Shown piece by piece: positions 1 through 64,000 of a DNA stretch of 64,000 nt. The DNA comes from Raillietiella orientalis. Lineage: Eukaryota. The position numbers and the translations under genes were made by a program. The notes under the pieces are model-generated. The model had not been told where the DNA came from, searched no databases, and saw only the letters and a list, made by a program, of their open reading frames with translations. The DNA is taken from the NCBI GenBank assembly GCA_036172245.1, contig JAYWIR010000023.1, positions 1,798,001-1,862,000 on the forward strand, in the 5' to 3' direction. Position 1 is the stretch's first letter; each line of letters begins with the position of its first letter.

Positions 1-273
1 TATTCATGTGGTGTTTGTGTCCCATGCTTAACATAAAACTGTAAATTTATAAAATAAGGAAATATTTGAAAGATTATGTCTTATTATCAACGTCCCTATT
101 TTACGCTTTACGCTGACAACAAAGGCTTTACCAACAGTGCTAAGCGTAGGTTTATTATTTTCTCAATGGTCAATCTTCTTGTCCCACTATTTTCTGATGA
201 CCTTAAAATTACCTTCTTACAGTCATCAATATCTTCTTGCAATTCGTGCAGGCTTTTTGACATGGATGTTTTC
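1..273 (-). CDS. Partial gene running off the left edge; DEF8-like N-terminal helical segment (exon about 132-273, next exon 1-38)
   Basis: The minus strand reads MSKSLHELQEDIDDCKKVILRSSENSGTRRLTIEKIINLRLALL, between cttgcacag| and |gtaaag. This resembles my recollection of DEF8 '[33 protein letters not shown]'. The next acceptor, tttacag|, opens FYVKHGTQTPHE at the window edge. Confidence 0.35.
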
Positions 274-384
274 CTGTGCAAGAGGTTCCACATTTACCTG
301 CATGAAAGTTGAAACTTTCTGACTCATTCCCCACATAAGAAAGCTCCAACTTGAACTACTTTAGCTGTGGATTTATTCGGTATT

Positions 385-408
385 TATATATATATATATA
401 TATATATA
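385..408. repeat. (TA)12 microsatellite
   Basis: Direct reading of the TA run. Confidence 0.95.
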
Positions 409-2619
409 CAGGCTTAAATCTTTACCATCATCATGTGGAATGACTAAATCAACCACGCACTACAACGTGAATGTAAAACTGAACAACCTTGCACTCTTGA
501 CAAAATAGTGACCTCGGAATGCGGACTTCAATTTTTACAAACCCTACTACGATCTGCGAGAGCGCTTCAGGAAATAGCAAAGCTTAAAGCAAGAATATTT
601 GTTAACTTTTCGTTTATATCAGTTACACATACAACATTTCATGATTCAGCACAAATATTTCAATTAACTATTGGTTGTTTCCAAAATCACTATTACTGAA
701 AGAAAACCCATGAGTAAACCTAACATATACATACTGCAACAATCACCCTTAAAAATTGTTCGTACAATCAAAAGTAAACCCAAAATACAAAACACAATAA
801 AATTTCCCGACAGAGAAGTATTCATTTGGGGACATTTACGATGATTCTGTAATTATGAAATTCTTTACTGAATTCCCTTCTTTCCTCACAAAACGTCAAA
901 ACTGTATATCTTGAAAACATTTTATTAAAGAGAATCTAAGATCTGCGAATTATTTCCCTAAAAATAGTACATAAATAATTCTGTGGAATCGTTGTGTTCA
1001 AATCGCTTACAAATCATACGCAAGTCTAAACCAAAACTAATCTCCTAATATTCTAATAATATGCATTTTCCATGCAAAACATTGAATACAACCTTTAAGG
1101 AATTTCCCTTGCAAAGAAAAACTGTTTTATGGTTGTTGCTTTTATAAACAAACCAAAGAAATTTACGATAGGTCAAATAGTGCTATCATTTTATTGTAGT
1201 TGTAAAAAAGATACATCGTATATTAAAAAAGTATATGTTAATAATCTATGATCATTTTCTGCAAATTTCCATCCAATACTGTTATATCCAAAGAAACATT
1301 TCTTATTTTAATATTGGTGCAAATTGCTCTCTTCCTAGAAATGCAGACTGCTAATAAGTATTAACCTGTATTATTGTTAAAGTGATTTTTTGAATTGACT
1401 ACTAAATTTCAGCAGTCTTTAGAAGTCATGCCATCAGTAGTATGCTGAATTAATGATCTCAAGGAATTTACACATGCATTAACGGATTTCAAATAAACTC
1501 TAAAGAAATTGAACATTTTCATGATAATTCAGGAAATGTAAAATTCACGCCAAGAAGTTAGTATGCATTAGTAAAGATTCGAAAGAAACCCATAGACAGC
1601 ACAGTATATAGTCCGAAGGCTATGGAAATTTCATGGGGTCATTTAAAAGGAATGAAATTCAATGTACTACTCCAACTTAATTTAACATTACTTCCAAATG
1701 TTAGACCTTTCCATTGATAGCGGTACGAAATGTTAAAGGTACAGTGTTATAAAAAAATTATAAAAACAATATTTTTTTTAAATAAAAACTGATAAAACTA
1801 GCCTTCTAAAATGGACTGTATTCTATGATGAAATATTCTTTAAAACGAAAAACAAAGGACGAAAAATAATGTGACATCTTATGGCACGCATAATTTTTAC
1901 CGTCTTGTACACAGTAAATCTCAAAATGCATTCATTCGTACTCATGCACCGATATATTAACAATTTAATTAACAGTAGGGTTTTGACCGACTATGGACAT
2001 TAACTGGATATTCAATGGAGCACTTGCATTAGGTTCTTGAAGGACACATGTTGAATTTGTATTTAGTTTTCGAAAATTACCTTTTCATTCATTCACCTCA
2101 AGCAGAGACCAGTATTCGGTAAAAATTTTAAACCCCTACCGCCTTTTTTTTTTGTTTCCTTATGAAGGGAAGGGTTATACGTGATTTCTGGAGGAATATT
2201 GTGTTTTAAGGAATATTTCATCATAGAATGCAGTCTATTTTCGAATGACAGTTTTATCAATTTTTTAGAAAAGTATTTTGTAAAAATTGGGTTATGCTAA
2301 CAAACATTGTACCTATATCGTTTCTTACTGATATCAATCGAAAAGCCGAAAGGGAAACATCGATATTCATAACATCATTATTTGAAAATTTATACGAAAT
2401 TTAAAACAATGTCTATATCGTAGTAACCATTTTTGCCTTGGTTCGTGAAATATTAGGAATATTTTTCATTCTGATGTTCGTTTCTATCAGTCTCACTTCT
2501 TCAAAAATTCGATTGTAAGTTCCTTTTGTTGAAACATTGTTGCGTTCTTTAATATCAATTCTCTTTGTCTAACGAAGACAGACACAAGATACTCAAGAAC
2601 TGTGATTTTTAAATAAGAT

Positions 2620-4026
2620 ATGACATCACTGCTTAGATTATGCTGTTGGGGAATTGAAGAGGATACAGATCAAACCAGTAGACAGAAAGCTGAAGATGAT
2701 AAACTGGAAGATATTCTTAAGCAGTTTCGAATTTCTGATGAACAACTCCGAGAAATAATGAAGATTCTTCTTGATGAAATCAATAAGGGATTGAAGAAGA
2801 GTACAAACCCTCTTTCCAGCGTAAAATGTTTTCCGACGTACGTTCATAACATTCCAACGGGAAAAGAAAAAGGAAAATTTCTGGCCCTTGATTTGGGAGG
2901 TTCAAATTTTCGTATTTTGTTACTTACTGTGGATGGACGCAAAATAGAATTTGAATCTGAGACCTATACCATGCCTGAAAGTCTGAAAACAAGCGCATCA
3001 AACAAGCTGTTTGCCTTTATTGCTGACTGTTTGGAAGAATTCATACACACACGAAGTCTTGAACAGGAAGTTCTTAGTCTTGCATTCACCTTTAGTTTTC
3101 CTCTGATACAAAGAGGAATTAAACGAGCAATTTTATTGAAATGGACAAAAGACTTTAAATGTCCCGGGGCGGAAGGTCATGACATAGTCCAGATTTTAGA
3201 AGAAGCATTAGCTACGAAAGGCTTGAAAGTCGATGTCAAAGCAATCATCAATGATACAACTGGATGTTTAATGTCCTGTGCAAGTCGCTATCCTACTTGT
3301 TACATGGGTGTCATTGTTGGTACGGGAACGAATGCTTGTTATATGGAAAAAATGGAAAATGTGGAACTGTATGAAGGCTCCAGAGAAAATAAGACAGAAG
3401 TCATCATCAATTTGGAATGGGGAGCATTTGGTGAAAATGGCTGCTTAAAGCACATACAAACAGAATTTGATAAAATTGTAGATAGAGCTGATGCACATCC
3501 TGGGCAACACATATTTGAGAAACTAATATCTGGATTGTATTTAGGAGAACTTGTTCGTTTGATACTAAATGATCTTTATAAAAAAAAAATATTTATGAAA
3601 AACAAGCCACTTCCGAAATTTCTAAAAGAACAGAATGGTTTTGATACGAAATTTATGTCCACTGTAGAAATCGACAAAGGAGTGACTTGGTCGAATACCA
3701 GAGAATTGTTAGAAGCACATTTTCAAGAGAAGAATTTTTCCAGAAGAGATCTGGAGATATTCCACAAAGTTTGCAAAACTGTCACCATGAGGTCTGCTTT
3801 TCTTTTATCAGCAGCCATTAGTACTGTGATAAATAAAATGGGCAGGACGCAAGTTACCGTGGGAATGGATGGCTCATTATATAGATTCCATCCTAGATAT
3901 CGCGAATATCTCTACGAAAAGATAAATGTTTTCAAAAATCCAGATATTCAATTTGATCTTCAACTAGCAGTTGATGGATCAGGAAGAGGAGCAGCATTAG
4001 TTGCAGCAACTTATGAGAAAGCTTAA
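2620..4026 (+). CDS. Hexokinase (single-domain, 468 aa), intronless
   Basis: Uninterrupted ORF with hexokinase motifs KCFPTYV, FLALDLGGSNFR, FTFSFP, WTK, INDTTG, GVIVGTGTNACYME, INLEWGAFG, FEKLISGLYLGE, DGSLYRFHP and DGSGRGAAL. An AATAAA overlaps the stop codon. Confidence 0.96.
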   Translation: MTSLLRLCCWGIEEDTDQTSRQKAEDDKLEDILKQFRISDEQLREIMKILLDEINKGLKKSTNPLSSVKCFPTYVHNIPTGKEKGKFLALDLGGSNFRILLLTVDGRKIEFESETYTMPESLKTSASNKLFAFIADCLEEFIHTRSLEQEVLSLAFTFSFPLIQRGIKRAILLKWTKDFKCPGAEGHDIVQILEEALATKGLKVDVKAIINDTTGCLMSCASRYPTCYMGVIVGTGTNACYMEKMENVELYEGSRENKTEVIINLEWGAFGENGCLKHIQTEFDKIVDRADAHPGQHIFEKLISGLYLGELVRLILNDLYKKKIFMKNKPLPKFLKEQNGFDTKFMSTVEIDKGVTWSNTRELLEAHFQEKNFSRRDLEIFHKVCKTVTMRSAFLLSAAISTVINKMGRTQVTVGMDGSLYRFHPRYREYLYEKINVFKNPDIQFDLQLAVDGSGRGAALVAATYEKA

Positions 4027-7000
4027 TAAAGAACCAGACGCATGTTGCAAATTCATTGGAAATAGAGCTTTCTGTTCTCTAGAAACTGTTATCATCGCAA
4101 TACGTAAATGATTAAACATCAAATAAATCTTTAAGCAAATAGATCTTCCTACCCTTCAATGGTTGCAAAATTGTATCAGTTTTCGAAGGAGCTTTGTTTT
4201 TTTAAAACTTTAATTATACTTATTGTTTCAGAGGTAATTTCGACTATTGCATATGGAAACTTCATACAGAACTACATTCACGTTCACCATAAGATGTTTT
4301 AGCATTTTTTTAAATAATAAAGTTATCATAATATCAGTTTATAACACAGTAGGACTTCTGTTAGAAAGTTATTTGAGAACATCACAAATATTCACATACT
4401 GCAGGAGGTTTCCAGTGATTGCAATCCTCTACTAGAATGAAAAAGATGGGCTCATAAAAAAAGAAAACAGTCTTTTATGGAGAAAAGTCAAATGTTCCTT
4501 ATCAAGTATTTTATATTTTGATGCTATCCAAGTTTAGTATGAAAGCAACAGACACATGAAAACATACTGTAAAAATTTACTGAGTGTATTCTAATGATAG
4601 TGTAAATCATTTAATTCTTTATGGTTTCCTCATACATTCGAATATAACTTGGTAACTGAAGAAACTATCAAGTGAATTTTATCAGCATTCTCTGATTTCT
4701 ATGTATGAAATCTGATCTTTCTATATGTGAGTTTCCTGAGATCTATAGAAACCAATAGGTGATTTTCAGATAATTATCAAAGATTATTTCAGTTCAAGTG
4801 CATCATTAAGTATTATCAAGTGTCATAACCATGCGTTCCTTTTACTTATTGATTTAGGAAAATTCTCAAATTCCATTTATAAATTTGATAACCGCAATTT
4901 TTTTAATAGAAGTTAAATCTGGGCACTGTACTTTCAACGCTGAGTTTGCTTATGTGATTAGTGGGATTATACTATCTTGAATGATTCACATAATGTTATT
5001 CATTCTGCAATGGTTAAAAGACGGTATGCACCACTTGTTGCTGATAATTGTTAAGATACAACTTATGTATAAATAATGGCTGCCATTAATTAAAAATTAT
5101 GGGAATACACATAACTTTCATAGGTATAAATACATCACAATACAGTAAATTCGAGAAAATGAACAATAGGAAGGCAACTATCACATGAATAACGAGGATC
5201 TAACCACCAATTTGACAGAGAAAATAACGTATTCAACTGGATAAAGAAAAGAAAAAAGTACTGTTTTTAAGGAAGGAACATCAAATTTTGAATTATATCT
5301 TCCTATGAAGTAAAACGTCATAATTACAACATTTGTTAGATTTATTTAAATCTTGATCAGAGCTAGCAGTCCAAATGTGAAATAGGGACTTGTGGGATTG
5401 TTACAGTCCAGGACAACGGCCAATAAATAAAGCAACAGACACAAGACGTACATGGTCTTTGGCTTTTAATTTAAAAATATCTGTTTCACGAATCGCAATG
5501 TCAAGGTTTTTCAACGTAAAGTGCTCTATGTGATGGAAACAAAAGCTTCAGAAGACAATGCAAGATAGACATTGTACAGGAAATATACACTCCATCTTTA
5601 ATATGGAACTCAACTTCTTCAAGTGAAAATGAAAGAAATGAAAATTGATGAAGTGAAAATAAAAACTCAGGTGTATACTCCTGTTGGTAACAGATATAAT
5701 TTCTAACTTGATTCTTAGAATTTTACTCATTTTCAGAAACTTCAAAGTTAATGAGTTACCGGTTGTTGAAGACATTATTAATTGCAGACTTCAAGGCATA
5801 AACTTGTGAAATATAGGATTTCTGTCATTAATTTTGAAAGCTTTTATTTGCATTGTGCTATCAAGAAAGTTAACGTGAAATATATTAGGATATTAGCGAA
5901 TAATAAGAGAAACTTGGAAACCATCTCAACATTGTTGGTATCAAGAATCATCAACTTTGTAGGTTGTAATTGGAAGTATTAAATTCTCATAATGAATTCT
6001 CAATCTCATTCTCATGATCGCATGGAGCATCAAGAAAAATAGCAACATGTAATATTTAGTAATCTTTGCTTTTTTTTTTGTAATTTTCTAGGTTCGATAT
6101 CCTTCTCAATCGGTTTAGGTACTAATGAATGCTGAACAAATTAGCATCTAAAGTGAAGACTATGGTATCAAATAAATTATCAATCAGTCTTAAATACCAC
6201 TGAGTTCGAAGTAATGAGCATTGCATCAAAATTAATGTTTTCTACATCAGGATGTAACTGTTCTCTAATAACTGATCGTGAAATGATAAACGTTGCTATT
6301 CTCGAGAAATCAGATCAAACTTGCTCAATTCTTCATGCAAAAGCGATATGTCTCAGACTATTCACAATTAGATTCTTCGAGGTATTTTCATGAGTTTTCT
6401 CCAGATTTACTAAGGCTGTTCTCGAGACACATATTCTTCTTTGTTCACATGCATAAAGCTGATGTATTCTCGAAAACTGCTATGCGAATACTAATAAGAT
6501 AACCATGAGGGTGACGAAGATGAAATATTTTGTTAAACCTTAGGATTTCATCAAAGCTGTTTAACATTTACATCAAAAATTGCTTTAACTACTTGACATG
6601 CTTATCTGAGAGGGCGACTGCTGAATTTGCGAAATGGAAGTTCAATCTTTCATTGTAAAAGGAATTTATTCTTGAGAATGTTGACACATATTCTTATTAT
6701 AGCCTTGCTTTACAGCTTTCCTTAGCCATGGTTTTATTTTATGCTTATAACCCATTAAAATGATTTTCCCTCAATGTGTTTGTCGATCCTTATAAACTTG
6801 ACCGATTTTAAGTTTTATTATTCTGAACTCAGTGTCCGAAGACTTTATTATTCTTAACTTTTGAAGTTCTCCGTGTGAAGATACAGTTTTTGTATTGGTG
6901 GTATTTTTAAAATAAAGATTAAGATCCTTTCTTTGCACTCTAATCTTTGTAGTCAATAATGAGTTCTTTGCAAAGTTGAGGAGCTTGCATTGTATAATAC

Positions 7001-9667
7001 TTACTCGTATTATTGTAAAGAAATAAAATTGAAAACAGTTAAAATAATGCTAACATTTTCAAATGCCCTTTGCAGCTTTTATTATTATTTTTAGAAGTCT
7101 GATAACGTCTGTATTTTTTAATGGGAAATCTCATGGGTGTGATGTGTTAATTCTAAATCACCATACATCAGAAAAGTGCTTATTCTGATGCTTGTGTTTC
7201 TGGCTCTTTAAATCCTAGTTCCCTTGAATGTGGAGTATTATCTCCTGCATCATCTCTTGATGACTTTATAAATGCTATTCTAAAGCAGTTTAAGAACTTG
7301 TCTCACGTATTAATATTTTAATATTGATAGATAACTAGAATTAATTTTTTGTTCTTATCCTTTCTTTCCTATTTTAGCTTTTATGTAATTTATATAAATA
7401 TCAAAATGTGTTCACGAAAAGAGTTGGCAAGGTTAATTGGAATATCGTAAAAATATAAGGTCTAATGATTGAACACATTGTACATCGAGTGTAAAGCAGC
7501 AGTTGAAGTTTCGAACGTGAAGTTGCCATGTGGAATGCATGTTTAGGGTGAATAAGTTTTGCATACGTTTTTACAGTAAATGTAAGTAGGATGTGTAGCT
7601 CCATGACTCGTTAGCAGCCTTTCAGTGAAAGATATTTTTGTACATACATAAAACGCCATGAACTGAAAAAATGGTTAAATTGGAATGTTACATGCATTAA
7701 TATATCGCTTGTTAATGCTCAATTGCCGTCAACTTAGGTTTATTTAGTAGTCAAAATGTAGGAGAGCATTATTAATTAATTTTTATTGAATTGCCTTTTT
7801 TTTTCTTCAATTATGTGTTAAACCTCCTCACTTAATTAGTATTTACTAGCAAATGATAACTTTAAAATGATTATTTTCAATATGTATGCGTTGACGATTT
7901 GTCAAGAAAGACTTTAAATGGCCGAAAGGTAAATAATAGGTATAGAGTAGTTTGGTCTTTGGCATGGACATAAGTGAACGTTTTCGACAACGATTGTCTC
8001 GGAACTTTAGTGGTTAGAATTAGATGTAAATTGTTGTACCGCCTAACACGCAGGGATAACTGCAATTATAATTGCAATTATTCTAAATTTCAAAATGCGT
8101 TATCGTATGCATTTAAAGGTGAATGTAAGAATAAAAACGGAGAATATAGGCTTTCACATAACAGACTGAGAACCCAAGTAGCAGTTGTGCTCTCACAAAA
8201 TTTGTATGAAATTCAAAAGCAACTTATTTATTATTTTCCAATGTTTGTGACTTTGTTTTCGCCTAATTGCAATTTTGTAATTCACGTAACAGCAATAATT
8301 TTCACCATTTTAACCTCAGATAGTGTCTTTTTCATTTTAACCTCACATACCAGTGAAATTCATAAATTCATTTTCAGACTTTCCACGTTAACCGACTGAA
8401 TTCTGTAGCAATTATCAATTTTTTTCAATTTCAAATTCCTTAATTCGTGAAGCAAATCACATAATAGCAGCTCTATATAAGAATTTACATCATGTAGTTT
8501 CAAAAATAGAACAATAATGGAATCTCAAAACTGTAATTGAAAATCAAATTTAAAATTTATTGGTAAGCATTTCAGTTTACTTCCGATTAGAGGGAGTTTG
8601 AATAGATAATCAGAATCTTCATGTGCTTTTGCATTATGAAAGATAATGAAAAGCATGCACATTTAGAGCTAATGGTTATGCACATTGTGATGTACTGCCT
8701 GAACCACTTTTACTCAAAACTTTAAATGTACCCTAATTTAATTTAGCATCTTACAAGCTTTTGCTCAGCTTGTTTGTAAACTGTGCATCTGTTCAGTGTT
8801 ATTTTTTTTCTTTTTTCAGAAATGTTTGAAGCAAGTGGGATTGATAAAATTTTAAAGTTTTGACAAATGGCATTTTAAAATATAACTTAAGTGTAGGAAA
8901 TATTGTTAGTTTTAGTTTTACAAACGTTTTAATTGTTTTGGAGCTATGTCTACAACCTTTTATGTAGCCATACACTTCTTTGTGAAAGTGAAAATTCATT
9001 TCAGGCTTTAAAACATGGCATTTAGATAGTTTTGATTTCCAAGGAATTGCTTCAAACAACCTAATTGTCATTTGTTGTGTTATTTGCCCAGTACTTTATT
9101 TGTGCATGTTGACTTTATTTTGGATATTGTTTTCCAATTCATTTGAAAAACTTAGACTTGATTTTTTTTGATTTTTAAAAATCCAAAATTATTAGAATTT
9201 GGCAGTTTTTGTTTTTCTCATTAATTCATATCAGTTTATTGTCGCTATTTCATTTATAGCATTTATTATTTTATAGTGATCTCTATGTATGTCTGAAACA
9301 ACTGAAAGTGATGGGAATACATTGCTGAATGTTCAGTACTCTTCCCTCCACATAGCAGCAGCTGTTATAAGTTTTATACTTTACTTTTAGAGATGCATGA
9401 TTTGTCTAAGCTTTCATAAAAATTGGTTTGTTAGCTCATTAAAAATAAATCTTAGCTGTATTTAGTTTGATATATTTAAAATAAACTGTAATGGATGTTT
9501 TATTAGAAGAATTGATACATGATCTCAAGAATTGGGTCATCGTTAGTGTGTTTATTTGACTTTTGTGTTTTCAAATGCAAAAAATTTGCAACCAAAAAAT
9601 GTTTGATACATTGTATGTTCCAGCTGTATTCATAAACCATGATTTCTTTGAAAATATAAGATAAACA

Positions 9668-12600
9668 ATGAAGATAGACAGGAGTAAGTTAAAAAAAAGT
9701 ACAACAGAAGTGGTACGTATTTTGGTGAATTAAAATCCAGGTTTCATAACTCTTTTGTAGCCCAAAGATTGCAGAGTAGTAATTGAAAGATTTAAGGAGT
9801 GTAATTATGATGAATTAATTTCCGAGTTTAAAAAAATAGAGTCATGGACATTTGGAAAATGCGAGTTGTATCATTGGGTTGATGTTTTGGATATCTGTGA
9901 TACCATTTTGGAGAAAGCAGTACAAAAAGCTAATCCAACTGGTTGGACTATGGCCTGTGATTTATTAGAAAATGTACAGGTATTGTGTATGGTTGAACTT
10001 ATGGGATGTTGGATCTTTTTTCTATAGAATAAAGAATTACTACTTCATGCCCTTCATTTTACTACATTACTGATTGAACATTCATTCTCCCGACATTTGT
10101 ACAATTCTGTGGAGCACTTGATTAGTCTTCTTGCTTCAAATGATATGAATATTGTATTAGCAGTCCTCAATTTGTTGTATATGTTTAGCAAGCGTAGTAA
10201 TTTTATTAGCAGATTACCTCTAGAAAACCGACAACCTTTATTGAATTGCCTTCTTTACATTGCTGAAGTGAGTACATGTTTCTTTTTAATTTGGGATCAA
10301 TCCGTTTTCAGAGCTGGGGTGGCAAAGAAAATGGGTTTGGCTTAGCTGATTGCTGTCAAGAAACATTAATGGTAAGAATTTGATAAGACTTTTAACATGC
10401 AAGTGTATTTTCATCTACCACATAGTAATAGTTATTAGTTTTTTACCATAATTCAGATTTGTAAGGTAAAATCAGAAGTACTTTTTTCACACATCTTTTG
10501 AACATTCAATTTTATTGGCCTAACTGATAATTCTTAATGAGTCAGGAGTATTCAAAAGATGTGAAAATGGACTTAATAGTTTCTTGCCAGTAAGTTGTTT
10601 AATTTCGAAAAACGAAAATATAGTCATTACAAACTAAAATTTAGTTGTAATATTCAAGGTTGTATGGTCTGAGATTTCCTTGCAGTACCAGATTTCTCAC
10701 CAGCACCAAGCATAAGGTGTTACACAAAACAGTTTATGTATGCCATGCCTTTCTAGATAAGCTTGGTCTTAATGCTTTGTACTTCGGTTGATCCGTGCTA
10801 TATTGATACCTTTTTTTATTAAGAGTGTTTTCTTCCATATTTTGTTGCAACGTTTAACTAATAAAGCTTGGGAACTTTTACAAATTATTCTTTTAGCTAC
10901 TATTTATTTTTTAGGTGTTCATCTCATTTGTTTTACATGGCTCTTTTATGTCATTTTTATGCATGCCCTGGATTGTAATCTTAGATTGTAAACTAATAAA
11001 AGGAATTTTATTCTATTGGTTTCTGTGTTTAGGTTGTTTCAAAGGTGTTCACAGGTGTTTTCTCAAATCTTACATTATTACTTAAAAGTTACGTGTTGCT
11101 CTTAATCTTTGGGTTTGTGGTGATTTTTTGATTATATCAATTATGAAAGTTAAAGATGATTCCATTGTTTATGGTCAATGTAAGCACATTTGTTTTGTTT
11201 TTTTAATGTAACGATTTTATTTGTGTGCACATTTGATAAAATATCCTGACCATTGGTCATAAGGTGCTGCCATCAGAATGACGATAATTCTGTTAGTAAT
11301 TCGTGTAATTTGCATAACAACAAAATTGTTTTTTTTTTTCCTGCAAATAAATCTTGTTATTGTGCAAATTACATACAGCTGTGCCTGATTTGACAGCAGA
11401 GATGCTTTTTTCTTAAAATCATTCCATTGGAGTAGTTCATGCAATGCATAACTTTATAGGAAACTTCGAAGTTTATTCAAAATACCAAGTCTGACAGCAC
11501 AGTAGTCTTTTATTTACGTAGTAGCATTAAAGAATATAAGTAAATAATTATATAGAAACTTTTTAAACATAACTCATTATAATTAACTATTGTGTTTTAC
11601 AGTTGCGTCTCATTATTTATGATGGAATATTTGGCCAGTTTACTGTTCTAATTACATTTGCAGAGTGTGCAGCATTATCTTAGCAATGTGCATGTATCAT
11701 TAAGAATTGAAATTGATATTTGGTATCTCTCAGGTCTTTGGGGGAATACTTTATTCTCCAAATTCTAGAAACTCTAAATCTTTCCATTCTCAAAAAAGTT
11801 GAATTGAGACTTATTTATTTAACTGAACATTAGGAGTGCCATGCGAGTGCAACAACATTGCAGTTTGAATACTATAATGAAACGAGTGTTGATGCATCAC
11901 AGAACAAAAAAAATGTTTCTAATATGTTGACCGTGATACATATTCCACATTTGGACCAACTGAATAAAACTCCTTCTCAAATAATGGAGGAAGTATTGCA
12001 GAATTGTGCTGTACCACAAGCTAAGCAGGTAAATAAGTTGTGGTATTAGTGGTATTTTTACTACCTATGCGGTACTCTTGTTACAGATGCAATTATATAT
12101 GCATATCAGATTAGCTAGTGGCTTTTCTGATTACAGGAAACGATTGCAATTCATTCAGGCACGATTACAAGCATTGTGTGTTCTGATTTATTCAAACTCT
12201 GTGTTAGATAGTTTACCAACTGCTCACTATGGTGGTCTTTTGGAAGAATTGGTGGATGTGCTGGAATTGCAACAGCCATGCCTTATGGTGAGTAATTTTC
12301 TGTAATATTGTGCATCAACAAGCAGTTCCAGGACATTAAAGCAGCAGCTCTCAAAACCATGACAGCCATCATTCATTTAGATAGGGGACCAGCTGTACCA
12401 AAGTGAGTAGGCACACTAAGTGAAAGTGTTGTTAAAAATGATATTGGGTAGATTGGCTAACATTATTGATGTCACAGAAGCAGCATCTTATCACGGATTT
12501 TTACCAGTGCTAGTTAGAACCTGCATTAATTCACTGATTAATTCCGAGGGAGCAACTTTCCCATTATCATTTGTTACAGCCTTGTTTAGTTTTTTGTACC

Positions 12601-15600
12601 ATTTGGCTAGTTATGAAACAGGGGGTGAAGCATTAGTAAGTTCTGGCATGATGGAAAGCTTATTAAAAGTCATCAATTGGCAAGGAAGTGAATGTGAACA
12701 CATGACGGTAGGTATAAATAGGTGGATTTAAAGCATAGCTTAACTGGATGTACAGTTTGTCACTCGTGCTGTTAGAGTTATTGATCTGATCACAAATTTG
12801 GATATGCATGCATTTCAGACATATGGAGGACTGAATAGTTTCATTAACCGCCTAGAGGTAATGTATAGCAGTTTTGATATCTTATTTTGATATATTATAG
12901 ATGGAAATAAATATTTGTCGCCAAGATTTGCTTCCAAATACCATGGAACTCAATGAGAACTCTGATTCAAAATCACAAGAACCCTATAATAAAGAATTGG
13001 CACCTGAATTATTGACTAATGTTAATTGCCCAGGTAGACAGAATTTAGGAATTGCTCTTTAATATAAATCAATATAGCTCAAATGGAAATTGAAGATAAA
13101 TCCGACACTGATAATAGTGTACCTTCATGTTCTCGTACTAACAAAATTTGCATCCCTCAGAGAGCAGCTTTACTAAAATCTATGCTTAATTTTTTGAAAA
13201 AGGTCATTCAAGATGCAACATTTTCTGATAGCATACGACACAGTAAGTTCTTTGTGAGTTATGTGCTCGCACATGCTTGTTTCATTTAAAGTCATGGATG
13301 GATCTCTTCCCAATTCCCTGAAGCACATTATTGGCAATGCGGAATACTATGGACCACCTCTTTTCCTTTTAGGTTGGTTGCAGTGATTGTTTATCTGATT
13401 TAATATGAGCTTTTTTTGTAGCAACCGATACTGTAGTTGCCTATGTTTTTCAAGAACCTTCTCTTTTGTCATCCCTTCAAGATAATGGACTGACAGATGT
13501 TATATTACGTGCTCTTTTAATTAAAGAAGTAATTAGTTTTGAAAATATTCCGATTAGTGTCGATGTATTGAAATTTTTTTTATAAGGTTCCAGCAACAAG
13601 AGAAGTATTATCTTCATTGCCACATGTATTTAGTGCCCTTTGCCTGAATGCCCGTGGTTTAGCAGCATTTATGCAGTGTCATCCATTTGACCACTTATTT
13701 AAGGTTCTTCTTTCACCTGATTACTTGCCAGCAATGAGACGACGTCGCAATGCTGACACCTTTAATGATACTGCCTGCAGTTTGGGTAATGCTATGGATG
13801 AATTGATGAGACACCAGGCCAGCCTTCGGACTGAAGCTATGGCTGCAATAATCAAAGTAAGTGCAGTACAGTGATTGTATTGTCCTCCTATCAGTTTGTT
13901 ATCAGCTTTTAGAAGCACTTTGTTACATGGGCAATGATCCTAAGTATATCTGTTGCACATCTACTAATAAAGCAGAGCATCAAGTGGTACTCAATCCGAG
14001 CAGTCGTAATGCCAATGGAAGTAAGTTTGTTTGTATTTAGAGAAATTAATGATTGTATGCATAGTTAGTGAAGGTGCTAGCAGTGATGAAGAAGAAGAGG
14101 AAGAAGAGGAAGCAAGCACCAGTACAAGTCCCACAAACATCCAATTACAAAATAATACACCAGGCAAGACAGTTGAAGGCTCAGAAGAGAAGGTAGTCAT
14201 TCCTTTAATGGATTACATTTTGAATGTGGTGAGCTGAACAAGTGATGGGGTCTGTAACACATTCCAAATACGTTAATTTTTTCAAGATGAAGTTTATTGA
14301 AGCCATCTTAAGCAATAACGCTACTGATGATCATTGTCGAGAATTTGTGTCAAGAAAAAGTTTGATTCCTTTAATGGATATTCTGCGAATGCCTAATTTA
14401 CCCATTGATTTTCCTATTACATCAGCTTGTCAAGCAGTGGCATCAGTGTGCAAGTCTATCTTGGTATATGTAAAAATATTTAATGGCATCATTCTTTTAT
14501 TTTGAATTCAGAACCTAGCAAGCGAACCTCAGGTTCTAAAACAAGGGATGTTATGCTTAGATGAGGTGTTACAAACCTTGGAGCCTTTGCATAAACCACT
14601 TGATTCTCCAGGAGGATCTGTTTTACTTCGTGAATTGGCTTCGGTTTCAAACATAGGAGATGGAATCACCAATGCTTCTTCTACTCCACTACTTCATGCA
14701 CTTACTTTTGTTCATGCATATGTGGTTATGTTTACTCATATGTGTCGTACTGGACAAGTAAGATTGTGTAAGATGTATCAGTTTGTACGGGTCGTGATTT
14801 CAGAGCGATATTCGCATAATTTCTATTAGTCAGTGGGGATCTGAATTAGGCCTTAAAGTACTGAATGGTTTATCACAGCTTTACACAACTTTAGTTTGGG
14901 AATCAGTTGTTTTGTCTGCATTGAGCAGCCAAGATGTTTTGCCTCCGGGAAGCCTGTTTGGTAAAGAAGATTTAGATCGACTTTTGTCAATGGACTTAAA
15001 GGTTAGTTCTCATCAGTGCATATTTTCTTTATCTTCCATCTCTTCTCAGGCATGTGAGGATTTTTTGATAAATTCCGATGATTTCGCAAGTTCTGGTGTA
15101 ACTACAGCCATGAAAGCGTTGTCTACAGTTGATGCAGAAGAACAGACGGATGCTGGTGCTGGATCATCTGATGTTAATAAAAGGAATGCTCGCTTGCATC
15201 AAGTGAAAATGCTTCGTCCACTTTTGGAGGTTTCTTCCCGACTGGGAAGAGCACTTGCTGAATTATATGCCTTACTGGTTAAGGTATATAAAAATTTTTA
15301 CTGTGCCATTTTGATTTGTACCACTGTAGTTATGTGTTGGATCTCCTCTCAGACATCGTAGAACTCAAACTACAGTTTACACTTCTCCTGTTCCAACCCA
15401 TTCTGCCCAAGCTGTAGCCTCGGCTCTAGCAAATTTTCTTACCCAACGTCTGCGTTGGGAACTTCCTTCCAATTCTTCCATTCCAAAATTCCGTTTGACC
15501 TATGCTATTTGCTCTGTTGGCTTTCTTGGACCTATGCTTTTTGATGAAAAAAAATTCCCATACTATTTAATGCTGAAAAAATTCAAAAAAGCTGGAGGGC

Positions 15601-18600
15601 AAAAAACTTTTTTTGATATTTTCCACTGGATGTTGGCTGCTAACAGCAAGTCTTCAGAAAAGGAATTTGAGGAACCTGAGCTTCCAGAGGGAACAAAAGA
15701 ATTTTTGGATACATGGCTAATGATTTTGGAAAGATTGGTGAATCCCAAAACAGTTCTTGAATCTCCTCATGCATTATTACAAAGGGTACCTCATAATCAT
15801 TTTCAACCTTTTGATTCTTTGCATTATTTGGCAATGATTCAAAAGGTGAGTTTTGATGCCTTTTTATCCTTGATGCATATGTTTTAACAGGATGCATTTG
15901 ATGCTATCATGCTGCTTTGGAACTGGAAGCAATTACGGCAGTATTTTTTTGCACAGGTTTCAGAGTCGATGTTAACTATCTTATGCCACATACTAAAAGG
16001 AGAAGCCTTAATAAAAGTAAGCATTGAAATGGATAAAACCTGAATTTTTAATCTTTAATACTGTCTTAAATACTATCACTGAAATGTTATTACTGTTGAC
16101 TTTACATGCTTGTTGACAGATGAGTGCATGTTTTCTTTAATTTTGTGAGAAACCTGGATTTTAAGTATTCGAGAAGTTGGCTCATTGAATTTGGAATAGT
16201 CTTCTGAAACGATTGGGAATGTGTTGCAGTTTCAATTTATAGTAAAACTGCATTCTTTGATGCAAAACTGTTGCACAATGTCAAAGACCTCATAGGTTTT
16301 CCTCTGATTCTAATGCTTTGAAGTTACTTTTAACAGATTTCCTTTCACATTTGTTCAGCAATAAATGTGATCATCAGTTTTAAGAACTTGGATGTGAAAG
16401 CCTTTTTTTTTCCCATATAAATGTGCATTAGTGCGAAACTTGAATCATATATCTGTCATATTTCTGTTATGAGTTGAAATCTTATTAATGTAATGCTTTT
16501 CAAATGCACAGTTGTAGTTTACATTGAGACAAATCTCTTCCTAATGTTTGCATTTACAATTTGTAGATTTATAGATTCTATTTTATCCTATTCAAAAATG
16601 AAAATATAAGAATATATCTGAAAATAAAAGGAATTTTTAATTGTTTGATTTTTTAATTTTAATGTCTTTGTTTAAAAAAAGTAGTGTAGTGTAAAATCTG
16701 TTTTTGTTTAGGAAAAAGCTAAAAAAGAGGCAAGTAATCCTGATGGCATTGCTTCCAAGAAGGATGATACCTCTGAGCCTTCAGTGAACCAACAACATTT
16801 GCAGCAACTTACAGATATGGGATTTAGCCGAGAACATGCTATAGAAGCATTATTTAATACCACTTCTTTGGAAACAGCTACTGATTATTTGTTGTCCCAT
16901 CGTGTCCGTATGGTACCATCTCAGCTGGCTGTAAGTTTTCTTTTAAATTGTAGACTTTGGTGCTTCGATTTTGGATTTTATTATGTGATAGTAATGTTAA
17001 AAATCAAAGTTTATCTTTCCTTGCCTTATGAGTCCTTCAAAACTCTTATCAGCATACAATTGCATAACAAGTGCCATTGTCAAAGTATATTTCAAAACCA
17101 AATAGTGAATTTTAAAGTTGCATATTTCTGACAAACACATCTTTTCTTTAAGGAACAACCACATTTTTTTGGTTTGTTCAATGGAAATTTCTCTCATATT
17201 CATTCTAATCTTTCCAAGAAAGCTTTAGGAAATGCTAATCCAACAAAGAAGACTTCAGCTAAATGATTAAACTTAAATTTGTTTGTTGAAATTTTGATAG
17301 CGACTATGTTTTTATTTATTAATTAATAGTTTTATCATCTCCTAAATTTTTGTTAATTGTGATTCATTTCAAATTTTGTAAGTTTCTGAATATCTTGATA
17401 TTCATGCAGTTGTTGCTGGTGGATCAGAAAACCAAAAAAAGTTGAAAAGTTCACTTTTCAAAGTTCACGGTTTTTAAGTCCACTGTATCAAATGTAAACT
17501 TTTAAGGCATGCATATATTTTCGTAAGTCACTATTTCAAGGACTGTTTATAATTTCGTTATGATCCCAACTTGATTTTGTTTTCATTATTACCTTTTAAA
17601 ATTTATTCATTACAAATCAGAGTATTTTAACAAGTAGCTTTAACGGAGATTTACAAGAATGCTTTTTATTTATGTTTCAATTGCAATAGTTTGTGCTTGC
17701 TGCTTGTTGTGCGTTTAAATTATTTTTAACAGAGTTAATGAAGGAAACAGAAAATTCCCAACGATTATTGCCACGTGTATTCAAGAGGCAAAAGTTTTCG
17801 TTCAATGAAAATGCATTCATCTCAGTGTTTACTCTACTCTTGTGTGGACTTTCGTGTAATCTTGTGCACTTTGATGTGTTGCAGTTTGTTAGATTTAAAT
17901 ATTTATCACTTTAATATTTAATTTATTAAAGTTAATAAATTAAAACAGCTAAACACAAAGCGAAATCCAAGCATTTCATCAGCTATATATAATTCATTTA
18001 ATTTATGATCAGTAACAATTATTATAATGAAAGATAAGATAATGAAAACGAAATTATTATTCTAAACTATGGACTAAGAACAAAATATTTCATGACTATC
18101 ATCAGGTTATCATGAAACAGTACTCTCAATATGAGACATGCAACACATCTTATTGCAATGTTGTCTTTACCCAGTTTCTTGGTTTCAAGAAGAATGTGGA
18201 CAAACTGGAAAATCAATGGGGAAGCCAATATTTCTTTGCACAGTCCTGTTTTATACAATTAGTTGAATTTGAGAAGTGTTTGATTTGAGTGATGGCAAGA
18301 TTTACATTCACATTTCGAAATTCTACAGTCATATAGACATTTGAATATAGAGGCAGAATGCAGAATTATGTTATCGGATTTGTTGACTAATTTTCCTTTA
18401 TTGTGATATCAATTTTAATATTTTAAGATTTAATACTTCATTGTTTAATGTTTTTCTATTATTTTTAATTTTTTGTAGAATTTGGGTTTAGATTCCAATT
18501 TAGCTGAAGAAGATCAAATGATGCGAGCAATTGCAATGTCACTGGAAGAGAATTCTTCAGCAACTCCCGAAAATCAAAAAGATGATGACAAAAAGAAAGA

Positions 18601-21600
18601 GCAGCTTAGTTCTCAATATAGTGAAGAGGTTGTTATAACTGGAATTTTAATTCCTCATTCATTAACTTTCAGGCTGAGGATTCTTATGAGCCCTTGAATG
18701 CAAGTGTTGTAGATAAGTTCACTGAAAACATGTTAGAGGGATGTCTTAATCTTTTGGATAATTTGCCAGATACAATTTATCACATTAGTGAACTGTTGGT
18801 TGTTGTGTCTGCCAGAAATGGTGAATCTTGGAGAATGGAAATGCTGTTGACCATTTTGAAACAGGTAAGCACTGTCCACTTGCTAATCTTCAAAATACAT
18901 ATTGATAAGTTGAATGAACTTCATCTTTTAAATTAATACAGGACATATTTCTTTGCAAGTCTTATGTTGATGTATTACAATACAATCATGTTTAAAAGAC
19001 GGTGTTCAGGAAGTATCCATTGTGCAATTTTTTTTAGCACATGTACAAGCTGATGTGATGAATGAGAAAACATTTTCTTTTGTGAACTGATTTATTTGTT
19101 GCCAGAAATTTTTGTCTGCTTCTTGCATGTGAACATTGTCTTTAATTTACAGATTGAGGAAAGTTTAGTCAGTCTGAGCAATATAATGTATTCTGGATTA
19201 AAAGAACAAAAAGCAGCACTTCTTCTTACAAGTCCTTGGTCCACTAAAGCAGCACATCGTATTCACTTGTTTACTTTATTATTTGAAGTGAGTATAAATG
19301 TATGCTTTCAAGCTTTCATTGTGGTTTATTACTTTGAACAGAAAATGAAATTGCCTTGTGCACAGCTATTGGAGTATGAGACAATTATAAAGTTAATTCA
19401 ATTTATGGGGAAAGCAAATAAAGTTCTCTCTCAATTTCCTGAGATTGCTACACCAAAGTGGCTAGCACCCCTAACTCTTCTAATTGATCTGTTTGAAAAA
19501 GTAGCTGTTGGATCTAATAGAAGAGCAGCTTTACAAAAGGTATCACTGATATTCATTTGTTTTAGTGACTAGAAATGTTTGCCTGCATGTTTAACATTTA
19601 TCTGATAGCATCATGTTTGTTTGATAGTTGAAATATATGCTTTATACTTTAAAAAGGTTACTACTCATAACTGGAGATGGTTTGAGGTTAATTCTGGAAA
19701 ATGGTGCACATATTCAACAGTCAACAACAATATAATCGATACTTCATTTTGGTCTGGAGAATCAAGCGTTCGAATTACTGCAGGACGGCGTCATTATGTT
19801 GTGCAATTTACCACAATGGTGCAGGTAACATGCTTGCCATAATTTTCTTTTGCAAATGTTGACTGTTTAGATAAATGAGGAAAGCAATACCAGACGTCCA
19901 ATCATGATAACTTTGAAAGATTCTGTTAGCTCAAAAGAAATAAAGTCAGATCCCAATACCAAGGCAAAGTTGGTTTCACAATCTACAGATCAAATACAAG
20001 CAAAAGATGATAAGATGGATGTTGATGAACCTAATAGAAATAATCAAGAAGCAAATGATTTACCAGTAATTACAGGTTTAACTGAAGAACAGATGGAATT
20101 TTTGCTTCAGTGAGTCATACTTCAGAAGTTGTTTTTGTTATACTAAGCCATTTAGGTGTTGTGTTGGTCTCATGGCTTTGCCTTTAAATCCTGAAACTTT
20201 ACATGCAATACTGAGACTGAGTTTACGACTTACTTGTAAACATCGTCTTGCAGTTCTTTTTGCTGAACTTGGAGGAGTTAAAATAATACTACATCTTAGT
20301 CAGGCTTCTTCTTTCAATGGCCTTTTTTCATTAGCAACTTTACTTATTCGGCATATTTTGGAAGAACCTAAGGCGTTAAAGTACACAATGGAGCGAGTAA
20401 GTTTTTCTTATGAGTTATTTTTCGGATTCCACTTTTGTATTCAGGTAATTCGAAGTTCTTTCACAATTCGCAGCAGAGAATTCCATCATTTCATGCGTGT
20501 TCTAGCACCTATTGTTTGCAGAGATTCAGCCTTGTTTGTGGAAGTTATGAAAAATATTCTAAGAATCGATTTATCCCTGATACCAAAGAGAGGTAAAGCA
20601 TAGACCAAGTTGTCATTGTATAAGTCTTATGTCCACATATTTTATTTCGTTATTGACATGAAATTCATGTGTTTAATTTTAACTGGTTTGGTTTAGGAGA
20701 AGAAACCGAAGAGCAAAAACTTTTGATTAAATGCTTACCGATGAAAGCCGAAATTTCTTTCCCACCTCTTGAAGGAATTATGAAAGATGTTGTGTGTGAA
20801 TTCATGGATGCATTGATTTGCAAATATGAAGTAGAAGATTTGGTGCCAATGGATATGGATCAGTCAGCTCATGTAAAGTCCGATGAAAGGAAAGACGGAA
20901 ACTCATCATCGCAACCAAGACAGCCTTCTGAGGATTTGGTTCATAATTTTGGTTCTGAAGTTTTGATGCAACATGAACTCTGTGATTCTACAATGGTATG
21001 TTCACAATTCGATTTTCTTAGGGAAACTTCCCATATTTTTGTTTTAGCCATTCGATGTTGGACAAAATCAGAAACGCCCACAAACCGATGTAGTTGATGA
21101 TTCCGAAAAGAAAAAGTGCCCACTTTTTTTGAAGTCTAGTATTTGTCGTTTATTAGCAGAATTGGTTCGCTCATGTCCTGGTTGTGCTCGACTTGTAGCT
21201 GAGTACACTTTAATAGCTAAGGAAGATTCCATCCTTACTGAAGTACGTTTTTAAAGGATATTCCCTTTTTCATTATATGATTTTTTCCAATTAGAACTGT
21301 AGTTTGCTGTCTTTCATTTTTGATTTAATGTTGTCCAATCAAACATCTGTGGTAGATAAAGAAGTATGTGTATTCAGCAAGACGTTATTGGCTGCTCTGG
21401 CTGCTTGCAATCATTCGCCTGAAGCTCAGCTAATGTTGATTAATGAAGCCAAGTGCTCCTTGTTGAAAGTCTTAGCTTTACCTGAGTCTGCAGAAAAGCA
21501 TAACAAAATTCAAACGCTCACAGGAATTATTTTGATGATGATTGAATCATGTCCTGTTACTGCTGCACAATCTCAGTCATCAGTTTCATTTAAGCAGCAA

Positions 21601-24600
21601 CCTTTGAGGTATTGCAAGGATTCTCGAAAATTTGTGGTTCATTCATTTGTTTTAGCATGAATAACATTGTGAAAATGATGCTCCGAAAAGGCTTGGTAAT
21701 GGACTTAGCTCGGATTCCATACAACATTGATTTATCATCACCACATGTGGCTGCAACTATCAATGCCACTTTAAAACCACTTGAGACTCTTTCACGTATC
21801 ATGAATTTGCCATTTCATTCAACATCAGGACAAAGGGGTAATGTGAAGCTTAAAACCGCTTTGGATACTTCAATGGAAGCAGCAGACCATGTAACCACCA
21901 CTAATGCATCCCAAGTTACCAGAGTGGCTTCATCCCATGATCACCAAGGGAATGATACTTCAGCTGGTGCAGGTGCTCAGCAGGAAAATGCAGCTGGTAG
22001 CAACACTACAGAACATGATGTTTCTGCTGTTGCTGAAGAAACCTCCGGACCCCATATTTTAGAAGAGGGCCAAGTTGGTACTCTAGATGATATCATTGGT
22101 CAACTGCTTGAAGGGTAATTGGCGAATTTTATTGAAAAATATTTTTTCATTGTACATATCTGGATTTTCTAATCTGGCTCCCATTATTAGATGTTTAATG
22201 TCAGCTCATGTCTCTTAGTGTCATTTGTAGCACTTCAAATGTTTATCTTGTTTAGCATCTGATGCTGAAGTAATATTCATTGTTTCAGAAATTCTCGTAC
22301 TCAGGCTGTAGAAGTAATTGCGGAAGCATTAATAGTTGGAGAAGATATGCCAGACAGAATGGAATCTGAGGATATTATTCGGGATGCTCATATGATGACT
22401 CTAAATGAAAGTGAATTTGATGCAGAGGATACACAGGTATCTCAGCATAAGATGAGGAAGACATTCTAGCAACTTTTTTCTAGGGAGATGAAGACCATGC
22501 AAGTGAATCAGACTCAGAATCAGAACAATCGGAAGAGGAGGAGGAGGAAGAGGAAGAAGAACAGGATGATGAAGGTATTGCATATCCAAAATGTTTTTAT
22601 AATATGTTACGTTCAGAAGATGATGATGATGAAACAAGCATTTTTGATGAAGAACAAGAAAACGATGAAATCCAGGATTCAGAAACTCTATTTCGTGTAC
22701 CCTTTAATCAGTTATCTGAAGCTGATGGGGAAGGCATTCTTATGCTGAATTATCCTGACCCTGCTACCAATGGAGTTCTTGTTGAATCAGGACGAAGTGG
22801 GGAAACTTCATTCAATACATTTGGGGAAGATGGTAGTTCACTGGTTAATGTGAATATTATAAGTAGTCTCCTTAGTATCTTCAACACCAGTTACTCCTGT
22901 CAATCATCCACTTTTGAGCTGGCGCCAGAGTGATGCCGCTCCTGTAGCCATGAGTCGAACCCAACGTGGTAATAGATCTGGGAGGTATCGATATATTCAG
23001 TTGAGTACTACAGGAAGAGATAATCCACCTGCAATATTACAAAGGTAAATGAACTAAAGGAAAAGATCTTGAGGTTGTTTCAGACTTTTAGGTTCTGCTT
23101 TTGTGCATGATGTGTTGCAGCTTACTACAGGACAGGGTCTCAATACTGGATTGCGTGAAGCTCGTGTACTAGTGAGTGACAATGATTTCCGTCTGCTAAC
23201 CGATACTGATGATGTCTTGCTGGACTTTGAAGTAAGGCTTGGTGGGAACTATGTCTTTTTGTCTTTATTTAATTAGAGTCGTGAAAATGGAGCATATGGT
23301 GCATCGCATCTAGTTGCTGTGCCCAGTGCCCTTGCTCGTTGGACAGAAGAATCACGTGTTCTGGATGGAGATTCTGCTTATGATCTTCTTACAGGTAATT
23401 AGCAAATAATATAGTGACAAACTTATGTTCTTTCAAAGTAATCAAGCCAGAATTGATAAAATTCTTAGAAAAATGTAGAGATGAAGAACTAGCTGAAAGA
23501 AAGCAGGAAGAAATTAAGAAGAAGAAAGAAGATGCTAAAAATGTATTATCAGAAGCAGTAAGAATGGATGTGACTGAAAATGTGACTCTGCCAGCAACAC
23601 AGCAAGTGGCAAATGATTCTTCACAGGAAGTGAGGTTACCAAATGAGAACAGCAACTTAGCTGAAATAACAAGCCCACCTTTAACATTCGCTCCACCTGC
23701 TCCAGTTGAAAATCAGTTTAATGAACAAATAAGTGGTGCTATTGCTACACTTAATCATGCTCCAGAGCCAACTGCAAATCCTGAATTTCAGTTTATTGAT
23801 CAAGAATCCACTGGGATTTTGCAACAGTTTTGGGAAAGGTAATGTATGGTTTGCAAAATCGTATTTTGCTCCAAGCGTATATGGGGAAGAAAAAAAAAAG
23901 CATTCTAGCTTTGTCCTTTGTAGCTGTGTTCTTTTTTACCTCCAAGGAAATATTTAATGTTATTGTGATGTGTATTTTAGTGGATTTATTTCTATCTTCC
24001 GAGGTCTTAAAAACACTTTTACATTATTAACTTTGGGTTGAAATTCAAAACTTTTTGAATTGAAATTAGATGCTATGTAGAACGTAAATATTTTAACAGT
24101 AATGCTTTACTGTCTCTTATAATGACACAAAGCAGGCCAGCTTGGTTCTCCTGATCTTTGTTTAATTTTATTCATTGCATCTAGTCATTTTGGTATATTC
24201 TTCTTATGCATTATTGTTAAGCATTCTGATTGATTCTTTTGAATAAATTTCAGTCAATTTTCAAATGTCGCAATCATAAGAGCGCAGATGGTTATTGTTT
24301 TAGTTTTTAGAAATATGGAGGATATCCAGTCATTGTTTTCCTTTTATATGAATTACTAACAGTTGAAATTTAGAATTTTAGAATTCAGTTTTAAAATTTT
24401 CAAAATAAAAATGCTAGAATTTTTCCGTATTTAATTACTCATTCTATGATATATCAATTTATTGTTTCAGTGCACTGCAAATTCTTGAAACGTTATTAGA
24501 TGGTTATTTCAAATTTAGAAATTTCTTACTACCCTTCAAATCTTAAATACGCTTCCGCGTTCATTTATGCATTACTTTTCATTGTGTGTGATTTGAAATT

Positions 24601-27600
24601 GTTTCAAAGATTTGGAAATTGATTTGTTTCAAGGAGATATTTGTAGTCTGATTTCTAATTGTTATCCATTGGTAGTAATCAAGAAACTTTGGATACGTTG
24701 GCATTAAATGCATCATCTCAAAATAACTTCACTGACAATTCCACTGAAGATGTAGCTCCCTTGTCAGCTGACACAAATCATGTAGAGATTTGTAGCACAC
24801 TTCAGTCAGCTGATCAGAATCTTGCTACTAGTAGTATCAATGCGATTATGGATGTTGAAAGAACCAATGATCACATGTTAGCAATTTTAGCAATAATCCT
24901 TATGGTTTTAAAAAATCTTTTCAGTAGAGACGAGAACACAACTGCAACTTGTCAGGATCCATCTCAAGATATACCTGTGGTTAGTGATTCTCATGTTTTG
25001 TCAGAGAATCCAGAATCTTTGAGGGAAACCAACTCAAATGTTGATTTGAATGTTTTGGGTTCTGATGGCGTTGACTACAGCGAAGTTCTTAGAGGCATTC
25101 AAATACCAGAAGGAGTTGATCCTGCATTTCTTGTGGCCCTTCCTGATGATGTGCGACAAGAGGTTATTGCTGAAGAATTAAGGTAAAATATTGCAACAGT
25201 AATCTTCATAACCTTTCTGCAACTTGCAGATTACAACAGTTACGTCAAAGAGCTCAAGCTCAGGCACAGGAAGCAGCAGCTAGTGGAAGTCCTGTTGTCC
25301 TAGAGGTCAATCCTGATTTCCTCGCTGCCCTTCCTCCAAATATTCAAGAAGAAGTACTCACTCAGCAGCATTTAGAACAACAGAGGTATCAGGGAGCAAC
25401 ATCAAATCCTGAGGAACCTGTTGATGCTGCTATTTTTTTATCAACACTTCCTGCTGCCTTACGCCAATCAGTTAATAACAAAATTACTTCAAAAAACATA
25501 TTTTTGAGTTTTGTTTTTAGGTGTTGGCTGATATGGAAGATTCCCAGATGGCTGTTTTGCCTCCAGATTTAGCAGCCGAAGCCCAGAGTTTGAGAAGAGA
25601 ATGGGAGACTAGAAATCGCCAAGTGATGCATGACCGATTTTTAAACCATAGCAACACCGCATTGTCATCTATTCTTCGAAATACAGGTATGTCGGCAGTA
25701 CAAATAGAAAGTAATTAGCTTTGGCACTTGTATAGTTGGTCGATTGCGTGGTCGGTATGCATTCCAAAGAGTGCATCGTAGCCAGTGGAATCCATGGTCT
25801 AGTAACACCACTGCTACTCAAGCAGGAAATTTGAAATTACGAGGCCGTCAATTGTTGGATTACGAGGCTCTCACTTGTCTTCTAGTTTTGATCTTCCTGG
25901 ATGAGCCAAAACTGAATACTGGAAGACTCCATCGAGTTCTCCGTAATTTGTGTTATCATGGACCCACTCGAGACTGGATCATTAAGGTATAGATTCACTT
26001 AGTATGTAGAGTGCATCGCAATTATTGCAGTCATTGCTGTCCATTTTGGAACGTTGTGGAGATTCGTATTCACTAGAAAATATATCAGCTGATTTGATCA
26101 AGAAGAAGTTGAAAGGTTATACCAGGCTGAATTCGAATTCCCTAGAGAACATAAGGTAGGAAATTTGATTGCAGAGCATCATTCAATCATGATCTCAGAG
26201 ATCGTCCGACTCCACAATCTTGGTTAAATATAAGTTTGGATGCAGCCCTGGGATGCCGGGCTAATGTTTTCCAGGTTTTAAAAGGCCATTCTTCTGCTAA
26301 TAAAAAACACTGCTCTGAGAAAGGAGCCATTCAAATTACGATACATCCTCAAGCTTCCCCATTTGTGTGCAGGTAAGCTGATTAGTGCAGTTTTAAGTGA
26401 ATATAACATGTGTTTAGACATACCTTGGATGTGCTTATTTCATTATCCAAGAGTTTCCCTACTCACTTCCTTCCTGCATCATCAAAAGATGTAGCTGGTC
26501 CCAGTCAGTCTTCTAGTGGTAGCAATAAGCCAATGATGGATTTCTGGGATATTCTTGTGCGCCTTGATTCTCTGAGTAGTTCAAAGAAAGGAAGGAGCCT
26601 AATGCGATCACACAGCACTGGTCATCATCCAATGGAAGAATTAGCTAATTGCATCACGTTTGAAAATGCTGCCATCGGCCAACTAATCAACATGTTTCAA
26701 TATAATGTAATGCGCCGCAGCACGCAACTTACGGATAAATTGTTGCGCCTGCTCGCACCAGTATCCTTGGGATTGATGGACTCTGGTGTAACTGTGAATG
26801 AAATTTTACTGCAACTTGCTGTTGGGGTACTGATGTCAAAAAACTGTTCAGAGGAAGGTTTGGAGGATGGAACAAATTTGCTATTGCGCCTCTCTTATGC
26901 AGCGCCTTCCAACAGAGACATCATGCTGAAGTTGTTGTTATCTGGTGCTAGTGATCTTGGACGCTCAGTTCGAGGGCATATCACTCTGTTGTGGAAAGAG
27001 CTGAAGAAACTGAATAAAAAAATTCTCCAAGAGAAGGCAGAAAACGAAGAAGGAGATACTGCTGCAGAGAGTGAAAAAAGTTACCCATCCCGTGGTGTAT
27101 TAAAGGATCGTTTCACTCGTGACACAGTGGTAATCTCCGCCAGTGCTCGCCCAAAAACTTCAATGGGAGAATTGCATCTGCCTTCTATGGCTGCATTGAC
27201 TTCAAAAACATCAAACCAAGCATTTTTTCTGCGCACACTAAAAGTAATTATTCAGCTCCGAAATTCTTCTGCTACGAAAAGAGATAAACGAAAAGAAATC
27301 GCAGTGCTCCCAATAAATCAAAGAGAAGAGGATTCTAACGTTCCCCGAGCCTCCCAGAGAACTGAAACAACAGAACAGTCGGAAATTGCTATGCAACCAA
27401 TGGATGTCGACACCATTACAGAAGAACAGAATCCCGCTCTGCCTCTTTTAAGCGAACAATTAGGCCTGGATAAATTGTGGCAAACCTTAAGTGGCTGTTT
27501 GCGTGAACTAGCGCATACTCCTGATCACCATGCTGTGCTTGTTTTGCAACCAACAGTTGAATCTTTTTTCTTGGTGCATGGAACTGCCAGCACCCCTCGT

Positions 27601-29040
27601 TTGGATTCGAAAAAGAATGAAGAAAAAGAAACAAGAGAATCCCAGCTGTCGCATTTGCAGCAAGAAGTTGCACCTCTTTCTCCAATACCTTCTACAAGTA
27701 CCGGAATTCAAGAGCAAGCATCTCAAGATTTGGTTACTACACACTCATCGCCCGGTTTGTCTCCGGATACGAAAAAATTTCTTGAATTTGCTGAAATGCA
27801 TCGAACTGTACTGAATCAAATATTACGTCAGTCAACGACTCATCTTGCCGATGGTCCATTTGCCATGTTGGTGGATCATACTCGTGTGCTTGATTTTGAT
27901 GTGAAACGGCGTTACTTTCGTACTGAGTTGGAACGATTGGACGAAGGTGTACGACGAGAAGACCTTGCGGTGCACGTAAAGAGAGAACATGTCTTCGAAG
28001 ATTCATATAGAGAATTACATCGTCGTCCTCCAGATGAATGGAAAAATAGATTTTACATCGTTTTCGAAGAGGAAGAAGGCCAAGATGCTGGGGGCTTGCT
28101 TCGTGAATGGTATCTAATCATCTCCCGAGAAATCTTCAATCCTATGTATGCACTGTTCACAACATCTCCAGGAGATAGAGTAACGTACACGATCAACCCG
28201 TCATCCCATTGCAACTCTAACCATTTGAGTTATTTCAAATTTGTTGGACGAGTCATCGCAAAAGCTGTCTATGACAATAAGTTGCTTGAGTGTTATTTCA
28301 CCCGATCATTTTATAAGCATATTCTGGGCAAGCCCGTTCGTTATGTGGATATGGAAAGTGAAGATTATTCTTTCTACCAGGGACTAGTGTTCCTTATGAA
28401 TCATGATGTCAGTGAATTGGGCTATGATCTCATGTTTAGTACAGAGGTTCAAGAGTTTGGTGTAACCGAAGTACGGGATTTGATTCCAAACGGTCGAAAT
28501 ATTCCCGTTTCAGAAGCCAACAAGTTAGAGTACATACGTTTGGTTTGCCAAATGAAAATGACTGGAGCCATCCGCAAGCAACTGAATGCTTTCCTGGAAG
28601 GCTTTTACGACATCATACCGAAACGTTTGATTTCCATTTTCAACGAGCAAGAGTTGGAATTGCTGATCTCTGGTTTGCCGAACATTGATATCGAAGATCT
28701 GCGTGCAAATACCGAATACCATAAGTATCAGCCCATCTCACTTCAGATCCAATGGCTCTGGAGAGCGTTGCGTTCGTTCGAGCAGGCCGATAGAGCGAAA
28801 TTCCTCCAGTTCGTGACAGGAACTTCCAAAGTCCCATTACAGGGTTTTGCTGCATTGGAAGGAATGAACGGTATCCAGAAATTTCAAGTACACCGAGATG
28901 ACCGTTCCACCGACCGTTTCCCATCTGCACATACGTGCTTTAACCAGTTGGATTTGCCTGCATACGAAACCTACGACAAATTGAGATCTATGCTCTTGAA
29001 AGCAGTCAATGAATGTTCCGAAGGTTTCGGTTTTGCATAA
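9668..29040 (+). CDS. HUWE1: E3 ubiquitin-protein ligase HUWE1 (armadillo-like N-terminus, UBA, UIM, WWE, UBM repeats, HECT); multi-exon
   Basis: Starts [10 protein letters not shown] at 9668. Spliced exons give [34 protein letters not shown] and [15 protein letters not shown]. Domains: UBA ([17 protein letters not shown], about 16790), UIM ([13 protein letters not shown]), WWE ([15 protein letters not shown]) and UBM ([21 protein letters not shown]). The terminal exon 26418-29040 ends with the HECT motif [16 protein letters not shown]...CSEGFGFA*. Verified introns include 9713-9760, 9980-10027, 10268-10311 and 10372-11833. Confidence 0.97.
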
Positions 29041-29082
29041 CCCAAATGTGTACTATAATGAAGTATATATATTGTAAGATTT

Positions 29083-29088
29083 AATAAA
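29083..29088 (+). promoter_or_regulatory. Polyadenylation signal of HUWE1
   Basis: AATAAA 42 nt after the stop codon, followed by T-rich sequence. Confidence 0.6.
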
Positions 29089-30749
29089 TTACAAATGTTT
29101 TAAGTTTTCTGCATATAATAAAACCACGGATTCACCTTAGATTCTTTTGTAGCGAAGTGACAGCGAATTTTCAGAAATTTGCAAGACTCGAAAATTGAGA
29201 TGGAAATCTGTGTTATTTTTAATGACTTACGTAATGAGCATTTGCTGGTTTGTTAAATGAAGACCAGACTTTCATGAAATTTGAAATGAGTATGTTTATT
29301 GAGGTAGTGTTACGAAATACAAATATTTTATTTAAAGCGTAGTGAGTTTCATTTACTTTATTGGGATTTTTTTTTTTTTTTTTTCGTTACTACGTGAAGT
29401 GCATGAAATCACTGAAATATGGAATCATTGCTAGGTTTGCATTTTTGCACTCCCACGTGAACGACAGTAATTACAATAAAAGCAGAATTATACAAGAGTC
29501 CCTACTACTCATTGATTTTGCAGGAAACAAATTGCTGTACTTAATTTGCATCAAGCAATAATAGTCTGCTATGCAAAACTTGTAAATCCCATATATTTAG
29601 TTTGCTTCCATTATAGAAATGAAATTGCAATTCCAAATGAGGAATAATTGGACCACCGAGGACGCAACACAAAGAAGTCCGGTCGTTTCCCCCTTATTCA
29701 CTGTTACGAGCTGAAAACTGCTCCCATAAAAACATGGATCCATTCCCTGCGCAGTTATTTGAAACTGATTACTCAAATAGGTGAATTCTTTTATATAACT
29801 CATACAGCGAATTCAAACAGCATAAACCTTGATATAAAAACAATAAGGGGTCAATCTAAAGAGTTTTCGATGATTTTCACGTCGTTTCTTCTGATTAGCC
29901 ACTTTCTCACTTTGGCATCACAACAATTTTGCCATGCGGTGATAGGAAATGAGTTTTACATCGTAAATTTCATGCTCTGGAGTTCGCCATGAACCTCCTT
30001 TCAGCAGATTGTAATTAGATAAACATCTCTCTCTTTTGTTTGATACTTCTGAGTCTTCTGAATATTAGATGGAATTCAGAAATGAAGTGTAAACGATTGG
30101 AGAATTTGAAACAGGGAAATTTTTCAGATGATTGATTAGTTTTTCTTGTTACTGGAAGCATATAATAGTACGCAATACCAAACAGGGTACGCAGTTCTCC
30201 TAGTGAAAAACGAAATAGAAAAAATAATTCAAACAAGGAAAACACTTATCGGAATTAGATGAAGCAAGTGAAAAGGCAGCCATGGCTGCAACCTGAGGTA
30301 TTAAAACCAATACAATAACTGTGCTTTCTCTGAATCTTTTCACGAACAATAATGCAACTGCCTTTTCACGTAATGTAATATTCGCAATCTCAGGCGCTTT
30401 CACTTGTCTTTGCAAGGAGCAGGAAAACAGTCCTCTACTTGAAATACATCAATGCTAAACACAATAGCCGAGCCGAGACGCGAAGCTGCCTTTAGTAGCC
30501 GAAGTTCAGTGAGAGTTTTGAATAAAATTAAAGAAGGGTAGCAAAAGCGTGTAATCCAACGAAACGCATCCATATTGAATGGAATGTATATCCGGAAGAA
30601 TGCCTTGTTCATCTGGCGGTTGTTCAATAGAAAAGCTATAAATAAGTATTCCTAAGATAACTTCCAGTCATGTTCCCGATCATCTCAACACTGATGTTGG
30701 TGAAAAAATCTTGTAAACTGATTTCTTACAGAGCGGTAAATGAAAATGC

Positions 30750-31560
30750 GTATAATACGGCACCCTGGTGAATTCGCAAACCACAAATCGTTGAGCTAGA
30801 GCACTTATAAAAAGGACAGTCCTTAAGACGGGTCAGCTTGAAGATCCCTGATTCAGCTCCTTCAAAACAATTATGCCGACATCAGAATTTTTATCAGATA
30901 TGACAGTTGCAGCCATGGCATTTCGGTAGCACTTGTATAGATGACTTCCTTTGTAGTATGGTAGAAGGAAATTATTATGTGTATGGTAGGAGGATTATTA
31001 TGGTCGTTCTCTCGCCGATTGAAGGAAACAAATACCACATCGTCCAATGCCATCGTTGTGTATCCCCATTCGTGTTCCTGTAAGAGATTCCGATGCTGTT
31101 TCAGCGTATGAATCCTCAATGAAAACGTACTTCGGTCGGAAATTAATTTTGGCATAAAAAGTGTGTCTACAGGATTTGGCTTTTATCCCCTGTGCAATGC
31201 AGCTCGGAATCCGTGTGCACCCGGGATTTTTACCATATAGGTGAAAAGACAACAGTTTTTATGTTTACAGTCCAGTTCTGTCTCACATCGTAAGAGGATG
31301 TATGTACCTTCAACCCAAACTGGTTTCGTTGTGTTCCGTTGATTCAGTTTTCGAAAAACTGCTGGAAAATGTTTCTAGGATGTTTATGCTGTGCTTTCAA
31401 CCAACATTCTCTTGCTATTAATTTTTACTCATTGCTTCCATAACTTTTGCCGCTGTATCCTCATCCAAACGGCTGCAGCGCCCTAAAATCTACGCAAGCA
31501 GTGACTGGGACGAAACGGTACCACTCGAGCATAGCCAAATGCAGTCTTCACTAATGGAAA
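30750..31560 (-). mobile_element. Heavily decayed piggyBac (PGBD-like) transposase remnant
   Basis: Minus-strand fragments lie in the expected order: RCSRLDEDT (~CLRFDD), PRNIFQQFFEN (~IRxIFDxFxxN), TVNIKLLSF...IPSCIAQGIK (~TIDExLVxF...IPSKPAKYGIK), IISFYHTTKEV (~IxFYNxTKGGVD). Many stops and frameshifts; no TIRs confirmed. Confidence 0.5.
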
Positions 31561-32463
31561 TTAAATATTTTGGATGTGTGCGTTTGATTTAAAAACAATC
31601 TATTTGATCACATGCTTATTAGCATACATATCCCTCAGTTTTATTTGAACCAAACGAGGTATACCTTAATCCTCAAGATTATCGCGGAGTCGCCCAAGGA
31701 TTAACCACGGTTCAAATCCACCAGAAATAAACGATGGAAAAAGTTAAAATGGCGCTAACAGTAATGTATTATTTTGATTTTAACTACCATCGAAATTTCG
31801 ATTGTTGACATGTCTAGATTTGAAAAATGTGTACAACTAATATCATTTTTTGCTTATATATTTTAATTCCTGCGAGCTCGCAAGATTTCAGACGAACGGC
31901 CGCACCTACCTTCTAACAAGCATAACTCGATTTGATTGCTTTTGCAAATACTGCTCATAAGTTTCACTCTTGTTCGCAAGCACCCGATGCTTTGAAAGAA
32001 AAACCTTGCTTTCAGAGTTAAGCAGACATACGCCAGGGAGCTACCAAGAATATTTTGATATGATATTGTGCCGAATCTCGCACCTTTTTGAACAAGTTAC
32101 GGGGTCAACGGTGCACAGAAAAAATATGAAACAAATATCTTGCTTAAAATTCTCATATCTTTCTAATATTATCCTATAAAAGTGATAAATGGCTGAATGG
32201 CAATAATTTGCTTTAGGAGTTTATTATACTTTAAGTGTGCACTATCAACTGTCAAAAACTATGACACGTTCTGAACCATTTATAGATTGGCACCATGCAT
32301 CACTGGGATTTGCTTAGACACAGCATCTTAATAAGTATTATTTGCATAATCTGACTGTAAATAGGATTTACTGATCTATTTCTTACATCATCTGTGCAAA
32401 TCAAAAAGTATGAGAAATTTCATCAATTAGAACATATATATGAGTATGTTATTGGGAGAACAA

Positions 32464-35400
32464 TCATGACTTCTTCTTTCCTTTTGTAGACCTTTTGCTG
32501 GCATACTTATGAATAATATCTACAATGTGGTTTTTATGTTCTGTTATTTTGATCATTTGTACTTTTGCATCTTTAAGTTGTTCCTTTATTAAATGGCTCC
32601 TTTGCAAAATTCCCTGGAAAACTTAAATTAAATTTCCAATTATTATCTCATGTGTACCTTAAGAAGTTCGTTGGTACGATTAATATCTTTATCAAGTCCA
32701 CTCTTCTCCAGTTTCTCAGTTGTGCTTAATAAAGTCTTCTGTTTTTCAAAGACCTGTTGTTCTAACTCAACCTGCAGTACAACATAAAAGTTTCTTGAAT
32801 TTCATAACCCACCAAATATTCCAATTGTGTGCATAGGTGGAACATTTTCCATCCATTAACCTTCTGCATTACTTGCTTTTGGTTAGCTAAATCACTAATG
32901 GTTGGTCTCTTCTCATCTTTAGGTTTCACATCTGAGTATCGTTGAAAATGATTTAGGCGTGACTTCCAAGTTTGCCGATAACTGGCAAGAAGGGACATGC
33001 ATGGACGTTGGAATACATCCTGTTCTTCATCTGATTTAGTTTTTGTCACTACAGGTTCATCAGCATGCTCCTTATTTGTCCTGGCACATTTTCTTGTCAC
33101 ACTATCACATGCAAACTCACAGTTGCTGTTTCCTGGGCTTTTTACGTGGGGAAATATCTAGAGTTGCAGGCTGCTTATTGGGTGGTTCTTCCACAACAAT
33201 CATTTGTTCTATTTCTTGTAAAGAATCTTCCATGTCCAACTGGAGACCAGGAGATGAGGTAGCAGACAAAGTGGTGGAGCCTGTAGAACAATTACTACCT
33301 GCACCTGGAGAATGAGGAGCGGACAATACACCTGAATTTGCCCTTTTTCTTCCTGGTAAAACACTGAATGCTGATGATAGCAGATTTCCGCAAGTATGCC
33401 ATCTAACCTTTCAGAATCACGTTTCCTAAGAATAGAAGGACGTGGAGAATGGCCAAGTGATTGCCCACTTTCTTCAGCTGTTTTCTGTGTAATGCCAGAC
33501 AATTCATCAGATGTCTGCTTGCTATCTGGAGGAATGTTTTCTCCTTCAGACATATCAGAAAAAGCTAACACAGGGGCAGCAGAACACAACTGACTGGGAA
33601 ATGACACATTAGCTAAAAAAAAGCAAAAACAGTTGAGATTATGACTAAGGAGATCATTACTAGCAACAGGAAGCTGCTTGATGATTACTTGTGCAGGCAC
33701 CTCAGTTAAGCTACAATTATCAGCATGGCGTAAGGCTTGTGGATATACTTTGGCAATAGGAATGGTAGTACTGCTATTCTGTGCTTTGGAGCCAGCAGTC
33801 ATTAATGTAAAACCTGCTCCTAGATGTGTGCACTGTATCAGAGTTGTATCTATACCTTGGCTAGCTTTGGTTCCTGATACTGGCGTGATCGTCATGGCAG
33901 TCCCTGCCACTTGTCCAGATGCCAGCTTGACAATGGTCTGAGACATATCTACAGCTTCTTGTTGCTGAGGTGTATATGGCTGTGATGTGCAAAGGCCTGC
34001 TAATCCTGCTACCTTTGTGGTAGTATTTGATTTGATATTCTGTGGAAGAATTCCCACTGTAGGTTTGGTGCTAATTATGGGCATGCTAGGCCCTTGACGT
34101 CCAAGAGTTGTCACATTTGCTATGCCAAAAGTGAGATTTTGAAGAACAGGAATTATGCCAGAGGTTGTTGTAACAACTGCAGCTAATGTTCCAACAGGAT
34201 GTACCCTGATGTACTAGCATAACCAAATACTGTAACTTCTAGTTTACCCAGCCTTTGCTACTTTATCCCCTGCCTTTGTGAGGGATACTGTGGATGAATG
34301 AAGAATGCGAGGAGTCACACTAGTTAACTGAGATGTTTTGACAGCAGTGACACTTATTGAAGATGTAATTCCAGGTGCACTAATTGCTGGAGAATGGGTC
34401 TTCTTGGCTTGATCTCCTTTATCAGAGATCTGAGGTTTCAATAGATTCTATTAATACAATGGACCTACTAACCTCAGCAATGATGGATGGCACTGGTTTG
34501 GATAAGGGTTTAGGTATGACACTAATCTTACTGGTCTCTACTGCACGAGAACAGACAGCTGCCACACAATCAAAAATATCAAAAACAACTTTAACATACC
34601 AGCTGTTACTGTAGGCTTGATATGTACAACACTAGGGGTGGCAAGAGTTAACGCTGATTTTACTTCTCTGTTGGTTCCTCTTCCTGTCCATGTTTGTGAA
34701 GACACACTGGATATAGGCAATGTTTTCATGCTTAATTTAGCCACAGGATTACTACATGCTATATACTTAAAAACTATCAACTAAACTCACTTTGTCAGAC
34801 TGATTCCACTATTTCCAGAGGCAGGTATAACTTGAGCAGTCAAATTGCATGGGACATTAGTTTTCACAATAGGGGTAGCTATAGCTGACTTTGTAGCACT
34901 TATGTTGGCAACTGCAGCAGCTCCTACAATACAGTGTACAAGCAGTCTTAGGTAGACATCAGTATACCTCTAGGAACATGATAGCCACTCATTTGATTAA
35001 TTGGAAGAGCTGTAATGCCAGTGGATGTATCGGTGGGCAATACTGTCATGCTAATATTGCTGCTTGCGGATCCAGGTTGCCTAGTTACTGTAAGAGATAT
35101 TGGTACACTTACAGCATTAATATCTAGAATACATTTAAATAATCACACTGGATATACAGTAAAATAATTTACTTTGCTTTGTAGATGCAGATGCTAGAGA
35201 TGTGACAATTGGAGCAGCCATAATTTGTGCAATAGTATCAGGTGATAAGACAGGTTTGGCAGCACCCAAAGGTCGCAATGAAACCTTGATAAAATAAAGA
35301 ACACAAATATATAATGCAAAAAATCAATACTACATTCAAATAGCACAGCAGAACATCAAGGGAAAAAAAGGGGCGTTACACCTCAAAACTGCTATTATAT

Positions 35401-35646
35401 TCCCCAAAACACTTTGAGTGTAACTGTAAATTCTTTCTATGAGTCTAGTTTAAGGAAATTAATAAAAAATACTTTTGAAGCATTTGATGTTACTGCTGTT
35501 AATTTTGGCATGCTTGCTTTTGCAGCTGTTGAAAGACTTGATGGATTGATAAGTGTCACATTCCCGTTAGCATTATTCTTTTGAGCTAAGTTAATAGGAT
35601 GAACCTGATTTTGTTCCATTGCATCATTGCTCCTTAAAGTCGTCAT
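32464..35646 (-). CDS. SAP130: Histone deacetylase complex subunit SAP130 (Sin3A-associated); multi-exon
   Basis: C-terminal SAP130 domain SLLASYRQTWKSRLNHFQRYSDVKPKDEKRPTISDLANQK...NGWK; also SPRPSILRKRD, SPRKKPRKQQL and TIPIAKVYPQ, with a low-complexity S/T/V/P N-terminal half. Stop after ...STKGKKKS at 32464. The ATG at 35646 is the likely start, with a 5'UTR acceptor upstream. Confidence 0.9.
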
Positions 35647-38600
35647 TGATCTACGTTAAGCATGATGTTTTCAGTAATCTAGAAAATGACAAACTTATCG
35701 ATGCATGAATGGAATCATTCACATTGATAACCAAAGTGGCTAATTTTCAAAAATTCTTACGATACAATACAGTAATCTGTAGTTTGGTAATCTTATACTT
35801 TACTTTATTTCATCAAAATTTAATGACTTCCACATCATAAAGATCAGTATGTATAACCACTTACCGGGTAATGATTCTACATTATGGGTGGCTACACAAT
35901 ATTCTGAAACATTTTGAGTTCTTGCAAGATCCTTTTTTTGCTATCCAAAATCAACTTTGCTAAAGTCTTGAACATGCAAACATCTTACTTTTTTCAAGCT
36001 CATTAACTAAAAAACAAAAAGTTTGCCTCATGGTAATCGATTGAATTATAACTATAAAAATGGGTTTCATTTCACCAAAATTCATAGAATTAACCAAAAG
36101 CCGGCCACAGTTTATTCACAAGGAGTTCGTAAATTGAATTTCTCAAAACTGAAAGAGCAGTATCATTCAAGCTTTCGCAACAAGGTACTTTGTTACCACA
36201 TACCAGTAAACATGTTTTTCTCACGTTTCGAAAGATTCGGTTTAAATGAATAATGCATGGATAACAATAACACGTTAACAGTGTTTACTTTACAAGCTGC
36301 TTAAAGGTGTATGGCGAAGTTTCCTTAAGGTTTTCAATGTTCCTCTAGGTCTTTTTAAATATTGTCAGTCACGGAGAGATTGTAAACTAATAGAAGGTGC
36401 ATAAAGGAACATTGACAAATCTGATAAATTTTCTCAGCCATATAGGAGTATGATAAAACCAGAAAAAATTGCCATGGTTTTAACATGCAAACCCAGACTA
36501 AAAGTATGTATTCACGTAACTGCTTTCTGAAAGCTCCATAAACTAAGTAAACTTAAAAGGATTATTTCCTATGGAAGGTGATGAAAGAACTGAGGAGACT
36601 GCTAACTTTGGATTCCTATGTGTACATTCTTATTGTTATAAACTTGTTAACGAAAATAGACTAATAATTGATTATTTTAGATGACTATGTTAAAAGAAAA
36701 CTATTTATTACTTTAATTTCCATGAGGAAATAAACATTGATTAAAGGAAAGAACAATGCCACAGAATTTACTCTCTTCCACCTCCATACCTGAACAACAA
36801 ATCGATCAATATATTTATCTCGGCATTTTTTCACAAATTAAAAATTTGGCGTATTTTGCAAGTAAAAAAATTTGGCAACCTTCCTAAAAAATTAATCCTT
36901 CTAATGGTGATTCGAACCACTGCATTTTTTGGTCCTTATTTTACATTACTGACTGATCATTGGTTTTGTCACTACATTCATTTTTTTTTTTTGTTTCTAT
37001 GTCCATTTTTCGTGCCCATGAAGGAGCATTTTACTACTGACAAAACACAAAATGATAAAAAAGCAAAATGCAATGTAGAAATGAAGTAGTAGAAAATCAT
37101 TCCTTCAAATTCTATATAAAGTGGTGATCATTACTTTGAATTCCTGATAAATTTTATAATCTAGATGTCTCTTTCATTCTACTTCATATCGATTAGATAT
37201 TTGCTTAATGTCTACTTTAAATGCTACCTGGATATCTGTTTCTTTTTTTTTTTTTTACAGTATTTTTAAGATCTTACTTCTTATTGCAATAGGATTAATT
37301 GTGCACATTTTCATTTAATAGTCCGCCCCCAAATATGATATGATTCCAATTACTGCATCGAAATGTTTCAGCTAAATATACAAATGCAGAAACACATTGC
37401 ACAGATAGAATTTTCAAAGTGTTTTCGTTTGTGGGATTATTGCGGAGAACACTGACGGTATGCCACGAAGACGCAAGAAAATTTTGGTTATAATTAAGTT
37501 CTGGGATGTTGGTATTTATTCTGCTTCTCTGTCGAAGAAAAAGCAGATACATAGAATGAATAGGATTATTGAGCTAGATGGTTAGTGAGGTTGCATTGTA
37601 CACTATGGAGAACCCTATGGAGAAACTTGCAAACAGTATCAAATGAAAAATAAGAATATCAAATGAAATGAGAATACTTCTAAAATAAAACAAGTATCTC
37701 ACTGAATAATCAATTTAGTTTTGAAAAAGTAGAATAATTGTATAATAATTACGTGTTAATTTGCTCAGTGTCTAATGATGTTTTTTTTTTTTAATTATTT
37801 GCTAGAACTGTTAGTAGTATAACACTTCAGAACTTCGTTAAAAATGATCCCATCATTATAGATACAATGTTTGAGATACGTCATACAAGTTTACCTCAAT
37901 GTGACTATATTTATTGAAACATCTTCCTCTGCAAATAGTTTCGGGTGCTGAGACACGGAATAATAGTTTTGCAGATTCCAGTAAGCAACCACATCAGTAA
38001 TCTAACCGTGTATTGCAGTCTTTGGTATTTGTTTAAAATAGAATAAGCACGATGAACGCAATTCGAAGAAACGAACACTGAACCCGCGAATAACGAATGA
38101 ATGATGAAATCATGGCTTTGTAAAAAATATTGTATTTGTGATGGAAACAGAAGTGTTTGTGTGAGGGTTATGGGGACATACCTAGAAGATTTAACTTCTG
38201 ATTTAAATCAATAAAGCAAAATAAAGCAAACGGGAGCATTTTTGTCATTTGCTCTTTTCATCTTTTAGCATTGTTTGTTTTAAAAGTCTCGTAACGATGA
38301 TACAAACTTATATTAATCGCTATTATTTATGAATTTGGGTGCAGGGCACCGTTCTCATTCTCCGAAAGAATAAAAATCACGTCTATGTGATCACTGTCAT
38401 GCTAAAACAAAAGACTGTTGAATAAAAGATAGTAATAATTTTTAGCCTTAACAAAGACTGACTCGGAAAATAAGTGCAAGCACAGACCTTATGCTCACCA
38501 TCACTCAACATGTATTTAATTGCAGCTAATAGACTTTACATTACTTTGTAAAGAGTGGAAAGAGGGGTCTATTCAAGGCGCTCTGGAGGTTATTACACCT

Positions 38601-39932
38601 CAGGGAAATTATGGCTCCTCATGTGAAAGACTGGTGGTTTGTAACTCTAATCGATAAGGGCTCTTAGAAACCAAATGGATACTTTTCAGTAATCAGGAAA
38701 CATCAAATATCCAGTGCTAGAATGGTAATGAACATCAATAGGATGAAAAGATAAAAGAGCAGAAATTTACATCAAAAGTCATAAAATCCTCGCATATTGA
38801 TTTCTGACAACTGAAATCCAATTCAAACATGAACTTGCACAATGTCATCCCTTCCTTGTACACTTAATCTTATGCGTTATAATAGAGCTCTGTAATTTAG
38901 GCTCATCCGAACCCTTATTTCTAGAAATTCTTTATGTTCAATTGTTTTATAATAAAATGGTACATTTGTATGAATTTCATCTAGATAACGCTTAAGAATC
39001 CGCAAAAGTGATAGTTTAAGTAAAAATAAGTAAAAAAAAAAAAGTCGAAACTATGTGTAAAAATTATGTGTAAATCTTAAATGAGATTAATTTTTTAAAC
39101 AAATTGTTACGAATATGAGTATGCTATAAAGTACAGACTCCAAGTTATTTTGTTGTTAGACAAATGTAGATTAGTTGCCACTGAGATTATTCACTAGTTT
39201 GAAATTCGCATCCTGTTTTCAATAGTTCAAATATATGTGCAAGTTTTATTAGTAGAAAATGTTTGCGATTCGCGAAGATAGCCTACGAGATCCGGTTGAG
39301 ATGAAAGGTATGATTTATGCTGGGTCATGGATCAAATTAGATGAAGAGCTCTGCAACAAGAACAATAATTATCTAAAATGCGCTAATAATGATTCTTAAG
39401 GCTCAAGATTCCAATACGTTTACTTCATCTTTGAAATGAACCATCTTTGAAACATCTTTGAAATTATTTCTTATGAATATATTTAAAAACTATTAAATAA
39501 ATAATCCGAATATTTCGACAGTCATCTATTCATCTTAAAGAGGTCTTATATCTATCTTTAAAGACACCAATGAATTTTGGAGATAGAAAATTTTGAAGGC
39601 GTTTTCCAGGTGTCAGTGATGTAAAACAGGTTTCGTTTTTCTTTGCATTCATTTTTTCTTTTTTAAATATCCGGGTAACGTTTATGATTAGGAATTATAA
39701 AAAAATTACAAAGAAATTTCATGCAGGGTATCTTATTATATTCTTATTTGTTACTTATTTCATGCATAATATGTGTTCAAATTTTTTAAAAGCTCCCTGG
39801 GAAGGTGGAAATGAATTTTGAACTGCATCGGCAACTAAAGTATTTTTAAGACATTACAATCGCATTTGGTACTCACCGAAACTGTAGTGTTCTGCTGAAG
39901 TGTTAGACTGCTTCGACGAATCGCACGTGACA

Positions 39933-40849
39933 ATGGCCAAAACAAAAAATCACACAAACCATAACCAGAGTAAGAAAGATCAATTTTTATTAAGCTTCAA
40001 AATACATGATGTTTATACGTTTTGGATTTTGAGTCGCTTTGTCGTGTTTAATTGAATGTCACATGTATTTTAGACAGAAAGGCACATCGAAATGGTATAA
40101 AACGCCCCAAGACATACAGAAATCCATCCCTGAAAGGCGTATGTATCTCTTGTTTAGATCTAAAAAAAAATCGATTTCTTGATCTTGAGGTTGGCAAGAA
40201 CCATTGCTTTCTCATTTAGATAGCCTGCGCGATCAGCATTATTTTGTGGTACTTAGTAATTGCATACTTCTGTCATTGCAAAAGTGGTATATGATCCTAG
40301 TTTTTGGCAAAGCAGCCCAAGTATTTAATGTATTTAGCAACTTTTGATCATATTCTGTGCTTGCGGATACAGGAAATCTCTTTTTCTTACATTTATTTTC
40401 GTAGTCTTCAGCATTTTTATAAGTTAATTTTCATTTGCATCTGTAGTTTGTATGAAATGAGTTTTTTTTCCTCAGTTTTTTTTCATGTATTCACTGTGGT
40501 CTTATGGAAGATAAAAACCTCAGATGAAGATAGGGTTCTCTTGAAACTAAATGTTTTTCTTATGAAGTGTACAGAATTATTGTTACTTCAAAGTGTCATG
40601 AATGTTCCTGAAATTATATGAAATTCAATTTTTAAGAATGCAATCGGAATATTTTAAATTTTGTTTATGTGATTTTATTTGTAGATGGATCCAAAATTTT
40701 TGCGTAATATGAGATTTGCCAAGAAGCATAATATAAGTCCAGAACTCCAGAAGAAACGAGCTGCATTTCACATGGCTCGAAAATTACAAAGACAGCAGAA
40801 AGCTTCTGGAAAACTGTCACAACCTCAAATTGCATTAAAAACTGCATAA
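39933..40849 (+). CDS. RPL29: 60S ribosomal protein L29 (eL29); exons 39933-39969, 40074-40138, 40685-40849; 88 aa
   Basis: Spliced translation [50 protein letters not shown]... with canonical GT-AG introns. Not in the ORF track. Confidence 0.95.
40271..40374 (+). ncRNA. Candidate intronic H/ACA-box snoRNA in RPL29 intron 2
   Basis: Hairpin 1 closed by TGTCA (40271-75)/TGGCA (40305-09); ANANNA box AAAGCA (40309-14); hairpin 2 closed by CCCAAGTAT (40316-24)/GTGCTTGCGG (40357-66); ACA at 40369-71. Confidence 0.35.
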
Positions 40850-41419
40850 TATATGGTTGAATTTACTACTGATCTTGTTTTAAGCATTTGTTTTTTCCTC
40901 CCTCCCTGCTCCTATGTGTTCACTTAAGTACCTGAAACTTATTTTTATAACCGACAACTCTGAAATCAACATATAAGTTATGTATTCTCACATTTGCATA
41001 TAATGCATTCTACCTTTTTTAATCATGGCTGTTCATTGGAGAAAGCATTGAGTTGCTATAAGTGCCTGTTGAAAGTAATCAAAAGAAAAGTTAACTTCTT
41101 ATCAAAAGGATATTTGAAAATTATGGACTTTTGCAATAAATTATGAAATAAACTTGCACCAACTGGTTCAGCATGACATTTTATAAAAACTGAGGGATTT
41201 CATAGAAATCAACAGGATTTTATGATTTCAGTAGGCATAATGATAATTACTTTATCTGAGATGTTGATTTTTGATTCACGTGAAATTTGCTCATGTGCTA
41301 ATTCCATAGGTTCGTTTGCCTTGAAATTAACTTTCTTGTGGGTTTTGGGGATCTTTGTGTTTATGCAATGGCTTTCACTAGCCCTTTGAAAGGATCTTAT
41401 CAAAAATTTTGAAAGCATT

Positions 41420-44260
41420 TTCCATCCTTCTCCAATTTCAAGGTTTCATTTGCATTGTCCGTTACCCACAAAATGTACCTTTCATGATAGAAAAGTGCAA
41501 TGTTATTTAATATCCATCAATTGGAGAGTTGTAAATAAGTTCTCATGTAAGTGTGACGAGGGGATGCCCAATGATTGTGGTGTTCGAATTGGAGCCACAT
41601 TAATTATCTATATCATTTTATAAGTGCTTACAACGTAATGAGCGAATATAATGTTTCATATGAAATCCATACCAATGCACTGGGAACAAATTGCAAACTT
41701 TACTGAGTTAATTGACCTCATGCAGGAGTCGTACGTGTTGCATATACAGGAAATTCTGATGAAGTACACGTGTGTTCCAAGATGCCACTATTTTTCAAGG
41801 ATCTTCAACGAGCTATTAATGCTCCTGTGCCCAGTTGTAAATCCAATAACATCAATTTTCGAAATGTAGCTGAATACTTCCTCCTTCAGTGAACTTTATT
41901 ACTGTCTGAATCACTGTTCGAATTATTTGATTTTAGTGTGTGAATTCTAAACCATTTCTTTGTTTTTGTTCGAAGCTGTAAAGCACATATTGTGATACTT
42001 TAAACAAATCCAATGTAAGTCGATAGGGAAATAATTACTTGACCACAAACTTATGCCATTTTTCCAATTAACCACGGTATCATTTAATGCATGTCTAGAG
42101 TTTCAGTCCAAAAGAACAAGAAAAAAATGAAATGAAGAGATGGAAACTTCATAAGAAGAAATACGTAAAGTATACAAGCAATAATTTATGCTTGCAGTCA
42201 GAAATCTGCAACACATTCCATTGACGTGACTGTTCGTAGCTACTCCAAGAGAAACGCAGACATCTGGAATACTCTACCGATAGCTCTTAATTTCCACGCT
42301 TAGTTATGTAATCCCTACTTGCCAATATCCTTCCCATTTCAAGCCGTAAATGGACAAAATATTTTGTTTTTATTATCGGAATTCAGCAACATACATATAG
42401 CTTGATGCTTAAGAAAAAAACATGGTTTGCTACGTCTATCTATTGAAACTATACACTGTCTTCTCCAGGGATTTAATTTCTGTAGCATTTCTGCTTTATA
42501 TGATTTTGGGTTTCGAAGCTTGCCTATTTCTTGACATGACTTATGTGTGATAGCAATTTTAACTGAAAGCCACCATGCAAGAGCAAAGTATAGCATGACT
42601 GTCCTCACATTTATCTTCCAGAATCCTATGTTGGATTTGGAAATGCAAGTTCAAAAACCAAGTAACTGCCGTCTATTCCGATATTATCAATATTCTAATG
42701 AATGAATCTGCTTGTTTTTCGCATATTAGTTTCAACTGTTTTATCATACTTATTGCTTTGAATAAGTGACTAAAATTTTAAAAGTGGAAGTCATGCATAC
42801 AGTATGCATCAGCAAAGTGTTCACAGAAGACTTGTGTGAAACATTCCGAACACGAAGTATTCACTTTTCATAAAGGCTTCTGTTGCATGTAAGGAGCCAA
42901 TTTCTTCCAGGAAAGTTGACCTAAATATGGAGTACTTCCTGCGAAAGAAACCAAATAGTGGAGTGAAGGTGATTATACGGTATTGAAATGCAGTGATTCT
43001 GAACTTTAAATATTTCCACTTGGGAGCGACATTTAAACATCAACGCATGTCTCTTTTTTACGAGTATTTAGTACTAGATAAAATTTGAACAGATTACACA
43101 GAAGAGACCCAAAAAGAAGGATTCATAAGAAACTACATACAGTAAAGGGAGGTGTAGGGAAATTTCCTCATTATTTGGAAAGCAACTGAAAAAGTAAGCA
43201 TTTGGAGCATTATGTGGAAGTAATGAAAAAAAGCAAGGGGTCATAGAAGATGGATAGTTGGATATTTTCCGGTGATAATAAAGTGCTTTATACCAAGTGC
43301 TGTCAAGAGTTTCTTTTCGTCGGATTTCCTCTTGCAAGCTGTGCGCTTCAAAAACTGAAAATCCATCAACACACAGTTTTAAAAAACTCCCACTGAAGGA
43401 TGGTGTTTGTGTTAACAATTCATTCTGCTTGGAATTGAGACTCATACTGAATGAGAATTTTATAAACAGTTTGGTGATTTCAATGAAATTGAAGCGAAGA
43501 AATCGGGGCTTCAAAGTTTGGGAAAAGATTAGGGTGATTTTTGCTAATGCTAAATGGGGTGAATCCCGAATGTACTGTGTATCACGAGACGTTTCCGTTG
43601 TGAAGGTTTTCTAAGTTTCTGGATGCAGGATTTGTTTTCCAAGATCCTTTCACATTTTAATTGTCATATCAGTTTTCATATAACTTGAAACTTTCACTAT
43701 AGTAAGATTAATTTCATTCCATTTTTTGCCCTGAATTGATGAATCTGTTTCAGTAAACTGGCACTAAAATAGGTGATAATATGATACTTATTCAAAAATT
43801 TGCAAACTCGTGTGGAATGAAGATCTGTTTATTGACAATAAGACTCGTGCTGTAGGGAAACTGAGCTTTCAAAGAGTACTGATGTCGTAAGGATAAGACA
43901 TTACCTTCGCTTGCTGATGACCGCTCATCAGCAAGTTCGATTTTATAAAAATAATGACTCAGTTGCATGACTCGTGTTTTTAGTAGGTCGCCAAAGATTT
44001 TTGTTCAGCATGCATGGAAATAAATTTCTCCTTTGTGGTGGAAAACTGTTAACGAACGGAAGAAAGCATCTTCGACGGGTGCCTTAACGGCTGCCGTTTT
44101 CCCCTGAATCTCTCGGGTCGCGTCATGGATGTTCTTAACGGTATTGGTGGTGCCGAAAATCGAGGTCGATCGCTAACCTCCAGAAAATGGAAACGGTACA
44201 TTGAAATACAGGAGGTGGATGCAGTCGTCGTGTTCTCCGTTTTTGATTCCAAACTTGTAG
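41420..44260 (-). mobile_element. Decayed ISL2EU/PIF-Harbinger-like DNA transposon (THAP + Harbinger-type transposase remnant; SWIM-YqaJ-PHD second ORF remnant)
   Basis: Minus-strand fragments in order: SCISMYRF (~44200) and WRPTKNT (~43990), THAP-like; STWYKALYY...NYPSS (~43290), Harbinger 'TWIxxLY...WP'; AILCSCMVA...NCYH (~42570), SWIM-like; LGVATNSHVNGMCC...YCLYTLR (~42230), YqaJ 'LGASPDG..C.CCG...KCPY'; SCIC...CSQC..FHMK (~41700), PHD-like. All are disrupted. Confidence 0.45.
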
Positions 44261-44710
44261 TTTACATGGAGTTCACTTATGATTACTTCCAGAGAGGTTT
44301 TGCATTTACATATGTCTCCACATTAGGCAAAATATAGGTACACAGTTAGCTGATTTTTGTTAATATAATGTGCCCTCATAAGCTGATGGGATATCGAGAA
44401 ACTTCTCAGCTCAGGCTTCTGTTATTGCCGAAGAAAACAGGCTCGATACATGTTGCGATAATCAAGCGTTCAAAATTTTTTTAAGTGAAGCAAATTTCCT
44501 TCATTTTAGGAATTTGGGATTTTGTAATCAATTATTATCGTAAAATATTTGTTTTTACTTCATTACAATAGTTTATTTCCATGCTCATGCTTGCAGTGTA
44601 TTGCTTTTGTATTTTCAGAAAAAATGAATATGAAAATATTCTTTGATGATGGAGGAGACTGAAACACATAGTGTTTCCTTGAGTTTTTGCATCTCACAAT
44701 CAGATGTGCT

Positions 44711-46346
44711 ATGCCCATGTTAAGCAATGCTGAATCCACTGATAAAGACAACAAGTTTGATATTAATCACGTGCTGCTTGCCACGGCTTCCTATGACCAT
44801 ACAATCAGATTTTGGCAAGCACACAGTGGACTTTGTATAAAAACTTTCCAGCATCCAGATTCAGTATCCTTATTTGTTTACTAATTGACAGTTTTGTTCA
44901 AATGCTATTGTTATTTATGAAGTATTTATCATTAAAAAAAAAATTGAAATTGTCAAGTTTCTTAATTTGATCAGCAAGTCAATGCATTAGAAATCACTCC
45001 TGACCGTCATGTGATTGCAGCTGCAGGTAATGCAAACATGCTTATGAAAGTTACAGAATTGTTTAGGCTATCAACATATTCGTATGTATGAAATTAATTC
45101 CAAGAATCCTAACCCTGTTATTAATTATGAGGGAGTTACCAAAAATGTAACAGCTGTAGGATTTCATGAAGATGGAAAGTGGATGTTCACAGCTGGAGAA
45201 GACTGTAGAGCCAAAATATGGGATCTCAGGTATAAGCAGTAGGATAGGGGTGATAATATTTGGATATTTTGAGGGGGAGAAATCTCCAATGTCAGAGAAT
45301 ATTTGAGACTAAGGCAGCTGTCAATTGTGCATGTTTGCATCCCAACCAAGGAGAATTGATTCTTGGTGATCAAAATGGTGGTGTTCACATTTGGAATTTA
45401 CGCAATGATTTCAGTGATCAATTGGTAAAATATGAAACAATGAATTAATTTTTTAAAGTCATTTCAATTAAATTGAAACATTTTGATTTGAATTTAAGTC
45501 AATCATTTTTGTGTCTGTCTAGGTTCCAGAGGCTCATGGTTCCATTCAACATATTGATATTGATCCTAAAGGAGAACTCATGGCTGCAGTAAACAATAAA
45601 GGTCACTGTTACATTTGGGATTTGTGTGATGGATCTCCAGAACATCCAGTTCAGATTAAAGCAAGACTGAAATTGGAAGCACATAAGAGATATGCATTGA
45701 AATGCAAATTTAGTCCAAATTCAAAGTGAGTGTGCACCTTTGATTTCCTAAAGAATGTGTTGCAAGAGAATTTGGAAGGTGGTGGTGTAAGCAGTAACAG
45801 TTCAGTATTTGCATATGTGTAGATGGCTTGGTATCCTATTGAAATACCTGCTTATATACATTTCAGTAGTTAGTTTGCTTTCTGCTGAATGAAGTGAACA
45901 GAAAACTTTGCCAATTTGGTTTTCAAAATATGCATCTATACATTGGTTTTAAATTTTAGTTTACTTGAATTGCTCACTAATTGACTGCTAATTAGGCAAA
46001 GAGGAGCATTAATCCAGTATTTGATTCTAGGATATTAGCAACTAGTTCAGCTGATCACACAGCTCGTTTATGGAATACTACTGATTTCTCCTTGATGAGG
46101 GAACTCACCACTCCTAATCAAAGATGGGTATGGGATATGGCCTTCACTGCTGATTCCCAGTATATTTTTACAGGTGCGAACTTTGATCCTTTTTTTTTGT
46201 TTTGTTTTTTGTCAAGTTTCTTTGCAGCTTCATCAGATAATCTAGCCCTCTTATGGAACATTGAAACAGGAGAGATCAAAAGAGAGTATCCAGGTCATCA
46301 AAAAGCAATAGTTGCTCTTGCATTTAAAGATGGGGTACCTGACTAG
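44711..46346 (+). CDS. MLST8: Target of rapamycin complex subunit LST8 (WD40); exons 44711-44863, 44975-45026, 45067-45229, 45274-45424, 45523-45725, 46031-46173, 46228-46346; 327 aa
   Basis: [88 protein letters not shown] and [13 protein letters not shown]. The exon lengths sum to 984 nt, in frame. Confidence 0.96.
44864..44974 (+). other. U12-type (minor spliceosome) GT-AG intron in mLST8
   Basis: Donor GTATCCTTA matches the U12 consensus RTATCCTT. The branch-like TTTCTTAAT ends 8 nt before the end of the intron (...TTGATCAG), with no polypyrimidine tract between. Confidence 0.85.
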
Positions 46347-48897
46347 GGCTGTACCAGATACTCACAATGTTTTTCACAATGTGATGAGCAGTTGCAAATT
46401 GGCACAACTGTTACATTGATAATTGTTGGATAAGATTGCTGACTTGTAGGTGCAGTGTATGGAGGTTTACCAAAATAAAAGGAAACATGGATGCTATTGA
46501 GCTCGGTTATAAACATTATGCTTGGTTATCTTAATGACTACGAATTAACTTTCCATCTAACAAAATAGTCAAATCATACAGAATTGCATATGAAGTTTTG
46601 CAAATTGATGTTTCCATTTCACCATTCCCTATAAGTAAATATGTAATGAAAAAAATTCACTCCCTCTTGTGAGGATGACGAAAACCAATCATGATTGGGA
46701 AGTAGATGATGAGCAGGTGAAATGCTTGTTTCACTGAAGTGTTTATGCTTTTATTGCAATGTGCATATGGTGTTAAGAGGAAACTTATTGACTGAATTAA
46801 AGGCATTCAATGTAGATGCAAGACGAAATTCTCAGCAAAGTGGACTTTGAAAACGCTGATTATTATGTGGTTAGCAAACCTAAATTCCTAGGCAAATTAA
46901 TTGCCCTAATTACCTAAGGAAGGGTACATATTAATATTTCTATTTGTATATTTATGTGTGTGGAACCATATTTATGTATATGCATGTGTATAAACAAACG
47001 TACATATATATCGATGCATACGTGCTGTAATTTTGCATAACATTCGCCACTTTTGCTTTACTTACATAAAGGATTCAGCAAGTACCACTATCATAGAAAC
47101 CCGAATCATGCCTTACAACGATCAAAATCAAAGATGGTGGAATCTTCAAGAAATACGAAGAATTATCTGCAAACAGCTACACAATCTAGTTATCTGGGAA
47201 ATTTTGCAGTGTCTTTGTAGAATGCTCGTTAATTGTGTGTTATGAATGCAATGATAATGGTTGTGAGTTGCTTATATTAAATACATACACATACTTACAA
47301 ATAAAAACATCATGCTTATGGTATGCGAAATACTATTCACATTTAATTCAATACTTAACACAATATGTTTCAGTATACTAAAGACACAGAATATCCAAAT
47401 AAAACATCAAAAGTTATGATCTGTGGACTAATGAACAGTCACGAATCATAAGTTTTCTGTTACAAATTTATGCAATGTACCAAGGTAACTCGTCACTCCG
47501 TTTTTCTACATTCCCGAAGTTAAAAGAGGACCAGTGTTTAAATCAAAATTCCGAACATTTTTATTTATTTATAAATTACTTTTTTATTCGAACTTGAAGC
47601 TATTTGAAAAGACAGCTTAGAACTTGAATTTAATATTTATAGGTCCATGATTTCCATCGTTTAGAATAACTAAGGGCTCCGGTGTATAACCCTCCGGTGT
47701 TTCATGTATTGCAAGACACCGATAACCTTATCTTGCCAGTACGAAATTCCAACTTAAATTTTGAGCCAGTCATTCTGTAAAGTTTATTCTGAAGCATATC
47801 GTTTGTATATCGAATATTTCGATTCACACTAAAAAAAATTTACTTGTGACAACACTGCATGTTCTGTTTCGAAACTCATTAGTCCAATTTTTATATTTTT
47901 CATTATCATTGATATCCATTCCCTCAGTTCACTATGAAAGATAAATTGATGAATACATCTCCATGCCATGGCAAGGTCCATCCTTTCCTCTTTTCCCTCA
48001 TTATCAAGAATTATTTCCTTTGGGTCGTAAGCATTCTTTTTGTATTCCTTTTTGTATTACTTATTTGAGTACTTTAAATCGATGTTCAATAATTTTTGAA
48101 AGCAAGCGCCGCAAACTATGACCTTATTTCCTTTACATCACTTGCTTATTCCACCCTATTCCGAAATTCTAGATGTCTCAAAGTTTCGAATTATAAGCCT
48201 GCACTTTGAAATCATAAAGCAGTTAGAAATCAAAAGAAAACCTTAATGCACCGCAGCTAGTAAAGTTCTATTGAACTGCTCACGAAAAATGACAATAATC
48301 ACATTATATATAATCATTTCCCTTAACAGATTATCAGGATGGACATCCATTCGTTCGAATTTGCTTGACAAGCGAATTTAAGTCTCTCCAGAAACCACAC
48401 AATTCTTAGGTGCAAGCAATAGGAGAGATAAAAACATCATTCTCGCATTTAGGTTATGGATCTAGAAGGAACTTAAATTTTGTATCTCAATGGCAAATAC
48501 AAGAGCTAACATTTGGAAATCTGCATTGCATATGCGTTAAGACTGCGACCTTTAGGTCATGGGAGAATACTTCCTGCATCACACCGCCAGGGGATAGAAT
48601 TCACGAAAATTCCTATCCTGCAATGCGACTCCCCATTCGCTCTGGTGCATTTGACTATAATCGGGTTGAGAGAAGGCTAAGCGGCACATCGCAATGAAGC
48701 TTAAGTTCCCTAGGACCTACTCCATCGGTTTTCCGCCTTTCAGTCACTATAGTGTACCGTTTAAGTGGCGTGTGGGGAGTCAGAATGGCCTGCCTAAAGA
48801 GAGTAGCATCCGCAAAACCGTCGTCCTCTCCATCACCATGACGATGCGGCGTGCGAGTTGCCCTCGAGTTGCGCCCAAGCAACCAGGACACTGCAAG

Positions 48898-50772
48898 TCA
48901 CTGCAAAGGCAAGACACGGCAGTCATTCGGATGGACAGGGGAATCCGCCAAGGAGACGCCCTTAGTCCGATGCTGTTCGTGGTGTACATGGAGGTGGTTT
49001 CATCACTGGTCCACTGTGGCGGTCGTCTGCAAGGAATACGACTTGACGACGACAGACTGACGCACCTGGCGTTTGCGGACGATCTGCCCTTCTTCCTGAA
49101 GGACGAGAGGGATCACCATGCGTTCCTTAGCGTCGTCGAGTCCACGGAGAGAGGTCTGGGCTTGGAGATCAGCGTCCAGAAATCCCAGCTATTGCCTATT
49201 GGAATTCTGGACCTCTCCGCTTTAACAGAGACAGGATTCCGAGTGGTTGACCAAATCAAGTGCATGGGAGTCCACATCGGCGCTGCCTCGGCTTCGCAAC
49301 GGGTGTGGAAAGAAATTCTGGGGAAAACGAGAGAAGAGGCTGCAAAATACGTCCGACGCGACTTTTGCCCGAAGCAGAGGGTAAACCTGTGGAACGGAGT
49401 CCCCCTTCCCAAGGTGCTCTTCGGAGCAGCCTTCTGCCGACTGGACGAGCGAACGAGCAAGGAGGGGGAACAACTACAGCGAAAAATACTTTGGAATGAG
49501 TTCAAGCCGCGAGTCAGGCTAAAACTGTTGTGCGGACCTCGAGACAAGGGCGGGACAGGGATGAAATCCGTGGATCTGCTGGACGTGCGACAAATCCTGG
49601 ATCTTGCCACCAAATGGGACAAGTGGCCTTATGCAGCGCACACAGCCTACTTGCAGTTGCTCAACAGTTCGAGAGGCCTGATGACTGCCCTAATAGGCAA
49701 ACAAGGACAGTGGGGAAGCATCGATCCCACTTGGAAGCGCAAGCAGGCACTGGTGAACACCCACCATCTCAAAATAGTGCCTAGAAGTAAAGAAATTTGG
49801 AGAGACGAACTGGTAAAGATCATCCCGTGCTTCCTGCGCGTCCCTTGGGACACCAGAAAGTGGATGTTCGACAGGCCAAGGATGACCATCAAGGACTGCA
49901 AGCGGTTCGCCACCAGTGGCGACCGCAAGAAAATGCGACTGTTCTGCCCCAACAAGATGATGAGAAGATTTACCCACAAATATCGAGAGCTCTGGACAAA
50001 TCAGGAATCCAAATGCTGGCGCCTGATCACCAGAGGAAACATCCGACAAGCAGTGAAGAAGAATCCAGACGAGGACGACGCTCTGTCTGTGGCCGCCAAG
50101 GATTGCGGCTGGAACCTGCTTGCGGTTGGAACCACGGTCTGGATGAGAGATTTACCACCCGAGACTCAAGATGACCTCCTGATGTTTTATTGCGGAGGCA
50201 TCCTTAGCGGCACGAGGACGAGACACTGGCCAGGGAACGCGCAAGACGAGATGTGCAAGTCCTGTGGCGCCAGGGAAACCCAACTCCACGTGCTCACCTG
50301 CCCGACGCTGCGCCGGGACTAGTCCAAGCTGAAGGAGGTGACAGGCCTGCAGAGGATGGACAAGATGGAGATCCTGGCAGCGATGTTTGAAGGGAACGGC
50401 AACGTTCCTCGATACAACCGTATGGTCCGCATCACCATCGCCCTCTTTATCACGAGCAAGCATCGTGGTGAGAAGGGCAAAAATGCGGACCGGAATAAAC
50501 AGTGTGCCAGCTGTGGAAATACTGAAAGGTCTAGTTAAAAGGGAAATAGGCATCAGAAGTTGTGGAGGCATTCCCACCTGGACGTACTGTTACATCCTGC
50601 GAAGGATTCAGGAACATAGTCCAGTAAGTGAATTCCCCATGCAAACTCAGTGAGTGGATGCCCGAAGACCCACCCTGAAAGTGAAAAACAGTGAAAACCA
50701 GTGACATTACAGAACACTCGTATGAACGAATGTTGAAAATAAACTCACCCCACCGCAAGTCGGACTGGGGAA
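48898..50772 (+). mobile_element. 5'-truncated non-LTR retrotransposon (L1/Tx1-like ORF2: RT, thumb, CCHC finger) with 17-bp TSD
   Basis: GIRQGDALSPMLF, LAFADDL, ISVQKSQLL, IKCMGV, LCGPRDKGGTG and CKSCGARETQLHVLTCP. In-frame TAG at 50320-22, then a frameshifted continuation to 50653. Flanked by identical AACCAGGACACTGCAAG at 48881-48897 and 50773-50789. Confidence 0.88.
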
Positions 50773-50949
50773 AACCAGGACACTGCAAGCAGCGGGGCGA
50801 ACACGCTTCCCCCCCCCCCTCTCCCCCATTCATCCGCTCCCCTGTTGTTCGATTTGGAAGGAATGCAATGTGAAACAGAAGACACCTAAGTTCTTGTAAA
50901 GTAAACTCTCCGGAGAAATCTATGAAAATTCTAGCCGCCTACGCACTGC

Positions 50950-51450
50950 CCGGTTTCCTGCACTCGTGCGTGCGTACAGGAGTGCGGAGTACCGGTAATC
51001 GGTAGGTCGGAAACAACTGATCACAGAAGCGGAAAGAAAACAGTTGAGGGTGTCAGGGAAGGTGAGGGGGAGGGTGCAGGAGTTCTTGGGTAAGAAAGCA
51101 GCGGTCCTTCGCGCGCACTCTGCTCCTCCAGTAGTGCGTAGAGTCAGTCCAAGGACAATCAATCCCACGGGCGCGCGGAGGCTGCTCCGTTCGGTTTAGC
51201 TGCGAGGTCGCCACGCGCACCGCCACGCCACCGGGTCGCAATGCGCGCCGCGGCGCTGAGCCCTCTCTTCGCAGGCGAGAGAGCCCTTCCGGCATCGTTT
51301 CTCTTGCGGCGAGAGACGCCAGTGGCTGCGATACAACGCGAATATATGCGGAGGGGCTGTGCGGTGTCTTTCTTGGGTCCTGTGGCTGGCAAACCTTCTC
51401 TTTCCTCCGTTCTCTCCCTTCAGAGAAGAATTCAAAGAGTTCTTTGTGCA
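50950..51450 (-). mobile_element. Possible decayed apurinic-endonuclease fragment of a LINE
   Basis: Minus-strand pieces LAARET (~xxLQET), RPGGVAV (~RGVAIL) and LTLRT...ARRTAAFL...PTDY (~YT..SRIDRxFL...SDH); frameshifted. Confidence 0.3.
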
Positions 51451-52399
51451 TGAGGAGCTCGCCCCATTCCGCTTCATTGTATTGTATTTTATTTTTATTA
51501 CTATTATTTTTTTTTAATGAACCTCTCTCGAGTCCTTCTCCCCATCCTAAAGAATCACTCGTGGCATCCGCCCTCGTGTCTATTTATTCACCGAACTCGC
51601 ATAACATGAACACGTCTGTTTCTTCTGAGAACCTGAGCGAGCTGACCGGCTTGCCTCAGAATGACAAGCCTTTTCGGTCTCGAACCTTTTCGGCAGCCGT
51701 GGCAACCTCCGGCTGGGAATTTCCCTGTCTCGCTGCATTCTCAGCTCTGGCACTTCGTGCATCCTGAGTTCTGGTGGGAGTGAAGGGCGCGGCGAGAGGC
51801 TGGCGGATTTTCCCTTCAAGAAGGGACGAGAAGCGGTAGCGTAAAGTTCAAAGAGGATGCTGGAAAGGGCACACCAACAACGGTGCGTGTGTGTGTGTGG
51901 AGGGGAGCTCTCCGGGGAGGCTCGCAAAGGTTTCTTTTGGAAAGAGGAGCTCGTCGAAGAATAAGGCACCCTTTTTTTTTTGGTTCGTCAAGTATGGAGC
52001 TCTTTAACGCTGTCCACGCCACCCAGGGGTGCGTGTCAACTCTTCAAGACAGGGGGTGCCCGAGAGGGAACCACCCCATGAATCCAGGAAGGCTACGGAG
52101 GAAGGAGTCTGTTCCTCTCTCACGCTTGGGAGGGAACCCAAAAGGAAACCTCTTCCTTATTCTTTCCGGAAAGACCCCCCCGGAGGGGGTCGCTCCATCT
52201 TATCTTCTCCGGAGAACGCACAAGGGAACTTTTTTTTTCTCCTCTGAAGAGAACCCCAAAGATTGCTTCCTGAAAAGAGCAGTGCTCCTCTTGATGCTCT
52301 GGAGAGACATCAATCCACCAGCTCCATGGTATGCGAGGGAGGCTCCCCCACCGAGGAAGCAGAGGGAGGGGGGCGGCTCCATTTTCGCAACCAGGGGGG

Positions 52400-53116
52400 G
52401 AACCTGAAGGCTCCTGGATATCCTAGAAGGACCCTGGAAAGTCAACTTCCAATCCCGACCGCTCAGCGGGGGCATCCGGGGGTATCTGGCTTCCACCAGT
52501 GAGGCCTCCCGTGCAACGCCCGCCGGCTTCATTGGACACGGGGCAGGTGTGCTAATCATGGCAGGTGAGAGGAGCAGGAATCCGTCCAGTACCTCTTAGT
52601 GAACTGTGTTGTCCTCTGGCCCTTTTGAGGACGCTTTGCTGCTAACCTTGGAACCCCCGGCGGCAATCCCGGAGACGTTTTCAAGCGCCTCTTCCTGCGC
52701 GACGCCCTAACGCAGGATCGTGGCGGCCTGGAGCAGCAACGACAGAGGAGGTCAGAACGACAGGGACGTCATCTACTGTGCTGTCCTCTTCATGAGAACA
52801 GCGTCAAGATGGCCCCACCTGGGAGTCTCGAAACAGGAACTTGCCGGTATCCTGCGAAGGATTCAGAGGACGCCCTCCAGAATCCGGTGATCCCTGCCAC
52901 CCCCCCATTTTTTGACTGCATTTTTTGTTTCATTTTTTTTTTCTTTTTCTTTGTCTTCCCTTATCCTGTACTGCTGAGGCGAACCCCACTGACCTGCGTG
53001 CCGATTCTCGGCAGGTTCCTTCTCGTAGTTATAAGTAGCGTGGCAGGATCAAACGTCCTGCTACAGACATGTATGTTTATTTTTTATAAATAAACGCCCC
53101 GGCGTGACTGGGTATC
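52400..53116 (+). mobile_element. 3' fragment of an L1/Tx1-like element, paralogous to 58100-58772
   Basis: Shares ggcctcccgt(g/a)caacgcccgccg, cctcttcatga, tcaagatggccc, aaacaggaacttgccgg(t/c)atcctg, a T-rich UTR and terminal hairpins with the 58 kb copy. Confidence 0.8.
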
Positions 53117-54954
53117 AACCAGTGCCGCACCCGAATGCAGGTCAACCGGCGCTATTTTGCATAGGGGACTCGAACGCACGACGCACCTTTTTCTCTGGCG
53201 TGGATACTTCCTCTGGTGGGATTCGAACGGTGGAGCTTGGTGCCACCACGCGCGGAGACCGCAGCAGCCAAACGCGGCTGCCAACGCGGGCCATGTGGCT
53301 ACGATATGTTCATTTTGGGAGGAAGAGAGAAGGAAAAAACAAACAATGACACTGCGGGGACGAGGGGGGCGGGGGGCACGGGACCATGAAGAGACTGCCA
53401 CCTTGCCCGTAAAGGGGTTCCGGTTGGGGGGTGAAGCAGAGACACCGAAGGCGGAGACGAGTGTAGGGAGGTCAGTCAGGAAAATAAAGAAATAAACAAA
53501 CAGCTGAAAAAGAAGAAGAAGCAAAACAGACAGTTTTTATTTGCACAATAAAAGGAAAAGGAAGAAACGTCATCAAGGACTTTGCGAGTTGGGCATTAGC
53601 AGCCTTTCGGCATTCTGCACAACGAAAAGGGAGGGAGGAAGGGGATGGGAGAAGAGAGAGATAGAGAGAAAGAAACTAAAGGAGCACGAAGATAGGAGGT
53701 GCTCTGCCGGAGAACGAAGGGTGGCAACCATACCTACCCTATTTTCTGAGCTCCCTCTTCAGACTTCCCTCCGGCTTCGCTTCCCGATCGGCAAGGCTTC
53801 CTCCACGCGAAGGGAGAAACTTGTCCGGGCAGGGGAAAGAGCGATGGTTGCCCGAGACCTTCGCTGGGAGGCAGTCAAGTCTCAGATCACGCGTGTGTGT
53901 GCGCCACCGTTCACGAGGACGCCAGGAGGAGGAAAGGTACGAAAGGGCCATCGGATGCTCGTGCAAGGACGCGGGTAAAGCGTCTCTGGGGCAAAAGCAT
54001 CTCCGAGACCGGAGAGCGAAGCATCCCGGAGTCCGTAAGCGGAGGAAAGACCGCACCCGCGCGCCGAAGCGACGTGTTCTCTCAGGAAGGTCCGAAGACT
54101 CGTGGGACGGCGCGAGGACAGGCACATGAGAACGCAACCCGGGGGCCACAGCTTGCATCCCGAGGGCAACCTCCACTAGCCCAAGCTTGGCGCAGGAGAC
54201 TGCGTCTCGTCACGTGGGCAGCCCCCAATCAAAACGCGTGCGTATCCTTCCAGAGGCAAAGTTCCCATGCGCGCAGGTTTCCCACTCAATTGTGGCCAGA
54301 GCATTCATTACAAAAAATACATCCTTGTGTATTTTTTGCCACCCGCCTCGAACCTGCTGAAGACCGGTACGGTGAGGTCCGCTTCGTCAGCGTGGGAGAA
54401 GAAGGGAAAACCAAAAACAAAAAGGGGAGGTATTCACTTGGCAAGGGATGAGAAGGAGGTGGTGGGGAACCGAGGAAGGGATCTCTGCCCGCTGCGAGGC
54501 ATTTTCTACATCCCTTGTCCAAGATGCTGACAAGTTCCTTGCCATGTGTGGCCCAGGTGGGGTCACCTCGAGGAGGTCTTCAGGAAGATCCACGCCCAGT
54601 GGATGGCTTCCCTGTCACTTCGGCCTCTTCCTGAGTTTTAGGCCGCCAATATCTCGCGAAGACAGAAGAGAACTGAGAGGGATGCGGCCACCGGGCAGTG
54701 CGGCACGCACGGAAAGGCGTCCCTGGGGCCGCCTGCCCGGATTCCAAGGGTCGTCTCTAGGCGATCCCGGAATCTAGGCACGAGGGTACTATGAAGAAGA
54801 GGGGCGTTTTCCGGATGCTCGATCTCTGGACGCACGCGCCTCAGTTCGGATCTCCGATTTCGTTCCAAACTCCTCTAAGCATGTAATCTCTGCTTCTTCG
54901 AGTCAGATGGCGTCTCCTAGGTGCTCCTCCCCCTGCTCGGGAATCTTCGAAAAA

Positions 54955-55648
54955 TATGGGCTGTCACCTTCACTTCCAAGAGGGTCACAGCCACAGGGTG
55001 CACACCCCCAGCACATTGAACCCATGATTATTAGCCTCACAGGCATCACGCTTGTCACCAGTGACAACAGGTTTGCAGCGACAGCGGCCTCCATCATCAC
55101 CCTGCAGGTGCTCTAAGCCGACAGGATCACAGCTGCAGGGTGGGTATTAACCATCACTGCGCCGAAAGTCCTGCTTGCAGAGCTTACAATGAGGGCCATC
55201 TGTGCTGCCAGCGCAGTCAATGCAGCGACCACCGCGGCCTGTCTTCCCATAGAGATCTCTCATAGAGACTTTTCCATCTTCGATCCCATAGAGAGCGAAG
55301 AAGCGCGCTGGGCACGGCAGCTGCAGTTGCATGCTGAACATTCTTGGGCATCCGTGGCAGTGGACCCGCTCCAGAGGAGATCACTGTGCAGGGGCGGGCA
55401 CTCGTTGAATTCGTGGCCCGCAGTGCTGTGCTCGCAGATGCACTCAGGCGAGGAGCTGTCGTCAAAGGTGGGAGACCTTGACCTATGACTCGGAGGTGCG
55501 GCCATTGGCCTCGCACCTTCCTTCTGCAGCGGACTCGCCGACAGCGCAGAAGTAGGATTTGAGCGCTTTGTCGTCTCTGAATGGTTCATCGCCAAAGTGC
55601 TCCAGCACGATTCGGATGCGGGTCGCGGTCGCTCATTCCTGGAGCTCT
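54955..55648 (-). pseudogene. Laminin gamma-1 (LanB2/LAMC1-like) gene fragment: end of the LN domain plus laminin-EGF repeats 1-3/4; intronless, with stops and frameshifts
   Basis: Minus strand, across frames: ELQE*ATATRIRIVL; FGDEPFRDDKALKSYFCAVGESAAEGRCEANGRTSE; CICEHSTAGHEFNECPPLHSDLLWSGSTATDAQECSACNC; LYGKTGRGGRCIDCAGSTDGPHCKLCKQDF; CSCDPVG...GRCRCKPVVTGDKRDACEAN; GCAPCGCDPLGS. These are collinear with laminin gamma-1 'LQEWVTATDIR...[36 protein letters not shown]...LY..TGHGGHC'. Confidence 0.85.
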
Positions 55649-56299
55649 TTTCTATTTATTCATTGTCCCCTCCCTCCGTTTCTATTTTTTGGAAGCCAGA
55701 CGGTGTGCCGGTGGTTATCCCGATGGACTCTTTTTTTTTGGAGGGGGCATTTCTTGTGTCTCGAGAAGAGACCCTTCTACCCCTCTAACCTGTAATTTAT
55801 TTTTTTAAAATAAACGTACCTGCGTAACCGGGTTCGCTCGGCAAACCGGTCGAAGCAACGACTCCCCCACGGAGCATCTCCCGAACGCACAAACCTCAAG
55901 CGCCCATGCCATCGCGCCCAAGTGGGCACTCTAGCAAGGAGGAGGCACGCGTGATGGCAGGAGGGCACGGGAGAAGAACGGAGGAATCCGTCGATTCAGT
56001 TTGCGACTCCCTGAGTAGGCTGGCACCGTCCAGCACTTCCCCCTGGCACGCTTGAGTCTCTTCGTAGGGCCCAAATCGCAGCGATCTGGCGATCTGCTTC
56101 TGCAGAGTCAAGTTCCAAGATGGTGGCATCCCGGTTCATGCTCTTCCTGCTTCCCACGTCCTTCCAGCTTTTTCTTTTTTTCCCACCCGATTCACTGAGA
56201 GCCGTTGCCCCGTCCCCGCCATGGAGATGTCGGAGACGGCTCGACAACGCGGCCACGTGGGGGCTCGCAAAAGTGTAGTCAGGCGTTGCCGTCACCGTG

Positions 56300-58772
56300 G
56301 TTTCGTGTGTTCTCTCCGTCCGATGCCAACTTGGATGAACTACGGTCGGGAGTGGGATCAAACAGGATCCGAAGGCACAAGGAGGAACATCGTCACTTAT
56401 TTAGCAAAGGATGTCCTCAGTTGATCCACGGACGGCGCGATTATCGTACTCTGCAAGTAACGCACCGCAATTCGTACTGTCCAAGCGTGTATCTTCGACT
56501 GCTTCCACGTGGTTCCAAGTCGTGGATCGCAGAGCTTTTTTTTTTTTTGCTTTTCTGGACCGAGGTTACGTTGCTCATCTCTTTCCCCTACATCGTCCTC
56601 TGCACCGATTCGTGGTTGCAGTGCGTCGTGGGTTAGAGTTCTTCCTGCGAGATGGCGCTGGCCGTCCTCCTCCATTCATTCGGGTACCGCACCGGTAGCT
56701 GTTTAAACAGGATGCCCCCGATGAGGGCCGGGAAAATGGGAATCGACCTTCGGATTCTTCCAGGAATCAAGGATTGGGGGGGGGGATTCCCCCTCCGGTT
56801 GTGCAAAGGAGTGGACCCCCTAGTGTGTCGTAGTGATGGAGTCGGTGTGTCGCGACCTCTCCAGAGAGTGCAAAGAAGCGAGCCGATCCCTTCTTGGAAG
56901 CTGCGCCCTTCCGGATTTCGGAAGCGCCCCTTCGGTGCTCCCTTCAGAGGAGGAGTAAAGAGGAGCGATTCCTTTCCCGGGGGACCAGTCCGGAGAAGAA
57001 ATTCCTACCAGAGGATCATGGGTGCGAACTGAGTCTCGCACTGATGCAGAATGCTCTTGCGCATCCATCCGTCGGCTCGAAATCCTTGGACGACTGCTTG
57101 TTCCCGATCATTTCCTGGGCCTCGAAGAGAATCGCGCGGTGTCCACCTTGCTTCCAGTTCACCCGCTCGCGGCTTCCCCCGTCCTAGAAATGGCTGTGAG
57201 ATGTTTCGGAGGTTTCGGGAGACTGAGGTTGCCTTAGAGTCTACAGAAACGCAAGTGGATCTCGATGCCGAGCTTGCGAGTTTTGATCCCAGCAACACTC
57301 TTGCATGCTGCACGAGCAGTGCTTTTTTTCCTTTCCTTTCTTTGCCACCGGTGTGTGCAGCAGCGTTCGTCTCGAGCATCACCTCTCAGCGTCTCAAGTC
57401 GGGAGCGCGGCCGCAAAGTCTTCTGCTCCACCAGCGACGACAGGATGATCTACGTAAGGCTGGTGGACTGGGCCTCCTTACTCTGGAGCGGATGGAGCCT
57501 CAGCTCCAATTCCAAAACTCGCACTGGCCAGCTTTGGACTTCGCCTTGGTGCACTTTGGCAAGAATCCTCGCCAAGCGAGCAACCGGCTGCGAGAGATTG
57601 ACTTCGGTCGTCGTGGCCACCAAGCGGAGTTTGAGCCATCCTGGCTCTCAACTTAAGCAAATGGAAGTCTTGGTACAACGAAATCCCTGGATCTCCATCC
57701 TCTCCACAAACTGGGCTACTTGGCTGCATGAGTTCCGTTTCCTCGTTGGGTAAAATCGACGGCACGAGCGAGGCAGAGCGCATCTGCCTACGCAACAACA
57801 GATACACTCGTCAGTCGTTGAGGGAGATCCTAGGTAACACAGGAATCTGCTTTGGGCGTCGCTCACCCCTCTTGCCCCAGTGCTCTACGGGAGGCAGGAG
57901 ACAGCGAGAGACCTTCCGGCAAGGTGGGAGGTGACGTATCGAAATATCGAAAATAGAAGAAAACATCTAAATGCGTGGACAACTAGGGAACTGAACGATT
58001 CTTCCACCCCGAATGTCCCTCTTAAAGGACTGCTACGCTGGGGAGGACTACTAGACATACCTCTGGGTGAGATACAGTGGCCCCTAGAGTGCTGGGACAG
58101 TGCAACCCTCCCCCAAAGTGGCAGAAGTCAGCGATCCTTCTGTTGCATTGGGGCCTCCCGTACAACGCCCGCCGACACTATTGGACCCGAGGGAGTGTAA
58201 GCCCCAACTGCAGCAGGTGTGGCGAAAGAGAGCCCCTCCTGAACCTGCTCGTGGGTTGTGTTGCCCTCCGCCCCCTGTGGGAACGCTTTGCCGCGTCCCT
58301 GCGGATCTTCGAGGGCAACGCCAGAGACCTGAAGCACCTCTTCCAGCGGGACGTCCTCACGTCGGCCGCATCCCCAGCAGCTGCCTACGCAGCGGAACCG
58401 TGGCTGCATGGAGCAACGCCAGGGGAGGCCACTACGACATGGCACCATCTATTTTGCCGTCCTCTTCATGAAGACTTGACTTCAAGATGGCCCTATTTGA
58501 GAACCTTAAAACAGGAACTTGCCGGCATCCTGAAGATGATGCGCTCCGGCACCCTGTGATCCCTTCCCGAACCCTCCCATATTTTGTATATATTTTTCTG
58601 TTTCATTTTTCCTTTTTGTTTTTGTTCTTTCCCCTTCCCCTCTGCTACAGAGACAAACCTGCGCCCCGGTTCCTTTTAGTATATTTACAACGTGGCAGGA
58701 CCAAGAGTCCTGCCACTGACTTGCATGTTTATTTTTTTATGTAGATAAAACGCCCCGGTGTAACCGGGTGTC
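56300..58772 (+). mobile_element. Decayed L1/Tx1-like ORF2 C-terminal half and 3'UTR
   Basis: Ends in LLLHWGLPYNARRHYW...CSRCGEREPLLNLLVGC (zinc-finger region)...WPYLRTLKQELAGILKMMR*, then a T-rich UTR and hairpins. Many frameshifts; the 5' boundary is approximate. Confidence 0.72.
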
Positions 58773-60445
58773 AAACCAGCGACGACAAGCAGAGAGGGCA
58801 CATGAACGTCGGAATGGTCGCAGGGTCGGTACAGGTCGATTAAAGCTGGGACCGGCTCTCTTGGATTTCTTTTCTCCCGTGTGGACTCCGGTTGGTCCAT
58901 CCCTCCGGCTCAGAAAGGGAAAAAGAACCCTTCCGTTTTTCGTCACGTTTTTGGAAACACGAATGGATCACATCGCATTGGGCCCACAAACACCTCCTAC
59001 CCCCATAAACACAAACTGGAGACGGACGACGAAATGCCTCGTGGCTGGACACGTGACGTCGAACGCCGTGCAGGCGACGTGGAGGCTTTTTCCGCGATCC
59101 AACTGGCAGTGGGGAGCTCATTGAATGCCAACACCTATAACGTATGCATGTAGGCGATGAGGAAACCATCTTGAAAGCGGAGCCTTGCACGCAGAGAAGT
59201 TCTTTACCCGCATGAGTCACACGCTTTCTTTCCTCTTGACCTCCCTAGTTTACAGGTCGGATCCCGAGCGAACGCCCGAGCCTTCCCCAGCATGCGATGA
59301 TGGACCCCTTCGTGAGTCCTGCTTCCCTCACGGGTGGATTCTCGAGGGTGTTTCAGTGGCTGAGGTGTTTCCTTCTCTTTGAGGCTTCGTCTTCTTTATA
59401 AGAGCACCTTCTCATAAAGAAGGCGATGGACATCGGCGGTCATGCTAGGGACCTTCCTTTTCCCGCCGAAAAGTCCGCTCAGTATCTCTGCACGGGAACA
59501 GAAATCCCTCCGAGGCATCCGGCTAGCCTGCCTCGGCGCGTCCCAGTCTCGGATTCGTGCTCGGCGGATACGGACTCCCATGCAGAGTCGGGTCATGCGG
59601 TGGAAGGGGATGCGTTCCTCTTTCCTCCTCACGACTCGCGGAAGCTGCCGTGAGGGTGCGCCATCCAACGGCGAGGATCTCACACCACGCGGAGGGCCCC
59701 ACGACGGAACGCCCCGGATTTCGGGCGGCAGGTTCGACTTCCAGTGCTGTTCCAATAGCTTCGCGATTTGCATGAGCACCGTCTCGCATACGCGAGCGGT
59801 CCAGCCCCTAACCGGTCACTCTTGTCTGCGTGCATTCTTTGATATCCTCGTTTGTTACAAGGGATCCTTGCACAGCTGGCGCGTTTCCGTGTGCCTCACA
59901 TGCCTTTGGGGCAGTCGCGTGACGTTGCAAGCTGCCCACGCTGCCATCTCAGCTCTTCTTCGCATGCACGCTTTTTTTTTTTCGTGTTCCAAGAAACATG
60001 AAAGAACCCGAATCATGGCCTATCGTGGCTCACGGCTAAGACAAATGGCATCACCGAAGCAGTGGTAGCAGGGCCATCAGCCTCACGGTTCACTGATTGC
60101 ATCTGCTTTGGCTTTTTATGCAATATTTGTACTCTCTGCACCTAAGGGTGCGAAGTTCACACATGCTTCAATTTATGGATGCCATCCACGTGCCTCATAT
60201 TAATAATAACATACTCTATAATGCAGCAATGGCTGATGAGACCATCTGTCTTTGTGAGAGTTGCTGAAATTTAAAGACCGTGAAAGAACAACGACAGTGA
60301 ATCACAGTTCATTCGTTTTGTTTTTTTTACATGAGAGCTCACTTTGGAAGCGGATGTGAACTCACATCAATGGTAGTGACAGCAGAGGATGCATCCCAGT
60401 GACGGCGTTGGCAAGTGTGGCCTCTCCCGATCCGGGCCATGTATA

Positions 60446-61591
60446 TGTTACGGTTCAATAATAATAAATCCGGTTAGTATTAATAATTTACCAGCTACTA
60501 TTAATAATAACTAAATAAAAAGGTCGAAATGAATCATAACACATAATAATTACATTTACCGGTAAATATTAATGATTACCAGTGAAACCTAGTAAATTTA
60601 ATAAAAACATGTTTTATAATATTTCTTATTAAAACACACATGCATTATTTATTACACAGACAAGTTCTTGACAAATCCAAGAAAAAGAAAAAACAGCCTT
60701 GTGAGAAAAATTATACAAAATTGTGAGAAAATTATACAAATTAGTTAAAATATTGATTTTCATAAAGGTAGGAGAGGAATGGCATTAATAAGAGAAGAAT
60801 TTCACGTTATTGTAAACAAACTATTTATTTTTGCAGGAAGAGCTTTTGTGGCATTTGGAATCACAAAGGATTTTCGACTTTTTACGTTGGCAGCGATTTG
60901 AGCTCCAATCGCCTGTACAATCGCAATGTTGGTATCCCTGACCACCTAAATTGGAATTCTCTCGAGAACATTCTCTTAGAGTTATTGCAATATCTGGATC
61001 TTTATGAACTGAAGCAAAAGTCTCCTTGCAGACGGTAAATTCAGTCCTTGTACAGAGCTGGTTTAAAATGCCATGTTTTGTACCGAATTCATACAAGTTT
61101 TCCATTTTCAGTAGAAATTGCAACAGCCATAATATTCCCGGTTATCTGCTTTAGCCCCCTATCTGAACCTGGACTCCCTATCCGGACGCTTTCTCCTACA
61201 TCCGCCATTGGACATTTAGTCTTCGGAAGCCGTCACATTTTTTCAGCTTCCCTTCTCAGTGGCTGCTCAGCAGAGTTTCGAGCTTCTTGAATCGTTTCAG
61301 AGATTCCACGAGTGCAAAAGAAGAAGTATCTTCCTTGCTTTTTTCACGATTTTCCAATTCAACAGTTGGCAATATCTTTTACTCTGTTATCTTTCTTATC
61401 GACCTTTTCTGTTTCAGAAGGTTCGTCTTTTGATTCTAAATTATTACACTTACCACTGACTGTTGTGAATTATTAATAATTACCGATTAATGCGGTAAAT
61501 TCTTATGAATTATTCACTTTGGCCTCTTTATTTGGTTATTATTAATGATAGCTGGTAATTATTAACCCCATTCATCACTTGAACCGCAGCA
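60446..61591 (-). mobile_element. Ginger-like (Ginger2/Tdd, KRBA2/SCAND3-type integrase family) internally deleted DNA transposon with ~90-bp imperfect TIRs and TATA TSD
   Basis: The left end TGTTACGGTTCAA...ttaataatttaccagctactattaataataactaaataaaaagg matches the reverse complement of the right end, TGCTGCGGTTCAA...ttaataattaccagctatcattaataataaccaaataaagagg. TATA flanks both ends (60442-45, 61592-95). The minus strand retains the Cys-rich C-terminus GTKHGILNQLCTRTEF...GGQGYQHCDC...NRC..KKSKILCDSKCH.SSSCKNK*. Confidence 0.85.
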
Positions 61592-61699
61592 TATATTTGG
61601 ATGAGTAAGAAGAAGAAGAAGAAGAAAAGTACGGAAAAGTCACCCGCATTCATGAAGGACGCAAATAGGCGATGTCACAGCAGCTGGCAGGACTCTCAG

Positions 61700-62800
61700 G
61701 AGGGATGCTCCTGCAATGATCAGGAAGGATGTTATCAAAGGCAGCGGTTTTCGTTTGGCTTCTTTGTCGCCCATGTTTGCTGCTGGTAACTGAAGAGATC
61801 GGGTTTACACGGCGCTGGTGTGTTCTGGACGAGGGTCACACAACTGGAGAACGGCCTTTTATTTCAAAAATTACGGATAGAGAATTCATCAGCAAGCACG
61901 TTAAGGATACTAAGCATTAAGGATGCTGTTGAGGTCGCTGATTAAGGCTGCTTCTACATTTCAGAGCTCGGATGGAGCTGATAATTACATCGTATGTGTG
62001 TTCTACGTTACGTAATCAATGGAGCTTTGGGGTAAAGGAAAAACATTGCGCAAAACGGTTTCTTGTGATGTCTCGCTTCCGGGAAATCAGGGAAACACCC
62101 GAGTTTTCAATATTTCGAGATGAAGTGTTCATCAGAGGAAAGCGCGGAGCATTTTCTATCGATGGTTTCATCTTTTTGCTCATCCGATTGCCGCATATGT
62201 TGCAGCATGTCTGGTGAGAGACAGCACGGCGTGCACAATTTATCACACACCTCCGAAAAGGATGCATGCGCTTCGTTGCGATGGAGCAAGATGAGAGTCG
62301 AGGGAGGGATGAGACTACCAGCAGCAAACAACGTGCAGGTATCGAACGGGAAGCAGCTTTCGCAGTTCCGCATGCGTTTGCCTATCTTGGAATCAGATCT
62401 AATTTAATTGATGGGTGGATGTTCGAAGTAGTGTTCACCTAAAAAGGTCTCCCTTCCCAGATAAGAGAATTTCCATTCAAAGATGAAGAAGTGCTATGCT
62501 GGGATTAGCGTTAATTTCACTACTCACAGGCTGAGGAATCGAAGTGTCATTGCATGCAGTTTGCGTTGAAATACATCCTTATGTGATATGCATCTAGCGT
62601 TCATTACAGCTCATTTGATTATATAACGCGCAGGTCCAAAAGGACGAACGGTACCATCATCGTCCCAAGTAACATGATGGGCATTTTGTATTGGGATGAA
62701 GACTGCATATGCATTGCAATAGTAATCGAATTGAGTTGTATTAATAACGATCGCTTCCTCGCTTTTGTATTTTGTAAGTGCTGATGAAGATTTGAACAGA
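61700..62800 (+). mobile_element. Possible decayed hAT (ZMYM1-like, TTF zinc finger) remnant
   Basis: CYQR...WLLCRPCLLL and KHVKDTKH resemble TTF-type zinc-finger motifs; LESDLI resembles IQNDLI. A CAGTGACGGC hAT-like end lies near 60397, upstream of the Ginger insertion. Very degraded. Confidence 0.3.
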
Positions 62801-64000
62801 AAACAGATAGATGGTTGTAAGAATATAACAAGTACGAACGAATCGAAAAATCTGCAAGTTTGGATTGGTGCTCTGGCTTTCTTCCCTACAGTCAGTGTTT
62901 TTTCTTGTTTTCGTTTTATATGAATGGGCTGTCGGTAAGATTAGTTCATATCCAAGGGTTCCCAATGAAAGAGAGTTTCTCAAAGTGAAAGCTGGGGAGG
63001 GAGGGAGGAGTTCGGGAAGTTCTCCTTCACCCGGGAAGTTCGAAAAGCAGTTGTCGCGACAACCACTCCAAAGAAAAGTCCATGCTTGAAAGGATTTTTT
63101 CCATTTTTTTTTTTAAAAACAGCAGTCACCGATAAATCTGCGTTGAATATGGACTTTCAAAATCAGACAGCAAGAAAAAGTTGCTCTTGGGCCGCGCTGC
63201 TGCACGTGGGAAACGAGGAGCGGCCGCTTTGTACGGAGTCTTCTTCTTAATGACATACAAACTAACCAAAAGAGAATCGTGATGGCATGAACTTTCAAGG
63301 TCAGTTTTGTAGTGTGTTACTCTGAAAGAAACGGCTCGCCCCTGAACAGGTGAGATTGCCAGTACGGAATCTGTTTCCATTCTCCATGTTTCGTTTCGTT
63401 CTTTCCATCAGTATTGTACATTCAGATATTCAGTCTTTTAATCCAAGTTCGGTAAATGCTTGTACTAAAAGTAATGTTTGACCAGAGTGAGGCAAAGTAA
63501 ATGTTAAATGGGGATGAGGGCAGTGATCAGATACTGCATAGCCATCTTGGCTGATTGGCTGATTTTTCACCAAAATAAATGTGCACCTTTCAGATATGTT
63601 ATTATGAAACGAAAATGGAATATCGATGATTTTTCTGATCCATGGTTTCAAAGGCAACATTCCTATTACCTTTAGGAATCATCAAAATATTTCCAGGGAA
63701 TCGTTGAGATGCTACACGCAGACATATCACGGATCATCATGTTGAAAATGGGGCACCAGACCAAAAACCTGTGTGTATCTCCGCTTTAGAAAGTTGAAAT
63801 CAAAGGGGAGAACAGCTTTGTCATGCCGAAAATGCAGGCATACTCCTTTCTATCGAGCCATCTCTACACATCATGTTTGGATAGAAAGTGATCAGTGTCT
63901 TATAGACATCGCAGCAAAGTGTTCCGAGAAACGTCCTTTTCAAGATGGAATCCCTAACTCAAACAAATTCCCGTACCAGTCAGGAAATGCAGGACACGGA

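Follow-up and report, generated by a model that had tools for sequence, protein, structure and literature searches.

Folded 3' tails and probable family-specific targets in a nest of L1/Tx1-like LINE copies of Raillietiella orientalis

Between 48.6 and 60 kb of a 64,000-nucleotide stretch of the Raillietiella orientalis genome (hereafter the window, carried by a host assembly of 210 Mb), the GC content rises from ~0.33 to 0.55, and four diverged retroelement ends lie inside this island. The hexokinase of the host finds its best solved matches in animal enzymes, which marks the host as an animal. A preliminary description of this DNA attributed to these ends a common A-rich signal, a GC hairpin and the junction AACC(A/G)G, and suggested a single Tx1-like family with a structured 3' end and an AACCAG-type target preference. 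The question raised by the locus is whether the four ends share one origin and one target, and what the common features represent. We propose, as the explanation that is on the whole likely, that the GC-rich island is made up of nested copies, dead and 5'-truncated, left by a radiation of L1/Tx1-like LINEs that is specific to this host; the elements would move by stringent-type target-primed reverse transcription (TPRT) into targets that differ from family to family, a Tx1-like behaviour. The features on which the argument is based are listed below (TSD, target-site duplication; RT, reverse transcriptase).

48881..48897, plus strand: 5' TSD copy of copy 1 (17 bp)
48898..50772, plus strand: copy 1, a 5'-truncated LINE of lineage alpha (Pfam RVT_1, E 3.5e-12; translation)
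50738..50772, plus strand: tail of copy 1, with AATAAA, a bulged hairpin at 50748-50770 and a short A run
50773..50789, plus strand: 3' TSD copy of copy 1 (17 bp), starting AACCAG
51996..52501, minus strand: 3' part of the SINE-like repeat X, host of copy 2, including the 5' TSD copy at 52495-52501
52502..53117, plus strand: copy 2, a 5'-truncated, decayed LINE of lineage beta, family B, antisense in repeat X
52970..53112, plus strand: tail of copy 2, with an upstream branched stem, a 9-10 bp stem at 53040-53064, AATAAA and a terminal hairpin
53118..53291, minus strand: 5' part (head) of repeat X, whose plus strand starts with the 3' TSD copy ACCAGTG
54300..54768, minus strand: fifth LINE end, lineage beta, family E, with a decayed tail (tblastn 54763-54554)
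55645..55836, plus strand: copy 3, a ~190-bp 3' remnant of lineage beta, family C, ending GGGTTCG
56618..57005, plus strand: second, incomplete copy of repeat X, unoccupied at the family-B site near 56690-56700 (inverted pairs)
57430..57442, plus strand: 5' TSD copy of copy 4 (13 bp)
57443..58774, plus strand: copy 4, a 5'-truncated, decayed LINE of lineage beta, family D (tblastn)
58775..58787, plus strand: 3' TSD copy of copy 4 (13 bp), starting ACCAG

The four ends, and the 9-bp stem upstream of two of them, were found where they had been placed, and their reading as ends of L1/Tx1-like non-LTR elements inserted with TSDs holds: ORF2 domains or matches were recovered, and duplications of 17, 7 and 13 bp flank copies 1, 2 and 4, with 9-16 bp in their relatives. 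At copy 1, AACCAG does begin the 17-bp TSD (48881-48897 / 50773-50789), as proposed. The TSDs of copy 2 (7 bp, 52495-52501 / 53118-53124) and copy 4, both of which start ACCAG, had been overlooked, as had the fifth LINE end at 54300..54768. Copy 1 retains the C-terminal half of the RT, the thumb and a C-terminal Cys/His motif in a reading frame interrupted at ~50320 by a stop and near 50458 by a frameshift; it is 58% identical to a full-length relative (tblastn), and its left flank is essentially single-copy in the genome. Copies 2 and 4 match residues 1060-1194 and 824-1194 (E 5e-56) of the beta ORF2, respectively (tblastn). No TSD was found for copy 3, and the search for its empty site with the single upstream relative L149 gave no continuation. 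Rfam returned no credible known structured RNA or ribozyme in the island (four weak matches) and placed none of the window copies inside an snRNA gene.

Other groupings of these copies were considered and rejected. Copy 2 resembles a solo LTR (TG...CA with a 5-bp ACCAG duplication), a reading contradicted by relatives that vary in 5' length and encode ORF2 remnants. Copies 2 and 4 are not the two ends of one 5.66-kb element, since each has its own TSD and its own family. Nor do families B and D represent a fixed-length non-autonomous element: their common starts are the ends of the queries, longer copies reach the RT, and the copy lengths defined by TSDs vary.

At the level of families, genome searches returned one separate repeat family for each window copy. 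The proposed single family thus gives way to four families in two lineages, alpha and beta, whose ORF2 are 26% identical. Copy 1 belongs to lineage alpha, the full-length members of which (~5.6 kb) carry a CCHC ORF1 and an endonuclease-RT ORF2. Lineage beta includes, in decayed form, copies 2, 3 and 4 (families B, C and D) and the fifth end (E); families B-E align with the C-terminal part of a beta ORF2 of 1,199 residues. An N-terminal AP-type endonuclease (PF03372) and an RT (PF00078) are found in full-length relatives of both lineages, the window copies holding only C-terminal parts of ORF2, and some young families have uninterrupted ORF2 frames of ~1,180-1,200 residues. One locus (L116) that looked like an element with ORF1 antisense to ORF2 consists of two elements placed head to head. 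The ORF1 proteins match zf-CCHC with E values of 1e-5 to 6e-3; CCHC zinc knuckles in ORF1 are a feature of the Tx1 clade. The best match among solved structures is human L1 ORF2p (E 7e-54; R2, E 1e-22), and most homologues that carry a name are L1-like or TX1-named proteins of plants, fungi and vertebrates, at ~25-36% identity. A quick RT tree of 53 rows unites alpha and beta in a clade of their own (SH-aLRT 95) and sets them apart from the single TX1-named fish protein, in a topology whose deep forks are poorly settled. Because of this tree and of the best solved match, we use the label L1/Tx1-like and leave Tx1 membership aside. Judged from their sequences, the elements belong to the L1/Tx1 group: they combine an AP endonuclease with an RT nearest to that of L1, and they show 5' truncation with variable TSDs, the signature of TPRT.

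The common tail module stands for three of the four ends. A pattern made of ATAAA, a hairpin arm and AACCRG matches 53086-53122, 55810-55849 and 58745-58779; copy 1 lies outside it, having a hairpin of another type (CCCCA-CCG-CAAGT-CGG-AC-TGGGG). The pattern gave four raw matches against a shuffle mean of 0.20, with none of 100 shuffles as high, a count that shows non-randomness only, since the pattern was written from the ends themselves. The predicted fold of the beta tails comprises an upstream branched stem, a 9-10 bp stem, AATAAA and a terminal hairpin. When nine beta tails of 130-150 nt were folded, seven had z values of -2.3 to -4.3 and two were near -0.7; the tail of copy 2 scored -2.3 and that of copy 4, which carries the stem at 58692-58716 and the terminal hairpin, -3.9.

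The covariation that such a structure would entail, suggested earlier as a check, was found among the tail copies. In 25 distinct, hand-picked rows from eight families, 92% of the cells were paired and 36 had changed on both sides, which none of 500 shuffles attained, this control ignoring relatedness; slid controls reached at most 17 both-side cells and a score of at most 0.107, against 0.24 observed. Three beta families fix different compensatory pairs in two inner stems, the family-level changes including C-G to U-A in E and A-U to U-A in F1-F3, and the inner upstream helix shows two pair exchanges. Underlying the covariation are ~8 pairs and only a few independent events at the level of families. 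The terminal hairpin hardly varies (one both-side cell in the 25 rows) and gives little information by itself, and the alpha hairpin, different in sequence, has one covarying pair on one branch. The compensatory changes between families argue that the 3' tail is a conserved RNA-type structure; a conserved 3' stem-loop with such changes is a trait of stringent-type LINEs, and it is strongest here in the two beta inner stems. The G-U compatibility of stem changes had been taken as a sign of selection on RNA structure. It is seen between the two window copies and is lost within families, where one-sided stem changes break pairs more often than they preserve them (30 breaking against 13 G-U compatible in 33 B copies; 13 against 5 in 15 D copies). 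These changes, mostly C>T and G>A, appear to reflect the neutral decay of dead copies. G-U compatibility is set aside as proof of selection on RNA structure.

Loops are family-specific, one of them being common to 24 of the 33 B copies. The tails lack poly(A): at the junctions examined, runs of A count five residues at most, and the long poly(A) of relaxed mammalian-type L1 is not seen. The end of AATAAA lies 23-32 nt from the target in five examples. As regards a possible SINE partner, many X copies end CATCAT(C), like the ATCATC of family E, but without hairpins.

What follows the hairpin differs between families. A single family whose tail is selected copy by copy and whose one target is AACC(A/G)G is an account that we regard as very improbable. 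It would agree with the TSDs of three of the four window copies, which start (A)ACCAG, with the ACC that follows the junction at 7 of 13 family D ends, and with the AACC found within 9 nt of the hairpin at 12 of 27 family C ends, where the bases may be tail or target. It is opposed by the four families in two lineages with 26% ORF2 identity, by the excess of stem-breaking changes within families, and by the junctions themselves: among the best-scoring 20-30 loci of each search, AACC(A/G)G occurs at 1/26 alpha ends (from the best-scoring 30 loci, the one being the window's own copy 1), at 0/20 young beta ends and at 1/13 family D ends, and it is within reach at 1/27 family C ends. At copy 3, AACCGG (55844-55849) is located ~8 nt beyond the usual family end, with no TSD; in most relatives of this copy, flank begins immediately after GGGTTC(G) or GGGTAAA. 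AACCRG is present 12 times on the plus strand of the 11.4-kb island, or ~1.6% per 15 nt, so that the motif at copy 3 may have arisen by chance. The junction sequences do not support AACC(A/G)G as a target common to the four ends. In family D, where four of the five recovered TSDs begin AAC, they suggest a weak preference for ACC, and no long fixed target was found for families C and D at the sampled loci. Family E has ATCATC at 15 of 20 ends, possibly a short repeat tail; many X copies end in a similar way.

A fixed target is seen in the family of copy 2. Repeat X, ~800 bp long and SINE-like, occurs in the window both filled (51996-53291, minus strand) and empty (56618-57005). Its head (53118..53291, minus strand) contains GTTCGAATCC, picked out by eye, which we take to be a B-box-like motif; concerning a tRNA origin, four X loci gave no Rfam tRNA match, and relaxed ARAGORN calls were scattered and inconsistent. 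A 99% copy of window positions 56089-56975 is present in the genome. In the 30 best-scoring family B loci, chosen by element body, 26 ends were located, and 20 of these run into the right arm of X, antisense and at one site, while at 12 of the 30 loci the left arm of X meets the element at truncation points that differ between copies. Of the 104 exact B ends in the whole genome, 56 are followed by CCAG. Among the window families, only B appears to be ACCAG-specific, and ACCAG would be part of a longer fixed site in X. The AACCAG-type preference proposed for the locus is therefore strong in family B and weak, as ACC, in D, and it fails as one shared target.

The same junctions bear on an explanation without targeting, in which segmental duplication, or a composite element (a LINE together with a SINE or part of a host gene) moving as a unit, would account for the fixed neighbours and hairpin self-repair for the stems. 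Recent duplications do exist (the 99% copy of 56089-56975 and the near-identical locus pairs L132/L137 and L157/L158), and filled X copies differ from the sampled empty X just upstream of the site. Such an origin nevertheless seems scarcely credible, given that many different truncation points, with a TSD, adjoin one and the same left arm of X, that B copies are only ~78% alike, that loops are family-specific and conserved (24/33 B copies), and that the insertions at KAFD codons described below split different host families, again with TSDs.

Relatives of the window copies likewise appear to aim at different fixed spots, each according to its family. Among 26 alpha ends in the 30 best-scoring loci, four lie in U1 snRNA at nt 22/23 (Rfam U1), with a whole U1 before the first unit in two loci, and seven are antisense in the gag-like ORF of another LINE, where tandem copies have the duplicated site between them. 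The endonuclease domains within this lineage are 59-88% identical, yet found at different sites. The young beta set comprised 20 loci, chosen by protein similarity and long frames. In F1, 7 of 11 ends enter the ORF2 of a relative, antisense, at codon 274-275, and the remaining four share a second flank, read as the head of the next copy. In F2/F3, seven of eight ends are antisense at the KAFD codons of the RT in several host families, and one is in sense, seven codons before KAFD. Three of the four 5' junctions fetched show the rest of the host RT (the sequence window taken at L262 missed the junction); in one of the three the duplication is exact (15 bp), and the other two show mismatches at the same site. 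Under the rule applied in PMC4494074, a target preference requires that one repeat type make up over 20% of the flanks; family B (20/26), F1 (7/11) and F2/F3 (8/8) all exceed this value. The flanks downstream of the hairpins, earlier proposed as a test, have no AACCRG in common and show a preferred target in B, F1 and F2/F3.

We hypothesise that these elements move by target-primed reverse transcription and that ORF2 grips the folded 3' tail in the stringent manner, the constant stems providing the shape and the family-specific loops the identity. AATAAA, 23-32 nt upstream, would set the RNA end directly after the terminal hairpin, and copying would start on the initial A residues, one to four in number, which would leave a short A run at the end of the copies. 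The site would be picked by the endonuclease of each family. AACC could then be composed of the last A's of the element and a target that in many cases opens with (A)CC or (A)TC, a weak common core to which each family would add its own part: the X site in B, a loose ACC in D, and U1, gag codons, the EN-RT linker or KAFD codons in the young relatives.

It can also be imagined that the RNA sets the site, with read-through donor flank pairing with the nicked target and the endonuclease giving a loose A/YC core; a family would then inherit the target of its source copy. The copies without poly(A) are compatible with this idea, as are the tandem arrays, which keep the target directly behind each copy, and an R1Bm study reportedly provides a precedent for pairing of read-through RNA with the target. 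It is also favoured by a pair of alpha subfamilies whose junction sequences differ although their tails are the same and their endonuclease domains 88% identical. On the other side, one of these subfamilies is known from one locus only, and AATAAA lies 23-32 nt before the junction, and RNA cleavage is expected at such a spacing, while F2 enters the same codon in hosts whose synonymous sequence differs a few bases away. We consider RNA-directed siting unlikely and prefer site choice by the endonuclease of each family. Similarly doubtful is a bolder proposition, that of poly(A)-less LINEs which share one folded tail, switch sites fast and have specialised on other retroelements, including catalytic RT codons, and which in its boldest form has read-through RNA pair with the target.

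The zebrafish elements ZfL2-1 and ZfL2-2 and the eel element UnaL2 belong to the L2 group, another group of LINEs. According to PMC4176376, the stem of the zebrafish elements is recognised generally and the loop specifically; by analogy, the family-specific loops described here fit such a recognition. As in ZfL2-1, ZfL2-2 and UnaL2, the 3' stem is conserved and the loop family-specific (PMC4176376, in part); unlike their single stem-loop, the beta tail has three to four helices over ~150 nt and one to five terminal A's. A structured tail in the L1 clade is itself already in print: excerpts of PMC3472496 and PMC3747384 describe, in a monocot L1-clade lineage, a conserved 3' hairpin common with maize and sorghum SINEs and backed, as here, by compensatory changes, most plant L1s ending in poly(A). 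That lineage differs in its plant host and in that these excerpts describe no sequence-specific targets.

Tx1-clade families that target transposons and snRNA genes are also known, from PMC4494074 and PMC4640811. The former reports Tx1 in Tx1D, Keno in U2 genes, Tx1-Mar in Mariner-N4_AMi, Tx1-8_Crp and Tx1-4_AMi in LTR elements and Tx1-9_AMi in Harbinger. The elements described here resemble these in their AP-type endonuclease, TSDs and family-specific targets, including transposons and snRNA genes, as well as in the fixed position and orientation of the insertions and the tandem copies around a TSD. They are distinguished by the targets themselves, a SINE-like repeat, coding motifs of other LINEs and U1; in the portion of PMC4494074 concerned, U1 figures only as a head sequence, and the targets in the figure legend are U2, U5, 5S, satellites, microsatellites and transposon superfamilies. 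The sister families of copy 1 occupy a fixed nucleotide of an snRNA gene, sometimes in tandem, like Utopia and Keno (PMC4640811, in part), with U1 in place of the U2 insertion by which Keno is defined. According to the same source, reports of elements in snRNA genes had by 2015 been confined to Keno and Utopia (both U2) together with two DNA transposons, Dada-U1 and Dada-U6. Our literature search, which ran outside Repbase and most subscription journals, found no non-LTR targeting of a SINE-like repeat, of U1 or of coding motifs of other LINEs.

Of the proposals made for this locus, that of a single AACCAG-targeting family is the less well supported. Changes of target specificity in APE-type LINEs are hard to study, since close relatives with different targets are rare. 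This genome offers a ready comparative set, in which tail recognition, endonuclease choice and RNA-DNA pairing can be set against each other; its value lies in tails that vary in the loop and keep their stems, and in sites that differ among young families. Should the boldest form of the argument be true, the family would be a naturally re-programmable inserter. Why retroelements form GC-rich nests in this AT-rich genome would be explained by targeting of the SINE-like repeat, of U1 and of coding motifs in other LINEs.

Inserts of F2 and F3, young families of the beta lineage of L1/Tx1-like LINEs, lie antisense at the KAFD codons of the RT genes of other LINEs, and several host families are concerned. 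The inserts of F1, a third young beta family, are likewise antisense; in a related family, they lie at a single codon within the endonuclease-RT linker. The loci, fetched from the genome for comparison and designated by L plus a number, are as follows.

Antisense inserts of young beta families in other LINEs
L252/L260, L253/L261, L256/L263, L251, L254, L258, L259: F2/F3 at the KAFD site
L240, L244, L245, L247, L249, L250, L257: F1 at the linker site

At L255, a family other than F1 occupies a position ~27 codons beyond the F1 linker codon. Among the beta relatives, an ORF2 at L241:504-4100 (minus) is an open frame of 1,199 codons, in which the RT motif reads YAND, in contrast to the YADD of its relatives.

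The second lineage, alpha, includes families located at U1 snRNA, where a whole U1 stands before the copies and U1 from nt 23 is found behind each unit.

Alpha copies at U1 snRNA
L105:2581-8273
L106:2007-7696
L117
L114:2240-7430

The first ~20 nt of the L114 copy are themselves U1, which may reflect another U1 insertion point or a U1-derived head. In a further alpha copy (L113:2417-7846, minus), ORF1 and ORF2 form a single, stop-free frame of 1,810 codons.

A common sequence of ~50 nt following ATCATC is shared by 6 of 20 ends of family E, a group of beta remnants, and by one copy of the SINE-like repeat X.

Loci with the common ~50-nt sequence after ATCATC
L150, L152, L159, L161, L174, L177 and L098

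This sequence is either a preferred target or a 3' flank that was carried along. Repeat X copies filled by an insert of family B (L120-L145) differ from the sampled empty copies (L082-L104) in a few bases directly upstream of the site, which suggests either that family B struck a single subfamily of X or that there is a bias in the sample of empty copies.

The window also carries two host genes, whose long uninterrupted frames indicate that they are intron-free across these stretches.

Host genes
2617-4026: hexokinase, uninterrupted frame of 469 codons
26407-29040: HECT ubiquitin ligase, uninterrupted frame of 877 codons

Two 50-nt inverted arms (60488-60537 and 61509-61558), 84% complementary and 971 nt apart in AT-rich DNA, look like those of a non-autonomous DNA transposon. 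A GC-rich stretch (54953-55640) separates the remnant of family E from that of family C; elsewhere in the genome it has a single further match, which is patchy (L149). An 887-bp stretch at 56089-56975 has a 99% identical copy ~77 kb further on the same contig (L062, C23:1930998-1931885); the pair is a recent duplication within an otherwise old nest of LINE copies.

Follow-up and report, generated by a model that had tools for sequence, protein, structure and literature searches.

A decayed, intronless laminin gamma mRNA fragment joined in opposite orientation to a truncated LINE tail in Raillietiella orientalis

In this study, we report that a 64,000-nt window of the Raillietiella orientalis genome (the whole stretch of DNA analysed; contig JAYWIR010000023.1, positions 1,798,001 to 1,862,000, assembly GCA_036172245.1) carries, on the minus strand of positions 54953-55647, a dead, single-copy, reverse-transcribed internal stretch of the native, spliced laminin gamma mRNA. 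The end of the laminin LN domain is followed by LE repeats, spread over three frames, and the 5' end of the piece is joined to a LINE tail lying in the opposite orientation, so that the piece is probably an inverted mRNA/LINE chimera. Of the routes considered, we lean towards two-RNA twin priming, by which the laminin piece and the LINE tail would have been inserted in a single event. The features concerned are given below. The two LINE families, here named LINE-A and LINE-B, are provisionally taken by us, on the basis of their motifs, to be L1/Tx1-clade LINEs.

48670..50322, plus strand: reverse transcriptase frame of a related LINE (Pfam RVT_1, E 3.5e-12), at the left edge of a GC-rich block
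54283..54768, minus strand: 3' end of a 5'-truncated LINE-A (second LINE family), in the same sense as laminin, with a sharp stop, not touching the laminin piece
54769..54952, no strand: interval of 184 nt between LINE-A and laminin
54935..54951, plus strand: left copy of a candidate decayed target-site duplication (13/17 bases identical in the right copy; one gap of 2 nt)
54953..55647, minus strand: processed, decayed laminin gamma mRNA fragment (565/655 bases identical to the spliced parent, computed on the trimmed piece), made up of the last 9 nt of one exon, three complete exons and most of a fifth, and comprising the LN domain end, LE1, LE2, LE3 and the start of LE4 (the numbering is our interpretation of the cysteine pattern)
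about 55639/55638, 55517/55516, 55334/55333 and 55119/55118, minus strand: splice junctions within the copy
55263..55297, minus strand: insertion of 35 nt in the copy, containing repeats of a neighbouring 8-mer
55646..55836, plus strand: 5'-truncated LINE-B 3' UTR with the non-poly(A) terminus of its family, 190 nt, multicopy
55836..55854, plus strand: right copy of the candidate target-site duplication, directly after the LINE-B terminus
G000:C32:2306026-2307446, minus strand: parent locus, an intron-bearing laminin gamma gene

The parent was located by a DNA search of the organism's own genome with the piece, in which, besides the window, four separate stretches of contig C32 matched at 79-90% identity. 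LN-domain matches were present on five contigs of the genome, and the window DNA matched C32 alone. When compared with PDB entries, the LN exon of the parent gave its best match to laminin gamma-1 (69.3 bits versus 46.4 for netrin-1), LE1 alone hardly discriminating between the two (63.6 versus 61.9). The laminin B domain (domain IV) is not known from netrins, and frames downstream in the parent matched Pfam Laminin EGF and Laminin_B (E 6e-08 for Laminin_B); netrin was thus ruled out as the parent, and the assignment to a laminin gamma chain made in an initial annotation of this DNA was upheld. Pfam searches with two short reading frames from the copy, and a PDB search with a 26-residue query, were uninformative. 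A separate LN locus, G000:C5:3314695-3315456, holds an entire laminin LN domain in one open, intronless frame, unlike the other four LN loci.

Alignment to the spliced parent showed that four GT-AG introns (85, 60, 550 and 56 nt) are missing from the copy exactly at the splice junctions, the first junction being defined solely by 9/9 matching bases of the upstream exon. Three stops (one of which adjoins an insertion and is alignment-dependent), five frameshifting indels (+1, -1, +35, -2, +1) and three in-frame indels were identified. The initial annotation had placed an LN end with LE repeats at 54955..55648, broken by stops and frameshifts and free of introns, and all of this was recovered at nearly identical coordinates. 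Comparison with the genome's own laminin gamma gene, which it had proposed, gave a parent of differing intron content and 86% identity; the native region is not a single GC-rich exon copied together with intron sequence, and neither netrin nor another laminin chain proved to be the source.

Differences between copy and parent fell on all codon positions (26, 43 and 32), and dN/dS was 0.76 over 217 codons, in an alignment extending about 40 nt beyond the true end of the piece, which indicates near-neutral decay; the copy has been dead since about the time of its insertion. The 35-nt insertion looks like local slippage, judging by its repeats. A drift of the copy towards GC was also detected, 49/289 A/T sites having changed versus 32/366 G/C sites (p 0.002, presuming that most changes arose on the copy's side), and it was present at codon positions 1 and 2 too, with CpG dinucleotides rising from 30 to 40. 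A regional GC-ward drift was rejected, the neighbouring LINE-A and pooled LINE copies being without it.

The copy stops within an exon and carries neither the 5' nor the 3' end of the mRNA, nor poly(A), which points to internal priming; the classical hallmark of a processed pseudogene, an mRNA 3' end with a poly(A) tail, is thus not displayed. Searches with the sequence flanking the copied part (2.0 kb on the downstream and 2.1 kb on the upstream side) gave no other pieces of the laminin mRNA, and no leftover pieces of the remainder of the gene were present in the window or in three nearby stretches (30 kb). A count of copies with the same joints, as had been proposed, yielded neither a second copy nor the same joints elsewhere in the genome by DNA searches in which the best candidates were scored.

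The piece had been described as much richer in GC than the resident genes and as possibly foreign. The GC3 of the copy (0.63) does exceed that of two resident coding stretches of the window (0.30 and 0.39), but this is not special to the piece: it lies in a block of approximately 11 kb, about 49,000 to 60,000, of 53-58% GC, the remaining window being 28-43%, and the parent is equally rich (GC 0.56 and GC3 0.61, against 0.58 and 0.63 for the copy). The parent on C32 also lies in a GC-rich region, which passes into an AT-rich stretch of that contig. A foreign source, or duplication at the DNA level of a single large GC-rich exon, would account for a copy exceeding the resident coding stretches in GC, but deserves hardly any credence: the 86% identical parent resides in the same genome and is split by four introns absent from the copy, no intron sequence was co-copied, and the equal GC and GC3 of parent and copy led us to reject both foreign origin and segmental duplication.

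In the genome at large, LINE-rich blocks of high GC content (mostly 50-60%) and AT-rich blocks (approximately 30%) succeed one another on the same contigs, as seen at 49000-60000 of the window and at C32:2296001-2324000, and native genes track the GC of their block (laminin GC3 0.61; the two coding stretches of the window 0.30 and 0.39). High GC in this genome is therefore the mark of a LINE-rich compartment that also holds native genes, and not a sign of foreign DNA. Other features of the window include long open frames at 2617-4026, presumably hexokinase-like, and at 26407-29040, where the frame resembles the final exon of a HUWE1-like HECT ubiquitin ligase. Positions 56089-56972 are 99% identical over 885 nt, with sharp ends, to G000:C23:1930998-1931885, approximately 77 kb away on the same contig, a pair that probably arose by recent duplication or by gene conversion. 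Where the GC-rich block ends on the right, AT-rich inverted repeats at 60471-60537 and 61465-61558, approximately 1 kb apart, may delimit a small DNA transposon.

The initial annotation had also noted a LINE 3' UTR abutting the right side of the piece, and this was confirmed at 55646-55836 of the plus strand. A search of the organism's own genome gave 166 candidates, of which the 40 best were scored, and among these the repeat was present at 39 other places; in 11 other LINE-B copies it forms the 3' UTR after a stop codon, ahead of which such copies carry a zinc-knuckle-like coding tail, and the 5' ends of these copies are cut at differing points. The tail described here differs from the majority of those 11 copies at 28/180 sites, shares a 2-nt overlap (TC), common to both templates, with the laminin piece, and points away from it. 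An upstream part of LINE-B was not detected on the left of laminin by profile search, and by pairwise alignment 10/11 copies fell below their own shuffle maximum, one lying slightly above; laminin is therefore not simply interrupting a longer LINE-B, and insertion into such an element was rejected.

Variable 5' truncation and target-site duplications were seen in these LINE families, with a perfect 13-mer duplication around one LINE-B copy among 10 LINE-B loci with a located end, and 10-12-mer duplications around three inserts nested in LINE-B. The related reverse transcriptase frame of the window gave the RVT_1 match listed above, zf-RVT remaining below the cut-off (E 0.24 and 0.078), and none of four folds of LINE ends was better than shuffles in a search for a terminal hairpin. 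Two more plus-strand LINE 3' ends, 66% alike and also with a non-poly(A) terminus, are located at 52497-53122 and 58146-58779 of the window.

On the left side, LINE-like sequence had been said to adjoin the piece (about 54560-54950), but LINE-A, which differs from the majority of 12 other copies at 69/421 sites, ends at 54768, 184 nt short of laminin. The intervening 184 nt had no match by DNA search of the genome, nor when nhmmer and tblastn were run against loci totalling up to 375 kb, and a protein search gave one match (E 0.08). We read this interval as pre-existing flank; it could alternatively be a third template.

According to two-RNA twin priming, the LINE enzyme, having cut the target, would have reverse-transcribed 190 nt of its own RNA, beginning at the 3' end, while the other end of the cut would have primed inside a laminin mRNA, from which approximately 670 nt would have been copied towards the mRNA 5' end. 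The two cDNAs would then have been joined head to head over the 2-nt overlap, resulting in the order flank, inverted laminin, LINE tail, flank. Such an event should leave one copy of a duplication immediately left of 54953 and the other immediately right of 55836, and the candidate duplication lies at these places. In an anchored test, 3/150 and 7/600 random left ends scored at least as high as this candidate, which had been seen by eye before testing and whose alignment needs a gap, and the left end, which scored 18.5 with the flank here, reached 4.5-11.5 with the 3' flanks of 10 further LINE-B copies. On the other hand, 597/5000 and 1369/11157 unanchored pairs (approximately 12%) scored as high, the right flank has upstream matches elsewhere that equal or surpass the candidate left copy, and the right copy resembles the LINE's own terminal motif. 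A decayed target-site duplication of 17-19 nt around laminin and LINE-B is accordingly graded here as suggestive only. An empty site was not found in paralogous searches of the organism's own genome.

The opposite orientation of the two pieces does not fit simple template switching and fits two-RNA twin priming, which is further favoured by the direct joint to a 5'-truncated LINE tail, the shared 2 nt and an anchored candidate duplication that is above chance at both predicted places. Internal priming, the missing upstream part of LINE-B and the capacity of these LINEs to generate target-site duplications speak for it as well. Against it, a 2-nt overlap is common by chance, and divergence taken as age (approximately 14% for laminin and 16% for LINE-B, which are compatible) does not set LINE-B apart from LINE-A, also at approximately 16%. 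No clear overlap was found when complementarity between flank and mRNA was sought at the outer joint, where the flank is decayed. The chimeric retrocopy by template switching or transduction put forward in the initial annotation thus survives in part: the copy is a retrocopy and a LINE chimera is likely, but the touching LINE lies opposite, contrary to the two routes proposed, each of which leaves both parts in one orientation.

A tentative but serious contender is that the laminin cDNA, whether as a retrocopy once longer or as a patch closing a DNA break, and LINE-B were inserted at different times, the same standing covering jointly the variants in which a deletion joined or trimmed the pieces or the cDNA replaced upstream LINE-B. 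The block is a pile of LINE pieces in which a nearby LINE end is expected, the candidate duplication is weak, and nested insertion yields head-to-head joints elsewhere in the genome; the lack of leftover laminin and of an upstream LINE-B remnant in the searches described above, as well as the anchored duplication test, argue against separate events. As regards such joints, 3/11 LINE-B loci have a reversed LINE directly upstream, in nested insertions with their own duplications. At these loci, L066 (C60), L073 (C13) and L074 (C48), a second LINE family lies reversed at the same site, the LINE-B coding tail, and the inserts, with duplications of 10-12 nt, are approximately 0.7, 1.1 and 1.3 kb long. 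Their own duplications and differing lengths indicate independent site-specific insertions, and the idea that head-to-head two-LINE insertions are frequent here was rejected, the three clear cases being nested; they therefore lend no support to twin priming and supply an alternative route to head-to-head joints.

Template switching in the same sense, from LINE-A RNA to a 184-nt template and on to laminin mRNA, is unlikely. LINE-A does lie 3' of laminin, in the same sense and at about equal age, and three-part chimeras are mentioned in the literature (PMC4476161), but two jumps and a template without a match in the genome would be required, a duplication pairing the LINE-A 3' flank with the far end of laminin was not found, and this type requires a direct joint in the same orientation, whereas the touching LINE is opposite and the same-sense LINE is 184 nt off. 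Ordinary twin priming on one fused RNA, from an old laminin allele with a LINE-B tail, would produce an identical geometry, with laminin inverted and a large deletion. It is very improbable: the parent locus (C32:2276001-2324000, 48 kb) today holds antisense scraps of LINE-B and no same-sense tail, so that a ready-made fused RNA is not evident.

According to Law and Burns 2026 (PMC13174262), on human LINE-1 chimeras, the two parts share one orientation after template switching or RNA fusion and face opposite ways after twin priming; 15/17 of their mRNA or lncRNA chimeras are sense, and for the antisense ones the authors regard twin priming as possibly the better fit. The laminin piece resembles the latter in being a spliced mRNA piece, without the first exon, antisense to the LINE. 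The human chimeras have an L1 poly(A), an endonuclease motif, duplications confirmed by multi-genome alignments and mostly long L1 parts, whereas the LINE described here has a non-poly(A) end and is 190 nt only, and its duplication is a candidate.

Inverted 3'-truncated snRNAs with 5'-truncated L1 inside one duplication, for which priming of the second RNA from the other cut end was proposed, are described by Doucet et al. 2015 (PMC4476161), and the laminin/LINE-B geometry is the one drawn there. Those chimeras involve a short snRNA, flank complementarity and a clear duplication; by contrast, the partner here is 670 nt of protein-coding mRNA, and flank complementarity was not found. U6/L1 template-switch chimeras in the same source are similar in that a truncated LINE carries a copy of a cellular RNA at its 5' end, but their two parts share one orientation, and the LINE that touches laminin is reversed. 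Processed pseudogenes, which LINEs produce in trans (review PMC3747384), share with the piece an intronless, decayed cDNA of a host mRNA; unlike them, the laminin copy lacks poly(A) and the mRNA 3' end, and was therefore not primed in the usual way.

It is doubtful, on present evidence, that a non-poly(A) LINE in an invertebrate-like genome captured a protein-coding mRNA by internal priming from the second cut end. No invertebrate case was found by title or abstract opening in a literature search conducted largely outside subscription papers. The laminin copy has no function and is a fossil of LINE activity, and as one dead fragment it means little alone. If such capture were general, LINEs without poly(A) priming would thereby have a route to exon-bearing retrocopies, and the genome would hold a recurring class of inverted mRNA pieces, devoid of a tail, at the 5' ends of LINEs; one case cannot show recurrence. 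If twin priming holds, a rare mechanism of human L1 would also apply to a LINE whose 3' end differs and to an mRNA piece of considerable length, and laminin mRNA would have met LINE enzymes in cells that transmit their DNA.
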